A DNA stretch of 60,362 bases, filler included, from Hausera hauseri (taxonomy: Eukaryota), in assembly GCA_046269625.1 (NCBI GenBank). It is 12 parts of 12 records of this genome, joined end to end, with 100 filler letters (N's around TTAATTAATTAA, not from the genome) between each part and the next. Parts side by side here need not be neighbours in the genome. Positions count along the whole stretch, not along the records: positions 18,726 to 22,957 come from JBJURY010686105.1; 11 more parts are not named here. One strand, 5' to 3'. A program made the translations under genes and the position numbers. The notes under the pieces were generated by a model. The model was not told where the DNA came from, searched no databases, and saw nothing but the letters and a program-made list of their open reading frames with translations. Shown piece after piece: positions 1 to 60,362 of this stretch; positions within the stretch are counted from its first letter, which is position 1, and each line of letters opens with the position of its first letter.

Positions 1-181
1 CCGCGTAAATGGGTACGTGGCCAGCATAATGTGTTGTCATCTCTACTTTCCCAGAAAATTAATGCAGGTACCAATTATGTTAGGATGGGTGTCCCATGGA
101 GCTATTTTATTCGAAAAAACATTAAATCCCCCAGGAGAAACTGTACCACTTCTGCAGTGTATTCTTTTCCATATGACATAA

Positions 182-3100
182 TTTTATAATAGACGTAATG
201 TAAAAAATGGTGGGGTTTCAATATTTGTCAAAAAGTCTTTGGTCGATCAAGTTTGTGATTTCCCAGTTACAAGTGACGAAATTAATTTCGAATGTTGTGC
301 TATTAAATGCACTAAACTCAACCTAATTATACTCACTGTTTACAGGTCCCCTTCCGGTTGTTTTCAATCATTTCTAGATTACCTATCAAATACGCTATTT
401 CAAATTCCTTCTAATTTTGATACCATTCTCTGCGGGGATTTTAATGTTAATACTCTTGAGAAATCTAACTATATGACATTAGAGTTTATTTCCCAATTAG
501 AATTAGCGGGTCTCCATACTACAATACATTCTGCTACAAGAATTACGAATACAAGCAGTTCTTGTCTAGATAATATATGTACAAACATAGCTAAAAGTAA
601 TTTTCGAGCTTATTGTGTTGAAAACGGACTTTCCGATCACAACGCACAAATATTAGATATTTCTCTTTCTAGGTTAGTCAGCAAAGGTAATGAATTTTAT
701 TATACTTATAAAAGGACTATTAACGGGGATTGTATAAAGAAACTGAAAGAATGTCTGGAAAATGAAACCTGGGAATCATTAAATTGTATAAATGATTTCA
801 ATGAGAAATTTTCAGCTTTCATAAATATATTTCAGAAATATTACTTTACATCTTGTCCCTTATTAAAGAAGAAACAATATAAATTCCAAAAAAACAACGC
901 ATGGATAACTAAAGGTATTATCAAGTCTAGTGCAACATTACGAAATCTTAGAGAACTATCGAAATACAACCCTTCTGTGGAATTTCTATCATATGTAAGA
1001 AATTATAAAAGGGTTTACTCTAAAGTTATTAGGCAAGCTAAAAGAATTCACAATGACAGCCTTATACAAAATTCTAGTAGCTCCAAAGCCTTATGGAACA
1101 TAATAAAAACAGGTACTGGCGTCACGAATAAGGGTACTGAAAAAATCCCAAAATCGGTCATTGACCCACAAACCAGGGAGCCTTTGAGCGGTCCTTCTCA
1201 GGTAGCTGAAGGGTTCAATAGATTCTTTGCCAATTTGGACAATTTCTCGTTCTCCCGTCAAACTAGTCATAGGGTATTGACCCTTAAACATACCATAACC
1301 CACTCTTTATTTTTAGCTCCAGTAGATATACATGAAGTTAAAAACTCTATTTTAAAAATAAAAAGTAAATATTCTGTTGGAACTGATGAAATACCGTCCA
1401 ATATACTTAAGGAAGTTTTGGATTACATTGCGCCACCCCTAACTTCACTTATAAACGAATCTTTCTTATTAGGTGTTTTCCCTACCTGCCTTAAAACTTC
1501 AATAATTACACCACTCCATAAAAAGAATTCAAAAGACGACATGAATAACTATAGACCAATATCCATTCTATCCGTTTTCTCAAAAGTTTTTGAAAAGTTA
1601 ATGCAAGATAGAATAATTACATTCTTTGATAAATATAATATATTGACAAAATTTCAGCATGGTTTTCGTAGGGATATGTCAACTAACACGGCTATATCAC
1701 AATTTTTAGAAAATTTGCTAAAAAACATGGATAATAAGAAGGTTCCATTTTCAATATTTTGCGACTTAAGTAAGGCTTTCGACTTAGTTCCTCATTCTCT
1801 TTTAATGAATAAATTGAACTCGTACGGCATCAGAGGCCCAGCTTACGACTGGCTTCACTCATATTTATCCAATAGAAGTCAAACTGTTGAAATCTCATTC
1901 ATTGAAAATAATGTACAAAAAAGACATAGATCCAAACCTCTAAATGTAAGCCGTGGTGTACCACAAGGTAGTGTCTTAGGGCCCTTATTGTTCATAATAT
2001 TTATTAATGATTTACCAGATAATTTATTTCCATTTAATGTGACCCTATTTGCGGATGATACGACTATTACTATAGCAGATGACAACTTTTCAACATCACT
2101 AAATAATTCTTCCTTGGCAATGGTAAAAATGTCTCAATGGATGGAAAATAATTATTTGATATTAAATACTGACAAAACTAAAGCATTATGCTTTTCGAAC
2201 CGTCAGAACAATCATGATGAGAAAATTCCTTTTGGATTAAACAACTCCATCGATATAGTAAATAACGTTAAATTTTTAGGGATTTTACTTGATAATAAAT
2301 TGTCTTGGGACCAACAAATAGATGCAGTTTGTGACAAAATCAAGCCTTATTGTTTCGCCCTCAAAAGATTAAACAAAACACTAAGTACAAGTGTCCTACT
2401 AACTATTTATTATTCCTATGTTTATTCGCGTTTGAAGTATAACGTAACTTCATGGGGAGCTCTTAAAAAGACTGAGAGAGTATTCCGTTTTCAGAAATGG
2501 GCAGTAAGGTCAATTATGGGGGCAAGAAAATATGACAGCTGCAAACCTATTTTTCAATCACTTAATATTCTGACATTTCCTTGTATTTATATCTATGAAT
2601 GTGGAACTTTTGTTAAAAAGAATGGAAACCTCTTTTCCAGAAATAGTGACTATCATTCATATTCCACCAGACTTAACTACCTGATTCGTACAGAGCAACA
2701 CAGCACGACACGATACGAAAGAGGGCCTTATCATGCCTCTGTTCAAATTTTTAATAAATTACCAAATTCACTAAAGAATCTTGGGGTAAAATCTTTCAAA
2801 AACAATCTAAAAGCTTATTTACTTGAAAGACAATTTTATTCAGTTGATGAATTTTTTTCTGAAAACAATAATTAAGTTATAGTCAAAATTCATATCATTA
2901 CTTTACTTAAAATTTATTTAAAAATTTCATGATGATTATGAGTTTGGTGTAGACTTTTGTGCCTTGTGTGGCAAGAACCCCTGACTTACTTTCAGTCTCA
3001 ATTAAACTGTTACAAATAATTACTTTATAATTTAAAAATAATATATTTTTTGTTCAGCATTTCCTGATACTTGTTTATATTTATTTAGTACTTTCATAAG

Positions 3101-3520
3101 AATAAACAAAGTTAATTGACATCTATAAAACATAATTTTTTATGTTAAAATAAATATACATTGGGCATAAATCCAAAACTATAAATTAAATAATTAAATT
3201 TTCTTGTACGGCTTTTCTTTGTATTTTTATTATTTCTGTTGCAGACATTAAGAAGAATTTGATGAAGAATTTCTACTGTGATATCACATCTAATCAAAAT
3301 TATATAATAATATAGAAAAATCTTTTTTTTTGTGTGTGATAGAATTTTAAAATTAAATTTTTTCAAAATTGTAAGCTGTTTCAACAGGGGTTTTTGCTGG
3401 GTTTCCCTCTGTTTCTAGGCAAATGCCGAAACAGCCTTTTTTATTCCCAGTGGTAGATTCCTTGACGTGACTTATATAATGTATTTTATGATTGGTCAAA
3501 TAAACTTATTTATTTATTTA
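182..3520 (+). mobile_element. 5'-truncated non-LTR retrotransposon (CR1/L2-group LINE) with a 3' UTR ending in AATAAA + (TTTA)n
   Basis: EN-RT reading frame is open from 182 (GGVSIFV motif) to 2875; AT-rich 3' UTR; aataaacttatttatttattta at about 3499-3520. Confidence 0.8.
239..2875 (+). CDS. LINE ORF2: apurinic-type endonuclease plus reverse transcriptase (878 aa, N-terminus of the endonuclease missing)
   Basis: EN motifs VYRSP, GDFN, SCLDNI, SDH; RT motifs NYRPISIL, QHGFR, DLSKAFD, GVPQGSVLGP, FADD, FLG; no internal stops. Confidence 0.95.
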   Translation: MVDQVCDFPVTSDEINFECCAIKCTKLNLIILTVYRSPSGCFQSFLDYLSNTLFQIPSNFDTILCGDFNVNTLEKSNYMTLEFISQLELAGLHTTIHSATRITNTSSSCLDNICTNIAKSNFRAYCVENGLSDHNAQILDISLSRLVSKGNEFYYTYKRTINGDCIKKLKECLENETWESLNCINDFNEKFSAFINIFQKYYFTSCPLLKKKQYKFQKNNAWITKGIIKSSATLRNLRELSKYNPSVEFLSYVRNYKRVYSKVIRQAKRIHNDSLIQNSSSSKALWNIIKTGTGVTNKGTEKIPKSVIDPQTREPLSGPSQVAEGFNRFFANLDNFSFSRQTSHRVLTLKHTITHSLFLAPVDIHEVKNSILKIKSKYSVGTDEIPSNILKEVLDYIAPPLTSLINESFLLGVFPTCLKTSIITPLHKKNSKDDMNNYRPISILSVFSKVFEKLMQDRIITFFDKYNILTKFQHGFRRDMSTNTAISQFLENLLKNMDNKKVPFSIFCDLSKAFDLVPHSLLMNKLNSYGIRGPAYDWLHSYLSNRSQTVEISFIENNVQKRHRSKPLNVSRGVPQGSVLGPLLFIIFINDLPDNLFPFNVTLFADDTTITIADDNFSTSLNNSSLAMVKMSQWMENNYLILNTDKTKALCFSNRQNNHDEKIPFGLNNSIDIVNNVKFLGILLDNKLSWDQQIDAVCDKIKPYCFALKRLNKTLSTSVLLTIYYSYVYSRLKYNVTSWGALKKTERVFRFQKWAVRSIMGARKYDSCKPIFQSLNILTFPCIYIYECGTFVKKNGNLFSRNSDYHSYSTRLNYLIRTEQHSTTRYERGPYHASVQIFNKLPNSLKNLGVKSFKNNLKAYLLERQFYSVDEFFSENNN

Positions 3521-4234
3521 ACAATTCTATTTTGTATTGTTAAGTATTTTCACAATTTTATTATGAGGAACCCAATCCAGCTTTTCCCACCTTATGAACA
3601 ACAGCCAATCGTTTGTCTCTGTTGCCAAGCCCAGCTGGATGGCAGAGCTGAGATTCTATTTTTTACAGCGAGGAATCAGGTAGTGCCTTAACCATGCTTA
3701 CCATAAAATATGTGAGCACATCTTTAACTATGCCACTTAATCACTGCTTGATAAATGTTCAGGTGACGAGTGAATGTTTGACAGGTAGGCGGTGTGACTT
3801 CAAACTGACAAATTAGAAAGACTCTCAAAACCCTTTCATCGCAAGTCTCCTTTTAATATTTCATACCTTTTGTCATCTGGAATTCTGGGCAATGGTTTTC
3901 GCTAGCAAAGACAAAAGCTAATGTTTTTGAGAGCAGCTACTGTAATGACGAGTGTCATTTAGAGCTTAAACTATTGTATCTACAGCGCATGCACACGTTT
4001 AAAAGCTTTAAAAATGCTCTGCATCTTTTTCCTGAGTAATAATTAGACGGAATTGGAGATGGGATAAATGGCTCCTTGAAGGGATCCGGACCTTAAGGGG
4101 CCATTTGTTTCATTTAATTTTGAACAATTTAGGTCATCACATGTGGCGTACGTGATGACATCATCACGTTACGTGGGTGAAACCACGTGTTTTCGCAAGC
4201 AATTTAAGGATGAAAAATAAAGATTAAATGACTA

Positions 4235-4329
4235 CAAATGGCTCGTTACTGCCCGCGACTCGGCTCCTATCGTTCGTTGTAAAGAGCTGTTCAAAAGATT
4301 CGGATCGTTTGTGAACGTCGCATCACTAG
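4235..4329 (-). mobile_element. Probable terminal segment of a non-autonomous hAT-type DNA transposon
   Basis: Minus strand starts TAGTGATGCGACGTTCACAAACGATCCGAATC with gagcc/cgagtc subterminal motifs, resembling hAT MITE ends from memory; the other end was not found. Confidence 0.35.
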
Positions 4330-4383
4330 GTGTCTCCTGAGCTTCCTCATCACAGAGCACACCTCCCCAGCTATCGGCAGCAA

Positions 4384-4483
4384 NNNNNNNNNNNNNNNNN
4401 NNNNNNNNNNNNNNNNNNNNNNNNNNNTTAATTAATTAANNNNNNNNNNNNNNNNNNNNNNNNNNNNNNNNNNNNNNNNNNNN
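4384..4483. other. Artificial contig linker (44 N + TTAATTAATTAA + 44 N). The same linker occurs at 8517-8616, 13327-13426, 18626-18725, 22958-23057, 28134-28233, 33595-33694, 37816-37915, 43990-44089, 48345-48444 and 55787-55886. A plain 10-N gap is at 56197-56206
   Basis: Identical 100-bp block seen 11 times; the palindromic core puts stop codons in all six frames; the sequence on each side is unrelated. Confidence 0.98.
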
Positions 4484-4656
4484 TTCAATTATCAAATCAC
4501 TGTTATTTAAGTAATTAAGACACGCACTTTTCGCAGAATTTTAGAACATGGACAACGCACTATATACATTTCGAGTTGTCCATATTTCGAAATGTGTTTT
4601 CCAAAACAAAAAATTTTAATTTTTAATACATATGGTTAAAAAAATGTCACCGTAAA

Positions 4657-4873
4657 CTGCTGAGTTTCGTTATAATAACCCCCGGAAAATTATTTCTGGT
4701 GAATGCTGTTAAAAAAGTCATTATTTCAGACAAAATAAGTTTTTAAACTACTTTCTGTGGCATTTAATACGTCAAATCATATCGGATTGCTTTCTCCGGA
4801 TGAAAATAAGATCTCTGTTGGCTCGTAACGGCTACTATGTCAGGTAAAATTGGCATTTGGTAGATTATAATAA
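4657..4873 (+). repeat. Dispersed direct repeat with a near-identical copy at 8301-8516 and a more diverged partial copy at about 8035-8200
   Basis: Shared aacccccggaaaattatttctggtgaat...ggctcgtaacggctactatgtcaggtaaaattggcatttggtagattataata; 5895-5990 also matches 7952-8045. Confidence 0.9.
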
Positions 4874-5299
4874 ATATTTATCATTTAGATGTTACTCCAT
4901 GGATTTATACAGTTCAATAAACACTGGGGATCCCTCAGCTGATATACTCAATAATAGTCCACTGCCGGCACGATATTTTAATTATGTCATCATTACTATT
5001 ATTGTGACAAGGATGGAGTCACAGTGCTGGAGACAGCAGTCAGGTGTCGAATTCTTTTGCAGTGAAAGAAATTTTAAAGAAAGTATCCAGATGATGAGGT
5101 AATCAGTTAAATTTTCATTATTGATTGTTGCATATTTTAGACATGGCACCGCTGCATGCATATTGCAATAGAAAAAGGATTCTATAAAACTATTGACATT
5201 ATGAACGAGACAACAATCGTAAATTGATGTCGTCTTTATTTTGTGGATTAGCAGGAATTTCAGAACCACTGATAAAGAGGACCATTGTTCCAAGCCGGT

Positions 5300-5880
5300 G
5301 TAACAATCAGAACTGATGAATTGTGTACTTATAATACTTGACAAATTTTGTACCATCTACATTCGGATTAGTGACCTCGTCCGTCAAATACGACTAACCA
5401 ATAAGTTGATCACTGAGAGGCAAATTCACCATTGCATACAGATTCTCTGTCCCATAATATTAGCAATCAAAATCACACAAACCAATTATAAGCTGATTAA
5501 AAATAAACCGTAGTATTGCCTTTATCACCAGATAATAAAGTGAAATAGGTTTCCACTCGTAAAAACCTTGACGTCAATTTAGTTATCAATCCAAATTTGA
5601 TTAACGATAATGGCCACCCAAATTACTATATAAGCCGCTGACAAAAAGGGAAAAACAATTATTTAATTTCATCAAGTATTAATTTTTACGTCGACGTAGA
5701 TTCAGAATTTTTTTTCTTTACGTTCGCGATTTGCTCCACCAATTCAAAAAATACAAATAACAATAGTCTCAGTCACATTCCTGTACGCAGCCGTTTCGAT
5801 TTTGTGGATTCAGAAACCTACCGACCATCCAAGTGCTCAAGCGTAATATGGACAGAAAGAATCATTTCACTGCATGTTCA
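5300..5880 (-). pseudogene. Heavily degraded Tc1/mariner-type transposase remnant
   Basis: Fragments YYGTENLYAMVNLPL, LIG*SYLTDEVTNPNVDG and VSESTKSKRLRTG resemble conserved blocks of these transposases; many stops. Confidence 0.3.
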
Positions 5881-6787
5881 CGTCAGATGTTCATGAGAAC
5901 ATATTCGGTAAATTTGAAAGTTTAATTCCTTGTTGTGATTAAATTAATTAGTACTCTATTATAAATAATTTGAATTTGTTGTGTTATCATTTTGTACTTT
6001 CATTTCATATGGTGAACATATACCCACTGAGGGTATAGTATAATCCGATCCATATGACATCTAAATAAATGAAATCAATATAATAATCACACAAAAGATT
6101 TCAAAAATTAATACGATTGTTATTAGTAGGAGATAAAATAAATTACATAGTAAAATATTTTTTAAATGTTGTTTGTTGTTAATGTGTTATACATAGAATA
6201 ATCACTCACTAACTAACTAACTAACTAGTGTTACTGTTGTTGGTTCTTGTTGTTGTTTGTGGTGAGTATTAAAATTATTTTGCTGCGGTGGTCATTATTG
6301 TTGATGATATATAATCGTTCATATGCTGTGTTGTATCTTTAATTATGTATGTGGTGTGTTTGTAAACTAAAAAAAAGAAACAAATTAAACAATAAACAAA
6401 TTATCTAACCTTTATTGTTTTGTAAGTAATAGTAGTAAAATTATTTCAATTGAAAATCAAATATTTTTATCTTTATTTAAATATTCACTTGTTGAAAACA
6501 AAGTTCAAAACAATAAGTTAAACAATATCATTTGTCGTATATTGTTTATTGGTTTTTGTAAATTCAGTAAATGGTTCAAATGCCATTCTCGTTCGTTCGT
6601 TAGTCAGATTTACTGACAAAGTAATTGTTTAAATTATGTAAATGTAAACAACACATGAAATCAATAGTGTCGTTGTATGTTAATATGTTACATTTGTTAA
6701 ATTTGTGATTTGTTTAATGTAAAGTCTAATTGTGACTTCGTTCGTGTGTTGCTTTAGTATACGTAAGTAATTAAGTTTATATTTCAG

Positions 6788-7370
6788 TGCTAATAAAGGA
6801 TTTAAACCAAAACGAATGAAATACGACAATGATGAACTTTATAAGTTTACGACATACAATGATGAACCGTTTTCCGCCGATGATTTTATGACCAGTGAAC
6901 AAATTAAACAAGAAACGGCAGATTTGATTAATCCATATACGAAGTTAATTGAAGATAAGTATGATAATAACGAACGATTACGACCGCGGTTTAATTATAT
7001 CAATGATTGGGTCCATGATAATATATACAATAGCAATAAATTATTGTGTAATTATCATGAAAAAAATTTCAAGCCAAACTATATATCACCGCCAATTGAC
7101 AATTTAGCTTTGCCAGATGCAATCGTTCCGAGCTTAACATCAATGAAATATTTCAATCAAGAACAAAATGCCAATAATGATGATAAATCTCAATTATCAT
7201 ATTTTAAAACAAAAAGACATGATGATTATAAATTTGCAGATGCTTCGCCGGAAACTTTGGAATTTAAACGTCAGTTAAACAGTACTTGGTCAAGAATTGC
7301 AAAACGAAATGACTATATATCTTCACCACATTTTGACGTTACTGAACACCATCATGATTCTAACACTAGA
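6788..7370 (+). CDS. Probable exon of an unidentified host gene (N/D/Y-rich, low complexity)
   Basis: 191-aa ORF 6816-7391, preceded by a tttcag acceptor (about 6788) and ending at a gtaaagta donor (7371); no recognisable domain. Confidence 0.4.
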
Positions 7371-7619
7371 GTAAAGTATATTTATTTTTGATCATTAATT
7401 GAGTAATTTAATAATGTTTCAGAGGCCGCCCTCTGTTTGTACAATTTTTTTAATAAAAGTTTCCAACAATAACCATAATATTTGATTAATGACCTTTAAT
7501 TCAATATGATAATTTTGAAAATTAAATGGCCTCTGATTCCTATGCGCCGGGAGACCAACTAGGTGCAGGTGATTATAAAAATGTCACCGAACCGCCACTA
7601 AGAACCCACAATGGATTAA

Positions 7620-7900
7620 TAAAATGTTGGCAAAAAACTATATTGACCAGCACAGTTGTGACACAGACAAAACTTAAGAAGTTGGAGTTTGAGGTTATGC
7701 CTTATCCAGCATATAGTCCGGACTTAGCACCATCGGATTTTCATCTGTTCCGCTCGGTGGCACACTTTTAACGAGGACGCCATTTCAAAAATGAACATGA
7801 TGTAGAAATTGGCTGGGGTTTTGCTTCCAAAACTCCAAAATAATATCGACACTGGAAATTTCAGCTTTCAGAACGTTATTATCGATTATATTTTGATGAT
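7620..7900 (+). pseudogene. Mariner transposase C-terminal remnant
   Basis: EVMPYPAYSPDLAPSDFHLFRS signature followed by *RGRHFKNEHDV. Confidence 0.88.
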
Positions 7901-8616
7901 TAAATATTCGGCCGTTATTGTTTTCTTACTTAAAATGTTATATAATCCGAAAGAGAACACATCGGGTAAATAAGAAAGTTTAATTCGTTGTTGTGAATAA
8001 ATTAATTAGTACTCTTTACTATAAATAATTGAATTTCATTGTGGCAACCATCGAAAAATTATTTCTGGACAACACTGCTAAAGAAATTCTTATTTCTGAC
8101 AAAGTAAGTTTTTTAGACTAATTTCTGTGACAATTCAATACGTTAAGTCATATCGGATTTTTTTTCTCCGAATGAAAATAATTTATATTTTTGATTGGTT
8201 CATGCAAAGTTGCTCCTCGTAATACAGAACCGAAACTTAGTTACATCTAAGAATTTGATATCTGCCGAATATATATGGCCGAAACAATATGAATGGACAC
8301 TGCTGGATTTCGTTGTGATAACCCCCGGAAAATTATTTCTGGTGAATCTGCTAAAAAGGTTATTATTTCTGACAAAATAAGTTTTTTAAACTAATTTCTG
8401 TGGCATTTAATACGTCAAATCATATCGGATTTCTTTTCTCCGGATGAAAATAAGATCTCTCTTGGCTCGTAACGGCTACTATGTCAGGTAAAATTGGCAT
8501 TTGGTAGATTATAATANNNNNNNNNNNNNNNNNNNNNNNNNNNNNNNNNNNNNNNNNNNNTTAATTAATTAANNNNNNNNNNNNNNNNNNNNNNNNNNNN
8601 NNNNNNNNNNNNNNNN

Positions 8617-11030
8617 TCTGCTTTGATAATAGCAGATCGACGACCACACAGGCTATGGTGACCGGTTTCTAGATGCAGGAGTAGCGCAGTCAGTAACAAA
8701 ATCCCTTTGCCGAGACAGGGAAAGCTCGTTTAATTTGTTGTTTATATTGTTAATTGTTGCGTGTAGTGCAATATTTTCAGCACGTATCTGTGGTGTCCAT
8801 ATCGACCGTTGCCCTCTGGCCCATTCGGTTGGGCACGGCCGGGCGTCCGCTGCCGGCGAGTCGGGCGCATGGGCGGGTTCCAATATTCCTACTCTTCGCC
8901 ACTATAAAGAAAAAGAGAGCTTTTCCGACTATTCAATCTAAATTCAAATTTCTGTGACAAATTGTTTCCTACCACAGAATACAGTCAGATTCTGCGTTAG
9001 GAAATTTTTTTCGGTCTCTTCAGTTTTAAAGAAAAGGAGAAACATTTATCACTCGTAATTATCTAACTTACAATTCAGCTTTCCTGCCAATTCCCTCATT
9101 TTATCAACAGAAAAAATTTAAAATAAAATACTTAATTGCCTACGTATTGTGAACGAAACCAAAATTCAAATCAAATCAGCCTATAGCCCGAAGTTAATTC
9201 ACTTAACAGGATTCGTCGTAGTCTCAGTTCAGTTTGCCAAGTAATTAGTGCAGAATTTTCAAAATTTGCAGATCTTCGTTGTGTCCTAAAATTATCCAAA
9301 CTTCATTTATTCGGTAGAGTTCCACAAGAATTTACAATTACCGAAACTATTGACCATCGAAATATTCAGTTGCCAAATTTCGTGCGAGAATTGCCTAAAC
9401 TTTATTTATTCTGCGCAGAATTATCGAAATTCTTGGTATATCGTCATCTTTTAAAAGTTTCCGATTATAGAGAGTGCAGAGTTATCAAAACTGCCGCAAT
9501 ATCTAAAATTTCTCAAATTTATCTATATAGTACAGTGCTTTTATAATTTCAGAATTTTACAACCCATAATTTTTAGTTGAACCGACATTTTTTGATATTA
9601 CATTCTCTAACTGATTACTTTGAGTGGCAAATTCAATTTCATTAATCTTTCCGATCACAATTCATTGTAAAGCGGTTATTTTTTGACTGTATAATACACA
9701 GACTTCTCGCTGTTTAAATGTGATAAAAAATTATGAATTTGTTTACACGTCTTTGAAAGAAATAAAAATTTAATCAATTCAGCCATCTTCAATATTTTGG
9801 AAAAATTTTTTTAGACTCTGCTATTCGAATTGGTTCGATAATAATTTTATTTATAAAAATTGAAATTTGGATTTATTGGCTATCGGCAAATCCAATCGTA
9901 ATTCCTTTTCATTGGATTTATAGCGTGATTAATTCGGATTTTTATGACGATTGATATATTCTATACCACAATAGTATCTGGATGAGTTGTTGTTCTATTG
10001 ATATGTTATTGATCTGAATATCGTTAGGGGCAACTGCCCCCGAAACGACTGATGGGGAATGTAAGTGTAGAACATCATGTGTTTTATCGGCTAATTCGGC
10101 CAATTTTTCAAGAGCCGTGGAGTCCTCCACCACGGTAAGTAGGGCTCAAATTTGGATGTGTAACGCGTTAAGAAAGTAATGACGCAGTAGATCGGGGTTG
10201 TGTTCTTTAGTGACGCCGAGAATGTGCAGATGTGCCAAAGACGTGCGTAAAAATTCTGATGGTCGTTGTGCGCCTATAGAATTGTCGTGGAAGAAGCGTT
10301 GTATGATGGTGTCCAATGACGGTTCTGTAATTTTAAGAACAGCGTTGGAGAGCTGTGAGTGTGGGTCAGGAAGTTCAAATATTTCAAGGATGTTGTGAAT
10401 TCGTGTTTTAATGTTGTTAGGGAGTAAGAAGAGGAGATTGTATGCCTTGGTTAAAGAATCGGTGATATTGTTTGCCTGTAGCCACAGTTGATAAAATTGC
10501 AACCAAGTTTTGCTGGCGCCTTGGTTGTCAATGAAGAATTCGGCACAATTTAGGAAAAGGAGCGGAAGAGGTAGTAGGTGAAGGGTTATTAACGGAAGTA
10601 GGAGTGGGTTTTTGAAGTAGTATGACAGATTTTGGTTTTGTGGTGGTTTTATCAGTGGTGTCTATGTAGGGCGATGAATTCATGCCAAAAGGATGCGGAA
10701 GTGTATATGGAGGTGGATATAAGTTGAAGAAGGTTGCACGGTCCCAACGAGAGGTACCGTGGAGCCGTGGGGTGTGAGGTAAAAGTCAGGTAAGCAAAGA
10801 AAAGTGGAGATTATGTTGTAGATAGTAGCAGTGTTTAAGTGTGTTAATGCATTTGTGCAAATGTTTATTATTTAAAAAAAGAAGAGGAAATACGGAGAGG
10901 TCGTGTAGCCAGAGGCGTGTCGTGGGGCGTCAGCGAACGGTGCTCTCTGACCCAATGGCATAGGGTGGGCGGCCGGTACTTCAGCCTCGCCGCGGCGGAT
11001 AGCAATCTTTGGGCTAGCCGAGTTCCTTGT
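8617..11030 (-). mobile_element. Ty3/Gypsy (CsRn1-type) element: leader/LTR-like region plus gag (ATG at 10683), interrupted by a 1185-bp insertion
   Basis: gag motifs RPSEFLRTSL and LLRHYFLNAL...LEKLAELADK; resumes after the insert as QIRAENIALHATINNINNKL...SSICYY; leader 10690-11030 is homologous to 42150-42490. Confidence 0.85.
8789..9973 (+). mobile_element. Probable solo LTR nested in gag, with 5-bp target site duplication GTATC
   Basis: GTATC at 8784-8788 and 9974-9978; ends TGTGGT...ACCACA(ATA); GC box, CCAAT and TATAAAG at about 8871-8910; AATAAA at about 9122; removing it restores the gag frame (QLIQIRAENIAL). Confidence 0.8.
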
Positions 11031-11034
11031 ATGT

Positions 11035-12750
<1,716 letters not shown>

Positions 12751-12939
12751 TCAACAGCCAAGCAAAATGGTGTGTTCTTATGTGCGCAAACGGCCGTCGG
12801 TAAACCTGGTTGAGGAAAAACAGATACGCATCTGGCTAGAGTTGATGGGGGTTCGTTGGCGGTTATATCAAGAAAGTAGTTGGTATCAACGTGCAGATCA
12901 TTAGCACCTGTTTGCAAAAAGGGGTAGAATATATATTCA

Positions 12940-13326
12940 ACAACAGATAGCATACAGTCTCAACAAACCTGTGAAGAAGAGATTTCCAACAAGGAAGTAC
13001 CTGTCCAAGTCTGTGGATTGGATGTGGCAAATGGATCTAATGGAGATGATTCCATTGGCTAAAATAAATAAAGGAAACAGATATATTCTAACATGCATTG
13101 ACACATTAAGCAGATATGCTCGTGCAGTACCTGTAAAGAGTAAAAGTGCAAAGGATATATCAGATGCCATTCAAACAATCATGAAAGATGTTCAGCCAAG
13201 ATTTGTGCAGACTGATTTAGGCAAGGAATTTTATAACAGTAAAGTAAAATCTGTGTTTGACAAGTATGGAATCAAACATTATTCTGTGTTTTCAACATAC
13301 AAGGCATGTATTGTTGAACGATTCAA
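12940..13326 (+). CDS. Polinton-type retroviral-like integrase fragment (a different family from 25021 and 50181)
   Basis: AYSLNKPVKKRFPTR, WQMDLMEM, YILTCID, QTDLGKEFYN, KACIVERF. Confidence 0.9.
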
Positions 13327-13426
13327 NNNNNNNNNNNNNNNNNNNNNNNNNNNNNNNNNNNNNNNNNNNNTTAATTAATTAANNNNNNNNNNNNNNNNNN
13401 NNNNNNNNNNNNNNNNNNNNNNNNNN

Positions 13427-13565
13427 ATGTTGACAGAAGTAATATATAGCTAGCAACTCCTTTTGTGTAATGCAATAGCCCTTTTCGTGATTATTCATTC
13501 CGTATGATCCATATGCAATCACTCTTTCATGTCCGGTGCTGTCTTTCTGTGATAATACTGCTCCA
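13427..13565 (-). pseudogene. Ty3/Gypsy RNase H fragment
   Basis: GAVLSQ...ERVIAYGS...EKGYCITQKELLAIYYF. Confidence 0.88.
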
Positions 13566-16500
13566 TGGCGCCACAACGGTACACGGTAAATGGGCCTACG
13601 TTTGTCCCGGTTGTTTTATAGTTGATGAAATCAACTATGAAAAATTCTACAACGTTCACAAGAACCACTTGAACCAGTTTCAGAGGTCCAAAAAAGAAAT
13701 ATTAATGGACACAGCAAGAAGCAGCAGGAAACGTCAAGCATCAGCAAGTCTTGACGAATACTTTCAAAACAGCAGAAGTGAGAATGGGCAGCAGCAGCAG
13801 GAACGTGAACCGCCCTTTACTGTCAAGTACGACCTGAACAGATCGTACGTGGATATGAAAGTGGACATGTCGGCGAAAACAGCAACGCAATTGAAGGATG
13901 TACCCGCTAATGTGCGTAACCAGTTGGAATCAGAGGTGGCCAAATTCCCACAACACCACTGCAAAGTGCAATATTATGCACTGGCAGAATTTGAAAATCT
14001 GCAGGGTGACAGGAAACAATGGTACCTGTCACATCGAGCCGTACTATAAGCTGAGGATTTTATTGCCGATGTAGGCTAAAAGCATAACGAAAAAATCGTC
14101 GTCTACACCTAAAAGGGCAGTGGTTGGCGAATTGTAAAGATTGTCACTCTCGGCTTTATTCTGACCAAGACGAGTGACATGATTTACCTGTCTCGACGTT
14201 CATTCATACCGACACCTGCACCCTTGAAGCAGTCTCTGGTGGTAGTGAATGTACAAAATACTAACGACGAATACTGCTTTATTTGCAGCATTCTGGCCAT
14301 ATTGAAATATGATCAAGTGTCCAGACATCATGCAAATTGTCCAAAGCAGTACTGTAGGTAATTCTCAGAATTGGACTGCGACGATTGTTGGATGGCGATG
14401 AAACTCAAAACCAATTCGGCTTTTAAACGGCGTAATCCGACACTGGCAATCAATGTGTTTCGGTTCAACACAATCGTAGAGATATCGGTGTATGAGGAAA
14501 TTTACATGAATCCTCACGTGGACATAATTTACCGTAGTAGAAATCCAATTGGACGCCCAGTAAATTTGTTGCTGTTGGAGAATGAAGAAAAATTTCATTA
14601 CACGGCCTTGACCAATTTGGAAAGATTGTTGAACATGCAGCATGACCAGTTCATAAAAAAGTGTATACGGTGCAAATGGTGTCCCGTGTGTCTGCATGGA
14701 TTCCGGTCAAATGAGACATGGGAAAAGCATGTGGCTCTGTGCAGGCAAACTTCGTCAGGAACCACAATGTATGTTATGCCAGTCAAAAAGGAGTGGAGAT
14801 TTAGTGACTGGTCCAAGACGGACAGTCCTGCATATGTGGTGTATGCCGATATCGAAGCAATTCTACCACGGCACAATGTATACGATCAAAAGCACGTTCA
14901 GACTACAATGGAGAATACCTGTCACTGTCTGCTCGTATTAACCGGTTCCAGGTACGCTTCCTCGATTCATTGCAATTTCTCAATGAATCTCTGGCAAAGC
15001 TGGTAAATGCCTTGCCATGTGTCGCTAGCACTGACGCAGTTCCCTGCACATATTTCACGTAGCAAAGGCATATTTCCATGACTTTGTAACATCATTTGAG
15101 CGACTCTGGACAGCAGAGGAATTACCGCCGCGAAGAACAGGTGTCGCAAAAGATGAATATCGGAGAGCACAAGAATCTTGGACAGAAGTGGTCTGTAGAA
15201 ACATGTTGGATTACATGCTGCAGTATCTTAAACTGGACGTGTACTTATTAGCTGACGTGTTCGAAGCATTTTGGACCAAAGAGCCGGCGGAAGATAGGTT
15301 GGAGCCACTCAACTTTTATTCCATATCGGGAATTAGTTGGGCGTCAGCTCTAATGTCATTGGATTGAGACATTGAGCTGTTGCAAGACCCGGAAATGTAC
15401 CGGCTGTTTGATAATGGTATTTGCGGTGGCATGACATTTGTCAACAAGCATCAGGTCAGTGCTATCGATATAATATCGCTGCTGTATATTGATATTAATA
15501 AGCTGTACAGGAGGGCGCTTTCGCAACCATTCCGTACGGTTATTTTTGAATGGCTAGTCGACAGACAAGATCTGGACGTCATAATGGTCAACCTACCATG
15601 AGCAGACATGGCAGGTTCAGTCGGATACCTGATGGAGGTCGATTTCGCGATACCAGATGAGCTGCATGACGTTTTGGACGATTTACCGATCGCACCATTT
15701 AACCAATGTCCGCCAGGCTCAAAAGTGAAGAAACTGCTCATGATGCATGAGCCGAAGCTGAATTATGTGGTCCGTCGGCGTCTACTACAGTTCTACATGA
15801 AGCACGGTGTACGTGTCATACAGCTGCATCGTGCAATCCGACTTGCTCAGGCTCCCATATTTAAGGCGTACATAGATGGACATTCGGACAAACGAGCCGC
15901 AGCTTGTACAAAGTTCGAAAAGGACTACTACAAGCTGAAAAAGAATTATCTGTACGGCAAAGCAGTGGGGAATCTGAAAAGGCAGCTCAATGTGCGCTTA
16001 TGTAACTCAGAAAAGCGGCTGGTTACGTATACCAGCATGGCACCGTTTTGGCGGTCAATGTTCATTGCCGGTGGATTGGTTGCCGTGCTTTTAAACAGGG
16101 AAAAAGTCGTACTGGATCTGCCACGTTATATAGGATAAGTGGTATTGGATCTGAGCAAGGTGCGGATGTACGAGCTGCAGTATCGCGATTTGACTCTACC
16201 GGCAAATGTTCGGCGGCGGATGCAATATCAATATAACTGCCGGTGACACAGATAGAGTTTTCTTGGAAGTGGAAAACATCAATCGCGAACAACTACTGCG
16301 CTAAATGATGGCAGACGGATTACTGGACACGTTTAATTACCCACAGAATCATCCATTGTACAAAAGCGCCATTACATAATAGGCTGCTTGAAGGATGAAT
16401 GTGAAGGTCGTGTCCGGTATCGGGAATGGATATTCTGACGGACTGTGGACCGAAAATGCGGGCAAAAGGAATCCAGCTGAGACAGACGGAAATCGGCCAC

Positions 16501-16701
16501 GGTGATTATCGCCGTATATATGAAGCAGCAGCAGAAGGAGGACAATTAGTGGCTATTTTGTTTCAAACGACCATTAGATCATTTGAGCACTAGCTGTATA
16601 CAATAACTAGTGCGAAAGTCGCTGTGTCATGCAGCTATGATAAGCAAAAGTTGGTGGGGCCAAATAAGAGTTGGGCGTATGGATATTGGAGGTTGAAATA
16701 A
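13565..16701 (+). pseudogene. Polinton protein-primed DNA polymerase B, family 1 (frameshifted, about 440-bp internal deletion)
   Basis: VVYADIEAIL (ExoI), SKGIFP, YLKLDVYLLADVF, GICGGM, YIDINKLY, KLKKNYLYGK, AGDTD. Confidence 0.92.
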
Positions 16702-16956
16702 AACACATTCGGTGGTGTCAGATCAGATCAGATACAGGCAATTCAATCTGGTCTGGATATTGTGACAATTATTGGCAATTATCTTTCGTACATTGTTTTA
16801 TTTCAATGTTCATAATGTACTTTATTCATTATCTTTTGTGCTTTGTTTTCGGTTACTTACATAACATATTATTATTAAGTAAAACAATAACCTTGTACGA
16901 GAAAACAAAATATGTAACACGAATACATTTATTTATTGATCGGAGAAAAACTAAAA

Positions 16957-17439
16957 TCAGAAAAACACAAAATCAGTAAAATCATAATAAACTTCCCCCA
17001 TTTTCCATATTGCGGATTTGACGCCTCTCCTTTCCCTGAATTCTTTGACCTTTAGTGTCAGGTAGCCTTTAGTTCCTTCCCGTGGCAAAACTGCCTATGC
17101 TGTTTCACCGCCATGTGAACTGATATTTTTTGCCATATTTTCTCTGAAAAAAATTAACGATGTGTCTCGGATACCGTTATTCAACACCATATCACTGTCA
17201 ACTTTTCTAATTGTCTTCCATTGTATCCAAATCATCGACTCTGATCTTTTCACCAATAGACCATATTTCACCGGTTTGATTTTGACCGTTTGCGTCAATG
17301 ACAATTGAATAGCGTTGCGCAGATAATGTAAATTGTATTTATTATACAACCAGAAATTTCTGAGCGAATATTCGTTGTACCTTGGCTTTTTTGAGAGAAT
17401 CCCGGAACTGTCACCAGCTGAATTGTTTTCCAAAGGCAT
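16957..17439 (-). pseudogene. Polinton accessory ORF of the KSPIW family (putative OB-fold/SSB-like), one premature TAG
   Basis: The frame of 17095-17439 continues past TAG into GYLTLKVKEFRERRGVKSAIWKM; similar to 19960-20345, 48740-49120 and 37748-37815. Confidence 0.5.
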
Positions 17440-17604
17440 TGTTTAAAGAAGACAAACGTGAAATGAAATTGCATCCATATTTATAGTAAACTTGTTTATA
17501 CAGGTTTGCTTTCATTGTAAACAATAGATATTTACTTTGTGAGTATTGTCTTATCAGAATGATACAAATTAGCTCCACGTCATTGATCTGTCCCGATATT
17601 GAAG

Positions 17605-18081
17605 TCATTCGTAATGAATGTGTACAATTTCCATTGTTTCACATCTACATTCTGGACATTGCTGGGTTACTTTAGTGGAACACATTTGACAAACAACGAG
17701 ATGGCTGCACATGAAGAATACCGTATCCACTTTTCTTTGTTTACATAGTACACACATAAACTGACAGACTCGTACTTTGCCCATTATTTTCTCTTTCAAG
17801 TTCGTTAATTCACCGCGTACCTTTTCAACAGTATTAAAGTAATGTGTATCATACAATCGGTGAATGTACATTTGATTTAACACAATAATTAGATTTTCTA
17901 TAGAGCTGCAATCTGCTGTTGTTGTCATCAAGGCTATTGACGCTAAATCTTTCTTAAGTCAAAAATGACCTGCTACTCTCGCAACCAGATCACTATCAAT
18001 TACCAGTCACCATCGTACCAAGTCTGAAATTGATAATCCATCAAAATTTTGCAATTGCTTCAATTGATTAACTATTTCCAT
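17605..18081 (-). pseudogene. RING finger (C3HC4, IAP/MDM2-type) protein, probable Polinton accessory E3 ligase
   Basis: C-terminal CVLCKQRKVDTVFFMCSHLVVCQMCSTKVTQQCPECR; frame extends to ATG 18081 through two stops; TATAAATA about 32 nt upstream. Confidence 0.8.
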
Positions 18082-18196
18082 GATAATGATTATTATTACT
18101 ACAACCTACCCGTATTTATAATTTTTTAACTATTCAACTGACCAATACGGCTAAACATGTCACGGGCCTTATTTACAGAAAGAAACAAAAATACTT

Positions 18197-18625
18197 TTAT
18201 TTGCATGAAATATAGTCAATACAAAGCCGTAGACATTTTTTGTAAGCACAATGCGGTCCACGACCATGATACGGACATATAGTATTGTCAGGTACCATCG
18301 TCAGCGAGATGTTCGATGTTGAATACATCGTCATTTGAAACTCGGGAAACTGTGAATAGAGTTGTGTAAACTTTTGTCCATCAATTTGATATTTAATGTA
18401 AAATATTGTATTTTAAATGCCAAACGATCGCAAATCTCTCAGAAAATTGAATTGCCTTCATACCAATGAAGTCCATGTCAATGTCGAAAGACAAGTCCAT
18501 TTGTAAATTTCGCTTTCTCCGTCAGGTCATTCTGCACAATACCGGGCATGAATACGTACACAAGCGGTTTGAAAATGTTACCGACGTCCATAATGCATAA
18601 TTCCTTTATTATGTACCGGGCATTA
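18197..18625 (-). pseudogene. DEDD/DnaQ-like exonuclease-type accessory gene of the Polinton
   Basis: YIIKELCIMD...VYVFMP...N..V...HGLHWYEG and C-terminal CPYHGRGPHCA; pattern recalled from Polinton and insect-virus accessory proteins. Confidence 0.55.
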
Positions 18626-18725
18626 NNNNNNNNNNNNNNNNNNNNNNNNNNNNNNNNNNNNNNNNNNNNTTAATTAATTAANNNNNNNNNNNNNNNNNNN
18701 NNNNNNNNNNNNNNNNNNNNNNNNN

Positions 18726-19023
18726 TTGTTTTGTTGCCTCTTGAAATAAATCGTCAATGACAATAACGTCACCATTGCGTAATCTCTCTGACCAGTTCTC
18801 ATCAAACCCATCAATCACCGTAATAGGTTTCAGTTTACAAAATTCCCCATGTGTCAAACCGGACTTACCATCATCACCAACACCCTCATGCCAGTATATG
18901 TAATTGTATTGCGGTGAATGGAACATGTCACGGTAGTTCTGCAACAGTTTAAACACAAAATGTGTTTTGCCACTTCTACTGGGGCCTACACACTGGAAAA
19001 TTGCATTATTCTGCAGCTTAACC
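18726..19023 (-). CDS. Polinton A32/FtsK-like genome packaging ATPase (N-terminal part)
   Basis: Walker A GPSRSGKT (about 18961-18987) and Walker B VIVIDD. Confidence 0.9.
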
Positions 19024-19109
19024 TAAATAACACAACTTTGCCTCACATGATTTGTTTATAATCATGTTACACGCATATAAATAGCTACTGTATAAACACT
19101 GTTTCCATA

Positions 19110-19514
19110 ATGTTAGCTAATATCAACTATCGCGGACATGTTACCGAGTTTGACATTAACACACTACCTTTTAATCAATGGAAGCCGATGCAGTATGTTC
19201 TCAAGTGTCTACCGGATTTTACACGCATCATATTTCAATCGGCAAAGTGTCGTATTATGAATTGTCACAAACCAATCACAGCTGGCAACAATAACTGTAA
19301 ACTACTACCATTCAGAATTGTCATTGACCAAATCCAATCAATATCGGTAACGACTCATTTAGACTGTCTATCAATAAATCTGTACAAATTAGCAATGACC
19401 GCTGCTGAATGTAAGTATGAACCCAAACTGTTTCCTGCACTGAGACTGACATCGTTTCGCCCACTTCGTATCAATGTGTTTAGAAGTGGAAATACTGTGG
19501 TATCTAGACAGTGA
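19110..19514 (+). CDS. TATA-binding-protein-like protein encoded in the Polinton
   Basis: Both TBP half-repeat motifs are present: IIFQSAKCRIM, and IQSISVT...INLYKL...YEPKLFPAL...INVFRSG (TBP: LIFSSGKMVCTG / YEPELFPGL / LIFVSGKVVLTG). Confidence 0.8.
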   Translation: MLANINYRGHVTEFDINTLPFNQWKPMQYVLKCLPDFTRIIFQSAKCRIMNCHKPITAGNNNCKLLPFRIVIDQIQSISVTTHLDCLSINLYKLAMTAAECKYEPKLFPALRLTSFRPLRINVFRSGNTVVSRQ

Positions 19515-19864
19515 ACTATGAACCAATTATTAATCAGATTAAAAACCATATAAATGTTTTAATGAACAAAAATAATGTACCTTGCACAAAGACAGACTAT
19601 AAATACCATTCCCATGCTCATTCAGACATTACTGCCATGGAAGAAGACAACGATAAAGCAATTCTACTCAATGATGCCAATGATGAAAGCTCAGATTGGT
19701 CGTGGCTGTTTGGCTACAAAAAGGACAATTATAATATCAGACTGCTGGAAATGAAAACAGGACCTGTTCAAAAATTAGAAATACTTTTAATGGCAATTGT
19801 CCGAAGGGCGATTGTCTGGAAACGAAAAAGGAACTTGCTCAGAAATCATCAAAACCGAGGTTAA
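19511..19864 (+). CDS. Unknown Polinton ORF between the TBP-like and KSPIW-family genes (probably frameshifted)
   Basis: 117-aa ORF; its 3' region is homologous to 49120-49230 on the minus strand. Confidence 0.35.
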   Translation: MNYEPIINQIKNHINVLMNKNNVPCTKTDYKYHSHAHSDITAMEEDNDKAILLNDANDESSDWSWLFGYKKDNYNIRLLEMKTGPVQKLEILLMAIVRRAIVWKRKRNLLRNHQNRG

Positions 19865-19959
19865 AAATGGCAAAATGCAACGATTGGAATACATAAACGA
19901 AAATCAAAACCGTCGTGCCAAACATAGACATTTTTACCGAAACGAATTTTTTGCAAGTA

Positions 19960-20345
19960 TGAAATGCATTTTCTGCATAAGCACATACTGATTTCATTGA
20001 ATGATCCCGTATCTCTATGTGCACCCAAGTACAGCTATCGTGTAAAACGGCTTTCGGGTGAAAATTTGGATAAACTTTCTAATGCTCTGCATTAACTAAA
20101 CGTAGATTTAAAGTTGAACGAAAGGACCGTGCAACAGCAATCTGTCGTTTTACCGGCTCAGAAAATGAAATGGTTTGATTTTATCGGTCGTAAAATGTCT
20201 CATGTACCCGTTGATGATTGTGGTTTAAAGTGCCGACTGAATATTTAATTACAAAAATACAAAGGAAAAGCCGGTATCAAAAGCCCGATTTAGCGTGTAG
20301 CTGAAGCACATTTTAATTATCAAAAATTTTTGTTTTACCGTTTTT
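19960..20345 (+). pseudogene. KSPIW-family Polinton accessory ORF (putative SSB-like)
   Basis: ISLNDPVSLCAPKYSYRVKR...CRLNI*LQKYKGKAGIKSPI*RVAEAH; second copy at 48740-49120. Confidence 0.5.
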
Positions 20346-20422
20346 CTTCTTTTTCTTTATTCAACCCAATTAACGAATATAAAGGTACGTGTAATTTTAA
20401 TATTGGCATAAGAATAATCATA

Positions 20423-20490
20423 ATGAATGATATAAAGATTATCTTAACAAACGAAAATGCCTTTGTACCGGGACGTGTTACAGCAAACAG
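20423..20490 (+). pseudogene. dut: dUTPase 5' stub, truncated by an inverted PolB segment
   Basis: MNDIKIILTNENAFVPGRVTAN matches the start of the dUTPase at 48445-48648. Confidence 0.7.
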
Positions 20491-22957
20491 ACCGCCGAAA
20501 CTGCGCCTTACTTGCGTACGTACCCAATCTCTTTTCTCTATTGCATATGTGTACATTGAACCGCTTTTTCATATTTTCCACTGTTTTTCCGTACAGGGAA
20601 TTGTTTTTCAGTTTGTAGTAGTTCTTTTCGAACTTATGCAAGCTGCGGATCTTTTCTCCGAATTTCCATCTATGTACGCTTTGAATATGGGAGCCTGAGT
20701 AAATCGGATTGCACGATTCAGCTGTGTGACACGTACACCGACCTGCATATAGAACTGTAGTAGACGCCAATGGACCACGTAATTCAGCTTCGATTCATGC
20801 GTCATGAGCAGTTTCTTCACTTTTCAACCTGGCGCACACAGGTTAAATGATGCGACCGGTATATTGTCCAAAACGTCATGCAGCTCATCTGGTACCACAA
20901 GATCGACCTCCATCAGGTATACGACTGAGCCTGCCATGTCTGCTCGTGGTAACCTAACCACTATGTCGTCCAAATATTGTCTATTGACTATCCATTCAAA
21001 TGAACCGCACGGCAAGGGTTGTGAAAGCGCCCAGTCGTAGGGCTTATTAATATCAATATACAGGAATGATGAGGTATCGGTAGCACTGACCTGGTACGTG
21101 TTGACAAATGTCATGCAGCCACGGTTACCAACATGAAACAGTCGGTACATTTCCGGATTTTCCAGTAGCTCAATGTCTAGAGCAGTAACATTAGAGCTGA
21201 CCGAAACTCATTCCAGCCTATCTTCAGCCAATGCTTTCGCTCTAAACACTTCGAACACATCGGGTAATAAGTACACGTCCAGTTTAAGATACTGGAGCAT
21301 GTAATCCAACATATTTCTACAGCCGAGTTCTGTCCAAACCCTCTATGCTTTCTTTTATTCATCCTCTGCAATACCCGTCCATCGCGGCGGTAATTCCTCT
21401 GCTGACCGGAGCCGCTCATACGAAGTTGCAAAGTATTATGGAAATATGCCTTTGCTGCATGACATATGTGCGGGGAACTGTGTCAGTGCTATTGGCTCCT
21501 CTGGCAAGACATTTATTAGCTTTGCCAATAATTCATTGAGAAATTTCAATGAATCAAAGAAGCGTACCTTAAACCGGTTTATACGATCAGACAGTGACAG
21601 GTATTTCTTCATCGTAGTCGGAATTATGGATAGTTCCCAGTGCAAAAATCCGTTTATTGCCCATTTCAAAACGTGGTCAAAATCATAACCCCTGAAGTTA
21701 TGAAATACCACTGGTAAGAATGGCTGCACACGCCGTGCCAAATTTCATGAATTATATGCTGCTCCGAGATATGGAACAATAAAATTACCGTGATCCGATA
21801 CAAGCCGTTCCTGTGCATCAAGCGGTAATATTTTGTGGCACAGATAACATTCATCTGTGAATGCAAACGTCAGGCGTTCGTCTTCATCTGTCTACATCAA
21901 GAGTTTATTGCTATTTCTACTGTACCAGGGTTTCATTTCAGTTTCCACTATGCTTTGCAACTGCTGCAAGAAATCGCGTACACAATTCCATCTGTGGAAA
22001 ACATAATTTTGAGGTTGATCTGCAGCTTTTATTGGGACAACCAACATACCGACGGCGATTTTAATATCTTTTTGGTCATATATGTTGTGCCGTGGTAAGA
22101 TAGCTTCGATAGTTGAACCTGAGTTCCTGTTTGACGGGCATGACATACATTGTGGTTCCTAAAGAATTTCCTCTGCACAGAGTCACATGTTTCTTCCATG
22201 TTGTTTCCGACCTGAATCAATGAAGACATACAGGACGCCATTTACACTGTATCCGTTTTTGGAGGAAATATTTATGCTCCATGTTCAGTAGTCTGTCCAG
22301 ATTTGTCACGGCCACGTAATGGTACTTTACTTTTTGTTCCAGTCGCAAAAAATATACTGAGCGGCCATTTGGGTTCCGACTATGATAGATTATATCCACA
22401 TGAGGATTTTTGTAAATTTCTTCATCCGCCGGTATTTCTAGGATAGTGTTGTGCCAAAACACGTTGATTGCCACTGTCGGATTACGCCGTTCAAAATCCG
22501 GAATGGATTTCAGTTTCATCCGCATCCAGCCTTCATCGAAATCCAATTAGGAAATATATTTCTGATACTGTTTTGGACTATATGCACTATGTCTGTCCAC
22601 TTTGTCATATTTCAATACCGCCAGAATACTGTAAAGAGAACGATAATCATCGTTAGTATTTTTTACATTCACTACCACCAGAGACTGCTTCAGAGCTACA
22701 GGTATCGCTATGAATGATCGTCCAGACAAATATATTATGTTACTTAACTTTGTTATGATAAAGCAGAGGGTGACAATCCGTATAATTCGCCATCCACTAC
22801 CCTTTTCCCTGTAGTTGACGATTTTCGCCTCGAGCTTTTTGCCAATCTCAGCGATAATATCCTCGATATATGGTACAGCTCGATGTGACAATACCATTGT
22901 TTCCTGTCGCCTTGCACGTTTTCAAATTCTACAAGTGCATAATACTGCACTTTGCAG
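20490..22957 (-). pseudogene. Polinton PolB, family 1
   Basis: VVFHNFRGYD (ExoII), FFDSLKFL, SKGIFP, YIDINKPY, KLKNNSLYGKTVEN; homologous to 13565-16701. Confidence 0.92.
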
Positions 22958-23057
22958 NNNNNNNNNNNNNNNNNNNNNNNNNNNNNNNNNNNNNNNNNNN
23001 NTTAATTAATTAANNNNNNNNNNNNNNNNNNNNNNNNNNNNNNNNNNNNNNNNNNNN

Positions 23058-24235
23058 ACCACGGTGGGATTTCCGTTTCCACTATCGTTTCCAACTGTTG
23101 CAGCAAATCGCTCATACAGTTTCAGCCATGAAAAATGTAATATTTCAGTTGTCCGGCGGCTTTTATTCCAACAACCAGCATACCGACAGCTAGTGGAAAT
23201 TTGCTTTTGGTCGTACACGTTGTGCCGCGGTAGAATTGCCTCGATATCAGCATATACCACATATGTCGGACTGTTTGTTTTCTACATATCACTGAATCTC
23301 AGCTCCTTTTGGACTGGTATGACGTACATTGTTGTCCCTGATGGATTTTGTCTGCACAGCGCCATATGTTTTCCCATGTCGTTTTTGACTTGAAACCATG
23401 CAGACATGCAGAGCACCATTTACAACTTATATGCTTTTTGATAAATTGGTGGTAATCCGTGTACAGCAGTCAGTCAAAATTGGTTATTGCAACGTAGTGA
23501 AATTTATCTGCTTGCTCCAACAGCAACAAATTGCCGTAGCGTCCATTCGGGTTCCGACTGCGATTAATTATTTTCACGTGTGGATTTTTGTACCTCTTCA
23601 TCTGCTGGTATTTCTGCGATTGTGTTGTACCGGAACATGTTGATTATCAGTGTCGGATTACAACGTTCCAAAATCGGAATTGTTTTGAGTTTTGTTGCCA
23701 TCCAACACTCGTTGTAGTCCAATTCTGAGAAATACTTACTGTACTGCTTTAGACAATTTGCATAATGTCTGGACACTTTATCATATTTCAATACCTCCAG
23801 AATGCTGTAAATAAAACAGTATTCGTCGTTAGTATTTTGTACATTGACTACCGCCAGAGACTGCTTCAAGGATGCAGGTGTCGGTATGAATGAACGTCCA
23901 GACAGGTAAATCATGTCACTCGTCTTGGTCAGAATAAAGCCGAGAGTGACAATATTTAAAATTCGCCAACCATTGCCTTTTTCGGCATAGTTGCCGATTT
24001 CTTCGTCAAGCTTTTCGCCTACCTTGGCAATAAAATCGTCAGAGTATGGTACGTCTCGATGTAAAAGGTACAATTGTTTCCTGTCACCCTTAAGATTTTC
24101 AAATTCTGCAAGTGTATAATATTGCACTTTGCATTGGTGTTGTTGGAATTTGGCCACCTGATTCCAACCGGTAACGCACATTAGCAGGTACATCCTTCAA
24201 TAGCGTTGCTGTTTTCGCCGACATGTCCACACGGA
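23058..24235 (-). pseudogene. Polinton PolB N-terminal half, family 1
   Basis: GNGWRILNIVTL, SFIPTPASLKQSLAVVNVQNTNDEYCFIYSIL, VYADIEAIL. Confidence 0.9.
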
Positions 24236-24526
24236 TAGTTGTTCATTGACCTTACACAACAGTGTCGCGATGACATGCGTGTACGAACAGACATTTTCAA
24301 TCAGAAAGCTGTGTGTCTAAGCAAATTCGAAAATCGACGACATGGTCGTGATAAAATGAAGAATTTCCGAAAAACAATTGTTAAACGTAAAGCTACCAAG
24401 CAGGTGCCCGGCAAGGAACGTGTATCAAAACGAACCGCTACAGTCAAACGATTAATCAATTCTATGCTTCAAACAAAAGCAGCATCAACTAAACGCAAAT
24501 TACCGTCACAGTGGCAACGGTTATAA
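24236..24526 (+). pseudogene. Packaging ATPase C-terminal remnant running into a K/R-rich basic segment (ATG 24356)
   Basis: LFIDLTQQCRDDMRVRTDIF is typical of the Polinton ATPase C-terminus; followed by MKNFRKTIVKRKATK... Confidence 0.6.
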
Positions 24527-24552
24527 ACAACTACGTCTCATCAGCATCAATA

Positions 24553-24885
24553 CGTCGGAAAAAGCTATTCAAACGTAGTCGGCCAAACTTTATTGCTTTG
24601 CTCAAGACACCTACGATACATAAGCGAAACATGCTGCGATCATTCCCACAGTTTTTAGTAGACGACGTGATGAAAATTTTGTACAATATCGTTGTGCCTC
24701 ACGTTGACATTGGTAGTGGGAAGCGGAATTTACTAAAGTATTGAAAACGAGTCATTTGCCTTGTCAACGCTCGTAGTAAACGACGGAAACGAGAGGTTAT
24801 GTACCAGCAAGACCGAGGATTCCTTGGTGCAATTCTACCGGTTGTCACGTCATTACTGGATGGACTTATTGGTGGAACAGTTTAG
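24553..24885 (+). pseudogene. Small conserved Polinton core/structural protein with a C-terminal QxGGFL-type amphipathic tail
   Basis: KILYNIV...KREVMYQQ..GFLGAILP; the copy at 49715-50040 reads QKDGGFLCAILPLFTSLL. Confidence 0.6.
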
Positions 24886-25020
24886 TATAAACAATGATGG
24901 TAAGTATATGATGATTTGTGATATGGGTGCATGGTTTTCATCTTTCTGTCCCAGTTTACCGAATCTTTCATTTACGTTTCGCTGAAATTGTTGCAATGGG
25001 AGCAAACGACGACAACACTG

Positions 25021-26035
25021 ATGGGCGACGTGTGGTTCGATCCGCGTCATCCCGTCTGGTATACTGGCGTCAACAAACTGGCAAAGACTGTCAGACTCGG
25101 CAACAGATCCAACGTTGGCTCGGGAAACAGTTAGCATACAGCCTAAACAAACCGATACGAAGGCGGTTTCCAACTCGTGCATACCGTGCTGCCGGTGTAA
25201 ATAATGTATGGCAAATGGATCTGATGGAAATGATTCTGTACGCCAGCATCAACAATGGGTATCGGTACGTGCTGAAATGTGTTGATGTGTTTAGTCGTTT
25301 TGCTCGTGCAATTGCCGGGAAATCTAAATCTGGTAAAGAAATTGCCGACGCTGTTCAGACACTGATACAACAGCCGATGCATTTACAGACGGATTTGGGT
25401 AAGGAATTCTACAACGCTCACGTTGCAGCGGTCTTGAAACCGTTCGTCGTAAACCACTAATCGTGTTTTCCCAATACAAGGCTGCACTCGTTGAACGATT
25501 GAATCGATCATTGCGCGGTCACCTAAACAAATTCTTTACGAAGCAAGGGAACAAACGATGAGTAGATGGACTGCCGTATATTATGCATGCATACAATCAT
25601 TCGACACACCGTGGAATCAATGAAATGCGCCAGGTTGATGTAATCGATGATTTGGACATGTGGCTTTATCAAAACCAAACACAACAACAGACAATTAAAC
25701 GCCCAAAATACAAAATTGGTGCTTGCGTGAGTATTTCGAAAATAAGTACGACGCCATTCATGAAAAATTTCAATCAAAACTGTAGCAACGAGGTTTTCCG
25801 CATTTCGGCAATCAACACAACAAAAACCTGTCATGTATGTTTTAGAGGATGAAAACAGTGAGGAAATACGCGGTAAATTCTACGAACAGGAACTGCAGTT
25901 ACTGACCGAGAAACCCGATGTATATCGTATTCAGGAAATTCTACGTTCACGTGGCAAAGGTTTGAATAAACAATGTCTCGTCAAGTGGCACGGATACACT
26001 GCACCAAGTTGGATTTTTGCATCGCAGATTCAATG
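25021..26035 (+). pseudogene. Polinton integrase with C-terminal chromodomain
   Basis: WFDPRHP, WQMDLMEM, QTDLGKEFYN, KAALVERLNR, AYNHSTHRGI, GKFYEQELQ, CLVKWHGY..PSWI. Confidence 0.92.
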
Positions 26036-27088
26036 CGCAGCATTTACTTGGTACTTTCTAGTAACAGATCATTATCACATGACGACAATGACAATACCGC
26101 TAAACAGTTTACCATGCACTTTGACCAACAGGTCGATTTATGCCACGGAGCCTAGGAAGTGGCTTTGACGAAATTCACATATACATTTTCACCAATGACA
26201 ATACGTTAGAACAGTGGTATTTACTTTACCCGACAAGAAACGTACCCTATTTCAAGTCGTTTGCGGACAATCAGATACAATAACGGATATACTCTCCGCA
26301 ATTATTCGCGACATTTCTCGACTTATGCTTATTTTTCAAACTACCGTATGAAACTAATGCATCAAAATCCCATTGAAATGCAGTTTAATTCTATAGCTGA
26401 TACTCAGGCATGGAGTTTTCAATCAGTCAATGTACACTCAAAACGTCTACGGCTAGGTGGCCATGTTATTGGTGAAAAATTGGACCTTTCATCCAATTCG
26501 GAATCTGATATAGTTAAGTGGACTAAGTCAGAATCAGTATTCCGCTCATATATTATACCACATGATTTATTAATGGAAACGGAACTGGAATTGAGTACGT
26601 CAAGAAAATGGCTACATCAGCCGTAGACATGTAAAATATACGCAGATGGTCATATTTAGATTATACTACATTACAATGTTACATATTTTGCCTTTGATGA
26701 ATTATTGGCTCGGAATCTGGGTTTTTCAAAACGCGAATTTTATCAAAACATTGTTGGACAATCTATTGTTGCCAAATACAAACCGCAACTCTATGGAGCA
26801 TTTCACCGAATTAACATTGTAACGGATTTAACCGAATCCGTACTCGTTGGTGGAAAACGTAAACAACTGCTGGCTTCTATAGAACTGGATTCTGACACGT
26901 ATAAATCAGCATCATCGGGTGAAACTGTTCGCGTTATTATGTTAAGACCCATGTACTTATCATTATCTCACAATATTGTGCATAGTATTTCCGTGTATAT
27001 GTTTGATGAATTTTGGGAACCCATTAAATTTCTATTTGGGTCAACGACACATTTGACGTTACATTTTCGACGTCGTCAACGTCGATAA
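26033..27088 (+). pseudogene. Polinton minor capsid (penton) protein 1
   Basis: N-terminal IYLVLSSN...NTAKQF...*EVALT; C-terminal INIVTDLTESVLVG..QLLASI...PMYLSL...HLTLHFRR. Confidence 0.8.
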
Positions 27089-27139
27089 TAAACAAACTGC
27101 GTCATCACGATCATCATCATCATCATAATCATAGAGATC

Positions 27140-27650
27140 ATGAGTATTTACATGGTGTTGCCGAGCAATAGTTGTCCGACGACTCGTCCGAGCAATTCCG
27201 CCAGTGAAAACGTTGTAGACGGGAACAATCCTTAGGATTTATCTGGATAATGGGAGGTTGCACTGACGGAATTTAACTTTCCCAATGCTCCGGTGACATT
27301 GAAAGATAGTATGAAAATAAAGTACAACGAGCCTGTTACTGAAACCAAAACACATTCTTGTCTGACACTTACTAACATAAAATAACAGTTGGAGAATCGG
27401 GCATTTGCACGACCGAAGAAAATTACGGTTTATACAGAAAGATCGGTTTTTTATTTTAGATCAAACTTACATTTCATGGCAGATTTTGATTTTACTGTTA
27501 CCTTTGAGTCCTCTAATATGGCGCAAAAATTTGGATTAAAATGTAGAGTACAAAGGTAAAGATATTACAAGTGAATATGCAGTTGCTTCAAGACTAAGTC
27601 CCATACATTACCTGACAACGGTGAAATTTACCTATACAACAGAAAGGGTG
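27140..27650 (+). pseudogene. Polinton minor capsid protein 2 (3' part deleted)
   Basis: MSIYMVLPSNSCP...NSAS...DLSG*WEVALTEFNFP. Confidence 0.75.
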
Positions 27651-27728
27651 CCTTGAGAAAAGGCCATAGAACATCATCGAGCTCATCAACTATAAACATA
27701 CGTCGTCGTCGTACGATTCTCGGTTAAT

Positions 27729-28133
27729 ATAGCATCTGCAAAATCCGACTTGTGTATATTTGACAAAGCGGCACCACAAGTCGTTTTTAGCAGTGAGGCA
27801 TTTGAAGAAATTTACCCCGTTAATTCGGTTTCAACGAACGATAACATTGACATTCAATTCAACATTATTGCATCGGACAATGAATACTTGGATTTGAACG
27901 ATACGCTACTTTATGTAAAAGTCATTGTTAAAAAGGATGCAGCAACGGTTCTCGCTGCAACAGACACTGTCATACCGGCCAATTACTTTTTCCTCACATT
28001 GTTCCAGGAAGCTTCACTGACTCTAAACAGTGTGAAAATCGAAGGCAACACCAGTCTGTACAGTATCAAGGCACTCATTGAAACGGCTCTGAATTACAGC
28101 GCTGACACGAAAACGACTCATTTGACGAAAACC
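27729..28133 (+). CDS. Polinton major capsid protein, N-terminal part (start codon mutated to ATA)
   Basis: AKSDLCIF..AAPQV...EEIYPVNS...IQFNI.ASDNEYLDLNDTLLYVK...PANYFFLTLF. Confidence 0.88.
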
Positions 28134-28233
28134 NNNNNNNNNNNNNNNNNNNNNNNNNNNNNNNNNNNNNNNNNNNNTTAATTAATTAANNNNNNNNNNN
28201 NNNNNNNNNNNNNNNNNNNNNNNNNNNNNNNNN

Positions 28234-29480
28234 AGTGCAGTATTGCTCGAATTGATCAGAACAAAGTGCTAATAGATAATGCACATCAGTACACATCGAT
28301 TATTACACAGTGCAGGTGTGCTGCACACGTGCAAGTGTGCAAGAATCAATATAGGATATCCGATAATTTTAACATTAAATATTAGCATTCGGCACCGTGT
28401 GAAATCGAAAGCACATATGATGCACTATGCGAATGTGCAGTTTGAATTTAAGATATTGATTGATTTTCGAAAAATTGCCAACTGAGGGAGAACCCGCATA
28501 GGCCTTTACGCTATAAAATAAAAATCAATAATATCGAACCGGGGCAAGTACTGGTAGGTAGCACACACGGTGCACTAGGTGAAATGCTTTAGGTGAAGGT
28601 GCCCTTGGATACGGTTACCAAGGCACTTTTTCACTTTTCACATATTTGTCACTGTGCAGCGTTGGATTGATGGAATTGATTGGGGTCAAGTGCAGGTAGA
28701 TAGAGCACATCGAGGCGCATCTTGGTATGTACTGTGCAGTGCAAAAACAAATGTGCAAGCATGCAAAAATAAATAATGTCGGATTTCCGATATTTCCAAT
28801 ATTGATGATCAGGACATGTGTCCGGGTGCATTCGAAAACAAACATTATGCAGTATATGAATGTGCAGATTGAATTTAAATTTATCGATTAGTTTTCGAAT
28901 GAAATCGATCCAAAGTGCAATTGGGGCAGACATCCCTTAGGTTTTTAGGCCCTAAGGAGTCAAAATTCGATATTATAATTAACGGGGACAGATAGGAAGT
29001 CGAATAGGCGATATCGAATCTCAAGTCATATCTTTGAAATTCAAAAATTTTTTGGCTCGAATATCAAAGTTCGAACTATTCGAAAAATCTAACAGCGGCA
29101 ATCGATTCCTCATATATGAAAACCTCCTTATACATAAAAATTATTCCATGAAAATGTACTCTATAGATACAAAGTAAATATGTCGTATTAAGAAAATGTG
29201 CACTTGAAGCCCAGTTAAGCGGAAATCAATAAATCTAATAGAGCGGCTGGATAGGAATTCATGTATGTTGAACTGGAATATGGCATCAGATATTCGAATT
29301 CAAGATTACAAGTTGAATACTTAGCTGTTCGAACTAGAATATTTTGTGAAGCATGCATTGTTCGAAGAATCGAATGACGTCATTCGAATCCCCCATGGTC
29401 GATACCCTTAAATTTCGTTCCACCGATCATTTAATTTAATTGATGCATTAAATCAAAACTGCATTAAAACCGATCAATAA
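28234..29480. repeat. Non-coding interspersed repeat with an internal diverged duplication (about 28300-28530 vs 28735-28980), possibly a non-autonomous Helitron/Helentron-like element
   Basis: Duplicated gaatgtgcag(t/a)ttgaatttaa...ttttcgaa block; TCGA/GTGCA-rich; no coding signal. Confidence 0.45.
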
Positions 29481-29789
29481 CAGAGGCAGTACATGGTTAT
29501 ATGGCTATATTTTTCATTATTTTCAAAATCACTATTATTAATTGTGCTCCTCAAATAATTGGTTTACTTTTAGGTGTGCAAACTTTACAGAGAATGCTTG
29601 GCTCAAACCCATGAGCCTGAAAATTTCCACAGTATTATGAAAAGTACTTTAGCCATATTTACAACAGGCTTCAGTATTATATAAGCCCTACATGTGAGGT
29701 AGCGTGCCAAACCAATTACAGCACTTTATTTCCTTCACCAAGTCGAAAAAACAAATATTCAGTAACAATAAGCCAATAACGACTTATAA

Positions 29790-32700
29790 GCTATCATGGA
29801 CACAAATTCAATAGGGTCATCTATTATATCTGCCAAAGATGTGAGACTGTATGTGATGGAGAATACATACAGTTTTATGAAGATCACAAACATCATTTGA
29901 CTGACTTCACATCAAAGTTAAAGAAGATCATCTTTAATAAACATAAGACAGTTGCAGCAGCACAGCCTGCAGTACCACAGCCAGATGCAGAACTAAAACG
30001 CGCATCAGACCCATCATTCTCAGCAGCACCAGACGCATCAGGCGTAGCGGCTCAATCAAAAAGCCAAAGATAGCGGCCAGTTAATGATGCAGCATTAAAG
30101 AGAAAAGTCCGCAAATATGTCATTGATGCAACTGGTCAAACAACCATCAAGGAGTTCCTGGAGTACACAGAGAAATAAATAATATAGATTATCCAGGACA
30201 ACATAGCCGAGCTCAAGACCATTAAGGCTAATATGAAATTTGAGGCCACATACCTCAACGTTGAAGGCGAAGAGGCCAAAAGGGCTTTCAAGTCCAGAAA
30301 TAGGCCCATTTTTTGAAGCCACCAATATAGTAGAATAGCTGTATGAAGAGCATGCAAAGCTGATCCGTGAAGCCGATGATAGCCAGAGTAAGAAGAGACT
30401 ATGGACTCTGGAAACCATCAAGAGATTGCTTGTGCATGTGCACAGATTCTCCCCCATGCAGGGTAGTTCATATATTTAGCTCCCTGATTTTATCGCTAAT
30501 AAAAAAGCATGTGTCAGTGTCTATAATAACGACACCATGTGTTTCATGTATGCCATTCTATCAAAACTCGTACAATATCAACATAATGCTTCATGAGTTT
30601 GGCTATATACGGATGTGCAGCACAACTATGACTCCAATGTATCACATTTCCTCCATCCTTAGATGAAATCAAGAAGTTCAGTCGAATCAACATATACATC
30701 AACATCATTGGATTGGACGAGGCGGACCAATTCTATAACCTGCAGATATATGATAGAATTAATAATGGATAGAATATGATAACGAATTGGAAGATAATAG
30801 GGATTTGATCTTACTAGGCGATGGAGAAAAGAAACATTACGTATGGATAAGAAATTTTGAACGTTTAGTAAGATCCCAAATAACGAATCATCATGGAAAA
30901 ATTGAGATCTGTAAGCGATGCCTGCCTCATTTCAGCAGTGATAAGGCAGTTGACAAGCCTGCAGAGCACAAAATGTACTGCAGCAACAATTACTTGATCA
31001 GGCCGGAATTCCCCAAGGAGGACTACATTGAATTTAAGGAGTTCGAGACGAAGATCAATGTCTCACTTTTCGTCTATTGCGACTTTGAAGCTATTCTCAG
31101 ACCAGTTCAGACATGTACTCCCAGTCCGCAACATAGCAGCACAACAGCATACCAATATCATAAACTCTCATCGTATTGCATGTATGCCAAATGACTGAAC
31201 AGTGAACCATTTCTATTCGAGGTCCAAGTGCAGCAGCTCATTTTATGAAACGACTAGAAGACATGACTCATAAACTTGAAAATATGCTTCAGCAGCACAA
31301 CAATAATATAAGCATGTCGTGGAAACAAGAATGGCGCAAGGCAACATGTTACTTGTGCGACAAATCTTTTACCAAGGAAAATTGGACAGTCAAGGATCAG
31401 TGCCATTTTACAGGTGCATATCGAAGAGCAGAATGCAACAACTGCAATTTTCGCTGCAGAACATGCACATATGTGCCTGTAGTGTTCCATAATCTCAGTG
31501 GCTATGATTCCCATTTCATAGTCTGAGAATTAGGCAACAGTGATGGTAATGTAGATGTGATCCCAAACAGGGAGTAGAAATATATCACTTTTACTAAGCA
31601 TGTTGGTAAAATCCGACTTCGCTTCATAGACAGCTTTCATTTCATGTCATCTTCACTTGACAGTTTAATGAAGAACCTCCCTGCAGGAAAACTCAAGGAG
31701 ATGAAGCGATTCTTCCCCACTGCATTTGATCTAGTCAAGAGGAAAGGAGTGTTTCTCTATAACTATATAACTTCATGGGAAACACTGGATGAGACCTCAC
31801 TGCCAGCCAAGAAGTACTTTTATAATATCCTCTCTGATTGAGATATCAGTAATGCTGACTACCAGCATGCTCAGAACGTATGGGATGCATTCCAATGCCG
31901 AACACTGGGGGACTACAGCGACATATACATCAAGACGGACGTGCTGCTGTTGGCAGTTGTCTTTGAGAGTTTCAGGATGTTACAATGAAGAGCCATGCTT
32001 TGGATCCGACTCATTTCTTTACAGCTCCAGAGATGAGTTGAGCAGCAATGCTGAGATATACAGGTATTAGGTTGCACATCATTAATGGTTATGATATGAT
32101 CCTCATGATTGAGAGAAGCATTATAGGCGGAATATGCCAGGCCATTCACCGGTATAGCAAGGCCAACATGTATATGGCCCAGTATGATCCATCCAAGGAA
32201 TCCTCATATATATCATACCTGGATGCCAACAATTTGAATGGATAGGCAATGAGCGCCCCATTGCCATATGATAACTCCAAATGGGTCGAGAATCGTGAAA
32301 GCATCTCCATATTGGACCTAGATCCCAATGAAGATATAAGTTACATACTAAAGGTGGATATGGACTATCCGGCTTCTATCCACACAAGGCATCAACAGCT
32401 GCCTTTCCTCCCTAAAAGTAGGCCTCCGCCCCATGCAAAGCATAAGAAGCTGTTCTGTCATCTGGGTAATAGGGAGAGGTATATAATTCATTACATCATT
32501 CTCCAGCAGGCAGTTAGATATGGACTTCGCCTTACTAAGATCCATAGAGCCCTGCAGTTCGACCAGTCCATGTGGCTGCAGTCATACATATATATCAATA
32601 TGATGCTGCGGACTAATGCCAAGAACGACTTTGAGAAAGATCAATTCAAACTATACACTAACAGCGTTTTTGGCAAGTCCATGGAGAATGTCCGCAGCAG

Positions 32701-33354
32701 GATCAACATTGAGCTAGTATGTGCCTGGAAGAGGGCAAAGAAGCTTATTGCCAAGCTTAGCTTTCATAGCAGCACCATATATACGGAGAACTTGGTAAGC
32801 ATCCATATGCTGAAAACAACATTTGTATTCAACAAGCCTATATATGTGGGTATGGCAATCCTCGACCTGTCAAAGACCTTAATGTAAAAATTCCACTATG
32901 ACATCATGGTTCTACATTCAAGTCCATGCAACTGATGTACATGGATGCTGATAGTTTCATCTATCAGATTCATACAGATAATATTTATAAGGATTTTGCC
33001 CAATTGGCTCAACACATAGATACCTCGGAATATCCGAAGGATCATCCCAACTATTCAATTGCCAACAAGAAAGTCCTAGGGAAATTCAAAGACGATGTGA
33101 ATGGTGCAGTCAACTCGAGATTTGTTGTTCTTAGGCTCAAAGGGCTACATTGGCCAAGAAGATCAGTTTTGAGAACTGTGACAATTCTGCATGAGCAGAC
33201 TAACATCATATCAGAAATGAGAAGGATCCAATCTAGTAATCATATCATCTATACAGTAACTCTGCGTAAGAAAAGCTTAGATTGGATGGATGACAAGAGG
33301 CAGATCTTGAGCGGTGGAATCCATACACCACCTCACGGAAATGTGGCATTGTAA
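29790..33354 (+). pseudogene. Polinton-type PolB, family 2 (distinct from family 1), with endonuclease VII-like insert
   Basis: KKHYVWIRNFERL, VYCDFEAIL, CYLC...KDQCHFTGAYRRAECNNCN, VFHNLSGYDSH, KRKGVF, YLDANNL, KLYTNSVFGKSMEN, YMDADS, DDKR. Confidence 0.93.
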
Positions 33355-33694
33355 GTATTGTTATTCATTGTTAATAAATCTTGTATAGAAATATCGTGTT
33401 ATCTTCTTGATCAAGTAATGTGGGATATAAGATAAGGCCAATAAACCTAAGTAACCACTATATAGGTTAAGACCAACTAATTTCATAACAAATTTATTTA
33501 GTAACAATATAACTTTGACATAACGCTAAACACTTTTTATATGCACAGTGTGAACCATGTTCACGATAAATACATGTAATGTTCTTTGGTATAGNNNNNN
33601 NNNNNNNNNNNNNNNNNNNNNNNNNNNNNNNNNNNNNNTTAATTAATTAANNNNNNNNNNNNNNNNNNNNNNNNNNNNNNNNNNNNNNNNNNNN

Positions 33695-36600
33695 AGGACA
33701 CGTACCTGTGTCCCGTGCTTTATTCAAAACACATGCCCGTACGCCGACTTTTATGAGATGCACAAGCATCATCTCGGTCCGTTCACGCGGTACAAGATGA
33801 TGGTTGTGCATTGTAACACACTCACGTTAGTGTACCAATAAAGTGCATGATGTTGGTGGTTGCCATAGTGCAATGGAGCAATACTATGGCACCACAACAG
33901 TGCATAGTAAACGGGCCTATGTATGTCCCGGTTGTTCTATAGCTGACAATCAAATAAACTATGAGCAATTTTATAATCAGCACCATGACCACTTAAACCA
34001 GTTTAAGCAGCAAAAAGCAGCAGCAGCAGCAGCCGTATTCTCTCAACAAGTAGGAAACGTTAGGCATCAACAAGCCTTGACGAATACCTGCAAAACAGAA
34101 ATCAAAAACAGCAGGAGCAGCAGCAGCAGGAACAGGAGCATCAGGGGGAGGAACCACGCATTACTGTCATGTACGATCGGAAAAAATCGTGTGTGGATAT
34201 AGTGAACATGTCAGCGACAACAACAACAACGCAATTTAGACATGTTCCATCCATTGTGCGAAACCGGTTGGAATATGAAGTGGGCAAACTCCAACACCAC
34301 CACAACTGCAAAGTGCAGTATTATGCACTTGCAGAATTTGAAAATGTGCAAGGCGACAGGAAACAATGGAACCTGTCACATCGAGCTGTACCATATACCG
34401 AGGATTTTATCGCTGAAATTGGCCAAATGCTCGAGGAGAAAATCGCCAATTACACGGAAAATGGGTAATGGATGGCGAATTGTAAAGATTGTCACTCTCG
34501 GCTTTATCATTACAAAGTCAAGTGACATGATTTACTTGTTGGGGAGATCATTCATACCGACACCTGAAGCCCTAAAGCACTCTAAAACTGTAGCCAATGT
34601 AGAAAATAATAGCGACGAATACACTTTTCTTTACAATATTTTAGCCATATTAAAATACGACGAAGTGCCCAAAAATCGTGCAAATCGTTCAAAAAAATAT
34701 CGTCAGTATTTTTCCGAATTGGACTTTGGTGAAAGCTGGATGCCAATGAAACTCAAAACCACTCCGGCTTTCGAACGGCGTAATCCGTCACTGTCAATCA
34801 ACGTTTTCCGGTACAACTCAGTAAGGTACCGGCAGATGAGGAAATCTACAAGAATCCTCACGTGGACATAATCTATCGAAGTCGGAACCCCAATGGACGT
34901 CCTATATACCTGTTGCTATTGGAGCAGGCAGAAATATTCATTACGTGGCCGTAACAAATCTGGACAGATTTCTGAACATGGACTATGACAAGTTCATCCA
35001 AAAACAAATACGCTGCAAATGGTGCCCTCTATGTTTGTATGGCTTCAGATCAGAAGCGACATGGGAAAAACACGTGGCGCTATGCAGACGAAACATATCG
35101 GAAACAACAATGTGTGTCATGCCCGTCAAAAAGGAGCTGAGATTCAGTGACTGGTTTTGCCGATATTGAAGCAATTCTACCGCGGCACAAAGTATACGAC
35201 TAAAAGCACATTCCAATCGCCGTCGGCATGTTGCTAGTATAATTAAAGCCACGGGACCACCGCAGTATTACGTTTTCCACGGATGGAACTGTGTACGTGA
35301 TTTCCCGCACCAGTTGGAGGCAATAGTGGAAGCGGAAATCGCACCGTGGTACAGTAACAACAGCACTAAGCCTTTGATCTGGACAGACGAAGACAAACGT
35401 CTTACGTTTGCAGTCACAGATAAATGCTACCTGTGCCACAAAATATTACCATTCGATAAACAGGAACGGCTCATATCTGATCACCACCACTTTACCGGAC
35501 GATACATGGGAATAGCATGCAATTCATGCAATTTAGCACGGCGTGTGCGGCCATTCTTGCCGGTGATATTTCATGACTTGAAGGGTTATGATTGTCACCA
35601 TATTCTGAAATGGGCCATTAATGGATTTCCACACTAGGAACTGTCCATAATCCAAACAACGATGGAGAAATACCTGTCTCTGTCAGCATGCATAAACCGG
35701 TTCCAGGTGCGATTCGTCGATTCATTACAGTTCCTCAATGAGTCCCTAGCAAAGCTGGTAAATGCCTTGCTGGATATGCCGTTAACATCAACGCAGTTTC
35801 CGATGCATATTGCACGTAGCAAAGGCATATTCCCGTATAACTTTGCTGTATCGTACGAGCGGCTTCAGACAACAGAGGAATTGCCGCCACAGGGGTCCAG
35901 TATAACAGAAGATGAATATCGTAAAGCACAGGAATATTGGTCAGAGCTGCAGTATATAAAACTGGACGTGTACTTGCTGATCGACGTGTTTCAGACATTC
36001 CGGACTAAGGCCTTGGCGGAAGATAGGTTGGAGCCGCTCAACTTTTATTCCATACAGGGAATGAGTTGGATATCGGCTCTGATATCACCGGACCGGGACA
36101 TTGAGCTGTTGCAAGACCCAGAAATGTACCGACTTTTTGATGTTGGTATTCGTGGCGGCATGACATTTGTCAACTAGCACCATGTAACCAGTGATGAAAA
36201 CACCACATCACTGCTGTAAATTGCCATTAATAACCTGTACGGCTAGGCGCATTCGCAACCCTTGCCGTACGGTTCATTTGAATGGTTAACGGACAAGCAA
36301 AATCTGGAGGCAATATCGGAACACTTACCGAGAGCAGACACGCCAGAAAACAACTCATTCGGCTACCTGATGAAGTTGATCTCGTGGTACCGGATGAGTT
36401 GCATGACGCTTCGGACCAATTGCTTGTCGCACCAATCAGCCAACATCCGCTCCGCGGCTCAAAGGTGAAGAAACTCCTCATGACGCATAAACCGAAGCTG
36501 AAGTACGTGGTCCATTGGCGTCTGCTACAGTTCTACATGAAGATCGGTGTCACACAGCTGCATCGTGCAATTCCATTTGCTCAGGCTCCCATGTTCAAGG

Positions 36601-37455
36601 TGTGCATAGACGAAAATTCGGAGAAACGAGCCGCAGCATGTACAAAGTTCGAAAAGAACTACAAGTTGAAAAATAATTCTACGGCAAAACGGTAGCGACA
36701 CAATATGAGCCAAAGTAACAACGAAAAGCGGCTGGTTACGTACAACAGCAAGGCTCAGCTCAGGCGGTCATGAACATTGCCGATGGGTTGATCGCCGTGC
36801 TGTTAAACAGGGAAGTCATACTGGACCGAGAAAGCTATATCGGACAAGTGGTATTGGACCTGAGCAAATTGCGAATGTACGAGATCCATTATCGCGACTT
36901 GGCACGTTACCGGAAAATGTTCCACGTCTGTGAGATCAGTATCGTTGCCGGTGACAGACAGCTTTTTCCTTGAGCTGAAAAACGTCAATCGCGACCAACT
37001 GCTCCGACAAATGATGGCAGATGGACTACTGGACACGTCCAATTATCCGCCGAATCATCCGCTGTATAGCAGCACGATCACCAATAAAATCGGCTGCTTC
37101 AAGGATTAAAGCAAATGCCGTGATCAGTACCGAGAATGGATATTCCTGCGTCCAAATTGCTACAGTTTCCTAACGAACTGTGGACCGAAAATGCGAGCAA
37201 AAGGCATTCAGCTGCCCCAGACAGAAATAAGCCACGGTGATTATCGCCGTATCTATGAAGCAGCAGAAGACGGAGGACAAGGAGGATGAGGAGGAGGAGG
37301 ACAATCAATGGCTGTGTGTCAAACGACCATACGATCGATTGAGCACCAGGTGTATACTATAACAAACAAAAACCGCTTTGTAATGTAATGATGATAAGCG
37401 AAAGTGGGTGGAGCGAAATAAGAGTTGGGCGTATGGGCATTGGCGTTTGAAATAA
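33695..37455 (+). pseudogene. Polinton PolB, family 1, the most complete copy, including the endonuclease VII-like insert
   Basis: CYLCH...DHHHFTGRYMGIACNSCNL, IFHDLKGYD, FVDSLQFL, GIRGGM, VAGD(T)DS. Confidence 0.93.
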
Positions 37456-37747
37456 CACACATGTGATTCCTTATGTGCTCCGACAATTCGAGGCAGACAG
37501 TTACAGTCATTTGTACATTGCGGCAATGTCTTAAATCTTGTGATTTTTATTGTTGTTGTCAAATAATGTATTTTTGTTCACCGACTTTCTTTGTCCTGTT
37601 TTATATAGTTATTTAATTTTTTCATATTAAATGGTGACAAGGAAAATGTTAGTTATAATTAAATTTTAATACAGTATAAAAAAGTCTATTTAACACTACA
37701 AATTCAAATAAGTTTATTAAGCATTAATCACAAATCACAAAATCACG

Positions 37748-37815
37748 TCAAATCAAACTGAATTTTGCCAGTTTCCACATTGGGGATTTCACGAACATCA
37801 TCTCCTTGTAGCCTT
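37748..37815 (-). pseudogene. 3' end of a KSPIW-family ORF convergent with PolB
   Basis: GYKEMMFVKSPMWKLAKFSLI*; same position relative to PolB as 16957-17439. Confidence 0.45.
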
Positions 37816-37915
37816 NNNNNNNNNNNNNNNNNNNNNNNNNNNNNNNNNNNNNNNNNNNNTTAATTAATTAANNNNNNNNNNNNNNNNNNNNNNNNNNNNN
37901 NNNNNNNNNNNNNNN

Positions 37916-40900
37916 ATGTGGACTGTTACTTCTTTGTCGTCTTTGAGAATGATGATGTTGTGGGAGTGTAAGCGAATTACTTTGTAAGGGCCGACATACT
38001 GAGGTTGAAAACCACACGGCATCTGATTCTTTAGCCAAACGAACTTGGCAGTATATAAATCGTCGGGTATGTAGGGTTTATTTGCGTGTAACAATCTGCG
38101 AAATGAGTCTTTGCTGATCTCAACGAAGTGTCTCTGTGCCACTTGAATGGTTTTGTCTGTAGGAATATATATCCAGCTCAGTGAGCTCGAATAATGACCT
38201 GATGGGAATGCCAAATAAGGCTTCTGCGGGTGAACAGCTTGTAGAAGTAGATGGGGTGTTTTGACAGCCAAGCAGAACGTACGGATTCAGCGAGGATTTT
38301 AAGAGACGTTTTCATCGTTCGGTGAAAGTGTTCGAGAAGGCCATTCAATTGGGGATGATATGGTGACGTGTGAATGTGGTTAATTCCCAATCAACCGACA
38401 AGAGCTTTAAACAGGTTGGATTCGAACTGTGGACCTTGGTCCGAAATGATGTGGCGTGGTGATCCAAACCTGCTGATCCAAGTGCGGATGAAGACGTCTG
38501 CGATTGTTTCTGTGTTGGTACTCCGAAGCATGACAGCCTCTGGCCATCGCGAAGAACGGTCCATCATTGTGAGGATGTACTGATGGCCATTGTCTAAGGG
38601 TAGTGGGCTTACAAGGTCAATCTGAACAGATTCATGATGAGACGTGTAGGAAAAATTGTATAGTAGTGGCTTTAAGTGCTTAGTAACTTTGTATTTTTGG
38701 CATGCGGCACACTGCCAAACCCATGCCCTTATACGTCAGAGCGCATGGGCAGCCATACTACTTAGCGTTGTAAGAGTCGAAAAGTGGCCTTGGCACCAGG
38801 ATGACGCAACGAATGAATGCTATTGAATGCTTCTTTTTGAAGCGATTCAGAAAGGATGACCTTAGGATTATTAGGTATGGAAGTGTCAAAAGCCACACCG
38901 TCGATCGTTTTGCACAATTTAAATGACTTAAGAATGTCAGGAGGTGGCTGGGTTTGTTCAAGTTTAAATTGAGGAAAAGTTGGTGTAAAATCAATCGAGC
39001 TGACTCATCGGGAAAAAAGTCAGCTACTAAATTGTCGACTCCATTTAGGTGCTTAATTTGAAAATTAAATGTGGATAAATACGACATTTGCTTCTCTTGA
39101 CGTTGAGAAGGCAATTTCATGGTGAGAATTTGAAGCAAGGGCTTGTGATCCATTTCTATTGTAAAAGTTCGTGCAGTTAGTAGATGTTTAAAGTGTTTTA
39201 CGGCAAGGACCATTGCAAGCAATTCTCGGTCAAAGGTGGAATATCTCTGATCTTGTGCTGTGAATTTTCAATAGAAGAATTCTAATGGCTTATAAGATCC
39301 ATTTTTGACTTGACGGAGGAGAGTACATGTACTTGTTGTGGATGCGTCCGTGGTTAAAAAGAGTTCTGCATGGGAGTCTAGATAGGCCAAGATTTCTACG
39401 GTTTTTAAATTTCCTTTAAGGTGATCAAAAGCGTTGTCTAGCGGTCCATTGAATGGGCTGTTTTTTCTTGCCAGAGCTTAGTGATGCAAATGGAGCGGTT
39501 AGAGTGGAGCAGTGTGGAACATACTTATGAATGAAGTGCAAGGTTCCGAGGAAAGAACGTATTTCTGTGGATGTACGTGGTAGTTGTATGTTTTTGAGCT
39601 GTGTGATGCGGTCTGGCTGAGGTGAATGTCCGGAGGATTTAATAACATATCCTAGGAGGTTGACCTTATTTTGTAAGAGAGAGCATTTAGAAAAATTGAT
39701 TTGCAAGTTGTTTTGGTGCAAGCGCTGGAAAATCAAGCGTAATAGTTCAGAGTGTTGTTTTAAGGAGGATGATGCAATTAAGATATCATCAATATAGGGA
39801 TAAGCAAAGTCTAAACCTGATAGGACTGTATCTACATGCCTTTGGAAGGTCTGGGAAGCGTTACGGAGTCCAAAAGGCATATAAAAGTATTCTAAAAGGC
39901 TGAATGGTGTAATGACAGCCGTTTTAGGAATGTCTGCTGGGGCCACCGGGATTTGGTGGTATGCTTTGTGCAAATCAATGCAGGAAAAGATGGTCGAACC
40001 ATGCAACCTGTGAAGGATATCGTTGATTAATGTTAGAGGGTAGGCATTCATTGTTGTTATAATATTGAGTCGGCGGTAAACACCGCATGAGCGAAAGGTA
40101 CCATCTTTTTTTGGAATCGCATGCAATGGTGAAGACCAGGGGGATTTGAACATTTGATTATGCCTGATCTCTTCCGTTTGAGAAACTTAGCCTCCACTGC
40201 CTGTCTGCGACGAGGCGATAGCGGACGTACCTTTTGACGTATTGGTCTCTGATGTGTTGTTACTATGTGATGGAAGATGGATTGAAGTAGTACGAATGAT
40301 TTATCCTTCTGCAACAGACGCGTGAAGAAAGACGAAATGTATTGCTGTAGATCAGAAGGCAACGATGAAAAGTTATTAGGCGGTGTCGATGCATCGTGAC
40401 TGGATGCAGTTGGTGTATGATTTATATATGAGGTGTTGTGGCTGGGTGGTATTTGTGCAGGATGTTCGTGTTAAAGATGGTTTTGGCAACTGTAGTATCA
40501 GTAATAGGTGCCACGCAGTTGGATATATCGTATTTGCCACCGTAGTAAAAATTTCTGTATAATGAGCGATTATAAAAATAATTTAAATCGGAAGTTGATT
40601 TTTTCAATATTGACTTGCTGGAAGCGATCGCCCGGGTAGTAACCGAAATGCTGTTAATTTTATTAAGATTATTTCCGCACTTTAAGGAACATCGTTTGCA
40701 ATCTACAAGTAAATTTTAGTGGGACAAAAAGTCGGAACCCAATATAGGTGTGCGTACATTGGATACTCTAAATTTCCATGTGAATGTGTTGTAAAGTGTG
40801 GAATAATGAACGTTAATTTGGTAACTCCAAGAATTTGTAAAGGTTCACCGGACGCAGTGAGCAGTTGCTTTTTTGGAGTGAAATTGTTTTGGATGTGTTG

Positions 40901-42490
40901 TGTTGGTGGCAGTAGAGAGACTGTTGCGCCGGTGTCTATCAGAAAGTTAATGTTTTGTTTTGTTGAAATGACGATTGCTGTTTCCAACTTGAATACATCA
41001 AAGGAAATGTGTCGGCTATGTTTTTGCAAGTTGATGCCTTTGCTAGGACTTGCCATGTATCCTAGCGGTGAAATCTGTTTTTGTAGCTGGTAAGTTTGGC
41101 CTACTGTTTTGTGTGAGCTTCGTAGTGTTGGTCTTATTGTGTGTGTTGTAGGTACAGCCAGGTAGGCATTTTTGTGCTTTTGTGCCAAATTTAGAGGGAT
41201 AGATACAAACGATGTTGCTTGTATTAAAATCGGGGAGTAAAATTTACAACCGATGCAGCATTTCTGAGCATTATTACCAAATTTCCTATGATAATAGCAA
41301 ATAGATGACCGCGCGGGCGAAGTCGACCGTCTTTGACGTTGATTAAATACAGTAGTGGAAGCAGCCCTAGAAAAACCTCGTCGAGGCAGAGTCAATTGGT
41401 TTAATTTTTCGTTTATGTTATTAATTTTCTTCTGTAACATTTAATTTGCCGTGCGTAATTGCGCAATTTGTTGCTGCAGCATTGCACTTTATTGTTGTTT
41501 GTCTGTTGTTAATGCTGCAGAGACAGTTGGTGTTGTATTTGAGTGCAGTACTTCATATCCTTTGTCTGCCAGTTCGGCTAGCTTGTCCAGAGCTGTGGAG
41601 TATTCGACCACAGTAAGCAAAGCTCTTATTTGAAGGGGCAATGCATTTAAAAAGTAGCGACGAATAAGTTCTGGACTGTGTTCAGATGTTACGCCAAGGG
41701 TATTGATGTAAAACAAAGATGTGCGCAAGAATTCAGAAGGCTTCTGTAGTCCCATGGTGTTGTTGTTGAAGAATATTTGAATAACTGAATCGATTGGAGG
41801 TTCAGTAGGCTTGAGAACGGCATTGTAAAGTTGAGTATATGGGTAGGTGAGATGAAGGATGTAGATGATATTAGTAATTTTAGTTTTGATGGAAGCTGGT
41901 AAATTGAAAAAGAGGCTGTTGACTTTGGATAAAGAGTCGACGAAGCCTTGTGATTGGAGGCAGAATTGATGCAGTTTAACCAAGTTTGAGTAGAATTTTG
42001 GCTGTTGAGGAAGTATTCGGTGCAGGGTAAATGAATGAGGAAGGCGTGTTGTGTAGAAGTGCTTGAAGCACGTTTTTTGGGTAAGTAAATGATGGAGATC
42101 TGTGGTTTGGTAAGTTTGTCCAAGGTATCAATTGTGGGTGAAGAATCCATGCCACTACGGATACGGAAGTTAATGTGAAGGCAGACACAAGTTGTAGAAA
42201 GTTGGAGGGGTTCAGCGGAAGGCATTACAGATGTGAGGTAGAAGTCAGAGGAGTGGAGTGAGGTAGAAATGGAGTTGTGAATGGCCGCAGCGTGTAAGTG
42301 TAATGCTGTGCGTGTGTGAATATGTTTATTATTTAAAAAAGGAAGATGTATTAGGGAGAGATGGTATGTCCGGTGCGTGTTGTGGGACGGAAACAAAAGG
42401 TGCCGTCCGACCCAATGGTGGAGGGTGGACGGCCGGGACCTCAGACTCGCCGCGGCGAGTCCCAAATTTCTGGGTAACCGAATTCCCCCT
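37916..42490 (-). mobile_element. Ty3/Gypsy (CsRn1-type) retrotransposon, decayed gag-PR-RT-RH-IN (gag ATG at 42150)
   Basis: gag KPSEFLRTSL/LDKLAELADK and CYYHRKFG..AQKC..GC (CHCC); PR FLIDTGATVSLLP; RT SPWSSPLH, IDLHKAYHQI, MPFGLRNA, YIDD; RH TTDAS, DRELLA; IN ISDQGPQFES, TSPYHPQLNGLLE, GPY. Confidence 0.95.
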
Positions 42491-43295
42491 CAAAGGTCCT
42501 GTAATATTCATGCCAGTGCACAAAACTTCTTTTAGAAAATAAAATGTCAAAGGACTTACAGAAGGACTCAAATAGTTGCACTATAGCAGTAGTATTTGAT
42601 ATCGTCGTAACACCTTTGTTACTTTGTGCCATTTCTGAACTTGGAACAGTAACCGGTGGTTGGCTATTTGTACCTAGTTTAAAAACTGTTGGACACCAAT
42701 TAACAAATTTTATGTCCGTTCTTCTTTTATCTTCAAATATTGCTGAATTTACTTGTTTTGGTGTTACATCACCTCTGTATTTTAAGCAGCAACACATATA
42801 TTTACCTTCTATCAAATTTATATTTATCATTTGACTTTGCTTTTCAAACAAAGCCCTTGTAAGTTCGTGAATTGCCATCTTTTCGTGTTCAGCTCTTCTC
42901 AGTAATATAGGAGCATAATGTATAACAGGGAAATGAATTTATGAACAAGGAACAAGATTTGCTGTTATTTGATCTAAATCAGCATTAAGAAAGCTTTCAT
43001 ATCTTAAAGAAACTGTGAGAGAACTAAAAACCTGAGCCAACACCCTGTTTAAATTGTTATAAATTGGTCTCATGACGTCCAGCATATTATTGCAAATTCC
43101 ATAAACAGCTTCGTTATTAAACATTGAGCAAACTTCTGCTTGTGCAGTCAAAGCATTCATACTCAGAACCGAGTAGTAGAGATCAACAGCAGAAATAGAT
43201 AAATTGTTTGAAGGAGCAACAGCTCTCTCAAATTTAATTATCTTTGTACATTCAACGTTAAGCCTTTCAAGTATTAAAGAAGCAAATCCCGATGA
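42490..43295 (-). pseudogene. Divergent intron-less alpha-tubulin fragment (about residues 146-410)
   Basis: SGFASLILERL, NEAVYGIC, NLNRVLAQ, NLVP.*IHFP, GKYMCCCLKYRGDV.PK.VN, FVNWCPT.FK.G.N.QPP, SNTTAI, KRSFVHW. Confidence 0.92.
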
Positions 43296-43630
43296 AATAT
43301 TCAAACTCAGTAAATATCGAGGCATCTTACAAAATAATGTGAATTTAAATTGCAATTGAAAAATTTACGTACCCGAATAAGAATTATATAGAATCAACCA
43401 GAGAATTCGACCGTGTCGTGTCGGCGAATAATCAACATTTATCTATGATAAAAATCCACCGAGAAATGCACCAAAAATGTGGACCTGATAAAGACGTAAT
43501 TTGTCCAGTAACTGATTGAAACTCAAACACCAATCGTCGTACTTCCAAATTACAGAATAATTCACAGATATTGCACGATATCCATTTGAACTGAAAAATA
43601 ACAATTGTTTGTTTTTCTGAACAAACACAT
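43296..43630 (-). pseudogene. SPG21: Maspardin (alpha/beta-hydrolase fold) fragment, fused in frame to the tubulin fragment
   Basis: GYRAISVNY..IW.YDDWC.SF.QLLDKL.L.QVHIFGAFLGGFL, then LILYNSYSGT*IF...MP, collinear with maspardin. Confidence 0.8.
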
Positions 43631-43634
43631 AAAG

Positions 43635-43960
43635 ACAATTGAATCCCGACTGCCAAACAGAAATTTCTCAAAATTGTGATTCTCGACACATTGTATGTCT
43701 GACAAAATTCATCGATATCTGAGTATAGAATGTCAAAATGATAATAGTTGCCAGCTGCATCAATCACAAGGATTTTACAAAAATCCCACTTCTGATACCA
43801 AATATTATTATGCTGTATAATATCCATCGATCGAGAGTAAAAAATATGGTCAACAATAGTTATTAAACTTGACAAAATCACAAATCAATTGACTGAAAAA
43901 TTTCTAAGATGGAGATAACGACAATTCAAATAAAAAGGTACTGTATTTTTTACAACATTT
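43635..43960 (-). pseudogene. CLUH: Clustered-mitochondria protein (CLU/eIF3 p135 central region) fragment
   Basis: NYYHFDILYSDIDEFCQTYNVSRITILRNFCLAVGIQL compared with CLUH NYFDFDL...YGLQKITLLREISLKTGIQV; upstream NCRYL and DHIF blocks. Confidence 0.65.
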
Positions 43961-44259
43961 AAACAAATTACAATATATTCAGCATTACANNNNNNNNNNN
44001 NNNNNNNNNNNNNNNNNNNNNNNNNNNNNNNNNTTAATTAATTAANNNNNNNNNNNNNNNNNNNNNNNNNNNNNNNNNNNNNNNNNNNNGAGTCCAGTGA
44101 AAGCACATGACAGGAAATAGAATTTTTTGTTGTTGTCTGGTGTCTTCTCCTGCTTATCTACTTCTTTCGGTCTATCGAGTGCCCAGTTCATATACATATT
44201 TGTCTGTTTGTTTCACTGTTTGGCCACAGGCCTTGAGTTTCCCTCTCCATTCACATGTA

Positions 44260-44455
44260 AGCAGACAAGACCTTATGTAAACAGTGTAATGAACCCCAAA
44301 GATGCTGAGGAAGAGGCAGACCTAAAGATATGTGGAAGTGAACATTCAAGGCGAATCCCAGAACACGTCGTAAACCACTGTAATAGAAAGACTGACTCAG
44401 AACAGGATTGGATAGAGGTCCTCTGTGATAGAGGTTTGTGATAATGATGATGAGG
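44260..44455 (+). mobile_element. RTE-clade LINE 3' end remnant
   Basis: NPK...RGRPKDMW...RLTQNRIG followed by a (TGA)n-type tail. Confidence 0.5.
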
Positions 44456-45029
44456 TAATTGAAAGAAGAGCAGAATATACGTACGTGAGGGGTTAGCTAT
44501 TTCCTATAAATGTTACACTTTTCTCGTTTCCTGGACCCCTTGACAACTTCAAACTTTAACGCCCTTTTCTGTCTCCTTCAGACACCTAGCAGACTTACCT
44601 GTGTATTTGACAAAAATTTATTTCTCGTTGGATTTCCAATTTTTGTCGATGTCCTTCTGTGTGGTTGTCTAGTTAATTTGGTAATATCGTACACAAGAAG
44701 AAGAAATAGTTTCATGATTATTGAACATTGTCAATTATTTCTATGCACTCCACAAACGTAAGAAAAGCATAAATGAAATGGCCAGCAAATTTCACAGATT
44801 TGTGTCATTGTATTCAGACTTTCTCAATGATTATATTTATCATAAAATAACCAACTGCCGTTGAATACTCCTTCAATGTTCCATCAAAATGGGTCCATTC
44901 GAAATGACTCAGTTTGTTGTCATGTACGAATAATGCGGATATTATGTAAATGGTAAATGAGGAAAGGAGACAAAATCTCAATATATAAAATTGAAAAATA
45001 TTGCATTATTTCTGTTGATGAAAATAAAT

Positions 45030-46279
45030 ATGGAAAGTCTTGTTCGACAAGAAATAAACGATATTTATGATGGAGAAGAAAATGGTAAAGAAAATGGATT
45101 GGACGCCATTGAATTGGACAAAGATTTAAATGGTAAAATATTCAATAAATATTCAGTTTCATTGAATATTTTTCATAGATTTGTTAGCTCCAATTGATGA
45201 TGATGCATGGCAGAATATTTTTGAAAGTAGTTTTGTTCGTGGACAATAACATTTTAATAATTATTGGAATTTAGATGCGGATATATTTAATACAGATTTT
45301 GGTGCAAGTAAAATTGATAATCATGAAATACCCCCCACGTCATTTTATAACTACAACAATCAGTATACATCATTAACAAATGCTGCTGACCAAAATACGA
45401 ATTATCCATACAACAATCAAATAATGAATGGCTATCATCAACCAGCATCATTTGATAATCATAATATCCATCAATATCAAAATGGATTATTATACCAATA
45501 TTATCCTGATACGACATCACAATTCTACGTGCCTGCCCAATGTCAATATACATTTCCCACAGAATATCAAATGAATTCTGTGCAAAATAATGTCGTACAT
45601 GAATCAATATTTGACAACCAAACATCATTATATAACAACAATCACGAACTTCATAACATTCAACATGACACAAAAATCCATCATCCATCAGAGAGTTCTA
45701 TGATCACAAGAAGTAATGGTAAACAGTCGAATTTTAGTGGTCCATTGAAGATTCCATTAAAACGAAATTCATTTGTAAAGAACAAAGACGAGAAACGTAA
45801 CGAAAGTAACAAACCCAATAATTTTACTTCATTTCGCAAACGAGGTCGTCCGAGATTACCGGCTGCAGTTTTGAAACAAGAACACATCTGTATTTTGGAA
45901 GAGATTTTTCGTCATGATCATATTGCAAATGGGACTTTGTTGTGGCAGTTCATTTTTTATCTTCTGATGAAGTCCGATGAATTGGAAATGGATTTGGGTG
46001 TTCAATGGATTGATAAGATGAGGGGGGTTTTTAAGGTGAATAACAGTAATTTATTTGCGGCATTGTGGGGTCGTAAGACAGGCAATTTTAACTCAACGTA
46101 CATCAATATGTCTAGAATGTTCAGGTTGGTTCTTCTTCTTTGATTCGTGGTTATGATTGACTTTTATTGACAGATATTATTATAAAAGTGGAATTTTGAG
46201 GAAACATCCAACAGACAGATTATGTTACGTATTTGAAAATGAATACATGCGATGGGCTAGAGAATATGATATGATTTAA
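45030..46279 (+). CDS. Host ETS-domain transcription factor (ELF/ESE-like) with AT-hook; exons 45030-45132, 45188-45226, 45275-46124 and 46174-46279 give 365 aa
   Basis: GT-AG introns of 55, 48 and 49 nt give one open frame; ETS domain GTLLWQFI...W.DK.RGVFK......A.LWG.K.....TY.NMSR..R/YYYK.GIL......RL.Y.F; RKRGRPR AT-hook upstream. Confidence 0.9.
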
Positions 46280-46789
46280 CTAATACATTTTTTGATTTTC
46301 ACGAATTTTTATCAGAAAAAATGTATGTAATTTATGGAATTGTAAGTCAACATAGGTAAATTTATTATTTCAGAAGCCAATGAGTCATCAATGTAAATTG
46401 CTAATGGATGCCAATTCTAATAATTTCATTTTTAAATAATAATAATAAATATTATAACTAACGCACTAAACATGGAAATGTATAATATTGTAATTAAGTC
46501 GATAAACCAATAGCATATATTCCCAAGTAGGTAGAAGTGTCAGCTCCACCGCACTTCTCTGATTGGTCCGTTGACCCGTTTTCCCCACCTTATTGGCTAT
46601 TTCGAACATTTCACTAAAAATTTCTCTGATGACCTCCCCCCCGGCCGAAAAGGAGGTCGAGCAATGCACTTTGGACCGAGTGATATCGATAGCGCGTGAC
46701 GAGCTGAGCAAAAGTTAATATATGTGCGGCTTACAGAAATGTAAGGGAGACGCGCTAGAAGAGGAAGAAGCAAAACAGGAAATGTTCCA

Positions 46790-47650
46790 CTTGAAACGCG
46801 AAACATGTTGCTAGCACTGAGAAAATGTGTACAAGGGGTAAATCAATGTCGGCGAATCCAATGGACACAGTTGCAACTCAATCAGACCATGGGAACATGG
46901 GAAAAATCGATGGGAAAATTTCAAACGGGGAAAATTTCCCCTTACACAAATCAAACGGCGATGGAAATGGGTTGAGCTCATAGCCCATCAGCAGTTAAGC
47001 ATTTCATATTATAGCCGCCTCACGATCAGACAAAAGGATCCAGGTAAAAATGGCAACCGAACGAACAAACAAACCGAAAAAACGCATTGTTAAAAGTCTA
47101 AGTCATAGTAGGTAGAAATGAGCTTTCAACCCCATTTCCCAAAAGAGCTCAGATCGGCCTCGGACCAAGTTTTTCCAACCTATCTCGCAATTCTGAGAAT
47201 TTCGTGTTGTTTGGTCGGAGACCCCCCAGACATGTCGCACATGTCACCGATGGAAATCGGTAGAGCTCGATGTGTGTGGCAAATTATTCTACCGCGGCGA
47301 GAGTCTAAAATTTTATTGGGCAGCGCTTGAAGCAAAAGAAGCAAAAAAGGAAATGTTTTGAAAAACGAGACACGAGTTACGAATTGTGCAATGTTCGGTG
47401 CAAATGTCAAACCGATGTCGGGGAATCGAATGCTCACACAATTTCAACTCGGTCTGACCATGGGAACATGGGGCAAAATTGATGAGAAAATTTCAAATGG
47501 TAAAAATTTCCCATTGTTCAAGTCTGCTGGTTGTGGAAATGCGTTGGCTACGTAGCCCATCAGTAGTTGAGCATTTCATATTATAGCCGTCTCACGATCA
47601 GATCAATGGATCGGGGTGAAAATGCAACGAACGAACGAAAAAACATATTG
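46790..47650 (+). repeat. Diverged direct duplication inside a non-coding repeat (about 46840-47090 vs 47400-47660)
   Basis: Shared gaccatgggaacatggg...aaaatttcaaa...tagcccatcag...gcatttcatattatagccg...cacgatcaga. Confidence 0.85.
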
Positions 47651-48444
47651 ATAAAAAGTCAAAATCTCGTTGTAAATGCGTTCGATCGTTTGTTCGCTCG
47701 TTTGTTCGTTTGTTTTTTGTAAAAAGTCGTGTGTAAATTTTATTTTGTACGACGACGACGACGAGGAGCTCATAATTGAGTACTTCTACTACTACTTACA
47801 AGCAGAATGATTGTCACATATCATATTATTATTTTTCAAGATTTGTTCGCTCAGCGATGGAGTGTGTGTGTATTGACAATGAAGAAATGAAACATAACGT
47901 GACACAGGTTGCTAGCACACAAACACTTAAGTTAATCGACTAATTGAATGGTCAGACAATGATAAGCTGTATGGCGCACAATGAAATATATGTACTTCAC
48001 AGATAGATTAAAGTTATTTGTATATCGATCAATGGACAGAAACAATGTAAGCTTACATTTATTGCACAATAATTATTATTAATTCTTATTAATTTTATTT
48101 GCATTTGTTTTATTATTTTATTTGTTTTATTATCATTATTCATTTTATTATTTGCTTTAGTTTTATTATTTTTCATATTTCTGTAACCCTGTTTTTCATG
48201 TCAATCATGTGTCTGTGGGGAAGGTATATACGAGGTAAGTAAAACCAAACAGAAAATCAATACACTGTCGTACATAGTGTACATAAAGTAACCCAGAAAG
48301 TCTCTATAAATAGACATTAACGATCGGTAATTGTATTTAAATATNNNNNNNNNNNNNNNNNNNNNNNNNNNNNNNNNNNNNNNNNNNNTTAATTAATTAA
48401 NNNNNNNNNNNNNNNNNNNNNNNNNNNNNNNNNNNNNNNNNNNN

Positions 48445-48648
48445 CTTTTCCAGTCCGTATTTCGATAACAGTCCGCTGTAATAACTAGGTGGAATCGCCA
48501 ATCGAATCCCAGTCGTTATGCATTTGATTGTGCTGTCCAAAATTGTCGTATTGACATTGGGAAATACGTTGTAGTCTGTACTGTTTGCTGCAGCACGTCT
48601 CGGTACAAAGGCATTTTCGTCTGTTAAGATAATCTTTACATAATTCAT
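48445..48648 (-). CDS. dut: Polinton-borne dUTPase, N-terminal part
   Basis: ENAFVPRRAAANSTDYNV (motif 1 region), TGIRLAIPPSYYSGLLSKYGL (motif 2 region). Confidence 0.8.
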
Positions 48649-48739
48649 TATCATTATTCTTATTTCTATACCAATATTAAAATTACACGTATAGTTATAC
48701 TCCTTAATTGGATTAATAAAGGAAGAAGAACCTCGGAAA

Positions 48740-49120
48740 ACAAAACAACAACAATATTTGTTGATAATTAAAATGTGCTTCAGCCACACGCCAAATCGGG
48801 CTTTTAATATCGGCTTTTTTATATCCTTGCAATTGAATGTTTAGTCGACAATTTAAATCATCATCGCATACATTAGAAATTTTGTGACCTATAAAATCAA
48901 AAGATTTCGTTTTCTGCGCCGGTAAAACGACAGATTGCTGTCGCACGGTCGTTTCGTTTAACTTAAATCCACGTTTAATTGATGTAGAGCATCAGAAAGT
49001 TTATTTAAATTTTCACTCGAAAGCCGTTTTATACGATAGCTGTACTTGAGTGCGCATAGGGACACGGGATCATTCAATGAAATCAGTACGGACGTTTGCA
49101 GAAAATGCATTTCATACTTG
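48740..49120 (-). pseudogene. KSPIW-family Polinton ORF (putative SSB-like)
   Basis: ISLNDPVSLCALKYSYRIKR...CRLNIQLQGYKKADIKSPIWRVAEAH. Confidence 0.5.
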
Positions 49121-49229
49121 CGAAAAATTCGTTTCGGTAAAAATGTCTGTGTTTGGCGCTGCAGTTTTGATTTTCGTTTACATATTCCAGTCACTGTCAT
49201 TTGCCTTTTTAACTTAGTCTGCTGCCCGA

Positions 49230-49615
49230 ATACCGAGTAGAACAATTTTTTCACCGTAAACACATTGACACAAAGTGTGCGAAACAATGTCAGTCTCAGT
49301 GCAGGAAACAGTTCGGGTTCATACGTACATTCAGTGGCTATTGCTAATTTGTACAGATTGATTGATGCGCAGTCTAACTAAGTCGTTACCGTTATTGATT
49401 GGATTTGGTCAATGACAATTACGAATGGTAGTAGTTTACTGTTACTGTCAGCTGTGATTGGTTTGCGACAACCCATAATGCGACACTTTCACGACTGAAA
49501 TATGATGCATGTAAAATACTATAGATATTTATATGTGTGTATATGAGTACTGGTCTGAGAGATTATGCAACGGTAACGTTATTAACATCGACGATAAAGC
49601 CTCGAAACAATCGGA
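49230..49615 (-). pseudogene. TBP-like gene, second copy
   Basis: IIFQS*KCRIMGC, IQSITVT, YEPELFPALRL, VNVF..KIVLLGI (frameshifted). Confidence 0.8.
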
Positions 49616-49714
49616 CTTTAACAACCTGTCTGTGAAGACTAGCGTCTAGGTGGCAACGATTATAAACAAATACGATTCGATGCATCAATCTTCATTCATT
49701 CATTCATTCATTGA

Positions 49715-50040
49715 ATTATGCATTTCAAACATAGTCAACCGTACTTTATTGCTTTGCTTAAAGCACCGTCGAGACATAAACGGAACATGCTGCAATCATT
49801 CCCGCAATTTTAATAGACAATTTGATGAAAATTTTATACAATATCGTTGTGGGTCACGTTGACATTGGTAGTGGAAAGTTGAATTCACTAAAGTATCGAA
49901 GACAACTAATTGTCCTTGCCAACACACGTAGTAAACGACTGAAACGAGAGGTCATATACCAGAAAGATGGCGGATTTCTTTGTGCAATTCTACCTCTTTT
50001 CACATCCTTACTGGTTGGACTCATTGGTTCTGCAGCATAG
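49715..50040 (+). pseudogene. Small Polinton protein with QxGGFL tail
   Basis: KILYNIVVGHV...QKDGGFLCAILPLFTSLLVGLIGS. Confidence 0.6.
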
Positions 50041-50180
50041 TATAAACAATGACGGTAAGTATATGAATATTTAACGATATTGGTCATGGTTTTTATCATT
50101 TTGTCCCAATTTACCGAATCTTTCATTAACGTTTTGTTCTAATTGCTGCAATGCAAACAAGAACGACATCATCGACGACA

Positions 50181-51178
50181 ATGATGGGTGACGTGAGGTT
50201 CGATCCATGTCATTTCGTCGGGTATACTGGCGTCAACAAACTGGCAAAGACTGTCAAACAGATTCGGCAACAGATCCAATGTTGGCTCGGGAAATAGTTA
50301 GTATACAACCTAAACAAAACGATAAGGAGGCGGTTTCCAAGTCGTGCATACCGTGCTGCAGGTGTAAATAATGCACTGCAAATGGATCTGTACGCCAGCA
50401 TCAACGATAAGCATCGGTACATGCTGACATGTATTAATGTGTTTAGTCGTTTTGCACGTGCAATTGCTGTCAAATCCAAATCCGATAAAGATTGCTGATG
50501 CTCTTCACAGATTAACTGAACAACAACAGCCGCCGAAACATGTACAAGTGGATTTGAGTAAAGAATTTTGCAACTGCCATGTCGTATTGGTCTTGAGGCG
50601 GTTCGGTGTAAACCACTACTCGGTGTTTTCACAATACAAGGCTGCACTCGTTGAACGATTTAATCAAACCCTACGCGGCCGACTGAACTAATTCTTTACG
50701 AAACAGTGCAAAAAACGCTTCGTAGATATACCACCGGATATTATCCATGCATACAATTATTCGACACATCGTGGCATAAATGGATTACAACCGGTTGATA
50801 TAATCGATGGTTTGGCCATGTGGCTTTGCCAAAACCGACAACAAGCAGTGAATCGTCGTCCGAAATGTAGAATTTCGAGTCTGCCCACAACGCCATTTAT
50901 CAAGAATTTCAATCAAAACAGGAGCTATGAGGTGTTCCAAATCTCAGCAATGAACACAAAACAATCACCGTCATGTACGTTTTAGAAGATGAGAATAATG
51001 AGGAGATACGTGATAAATTCTACGAACAGGAACTACAGGTATGTCAGAGAAACCCGACGTATATCGTATTCAGAAAATTATACGTTCACACGGCAAAGGT
51101 TTGAATAAACAATATCTCGTCAAGTAGCACGGATACATCAAACCCAGCTGGATATTTGCACCGCAGATTAAAAGATGA
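50181..51178 (+). pseudogene. Polinton integrase with chromodomain
   Basis: Homologous to 25021-26035; QVDLSKEF, KAALVERFNQTLR, KFYEQELQ. Confidence 0.9.
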
Positions 51179-52224
51179 GCACTTACTTGGTACTTGATAG
51201 TGATACGTTATTATCACAGAATGACAACAATAGAGCCGCACGGTTTACCATGGACTTAGACAGACCGCTCGAATTACACACGAGAACCTGGAAAGTGACT
51301 ATCACGGAATTCACATTTACATTTTCACCCAAATCAATACGTGAGAAAAGCGGTATTTACTTTACCCGACTAGAAAAGTACTTTATTTCAAGCCGTTTAC
51401 AGTTAATCCGAGACTCTAACAAATAAATTCTTCGCAATTATTAGCGAAAACATTTGTCAGTTTATGCTTATTTTTCAAACTACTATATGAAACTAACACA
51501 TCGACATCCCATGGAATTTCAGTTTGAATCCATAGCTCATGCTCAGACATGGGTTTTCATCAGTCAATGTACGCTCGAAAGGTCTACGGCTAGGTGTACA
51601 TGTTATAATTGGTGAAAAATGGGACATTTCCACTAATGTGACAACCGCAGTTGTAGTGAACTGAATTCGATCAGAATCAGTCTTTCGCTCGTATATTGTA
51701 CCATATGACTTATTTATGGAAACGGAACTAGAATTGTGTGAATATGTGAAGAAAACGGCTACATTAGCTGTAAAGCAATATGAAATAAATGCAGATGGTC
51801 ATATTTCGCTTACACTACATGACAATGTTACGTATTTTGGCTTTGATGAATTATTGGCTCGGAATCGGGGTTTTTCAAAACGTGAATTCTATAGAACAAT
51901 TGTTGGAAAATCTATTGTTGTCAAATACAAACTGTAACTCTATGGAGCATTTCATAGAATCAACATTTTAACGGACTTTTGCGAATCCGTACTCGTTGGT
52001 GAAGAACGTAAACAACTACTGACTTTATCGAACTGGATTCTAACACGTACAAAACATCGGGTGAAACTCTTCGCGTTAATATGCTCAGACCCATGTACTT
52101 ATTAGTGTCTCACAATGTTGTGCACAGTATTTCCGTGTATATGCTTGATGGAATTTGGGAACCCATTAAATTTCTGTTTGGGTCAACGACACATTTGACG
52201 TTACATTTTCGACGTCGTCGATAA
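51175..52224 (+). pseudogene. Polinton minor capsid protein 1
   Basis: YLVLDSD...NRAARF...WKVTITEF; ends HLTLHFRRRR. Confidence 0.8.
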
Positions 52225-52275
52225 TAAACAAACTGCATCATCATTGTCATCGCTATCATTATCATCACCGATATC

Positions 52276-53106
52276 ACGAATATTTACATGGTATTGCCGA
52301 GCAACAGTGATCCGACGACTCGTCCGAACAATTCAGCCATTGAATACGTTGTAGATTGGAAGAATCCTTTGGATTTATCTGGAAAATTAGAGGTTACACT
52401 GACGAAATTTAACTTTCCCTACGCACCAGTGACATTGAAAGGTAGTATGAAAATAACGTAAACCAAGACTGTTACTGAAACAAAGACACATTCTTGTCCT
52501 CTGACACTTATTAACAATAAAATAACAGTTGGAAAATCGGCCACTTGCACGTCCAGTAAAAAGTACAAATTATAAGGCAAGATCGGTGTTTTTATTTTAA
52601 GGAAAAAAATACATTTTGTGGAAAATTTTGAATTTACTGTCATTTTTGAGTCCTCAAAAGTACAAGGAGATATTTAAAGTTTTCGAGTCAGATGCAAGGT
52701 GGCACATTGAATTTGAACTGGTTAAGAATGTTGTCGACATTTTGGACAAAGCTTTGACCATGGCATTGGGTTTTGAAAAACACAGGTTTGAAACATTGAA
52801 TAGGAAGATAACATATGTTGCTGGACTGAGTCAAATGTACATTTATGTGACCGTCGCGGAACCGATTTTGGTCGGTGGAGTACGTGTACCGCTACTTCTT
52901 GCAATTAATCCGGAAAGCAGCAAGCATACTGCTGGTGATAATGTCACTGTCAAGCTCGATAATCCAATGTACCTGCCTGTGGCAACTACATTTATAAACA
53001 TTTTTTAAGTCAATATCAAATGTGACGCTAGCTACTTTACTGAATTTCCGTACGGTACCACAACCAGTCTAACTCTTCATTTCGTCGAAAACAACAACAT
53101 GATTGA
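52276..53106 (+). pseudogene. Polinton minor capsid protein 2
   Basis: IYMVLPSNS...; GLSQMYIYVTVAEPILVGGVRVPLL...NPMYLPV...LTLHFRR. Confidence 0.8.
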
Positions 53107-53368
53107 TTCTGATATTGTTTCCATTTACAGTAAATCTCAGCTGGGCGGTGAACTTCCTTATTTCTTCGGTAAAGAGTATGGCTTTGGATGGTTGCGTACA
53201 TTGGCACGTTTAGCCTTTCCGGTGTTGAAGTGTATTGGAGCCGTGGCAGCAAAAACAGCACAGGATCTACTATATGAAAACAAATCGATTTTACCACTAC
53301 TGAAGAAACACGCCTTGACAGAAATAAAAAGCGCTGCACCAGGAGTTGTCGAATCAGTCAAAAAATAA
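53099..53368 (+). CDS. Small conserved Polinton core/membrane-active protein upstream of the major capsid gene
   Basis: QLGGELPYF.G.EYGFGWLRTLARLAFPVLK, a Gly-rich amphipathic motif typical at this position. Confidence 0.65.
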   Translation: MIDSDIVSIYSKSQLGGELPYFFGKEYGFGWLRTLARLAFPVLKCIGAVAAKTAQDLLYENKSILPLLKKHALTEIKSAAPGVVESVKK

Positions 53369-53462
53369 TTCGCTGGTAGTGGCTTGAGAAAACGTGGTTG
53401 ATCAGCTAGCTTTTTAACTATAAACAAACGTCGTCCTTGTACGATTTTCGATTGACAGATAA

Positions 53463-53900
53463 ATGGCATCTGCAAAATCTGAATTGTGTATATTTGACAA
53501 CGGCGCACCACAAGTTGTTATTGACAATGCGACATTTGAAGAAATCTACCCCGTTGATTCTCTTTAAACGGATGATAACATTGACATTCAATTTATCGTT
53601 ATAGCATCGGACAATGAATATCTCGATTTTAACGATACGCTACTGTATGTAAACGTCATTTTTAAAAAGGATACATCACCCGTTCTCTCTGCAACAGACA
53701 CTGTCTCACCGGCCAATGACCTTTTCCTCATACTGTTCAAGGTGGCTTTATCGACTTTAAACAGCATCAAAATTCAAGGCAACACCAGTCTGTACAGTAT
53801 CAAAACACTCACTGAAACAGCTCTGAATTACAGTGCATACACGAAAACAACTCATTTGACGGAAACCATCGGATATAATGCCACTGCAACAAACCGTCAG
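53463..53900 (+). pseudogene. Polinton major capsid protein N-terminal part, truncated by a PolB segment
   Basis: MASAKSELCIF...EEIYP...ASDNEYLDFNDTLLYV; homologous to 27729-28133. Confidence 0.88.
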
Positions 53901-55786
53901 ACATGCTGTAATGGAGAAATATTACGGCATTACATATGATGGGGCTCAATTTTATATATTCCCTGATTGTCAAGTTATGTCAGGTGTCCAATTCACAGAA
54001 TTCCGGAGACAACATCAGCATCATCTGTCATTGTTAACCAAATCAAAAGAGTCCATATTGCAAGATCATGGGAAATGACCAATATGGTGAAACAATTAGT
54101 ATCAGCCCAGCAAATACCGACAACAGCTCAACAGTCACTTAAACGTCCAATGAAACAAATCCCATCAAACAGTCAGCAAAGAAACCAAGATGGGACAATG
54201 GAAAACAAAACTTTATTGTTCATTCTGTCCTTGCTAATAATGATGTGAATTTGTGTTCTGATGTTGCGCCTGACCAACTTGTTTTCACTAGACCATCTGA
54301 GGAAATTTTGACAACTTTGGACTTGTATGCTTCGAAATTTTCTTCCACTAAGGTTCAATATGGTTTAGAAATTCTTTTTGAGAATGCTGAGGTTGATACA
54401 AAACAATCTTATATTTTACATACAGCTGTCCCTTATGAGCACACTTTTCTACAATCTGTTGCCGATAATTTACAAGAGCGAATAGAGAATTTTGCAGAAA
54501 TGGGTAGTGGGAGGAAAGTAGTTAAGATCTTGAAGTTCTGTTTCTATATAGTTAAGACAAGCCCACTACTTTATTTGTCTGGTAAGTCTTATTTACCAAC
54601 ACCTGGCGCATTAAAAAATGCTGTTATTAATGTACAGAATTACGACAATTTGCGCTTTCTGTATTCGATTCTGGCAGTGATAAAGTATTCTTCTTTTGAT
54701 AGTCACAGATATAGAGTTAGCAATTACATTCCTTTTTTGAACGAGCTGAAATATTCTTTAGATAACATCCCTATGAAAATTTGTAACATAGTTAAATTTG
54801 AGAGGCAAAATCCACATATTTCAATTAATGTGTTTTTGTTTCATGAGGAGAATGATGTAGATTATGATGAGGATATTGTGAAAAATCCATTCGTTGATGT
54901 TTCATATCGTACAAAAATCCGAATGGTACTGTTGTTAATTTACTGATTTTAGAAAATGACAACAACTTTCACTACGTAGCTGTACCAAATCTTAAGCGGC
55001 TTTTGAATAGTAAAAAAATGCAAATTCGATGCAATCATTGATTTGAGAAATGTTTGCGTGTATTTAGGCTTGACACTGCTTACCTGAAACATTTACCAAT
55101 GAATTCATCTTGCTCCACATGCATGACTTTGTATAAGATACCAGAAAATAAGTTTTGTGAATTTAAGAACTGAGCCAAATCTATAAGTCCTCCTTTCGTT
55201 TTGCATGCTGACTTCGAATCTGTTCTATGTCCTGATGATAAAGTTAAACATATTCATATGCCTGTCGCCGCTGGTCTCTTGTTAGTGCCCCCAACAGGTA
55301 TTGAATACAGGCAATTTGTTGGTGAAAATTTTATTGACGATTTTTTGGGCTTCGTTGGAAATTGTTAAGAAATTTGTTTTCCCGTAGTATGAAAATGCTA
55401 AGAAGCCAATGATTCTATTAACCTCTACTGAATGACAACTGTTTAAAAACGCCACAGCATGTTATCTTGTAAGAAAATGGTTCTGACTTTGTTCGAGGTC
55501 ACTGCCATGTTACGGGTACATTCCCTGGTCCAGCTTGTAATAAATGTAACATGGCACGTCAAATTAGGTATAATTTACTTGTTATTTTTCATAACTTTCG
55601 TGGCTACGATCTCCATCATATCTTGAAACACGCATTAAATAAATTTGGCACATGGAATTTAGTGTTATTCCTCAATAAACAGGAATTTTTAACCATGCAG
55701 ACAAATATACAGTGTTCATATAAAAAGTGTGTTAGTATTCGCTTTATTGACTCGCTGCAATTTTTACCAGCGTCATTGAAGACTTT
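53900..55786 (+). pseudogene. Polinton PolB N-terminal half, family 3
   Basis: SGKSYLPTPGALKNAVINVQNYDNLRFLYSIL, FERQNPHISINVF, HADFES, HCHVTG.F.GPACNKCN, IFHNFRGYD, FIDSLQFL. Confidence 0.9.
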
Positions 55787-55886
55787 NNNNNNNNNNNNNN
55801 NNNNNNNNNNNNNNNNNNNNNNNNNNNNNNTTAATTAATTAANNNNNNNNNNNNNNNNNNNNNNNNNNNNNNNNNNNNNNNNNNNN

Positions 55887-57617
55887 GATATACTTCCCTA
55901 TCTTCGGATTTTCCCAGACGTAGATATTTTCGTAGAATTCTCTCACTGGTACCATTTTGACAAAGAACATGGCTTCTTTAATCCTTTGATGACTGTAATA
56001 CTCGGTGGTTACTAACAATTTAGGGTAATTCCCCGTCGTATTCGAGGATGTGTCGTTAGGGAAGCCTTTCTTTCTTAATACATTTATTTCGGTAATCGAT
56101 TTTTTTGGCTCCTTAAGAAAGTTCTTATTTCTATTACTGTTTTGCGTTATCACGGATTCCGATGGGACTTCTTTTGGATGTCCTAAGACGGCTCCTNNNN
56201 NNNNNNCGGTCTCCTTGTCCTTGGTTGGGGTTCATTTCCTTATCTGTTTTCGTAGTCTTCTTCTTTTTTTGAATAAATAATTATAAAGGGACATTTTTCT
56301 TTTTCCAGCGACTACGGTGTTTTCGTCCTGCTGTCCTGGGATTTCACCCTTTTCTTGATATTTTTTTGGAATCTCGGGCATCTTAAATACTTCCTGTGGT
56401 CCCATGGCTTGTGTCTTAGAACTATAACTTGTACCGGGTTTATTCTCGATCCTTTTTGGTTCTTCGTTAAATTTCTGTATAGTTATTCGGTAATTTGATC
56501 CTTCTATGTTTTCGACGTTTCTGGGGGGAGGGTGAGAATAGGGACGGAAATATCGTCTATGTTTACTGCTTAATTTTTCTGGATTAGTGGAGCTTCTTAA
56601 ATTCTGATTCGGGTTGTCTGGAATCCATTCGTGATCCCATTTTAGCCCCGCACTTATGTCTCGTAAGTATTAATATCTTTGGCTGGCTGCTAGTAGACGA
56701 CTTATTCTAACATGCGTTCCGCTCATTACTTCGATCATCAACTTAAATCGACCCTCAACGGTCGGTGGTAGATAGATTTTTCTTGCTGTTAGACTTCGTT
56801 TCATTTGCTCCATTATTTTAGGGCGTTTTTCTACTTCTCTTAGTCCTGCTATATATGTGGTTGGGAGTTTCAGTTTTTCAATAATCATTTCAAACTGGTA
56901 TCCGATTAAGATACATCCATACAAACAATGTCTTAGTTACTCTCGAACTATTTCTATATCCTTTCCTTGAGTTAGCTGTTCCTTTCGAACCCCTGTTACC
57001 TCTGTGTAAGTCTCTCTCACTTTTTTTCTTGGACTAATTATTTTCAAATAGATTTCAACATCATCCGCCTCTCGTACGAATACCTCAATTGGAATATAAT
57101 TTCCATGATCCCCTTCTCCATAGTTTACCGCAATAATTTTGACATTCCGTGCGTCTGATAACAATCTAAAAGAATGTGAGTACTCGTCCTGATCTTTTTT
57201 AGTGGGATTCTGTCGGAACTCCAAATGTGGTAATATTGAATATTGCATCTTTTCCCTTGTCACCTCAACCATAAATTTTACGGGTAAGGCAGCTACGCGG
57301 AACTCCAGTTCGCAGTTATTATACTGGAAGCTTTTTCTATTGAGTAAGAACGTGCTATATCGGCTCTGTCTCCCTTGGGAGGAGTCCCAACTTTGGTCCT
57401 TTAATCGGTAATAAATCTCCCCATCAGCTAAATGTATATATATGTTTTGACAGCGGTTGGTGCTATATTGGGCCAATGGCTGTAATGCGTAGGCTTTCGC
57501 ATCTTCATCCCGCCTCATCGCATACAAGCGAATAGGAATATAGATTTCGATTGGGGGATTAGCACTGTCGCATATATTTGAAAGAATTCGTCGAATATAC
57601 GTCGGCTAGTCTCCATG
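55887..57617 (-). pseudogene. Unidentified accessory ORF(s) 3' of the env-like region of a Gypsy element
   Basis: Co-oriented ORF pieces of 196, 84 and 104 aa with the same A-rich composition as pol; no recognisable domain. Confidence 0.35.
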
Positions 57618-57780
57618 TCAGCTTGGTTACTTACCAGTCTGAAAAATAAAATATAAAGGTTGATCTTTAAACAGGTTGTGGTTTTAAACCAAAATCATCT
57701 TTCTGTTGGAAGACCAAATAACCCGACCTGTAATTGTCAGGTTATTTCATTATAAGGGTCAACAGGTTTTCCCAGTTCCC

Positions 57781-59140
57781 TTAATTCCCATTTTTTATTT
57801 TGCAGCGCTTAGAAAAACAATTTTTGACAATTAATCTAGAAATTGTAATTAGCGTGCCGAGAACAAATACTAACAATATAACGATTGCTATAACTGGTAA
57901 TGTGGTTAATCCTATTTGTGTTTGCATAGTGGTTGGAGTCGTAAGTTCGTTATCTATATTTTCGTAGGTGTGCGGTTCTATGCGAATTTCGTTTAGTGTG
58001 CGTAATGTGGTTGTTTGGTTTTGCTTATTCATCGCATATATTTGTACTATGTAATCGGAGCCTGGTTTGAGCAGATCGCATTCGGTTTGGTAAGTGTTTT
58101 AAGTAACGTTACGACTTGATTGTTATATGTGGTTCGGCAACTTATGTGTATATCGTACTTTAGTTTCCCGTCCACAAAAAACACGATTTTGTAACAATGT
58201 ACCGAAAATTTTACGGGGATTTGCTCCAATTCTCTTTTAGGTGTAGTATCCACCGTGACGACTCTTGCAATGGTACTGATCCGAGTAATGGGCCTTCCGG
58301 TTGTCAGTTCTAATGGAATTTTCCATACTCTTTTACCCGGGTAATAGGTCCGCAACTGTTTGCTCGGTTTATTTGGTCGTACCTCGTACAAGTCAAATTT
58401 TATCTTGAACTCCCGGTTCACGGGTAGTTTGCAACAGGGGTGTTGCACACTTGCGCGAATAGACCAGTATTATATTTTCGGGGTTGGTCCAATTGCCGCT
58501 TCGAATGTGATACTAATTTCCCGACTGGTCGTCAGCCTTGTCCAAGCATCAATTTGGATGCATCGTTTTTCCTTATTTACGGATATTCTTTTGATATTCT
58601 CGTCCAATAGTCTTATACTTAAGTCAGTGGACCATAGCATTTCGTTGAGCTTTATTCCATGATGTCTGTTCCATGCGGGAACAACTAATTGAAGTTTCGG
58701 CTTTGCTTCAATATATACTTCTAACGAGTCCGGTAGGTACAGCCGATAGATAAGATAAAATCTATGTCACAACACTGCGTATAATCTCCAGGTTCAAAAT
58801 CACAATTCTTCGCTTCTTTTGTTGTTACATCATATAAGACAATTTGAAATCTTCCGAAATCGTGGTTTGGTCTCCAAGCCTTAAATCCAACACATACGGA
58901 ATTTGGTGAGAAATAATAAATTGTCATCGATTGTAATAATTTAATGTCTTCTTACCTTTGGACCTCTTCAGGGGTTAATCCTTTTTTTTCTGGGATATTT
59001 TTCGCCCTTATTCCACTTTTCTGTATTCCGTATATGTCTCCTAGTGTAGATTCGTCACCCCACCATTGGGTCTGTGCACTCGGAATATAAGAAGCAATTA
59101 GGGATAGTGCTAAAACTATTTGAATGTACGATATTGGTCT
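57781..59140 (-). pseudogene. Env-like membrane glycoprotein region following integrase
   Basis: Signal-like YIQIVLALSLIASYIPSAQT in frame with IN, a Cys-containing ectodomain, a Thr-rich stalk, and TM LPVIAIVILLVFVLGTLITI with a basic tail. Confidence 0.55.
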
Positions 59141-60362
59141 GGCGATTATTGAAGAAGTTTTTAATTCGTGTCGGCGTAAATTATAACATTTATTCGGCCG
59201 TATTTCTGTTTTAACAACTCTTTGTACTGACACGACTTCTTTCTTTCCGTTTTTGTTGATGTACACGGTGGTTAGTGTGGTCCTAGTAATTTCGTACGGC
59301 CCTCTGCCTTTATGGGTCAATTTCAATGAGGTGCCCTTCTTGGCTACTGGATAATGTACATAGACCCAATTTCCTGGTTCCAAATCATGAGGTTTCACTT
59401 TCCTATCATATTGTCTTTTAAACTTATCCTGATATTCTTGAGATAACGTCTTGGCGATTTCCCAACACTTTTGTAATCGCGTCTGCAATACTTCTGCGAA
59501 ATTTTGTTTTAAATCTTCGGAATTGACTGTGTATGGCGTCATACCTAAATCCGTGAATAACACGGCTTCACGTCCATACATCATAAAGAATGGGGTAAAT
59601 CTTGTTGCTGGGTGTGGAGTGGTATTAGTAGCAAACTGAGTTTTTTCAAAAAATTCATCCCAATCTTTTTGGTTCTTTGCTACTACTGTTGATAGTATGC
59701 GTATGACGGTGGCGTTTATCCGTTTGACCATTCCATTACACTGAGGGTGATATGCGGTAGTTGTTAATCGTTCAATCTTGGTAATCTTTTTGAACAGTTC
59801 ACTTGTGAAATTTCTTCCCCGATCTGTGAGTATCTGATCTGGAAGCCCGTATCGGCAAATAATTCTTCTTACTACGGCTTCTGCCAAGGTTTCTGCCTTT
59901 TGATCAATTAATGCTATCAATTTGACAAAATGAGTTAATCGATCAATACAAGTAAAGATATACTTATTATTCTTATGGGTCGTAGGAAGAGGTCCTACGA
60001 TATCCATATACATGGCTTGCATAGGTCTATCGGGCACATTAACTGGCTTTAATTCGGGCATGTAGTTTTTCGTCTTCTTTTGTTTAGTTGCACATACTTC
60101 GCAGGCATTTACCCAATTCTTTACATCAATATAGATACTGGTCCAAAAGTATTTATTTAATATTCTTTCTAATGTTTTCTTCCAAGACATGTGTCCTGTT
60201 AAATATGAATTATGTTCCGACATTAACACTTCGGTTCGTAAACCTTTTGGAATAACTATCCGTTTCCTTCCTTTCCGTTCGTAATATAAAATATGCTCAT
60301 TATCCTTGTCATTTAAGAAGCAGTATTTATATCCATGTCTATGTAAATGTTTCTTTAATTGT
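58952..60362 (-). CDS. Ty3/Gypsy integrase (HHCC, DDE core, GPY) extending into an env-like segment; the frame is open to the window end
   Basis: H...GH...C..C, MDIVGPLP, LTDRGRNF, TTAYHPQCNG, GPY. Confidence 0.93.
   Translation of the reverse strand, partial: QLKKHLHRHGYKYCFLNDKDNEHILYYERKGRKRIVIPKGLRTEVLMSEHNSYLTGHMSWKKTLERILNKYFWTSIYIDVKNWVNACEVCATKQKKTKNYMPELKPVNVPDRPMQAMYMDIVGPLPTTHKNNKYIFTCIDRLTHFVKLIALIDQKAETLAEAVVRRIICRYGLPDQILTDRGRNFTSELFKKITKIERLTTTAYHPQCNGMVKRINATVIRILSTVVAKNQKDWDEFFEKTQFATNTTPHPATRFTPFFMMYGREAVLFTDLGMTPYTVNSEDLKQNFAEVLQTRLQKCWEIAKTLSQEYQDKFKRQYDRKVKPHDLEPGNWVYVHYPVAKKGTSLKLTHKGRGPYEITRTTLTTVYINKNGKKEVVSVQRVVKTEIRPNKCYNLRRHELKTSSIIARPISYIQIVLALSLIASYIPSAQTQWWGDESTLGDIYGIQKSGIRAKNIPEKKGLTPEEVQR

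Follow-up and report, generated by a model that had tools for sequence, protein, structure and literature searches.

The window, a stretch of 60,362 nucleotides from Hausera hauseri, holds two degraded copies of a gene for a TATA-binding-protein-like (TBP-like) protein that belongs to a Polinton/Maverick lineage. Judging from sequence, the intact form of this shortened TBP probably acts as an element-specific late-promoter factor, which would work through the 8-bp word TATAAACA together with host TFIIB and RNA polymerase II (Pol II). By homology, the gene is a member of a large family of ~150-aa proteins.

The window consists of 12 contigs of 4.0-7.3 kb each, joined by artificial N44-TTAATTAATTAA-N44 linkers (n = 11, e.g. 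18626-18725). As the contigs are unconnected, gene order is valid only inside 18726-22957 (piece 5, with TBP-like copy 1) and 48445-55786 (piece 11, with copy 2), and is meaningless across the linkers. The pieces without a TBP-like gene contain gypsy-type retroelements (Pfam), and an open 897-aa LINE endonuclease-RT frame was found by Pfam at 182-2872 (plus strand). Broken tubulin fragments with an adjoining gypsy element and an Ets-domain ORF are also present (42444-43364, minus strand; 45250-46140, plus strand). Ets is an animal-specific domain family, and from this ORF the host of the window DNA is likely an animal.

Copy 1 (19110-19514, plus strand) is an open but degraded frame of 134 aa, with the last helix not encoded in frame. 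Both TBP half-repeat signatures reported in the preliminary description are readable in its translation, and the ORF scores above the gathering cut-off of the Pfam TBP family PF00352 (30.7 bits, E=2.8e-7, cut-off 22.9), with the match confined to the second half. All 35 of its 35 PDB sequence matches are TBP or TBP-containing chains. From about 19500 the ORF leaves the family frame, the final ~25 residues being read in another one: compared with the intact relative P0003, which is 70% identical to copy 1 and itself reaches 62.9 bits with PF00352, residues 1-124 lie in one frame and 126-148 in another. The latter segment, the C-terminal end of the family, was located out of frame at 19499-19567 on the plus strand (tblastn, 70% identity over 23 aa). 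Copy 1 also deviates at several near-invariant family positions, including the loss of one of the two acidic stirrup positions. Copy 2 (minus strand) lacks its first third and contains internal stops and a frame change; it covers only family residues 35-131 (49515-49217, compared with P0003), and its open part reaches 17.9 bits with Pfam TBP, under the 22.9 cut-off. The two copies share 86.5% identity over 275 nt (19208-19482 and 49525-49257). The second copy announced earlier is thus real, but it spans 49217-49525 and does not extend to 49615, and both copies are broken. Because both are damaged, the consensus motifs quoted for them are a blend of two relics and not the sequence of one gene.

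On piece 5, copy 1 is divergent from the 5' part of an A32-like packaging ATPase (18726-19043, minus strand, cut by the contig end), as originally described; this ATPase is 54-59% identical to those of two related loci, L010 and L006, both of which match Pox_A32. A canonical TATA box, TATAAATA, lies 34 nt ahead of the copy 1 start codon (19076-19083, plus strand). The word TATAAACA occurs twice in the intergenic region, 19 nt ahead of the copy 1 start (19091-19098, plus strand), which is closer than its usual spacing, and 38 nt ahead of the start of the ATPase open frame (19053-19060, minus strand). Behind copy 1 are a remnant of the small gene orfF (19949-20300, plus strand, end approximate; E=5.6e-5) and a degraded PolB-like gene (20486-22414, minus strand), convergent on copy 1 and matching the L010 PolB-like ORF with E=7e-143. 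Between them, behind the orfF remnant and fused to the end of the PolB remnant, are ~20 codons of a dUTPase-like 5' end (20430-20490, plus strand, limits approximate), recognized by a DNA match to 48581-49213. Contigs of one sequencing run match piece 5 in large number (23,247 short contigs at ≥85% identity, from a run that may be the source sample and is not independent), which fits a high-copy family.

Piece 11, on which the ORFs of L010 were mapped as on piece 5, shows the order copy 2, weak ATPase remnant, orfB, integrase, capsid-like genes, and PolB fragment, so the adjacency of copy 2 to integrase and capsid-like genes on one contig holds. The possible ATPase remnant is short and adjoins copy 2 (49551-49643, plus strand; weak, E=4e-4). 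A TATAAAC box (49661-49667, plus strand) precedes orfB (49718-49998); another, at 50041, is followed by a degraded retroviral-like integrase (50190-51154, plus strand) homologous to the rve-matching integrase of L010. Probable remnants of the minor and major capsid genes, together with orfC, occupy 52057-53900 (plus strand), with TATAAAC boxes at 52993 and 53419. These genes, which we take to be capsid genes from their position, length, and motifs, gave no informative Pfam or PDB match; the capsid-like ORFs have fitting size and position and are conserved among L010, L019, and the window. Downstream of copy 2 are an orfF counterpart (48716-48991, probability 91%) and a degraded dUTPase 5' part (48445-48648, minus strand, cut by the contig end), which was missed by Pfam and the motif scan and was assigned by phmmer (24 of 28 PDB matches named dUTPase, best E=0.003). 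The dUTPase traces are this part and the ~20 codons behind copy 1, and the dUTPase cluster said to lie downstream of the TBP-like gene does not exist as such.

Among the Polinton core genes, the retroviral-like integrase (rve) scores above the Pfam cut-off in window piece 6 and in L010, its homologue adjoining copy 2, and the A32-like ATPase (Pox_A32) does so in L006, L008, and L010, its homologue lying beside copy 1. The adenovirus-like protease (Peptidase_C5) is above the cut-off in L017 and L019, with no match on the window contigs. For the protein-primed PolB, a window fragment on piece 8, a paralogous copy, reaches E=1.9e-5 with DNA_pol_B_2, just below the cut-off; long ORFs of L010 and L019 match the window PolB remnants, and Pfam detects only Endonuclease_7 in them. 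No terminal inverted repeat or other element end was found on piece 5 or piece 11, and L010 and L019 likewise show no long inverted pair when their ends are compared; all of these contigs are partial. Two ORFs stand near Polinton remnants on other pieces: a RING-finger ORF (17608-17958, minus strand; zf-C3HC4_3, E=3.5e-8), flanked on piece 4 by remnants of PolB and orfD, is probably a further Polinton accessory gene, and an ORF with DEAD-box helicase and Myb-like domains (11760-12698, minus strand) lies on piece 3 beside an integrase fragment of Polinton type (12905-13324).

A single-sequence search returned 6 relatives of 146-187 aa, and a profile search gave 546 matches among 8000 scored candidates; 49 representatives were obtained at E≤1e-30 among 1.84 billion sequences in a profile search. 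No locus came from IMG/VR, which was scanned with queries for TBP, long-form TBP, the ATPase, and the capsid. Out of 20 loci fetched, 19 were kept, L020 being rejected as spurious (13-aa match). A Polinton core gene is present in 6 of the 19 (L006, L008, L009, L010, L017, and L019, with L008-L010 near-identical); most loci are short. A further nine have small genes shared with the core-gene loci or lying beside such genes, and four short ones contain no recognised element gene. In L019 the TBP-like gene is found between the protease and orfD, within the core block, while in L010 it precedes the ATPase-integrase block. The presence of intact genes at differing positions of the core blocks indicates that the gene is part of the element and shifts its place there. 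The dN/dS values of intact loci are 0.05-0.45 in 17 of 19 unsaturated pairs (0 in one, undefined in one), and by this measure the intact genes are under purifying selection. In a 65-row tree, a 100/100 branch of length 1.12 divides the 53 family rows from the 12 of cellular type, with the bootstrap not fully settled and the cellular-type rows being unlabelled database proteins with no named TRF or giant-virus TBP among them. Both the core-block positions in L019 and L010 and this branch bear out the earlier view of an element gene distinct from the host TBP.

The related loci show several other features. L019:1-12415 is a near-complete, apparently intact Polinton core on a contig assigned to a bacterial MAG, where it is most likely contamination from a eukaryote; the genome behind it has no ATPase beyond the L019 one. 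Minor-capsid-like genes number one in L019 and two paralogues in L010. The ~115-aa orfF family lies near the TBP-like gene in 9 of the 19 loci (L001:362-706, L003:2738-3082, and L006:1613-1969 among them), is not always adjacent to it, and has no counterpart in L019 over its 12.4 kb. With GT...AG introns visible in the sequence, orfF seems to represent exon 2 of a spliced gene; it received no Pfam assignment and no usable Atlas match, and an ssDNA-binding OB fold is an unconfirmed guess. A conserved Cys/His-rich ORF of ~120 aa, orfG, is also found near the TBP-like gene (L003:1636-1995, L004:334-672, L006:2701-3093, L007:267-611), without a Pfam match in the two members scanned. On the left side of the L010 element is a ubiquitin-conjugating (E2) ORF (L010:225-722, minus strand; UQ_con, E=1.7e-12) with a TATAAAC box ahead of it and two adjacent hairpins with 45- and 35-nt arms upstream (L010:794-957). 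In L015, a leucine-rich-repeat ORF with a signal-peptide-like start (1304-1843) is located two genes past the TBP-like gene.

The structural description refers to a model of P0003 and not of the window copies. With a 144-row alignment the model reached a pLDDT of 97.2 (67 for a first fold on an 18-row alignment). In Foldseek the best E value is 6.6e-9, and 44 of the 44 PDB matches listed at E≤0.001 are TBP or TBP-containing chains; in VIA, 147 residues align to 7egb_P with Z of 13.9 and rmsd of 2.7, and the next fold has Z of 6.7. Both methods match TBP over the whole length, in agreement with the fold assignment made at the outset, and the intact relative is predicted to form a two-lobe TBP saddle from end to end. 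Residues 1-149 of the model correspond to residues 66-240 of yeast TBP, which means that ~26 residues are missing. Their location is in the N-lobe, where the model has no helix of four or more residues ahead of residue 84. The median H1 segment is 16 residues against 26 and the median H2 segment 20 against 33, in 23 short rows chosen by hand, most of them already selected for the stirrup motif, and in 12 cellular-type rows, respectively, and the C-lobe segments are equal. The H2 segment is ≤24 aa in 171 of 226 covering matches. Helices H1 and H2 of the N-lobe are thus predicted to be missing from the short forms of the family, and "shortened", as the protein had been called, is apt for the model. 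The binding site of TFIIA, TAF1, Brf1/2, and Mot1 is formed by basic residues, mostly of the N-lobe H2, according to the available text of Ravarani 2020 (PMC7221094). Longer relatives (160-185 aa; P0207, P0218, P0222, P0240, P0258, and others) have N-lobe segments of helix length together with the same DNA-face signature. The short forms cluster in the 65-row tree at moderate support (81/83), which suggests that the DNA face may have been remodelled first and the helices lost later.

Residue conservation was counted in a 251-row unfiltered set, reduced to 226 rows by removing 25 non-covering ones, using the ungapped rows at each position; 13 cellular-type rows, the window copy, and the cluster members P0008-P0029 were left out. 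The figures are inflated, as the rows were gathered with the family profile, and rows and loci are also non-independent. The two acidic C-lobe residues that contact TFIIB are kept in 218 of 221 and in 221 of 221 rows. Three of the intercalating phenylalanines (yeast numbering) are kept, F116 in 226/226, F190 in 219/221, and F207 in 218/218 rows, and the fourth is lost, the F99 position being Pro in 214/216. Further changes of the DNA face are V122 to Arg (223/226), T124 to Met (226/226), and L205 to Asn (216/218). Of the symmetric Asn pair at the saddle centre, N69 is kept in 199/209 rows, while N159 is replaced by Ser or Thr in 222/226. In short forms, I194 is replaced by Arg (158/168) and V203 by Cys (160/168), so that positions 194, 203, and 205 are all altered in the family. 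The same positions carry the specificity changes of yeast TBPm3 (I194F, V203T, and L205V), located near the second base pair in the accessible part of PMC1636458. Changes of the TBPm3 type map to box position 2, where TATAAACA is canonical, and hence do not match a change of the word. TATA is kinked at steps 1-2 and 7-8, as given in the available part of PMC10005294; taken together with the TBPm3 positions, this would place the C-lobe on the 5' half of the box and the lost N-lobe phenylalanine at the 7-8 kink.

The candidate target of the protein emerged from the upstream regions. Among the 7-mers of 45 upstream windows, TATAAAC ranks first (15 of 45, versus 1.0 in shuffled sequence). L010 contains 12 copies of it (5.35 expected) and L019 contains 11 (4.73 expected), with 1 in 200 shuffles as high in each case, and 11 of the 11 L019 sites are on the core-gene strand. 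Over the whole window it is not enriched (17 versus 15.1 expected); on the Polinton pieces of the window, 10 of 12 sites are, by inspection, in the sense orientation and upstream of an ORF. In four core blocks, two of them from the window, the 8-bp TATAAACA has 22 sense and 0 antisense occurrences, with 1.76 expected per strand. In the same blocks the canonical TATAAATA is found 4 times in sense orientation (3.4 expected), and TATAAAAG and TATATAAA are likewise not enriched. Of 29 non-TBP genes, 20 have the word at ≤130 nt ahead of them, as against 1 of the 15 TBP genes (Fisher p=9e-5, for genes that are not independent). Ten of the 20 distances to the start codon are 35-39 nt, with some start codons chosen by hand, which fits an element in the TATA position followed by a short leader. 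The related TATAAACG retained 27% activity in Arabidopsis protoplasts, as reported in the part of PMC10005294 available; by analogy, host TBP can use a TATAAAC-type box weakly, and the TATAAACA box may be independent of the TBP-like protein.

In the sequence of events that we propose, the intact protein would bind the TATAAACA word and then recruit host TFIIB and Pol II, which would transcribe the packaging and probable capsid genes. The remodelled DNA face of the N-lobe might read the C at box position 7, and the kept acidic stirrup would make host TFIIB the partner. The loss of H2 would remove the docking surface for host TFIIA, TAF1, Brf1, and Mot1, allowing escape from TFIID/TFIIA/Mot1 control. 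The TBP-like gene would be expressed early and the boxed genes switched on late; counter to such a switch, copy 1 carries TATAAAC ahead of its own gene. For the redirection of host Pol II put forward in the preliminary description, the TATAAACA box and the conserved TFIIB contacts, both read from sequence, provide indirect support, but the window copies are not supported as functional. The broader proposal, of a one-gene late switch in a widespread lineage of animal Polintons, in which the smallest functional TBP, its helices lost stepwise, reads a TATAAACA box of its own and works directly with host TFIIB and Pol II, is held more tentatively, and we lean slightly towards doubting it.

The near-invariant TFIIB stirrup, combined with the absence of the TFIIA surface, would also suit a decoy or competitor that ties up host TFIIB or TATA boxes unproductively and dampens host transcription, while host TBP, which uses TATAAAC-type boxes weakly, reads TATAAACA. 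One intercalating phenylalanine is lost, and TRF2, which is without such a phenylalanine, cannot bind TATA according to the accessible text of PMC10005294. However, a pure TFIIB sink would have no need of the three phenylalanines and several new DNA-face residues that hardly vary in the family, and the word which the element favours over canonical TATA is one that host TBP uses weakly; we regard a decoy as unlikely. Quite unlikely, in our judgement, is a true initiation factor that relies on an element-encoded partner (a divergent TFIIB or a replacement for the helices) and not on host TFIIB alone. Most viruses bearing a TBP also encode a TFIIB, as stated in the available part of PMC7221094, the loss of two helices may expose a face in need of a partner, and orfF is a candidate by its proximity in nine of 19 loci. 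Nevertheless, the stirrup is conserved in the cellular style, without the drift of co-evolving viral pairs, the model is confident as a single chain, and orfF is neither always adjacent nor present in L019. No Pfam match to TFIIB was obtained among the scanned ORFs of these incomplete elements, in which a divergent or spliced gene could escape Pfam, and no RNA polymerase gene was seen in the related loci examined.

The box itself could be read by a host factor, either TBP, which keeps some activity on such boxes, or a forkhead protein, with the TBP-like protein having another DNA role, for example at replication origins or in packaging. The forkhead consensus is RYAAAYA, and TATAAACA also fits it. 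Yet the four core blocks show no enrichment of GTAAACA, with 3 sense sites and 1 antisense site for 2.7 expected, and when the leading T is dropped, ATAAACA occurs on both strands (7 sense, 4 antisense), whereas TATAAACA is strand-specific and clusters at 35-39 nt ahead of start codons; with the TFIIB-contact residues also kept, we find this reading very unlikely. A host origin of the gene, as a TBP paralogue or pseudogene placed by chance beside Polinton debris, is hardly credible: both window copies are broken and their contigs lack element ends, as such an origin would have it, but intact single-ORF relatives lie within core blocks of differing gene order, they are under purifying selection, and they group apart from cellular-type TBPs, so that L010 and L019 largely refute it.

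Seen against the known systems, the preferred reading of an element-specific late-promoter factor concerns a protein that shares the two-lobe saddle of cellular and archaeal TBPs (PF00352; 1cdw, 1ytb, 7egb, 2z8u, and 1mp9) in the model, with Z of 13.6-13.9. The family resembles cellular TBP in its complete C-lobe, acidic TFIIB stirrup, three of four intercalating phenylalanines, and first Asn, and differs from it in being ~26 residues shorter, lacking H1/H2 in the model, and having 18-28% identity, as well as in the replacement of the first Phe by Pro, of the second Asn by Ser/Thr, and of non-polar DNA-face residues by Asn/Arg. Three canonical features of TBP are lacking, namely H1/H2 in both lobes (model), the four intercalating phenylalanines, and the symmetric Asn pair; a TBP homologue by Pfam score and fold, the protein is best described as a variant of viral TBP. 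The TBPs of large DNA viruses (giant viruses, poxvirus factors, and herpesvirus BcRF1/UL87/ORF24) share the fold (BFVD best E=3e-7) but are 186 to >1000 aa long and 8-20% identical to the family. In most of them, as far as the sources available go, the acidic stirrup is gone and the virus supplies a TFIIB itself, whereas the family keeps the stirrup; in the accessible part of PMC7221094, the first acidic position is ~40% conserved in viral TBPs, which are mostly accompanied by a viral TFIIB. According to that text (Ravarani 2020, PMC7221094), the main text of which does not contain the word "Polinton", viral TBPs have generally lost the regulatory signature of the N-lobe; the present family differs from the TBPs of large DNA viruses in having entire helices deleted and in being carried by a small element. 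Herpesvirus TBP-like proteins direct host Pol II to late promoters, according to the part of PMC12529657 available.

With the Polintons/Mavericks (adintoviruses), the carrier shares the PolB-like gene, the chromodomain retroviral-like integrase, the A32-like ATPase, the adenovirus-like protease, and the probable capsid genes. The core gene list of Polintons does not include TBP, and the TBP-like gene is an accessory gene of variable position. That it is uncatalogued in Polintons is not supported, as the label "TBP" already appears on the map of MELD viruses with adintovirus-like PolB in Starrett et al. 2021 (PMC8502044, Fig. 5 legend; bioRxiv 10.1101/697771). In the parts of that source available, this is a legend entry for a TBP-like gene in a Polinton-like genome, which may be of the same family; they contain no structure, distribution, or promoter analysis of the gene, and one supplement file gave no match. 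The literature search, which did not cover subscription papers, figures, and bioRxiv supplements, returned no analysis of a Polinton TBP, its helix loss, its kept stirrup, or its promoter word.

To our knowledge, the timing of Polinton capsid genes, and hence of particle production, is an open question. A named factor and an 8-bp box make the proposal directly testable and offer a promoter signature for locating late genes. The window copies are relics, and the value lies in the intact relatives: a host-compatible TBP of altered specificity is a possible tool, and a natural TBP without the regulatory helices would define the minimal TBP-TFIIB core.
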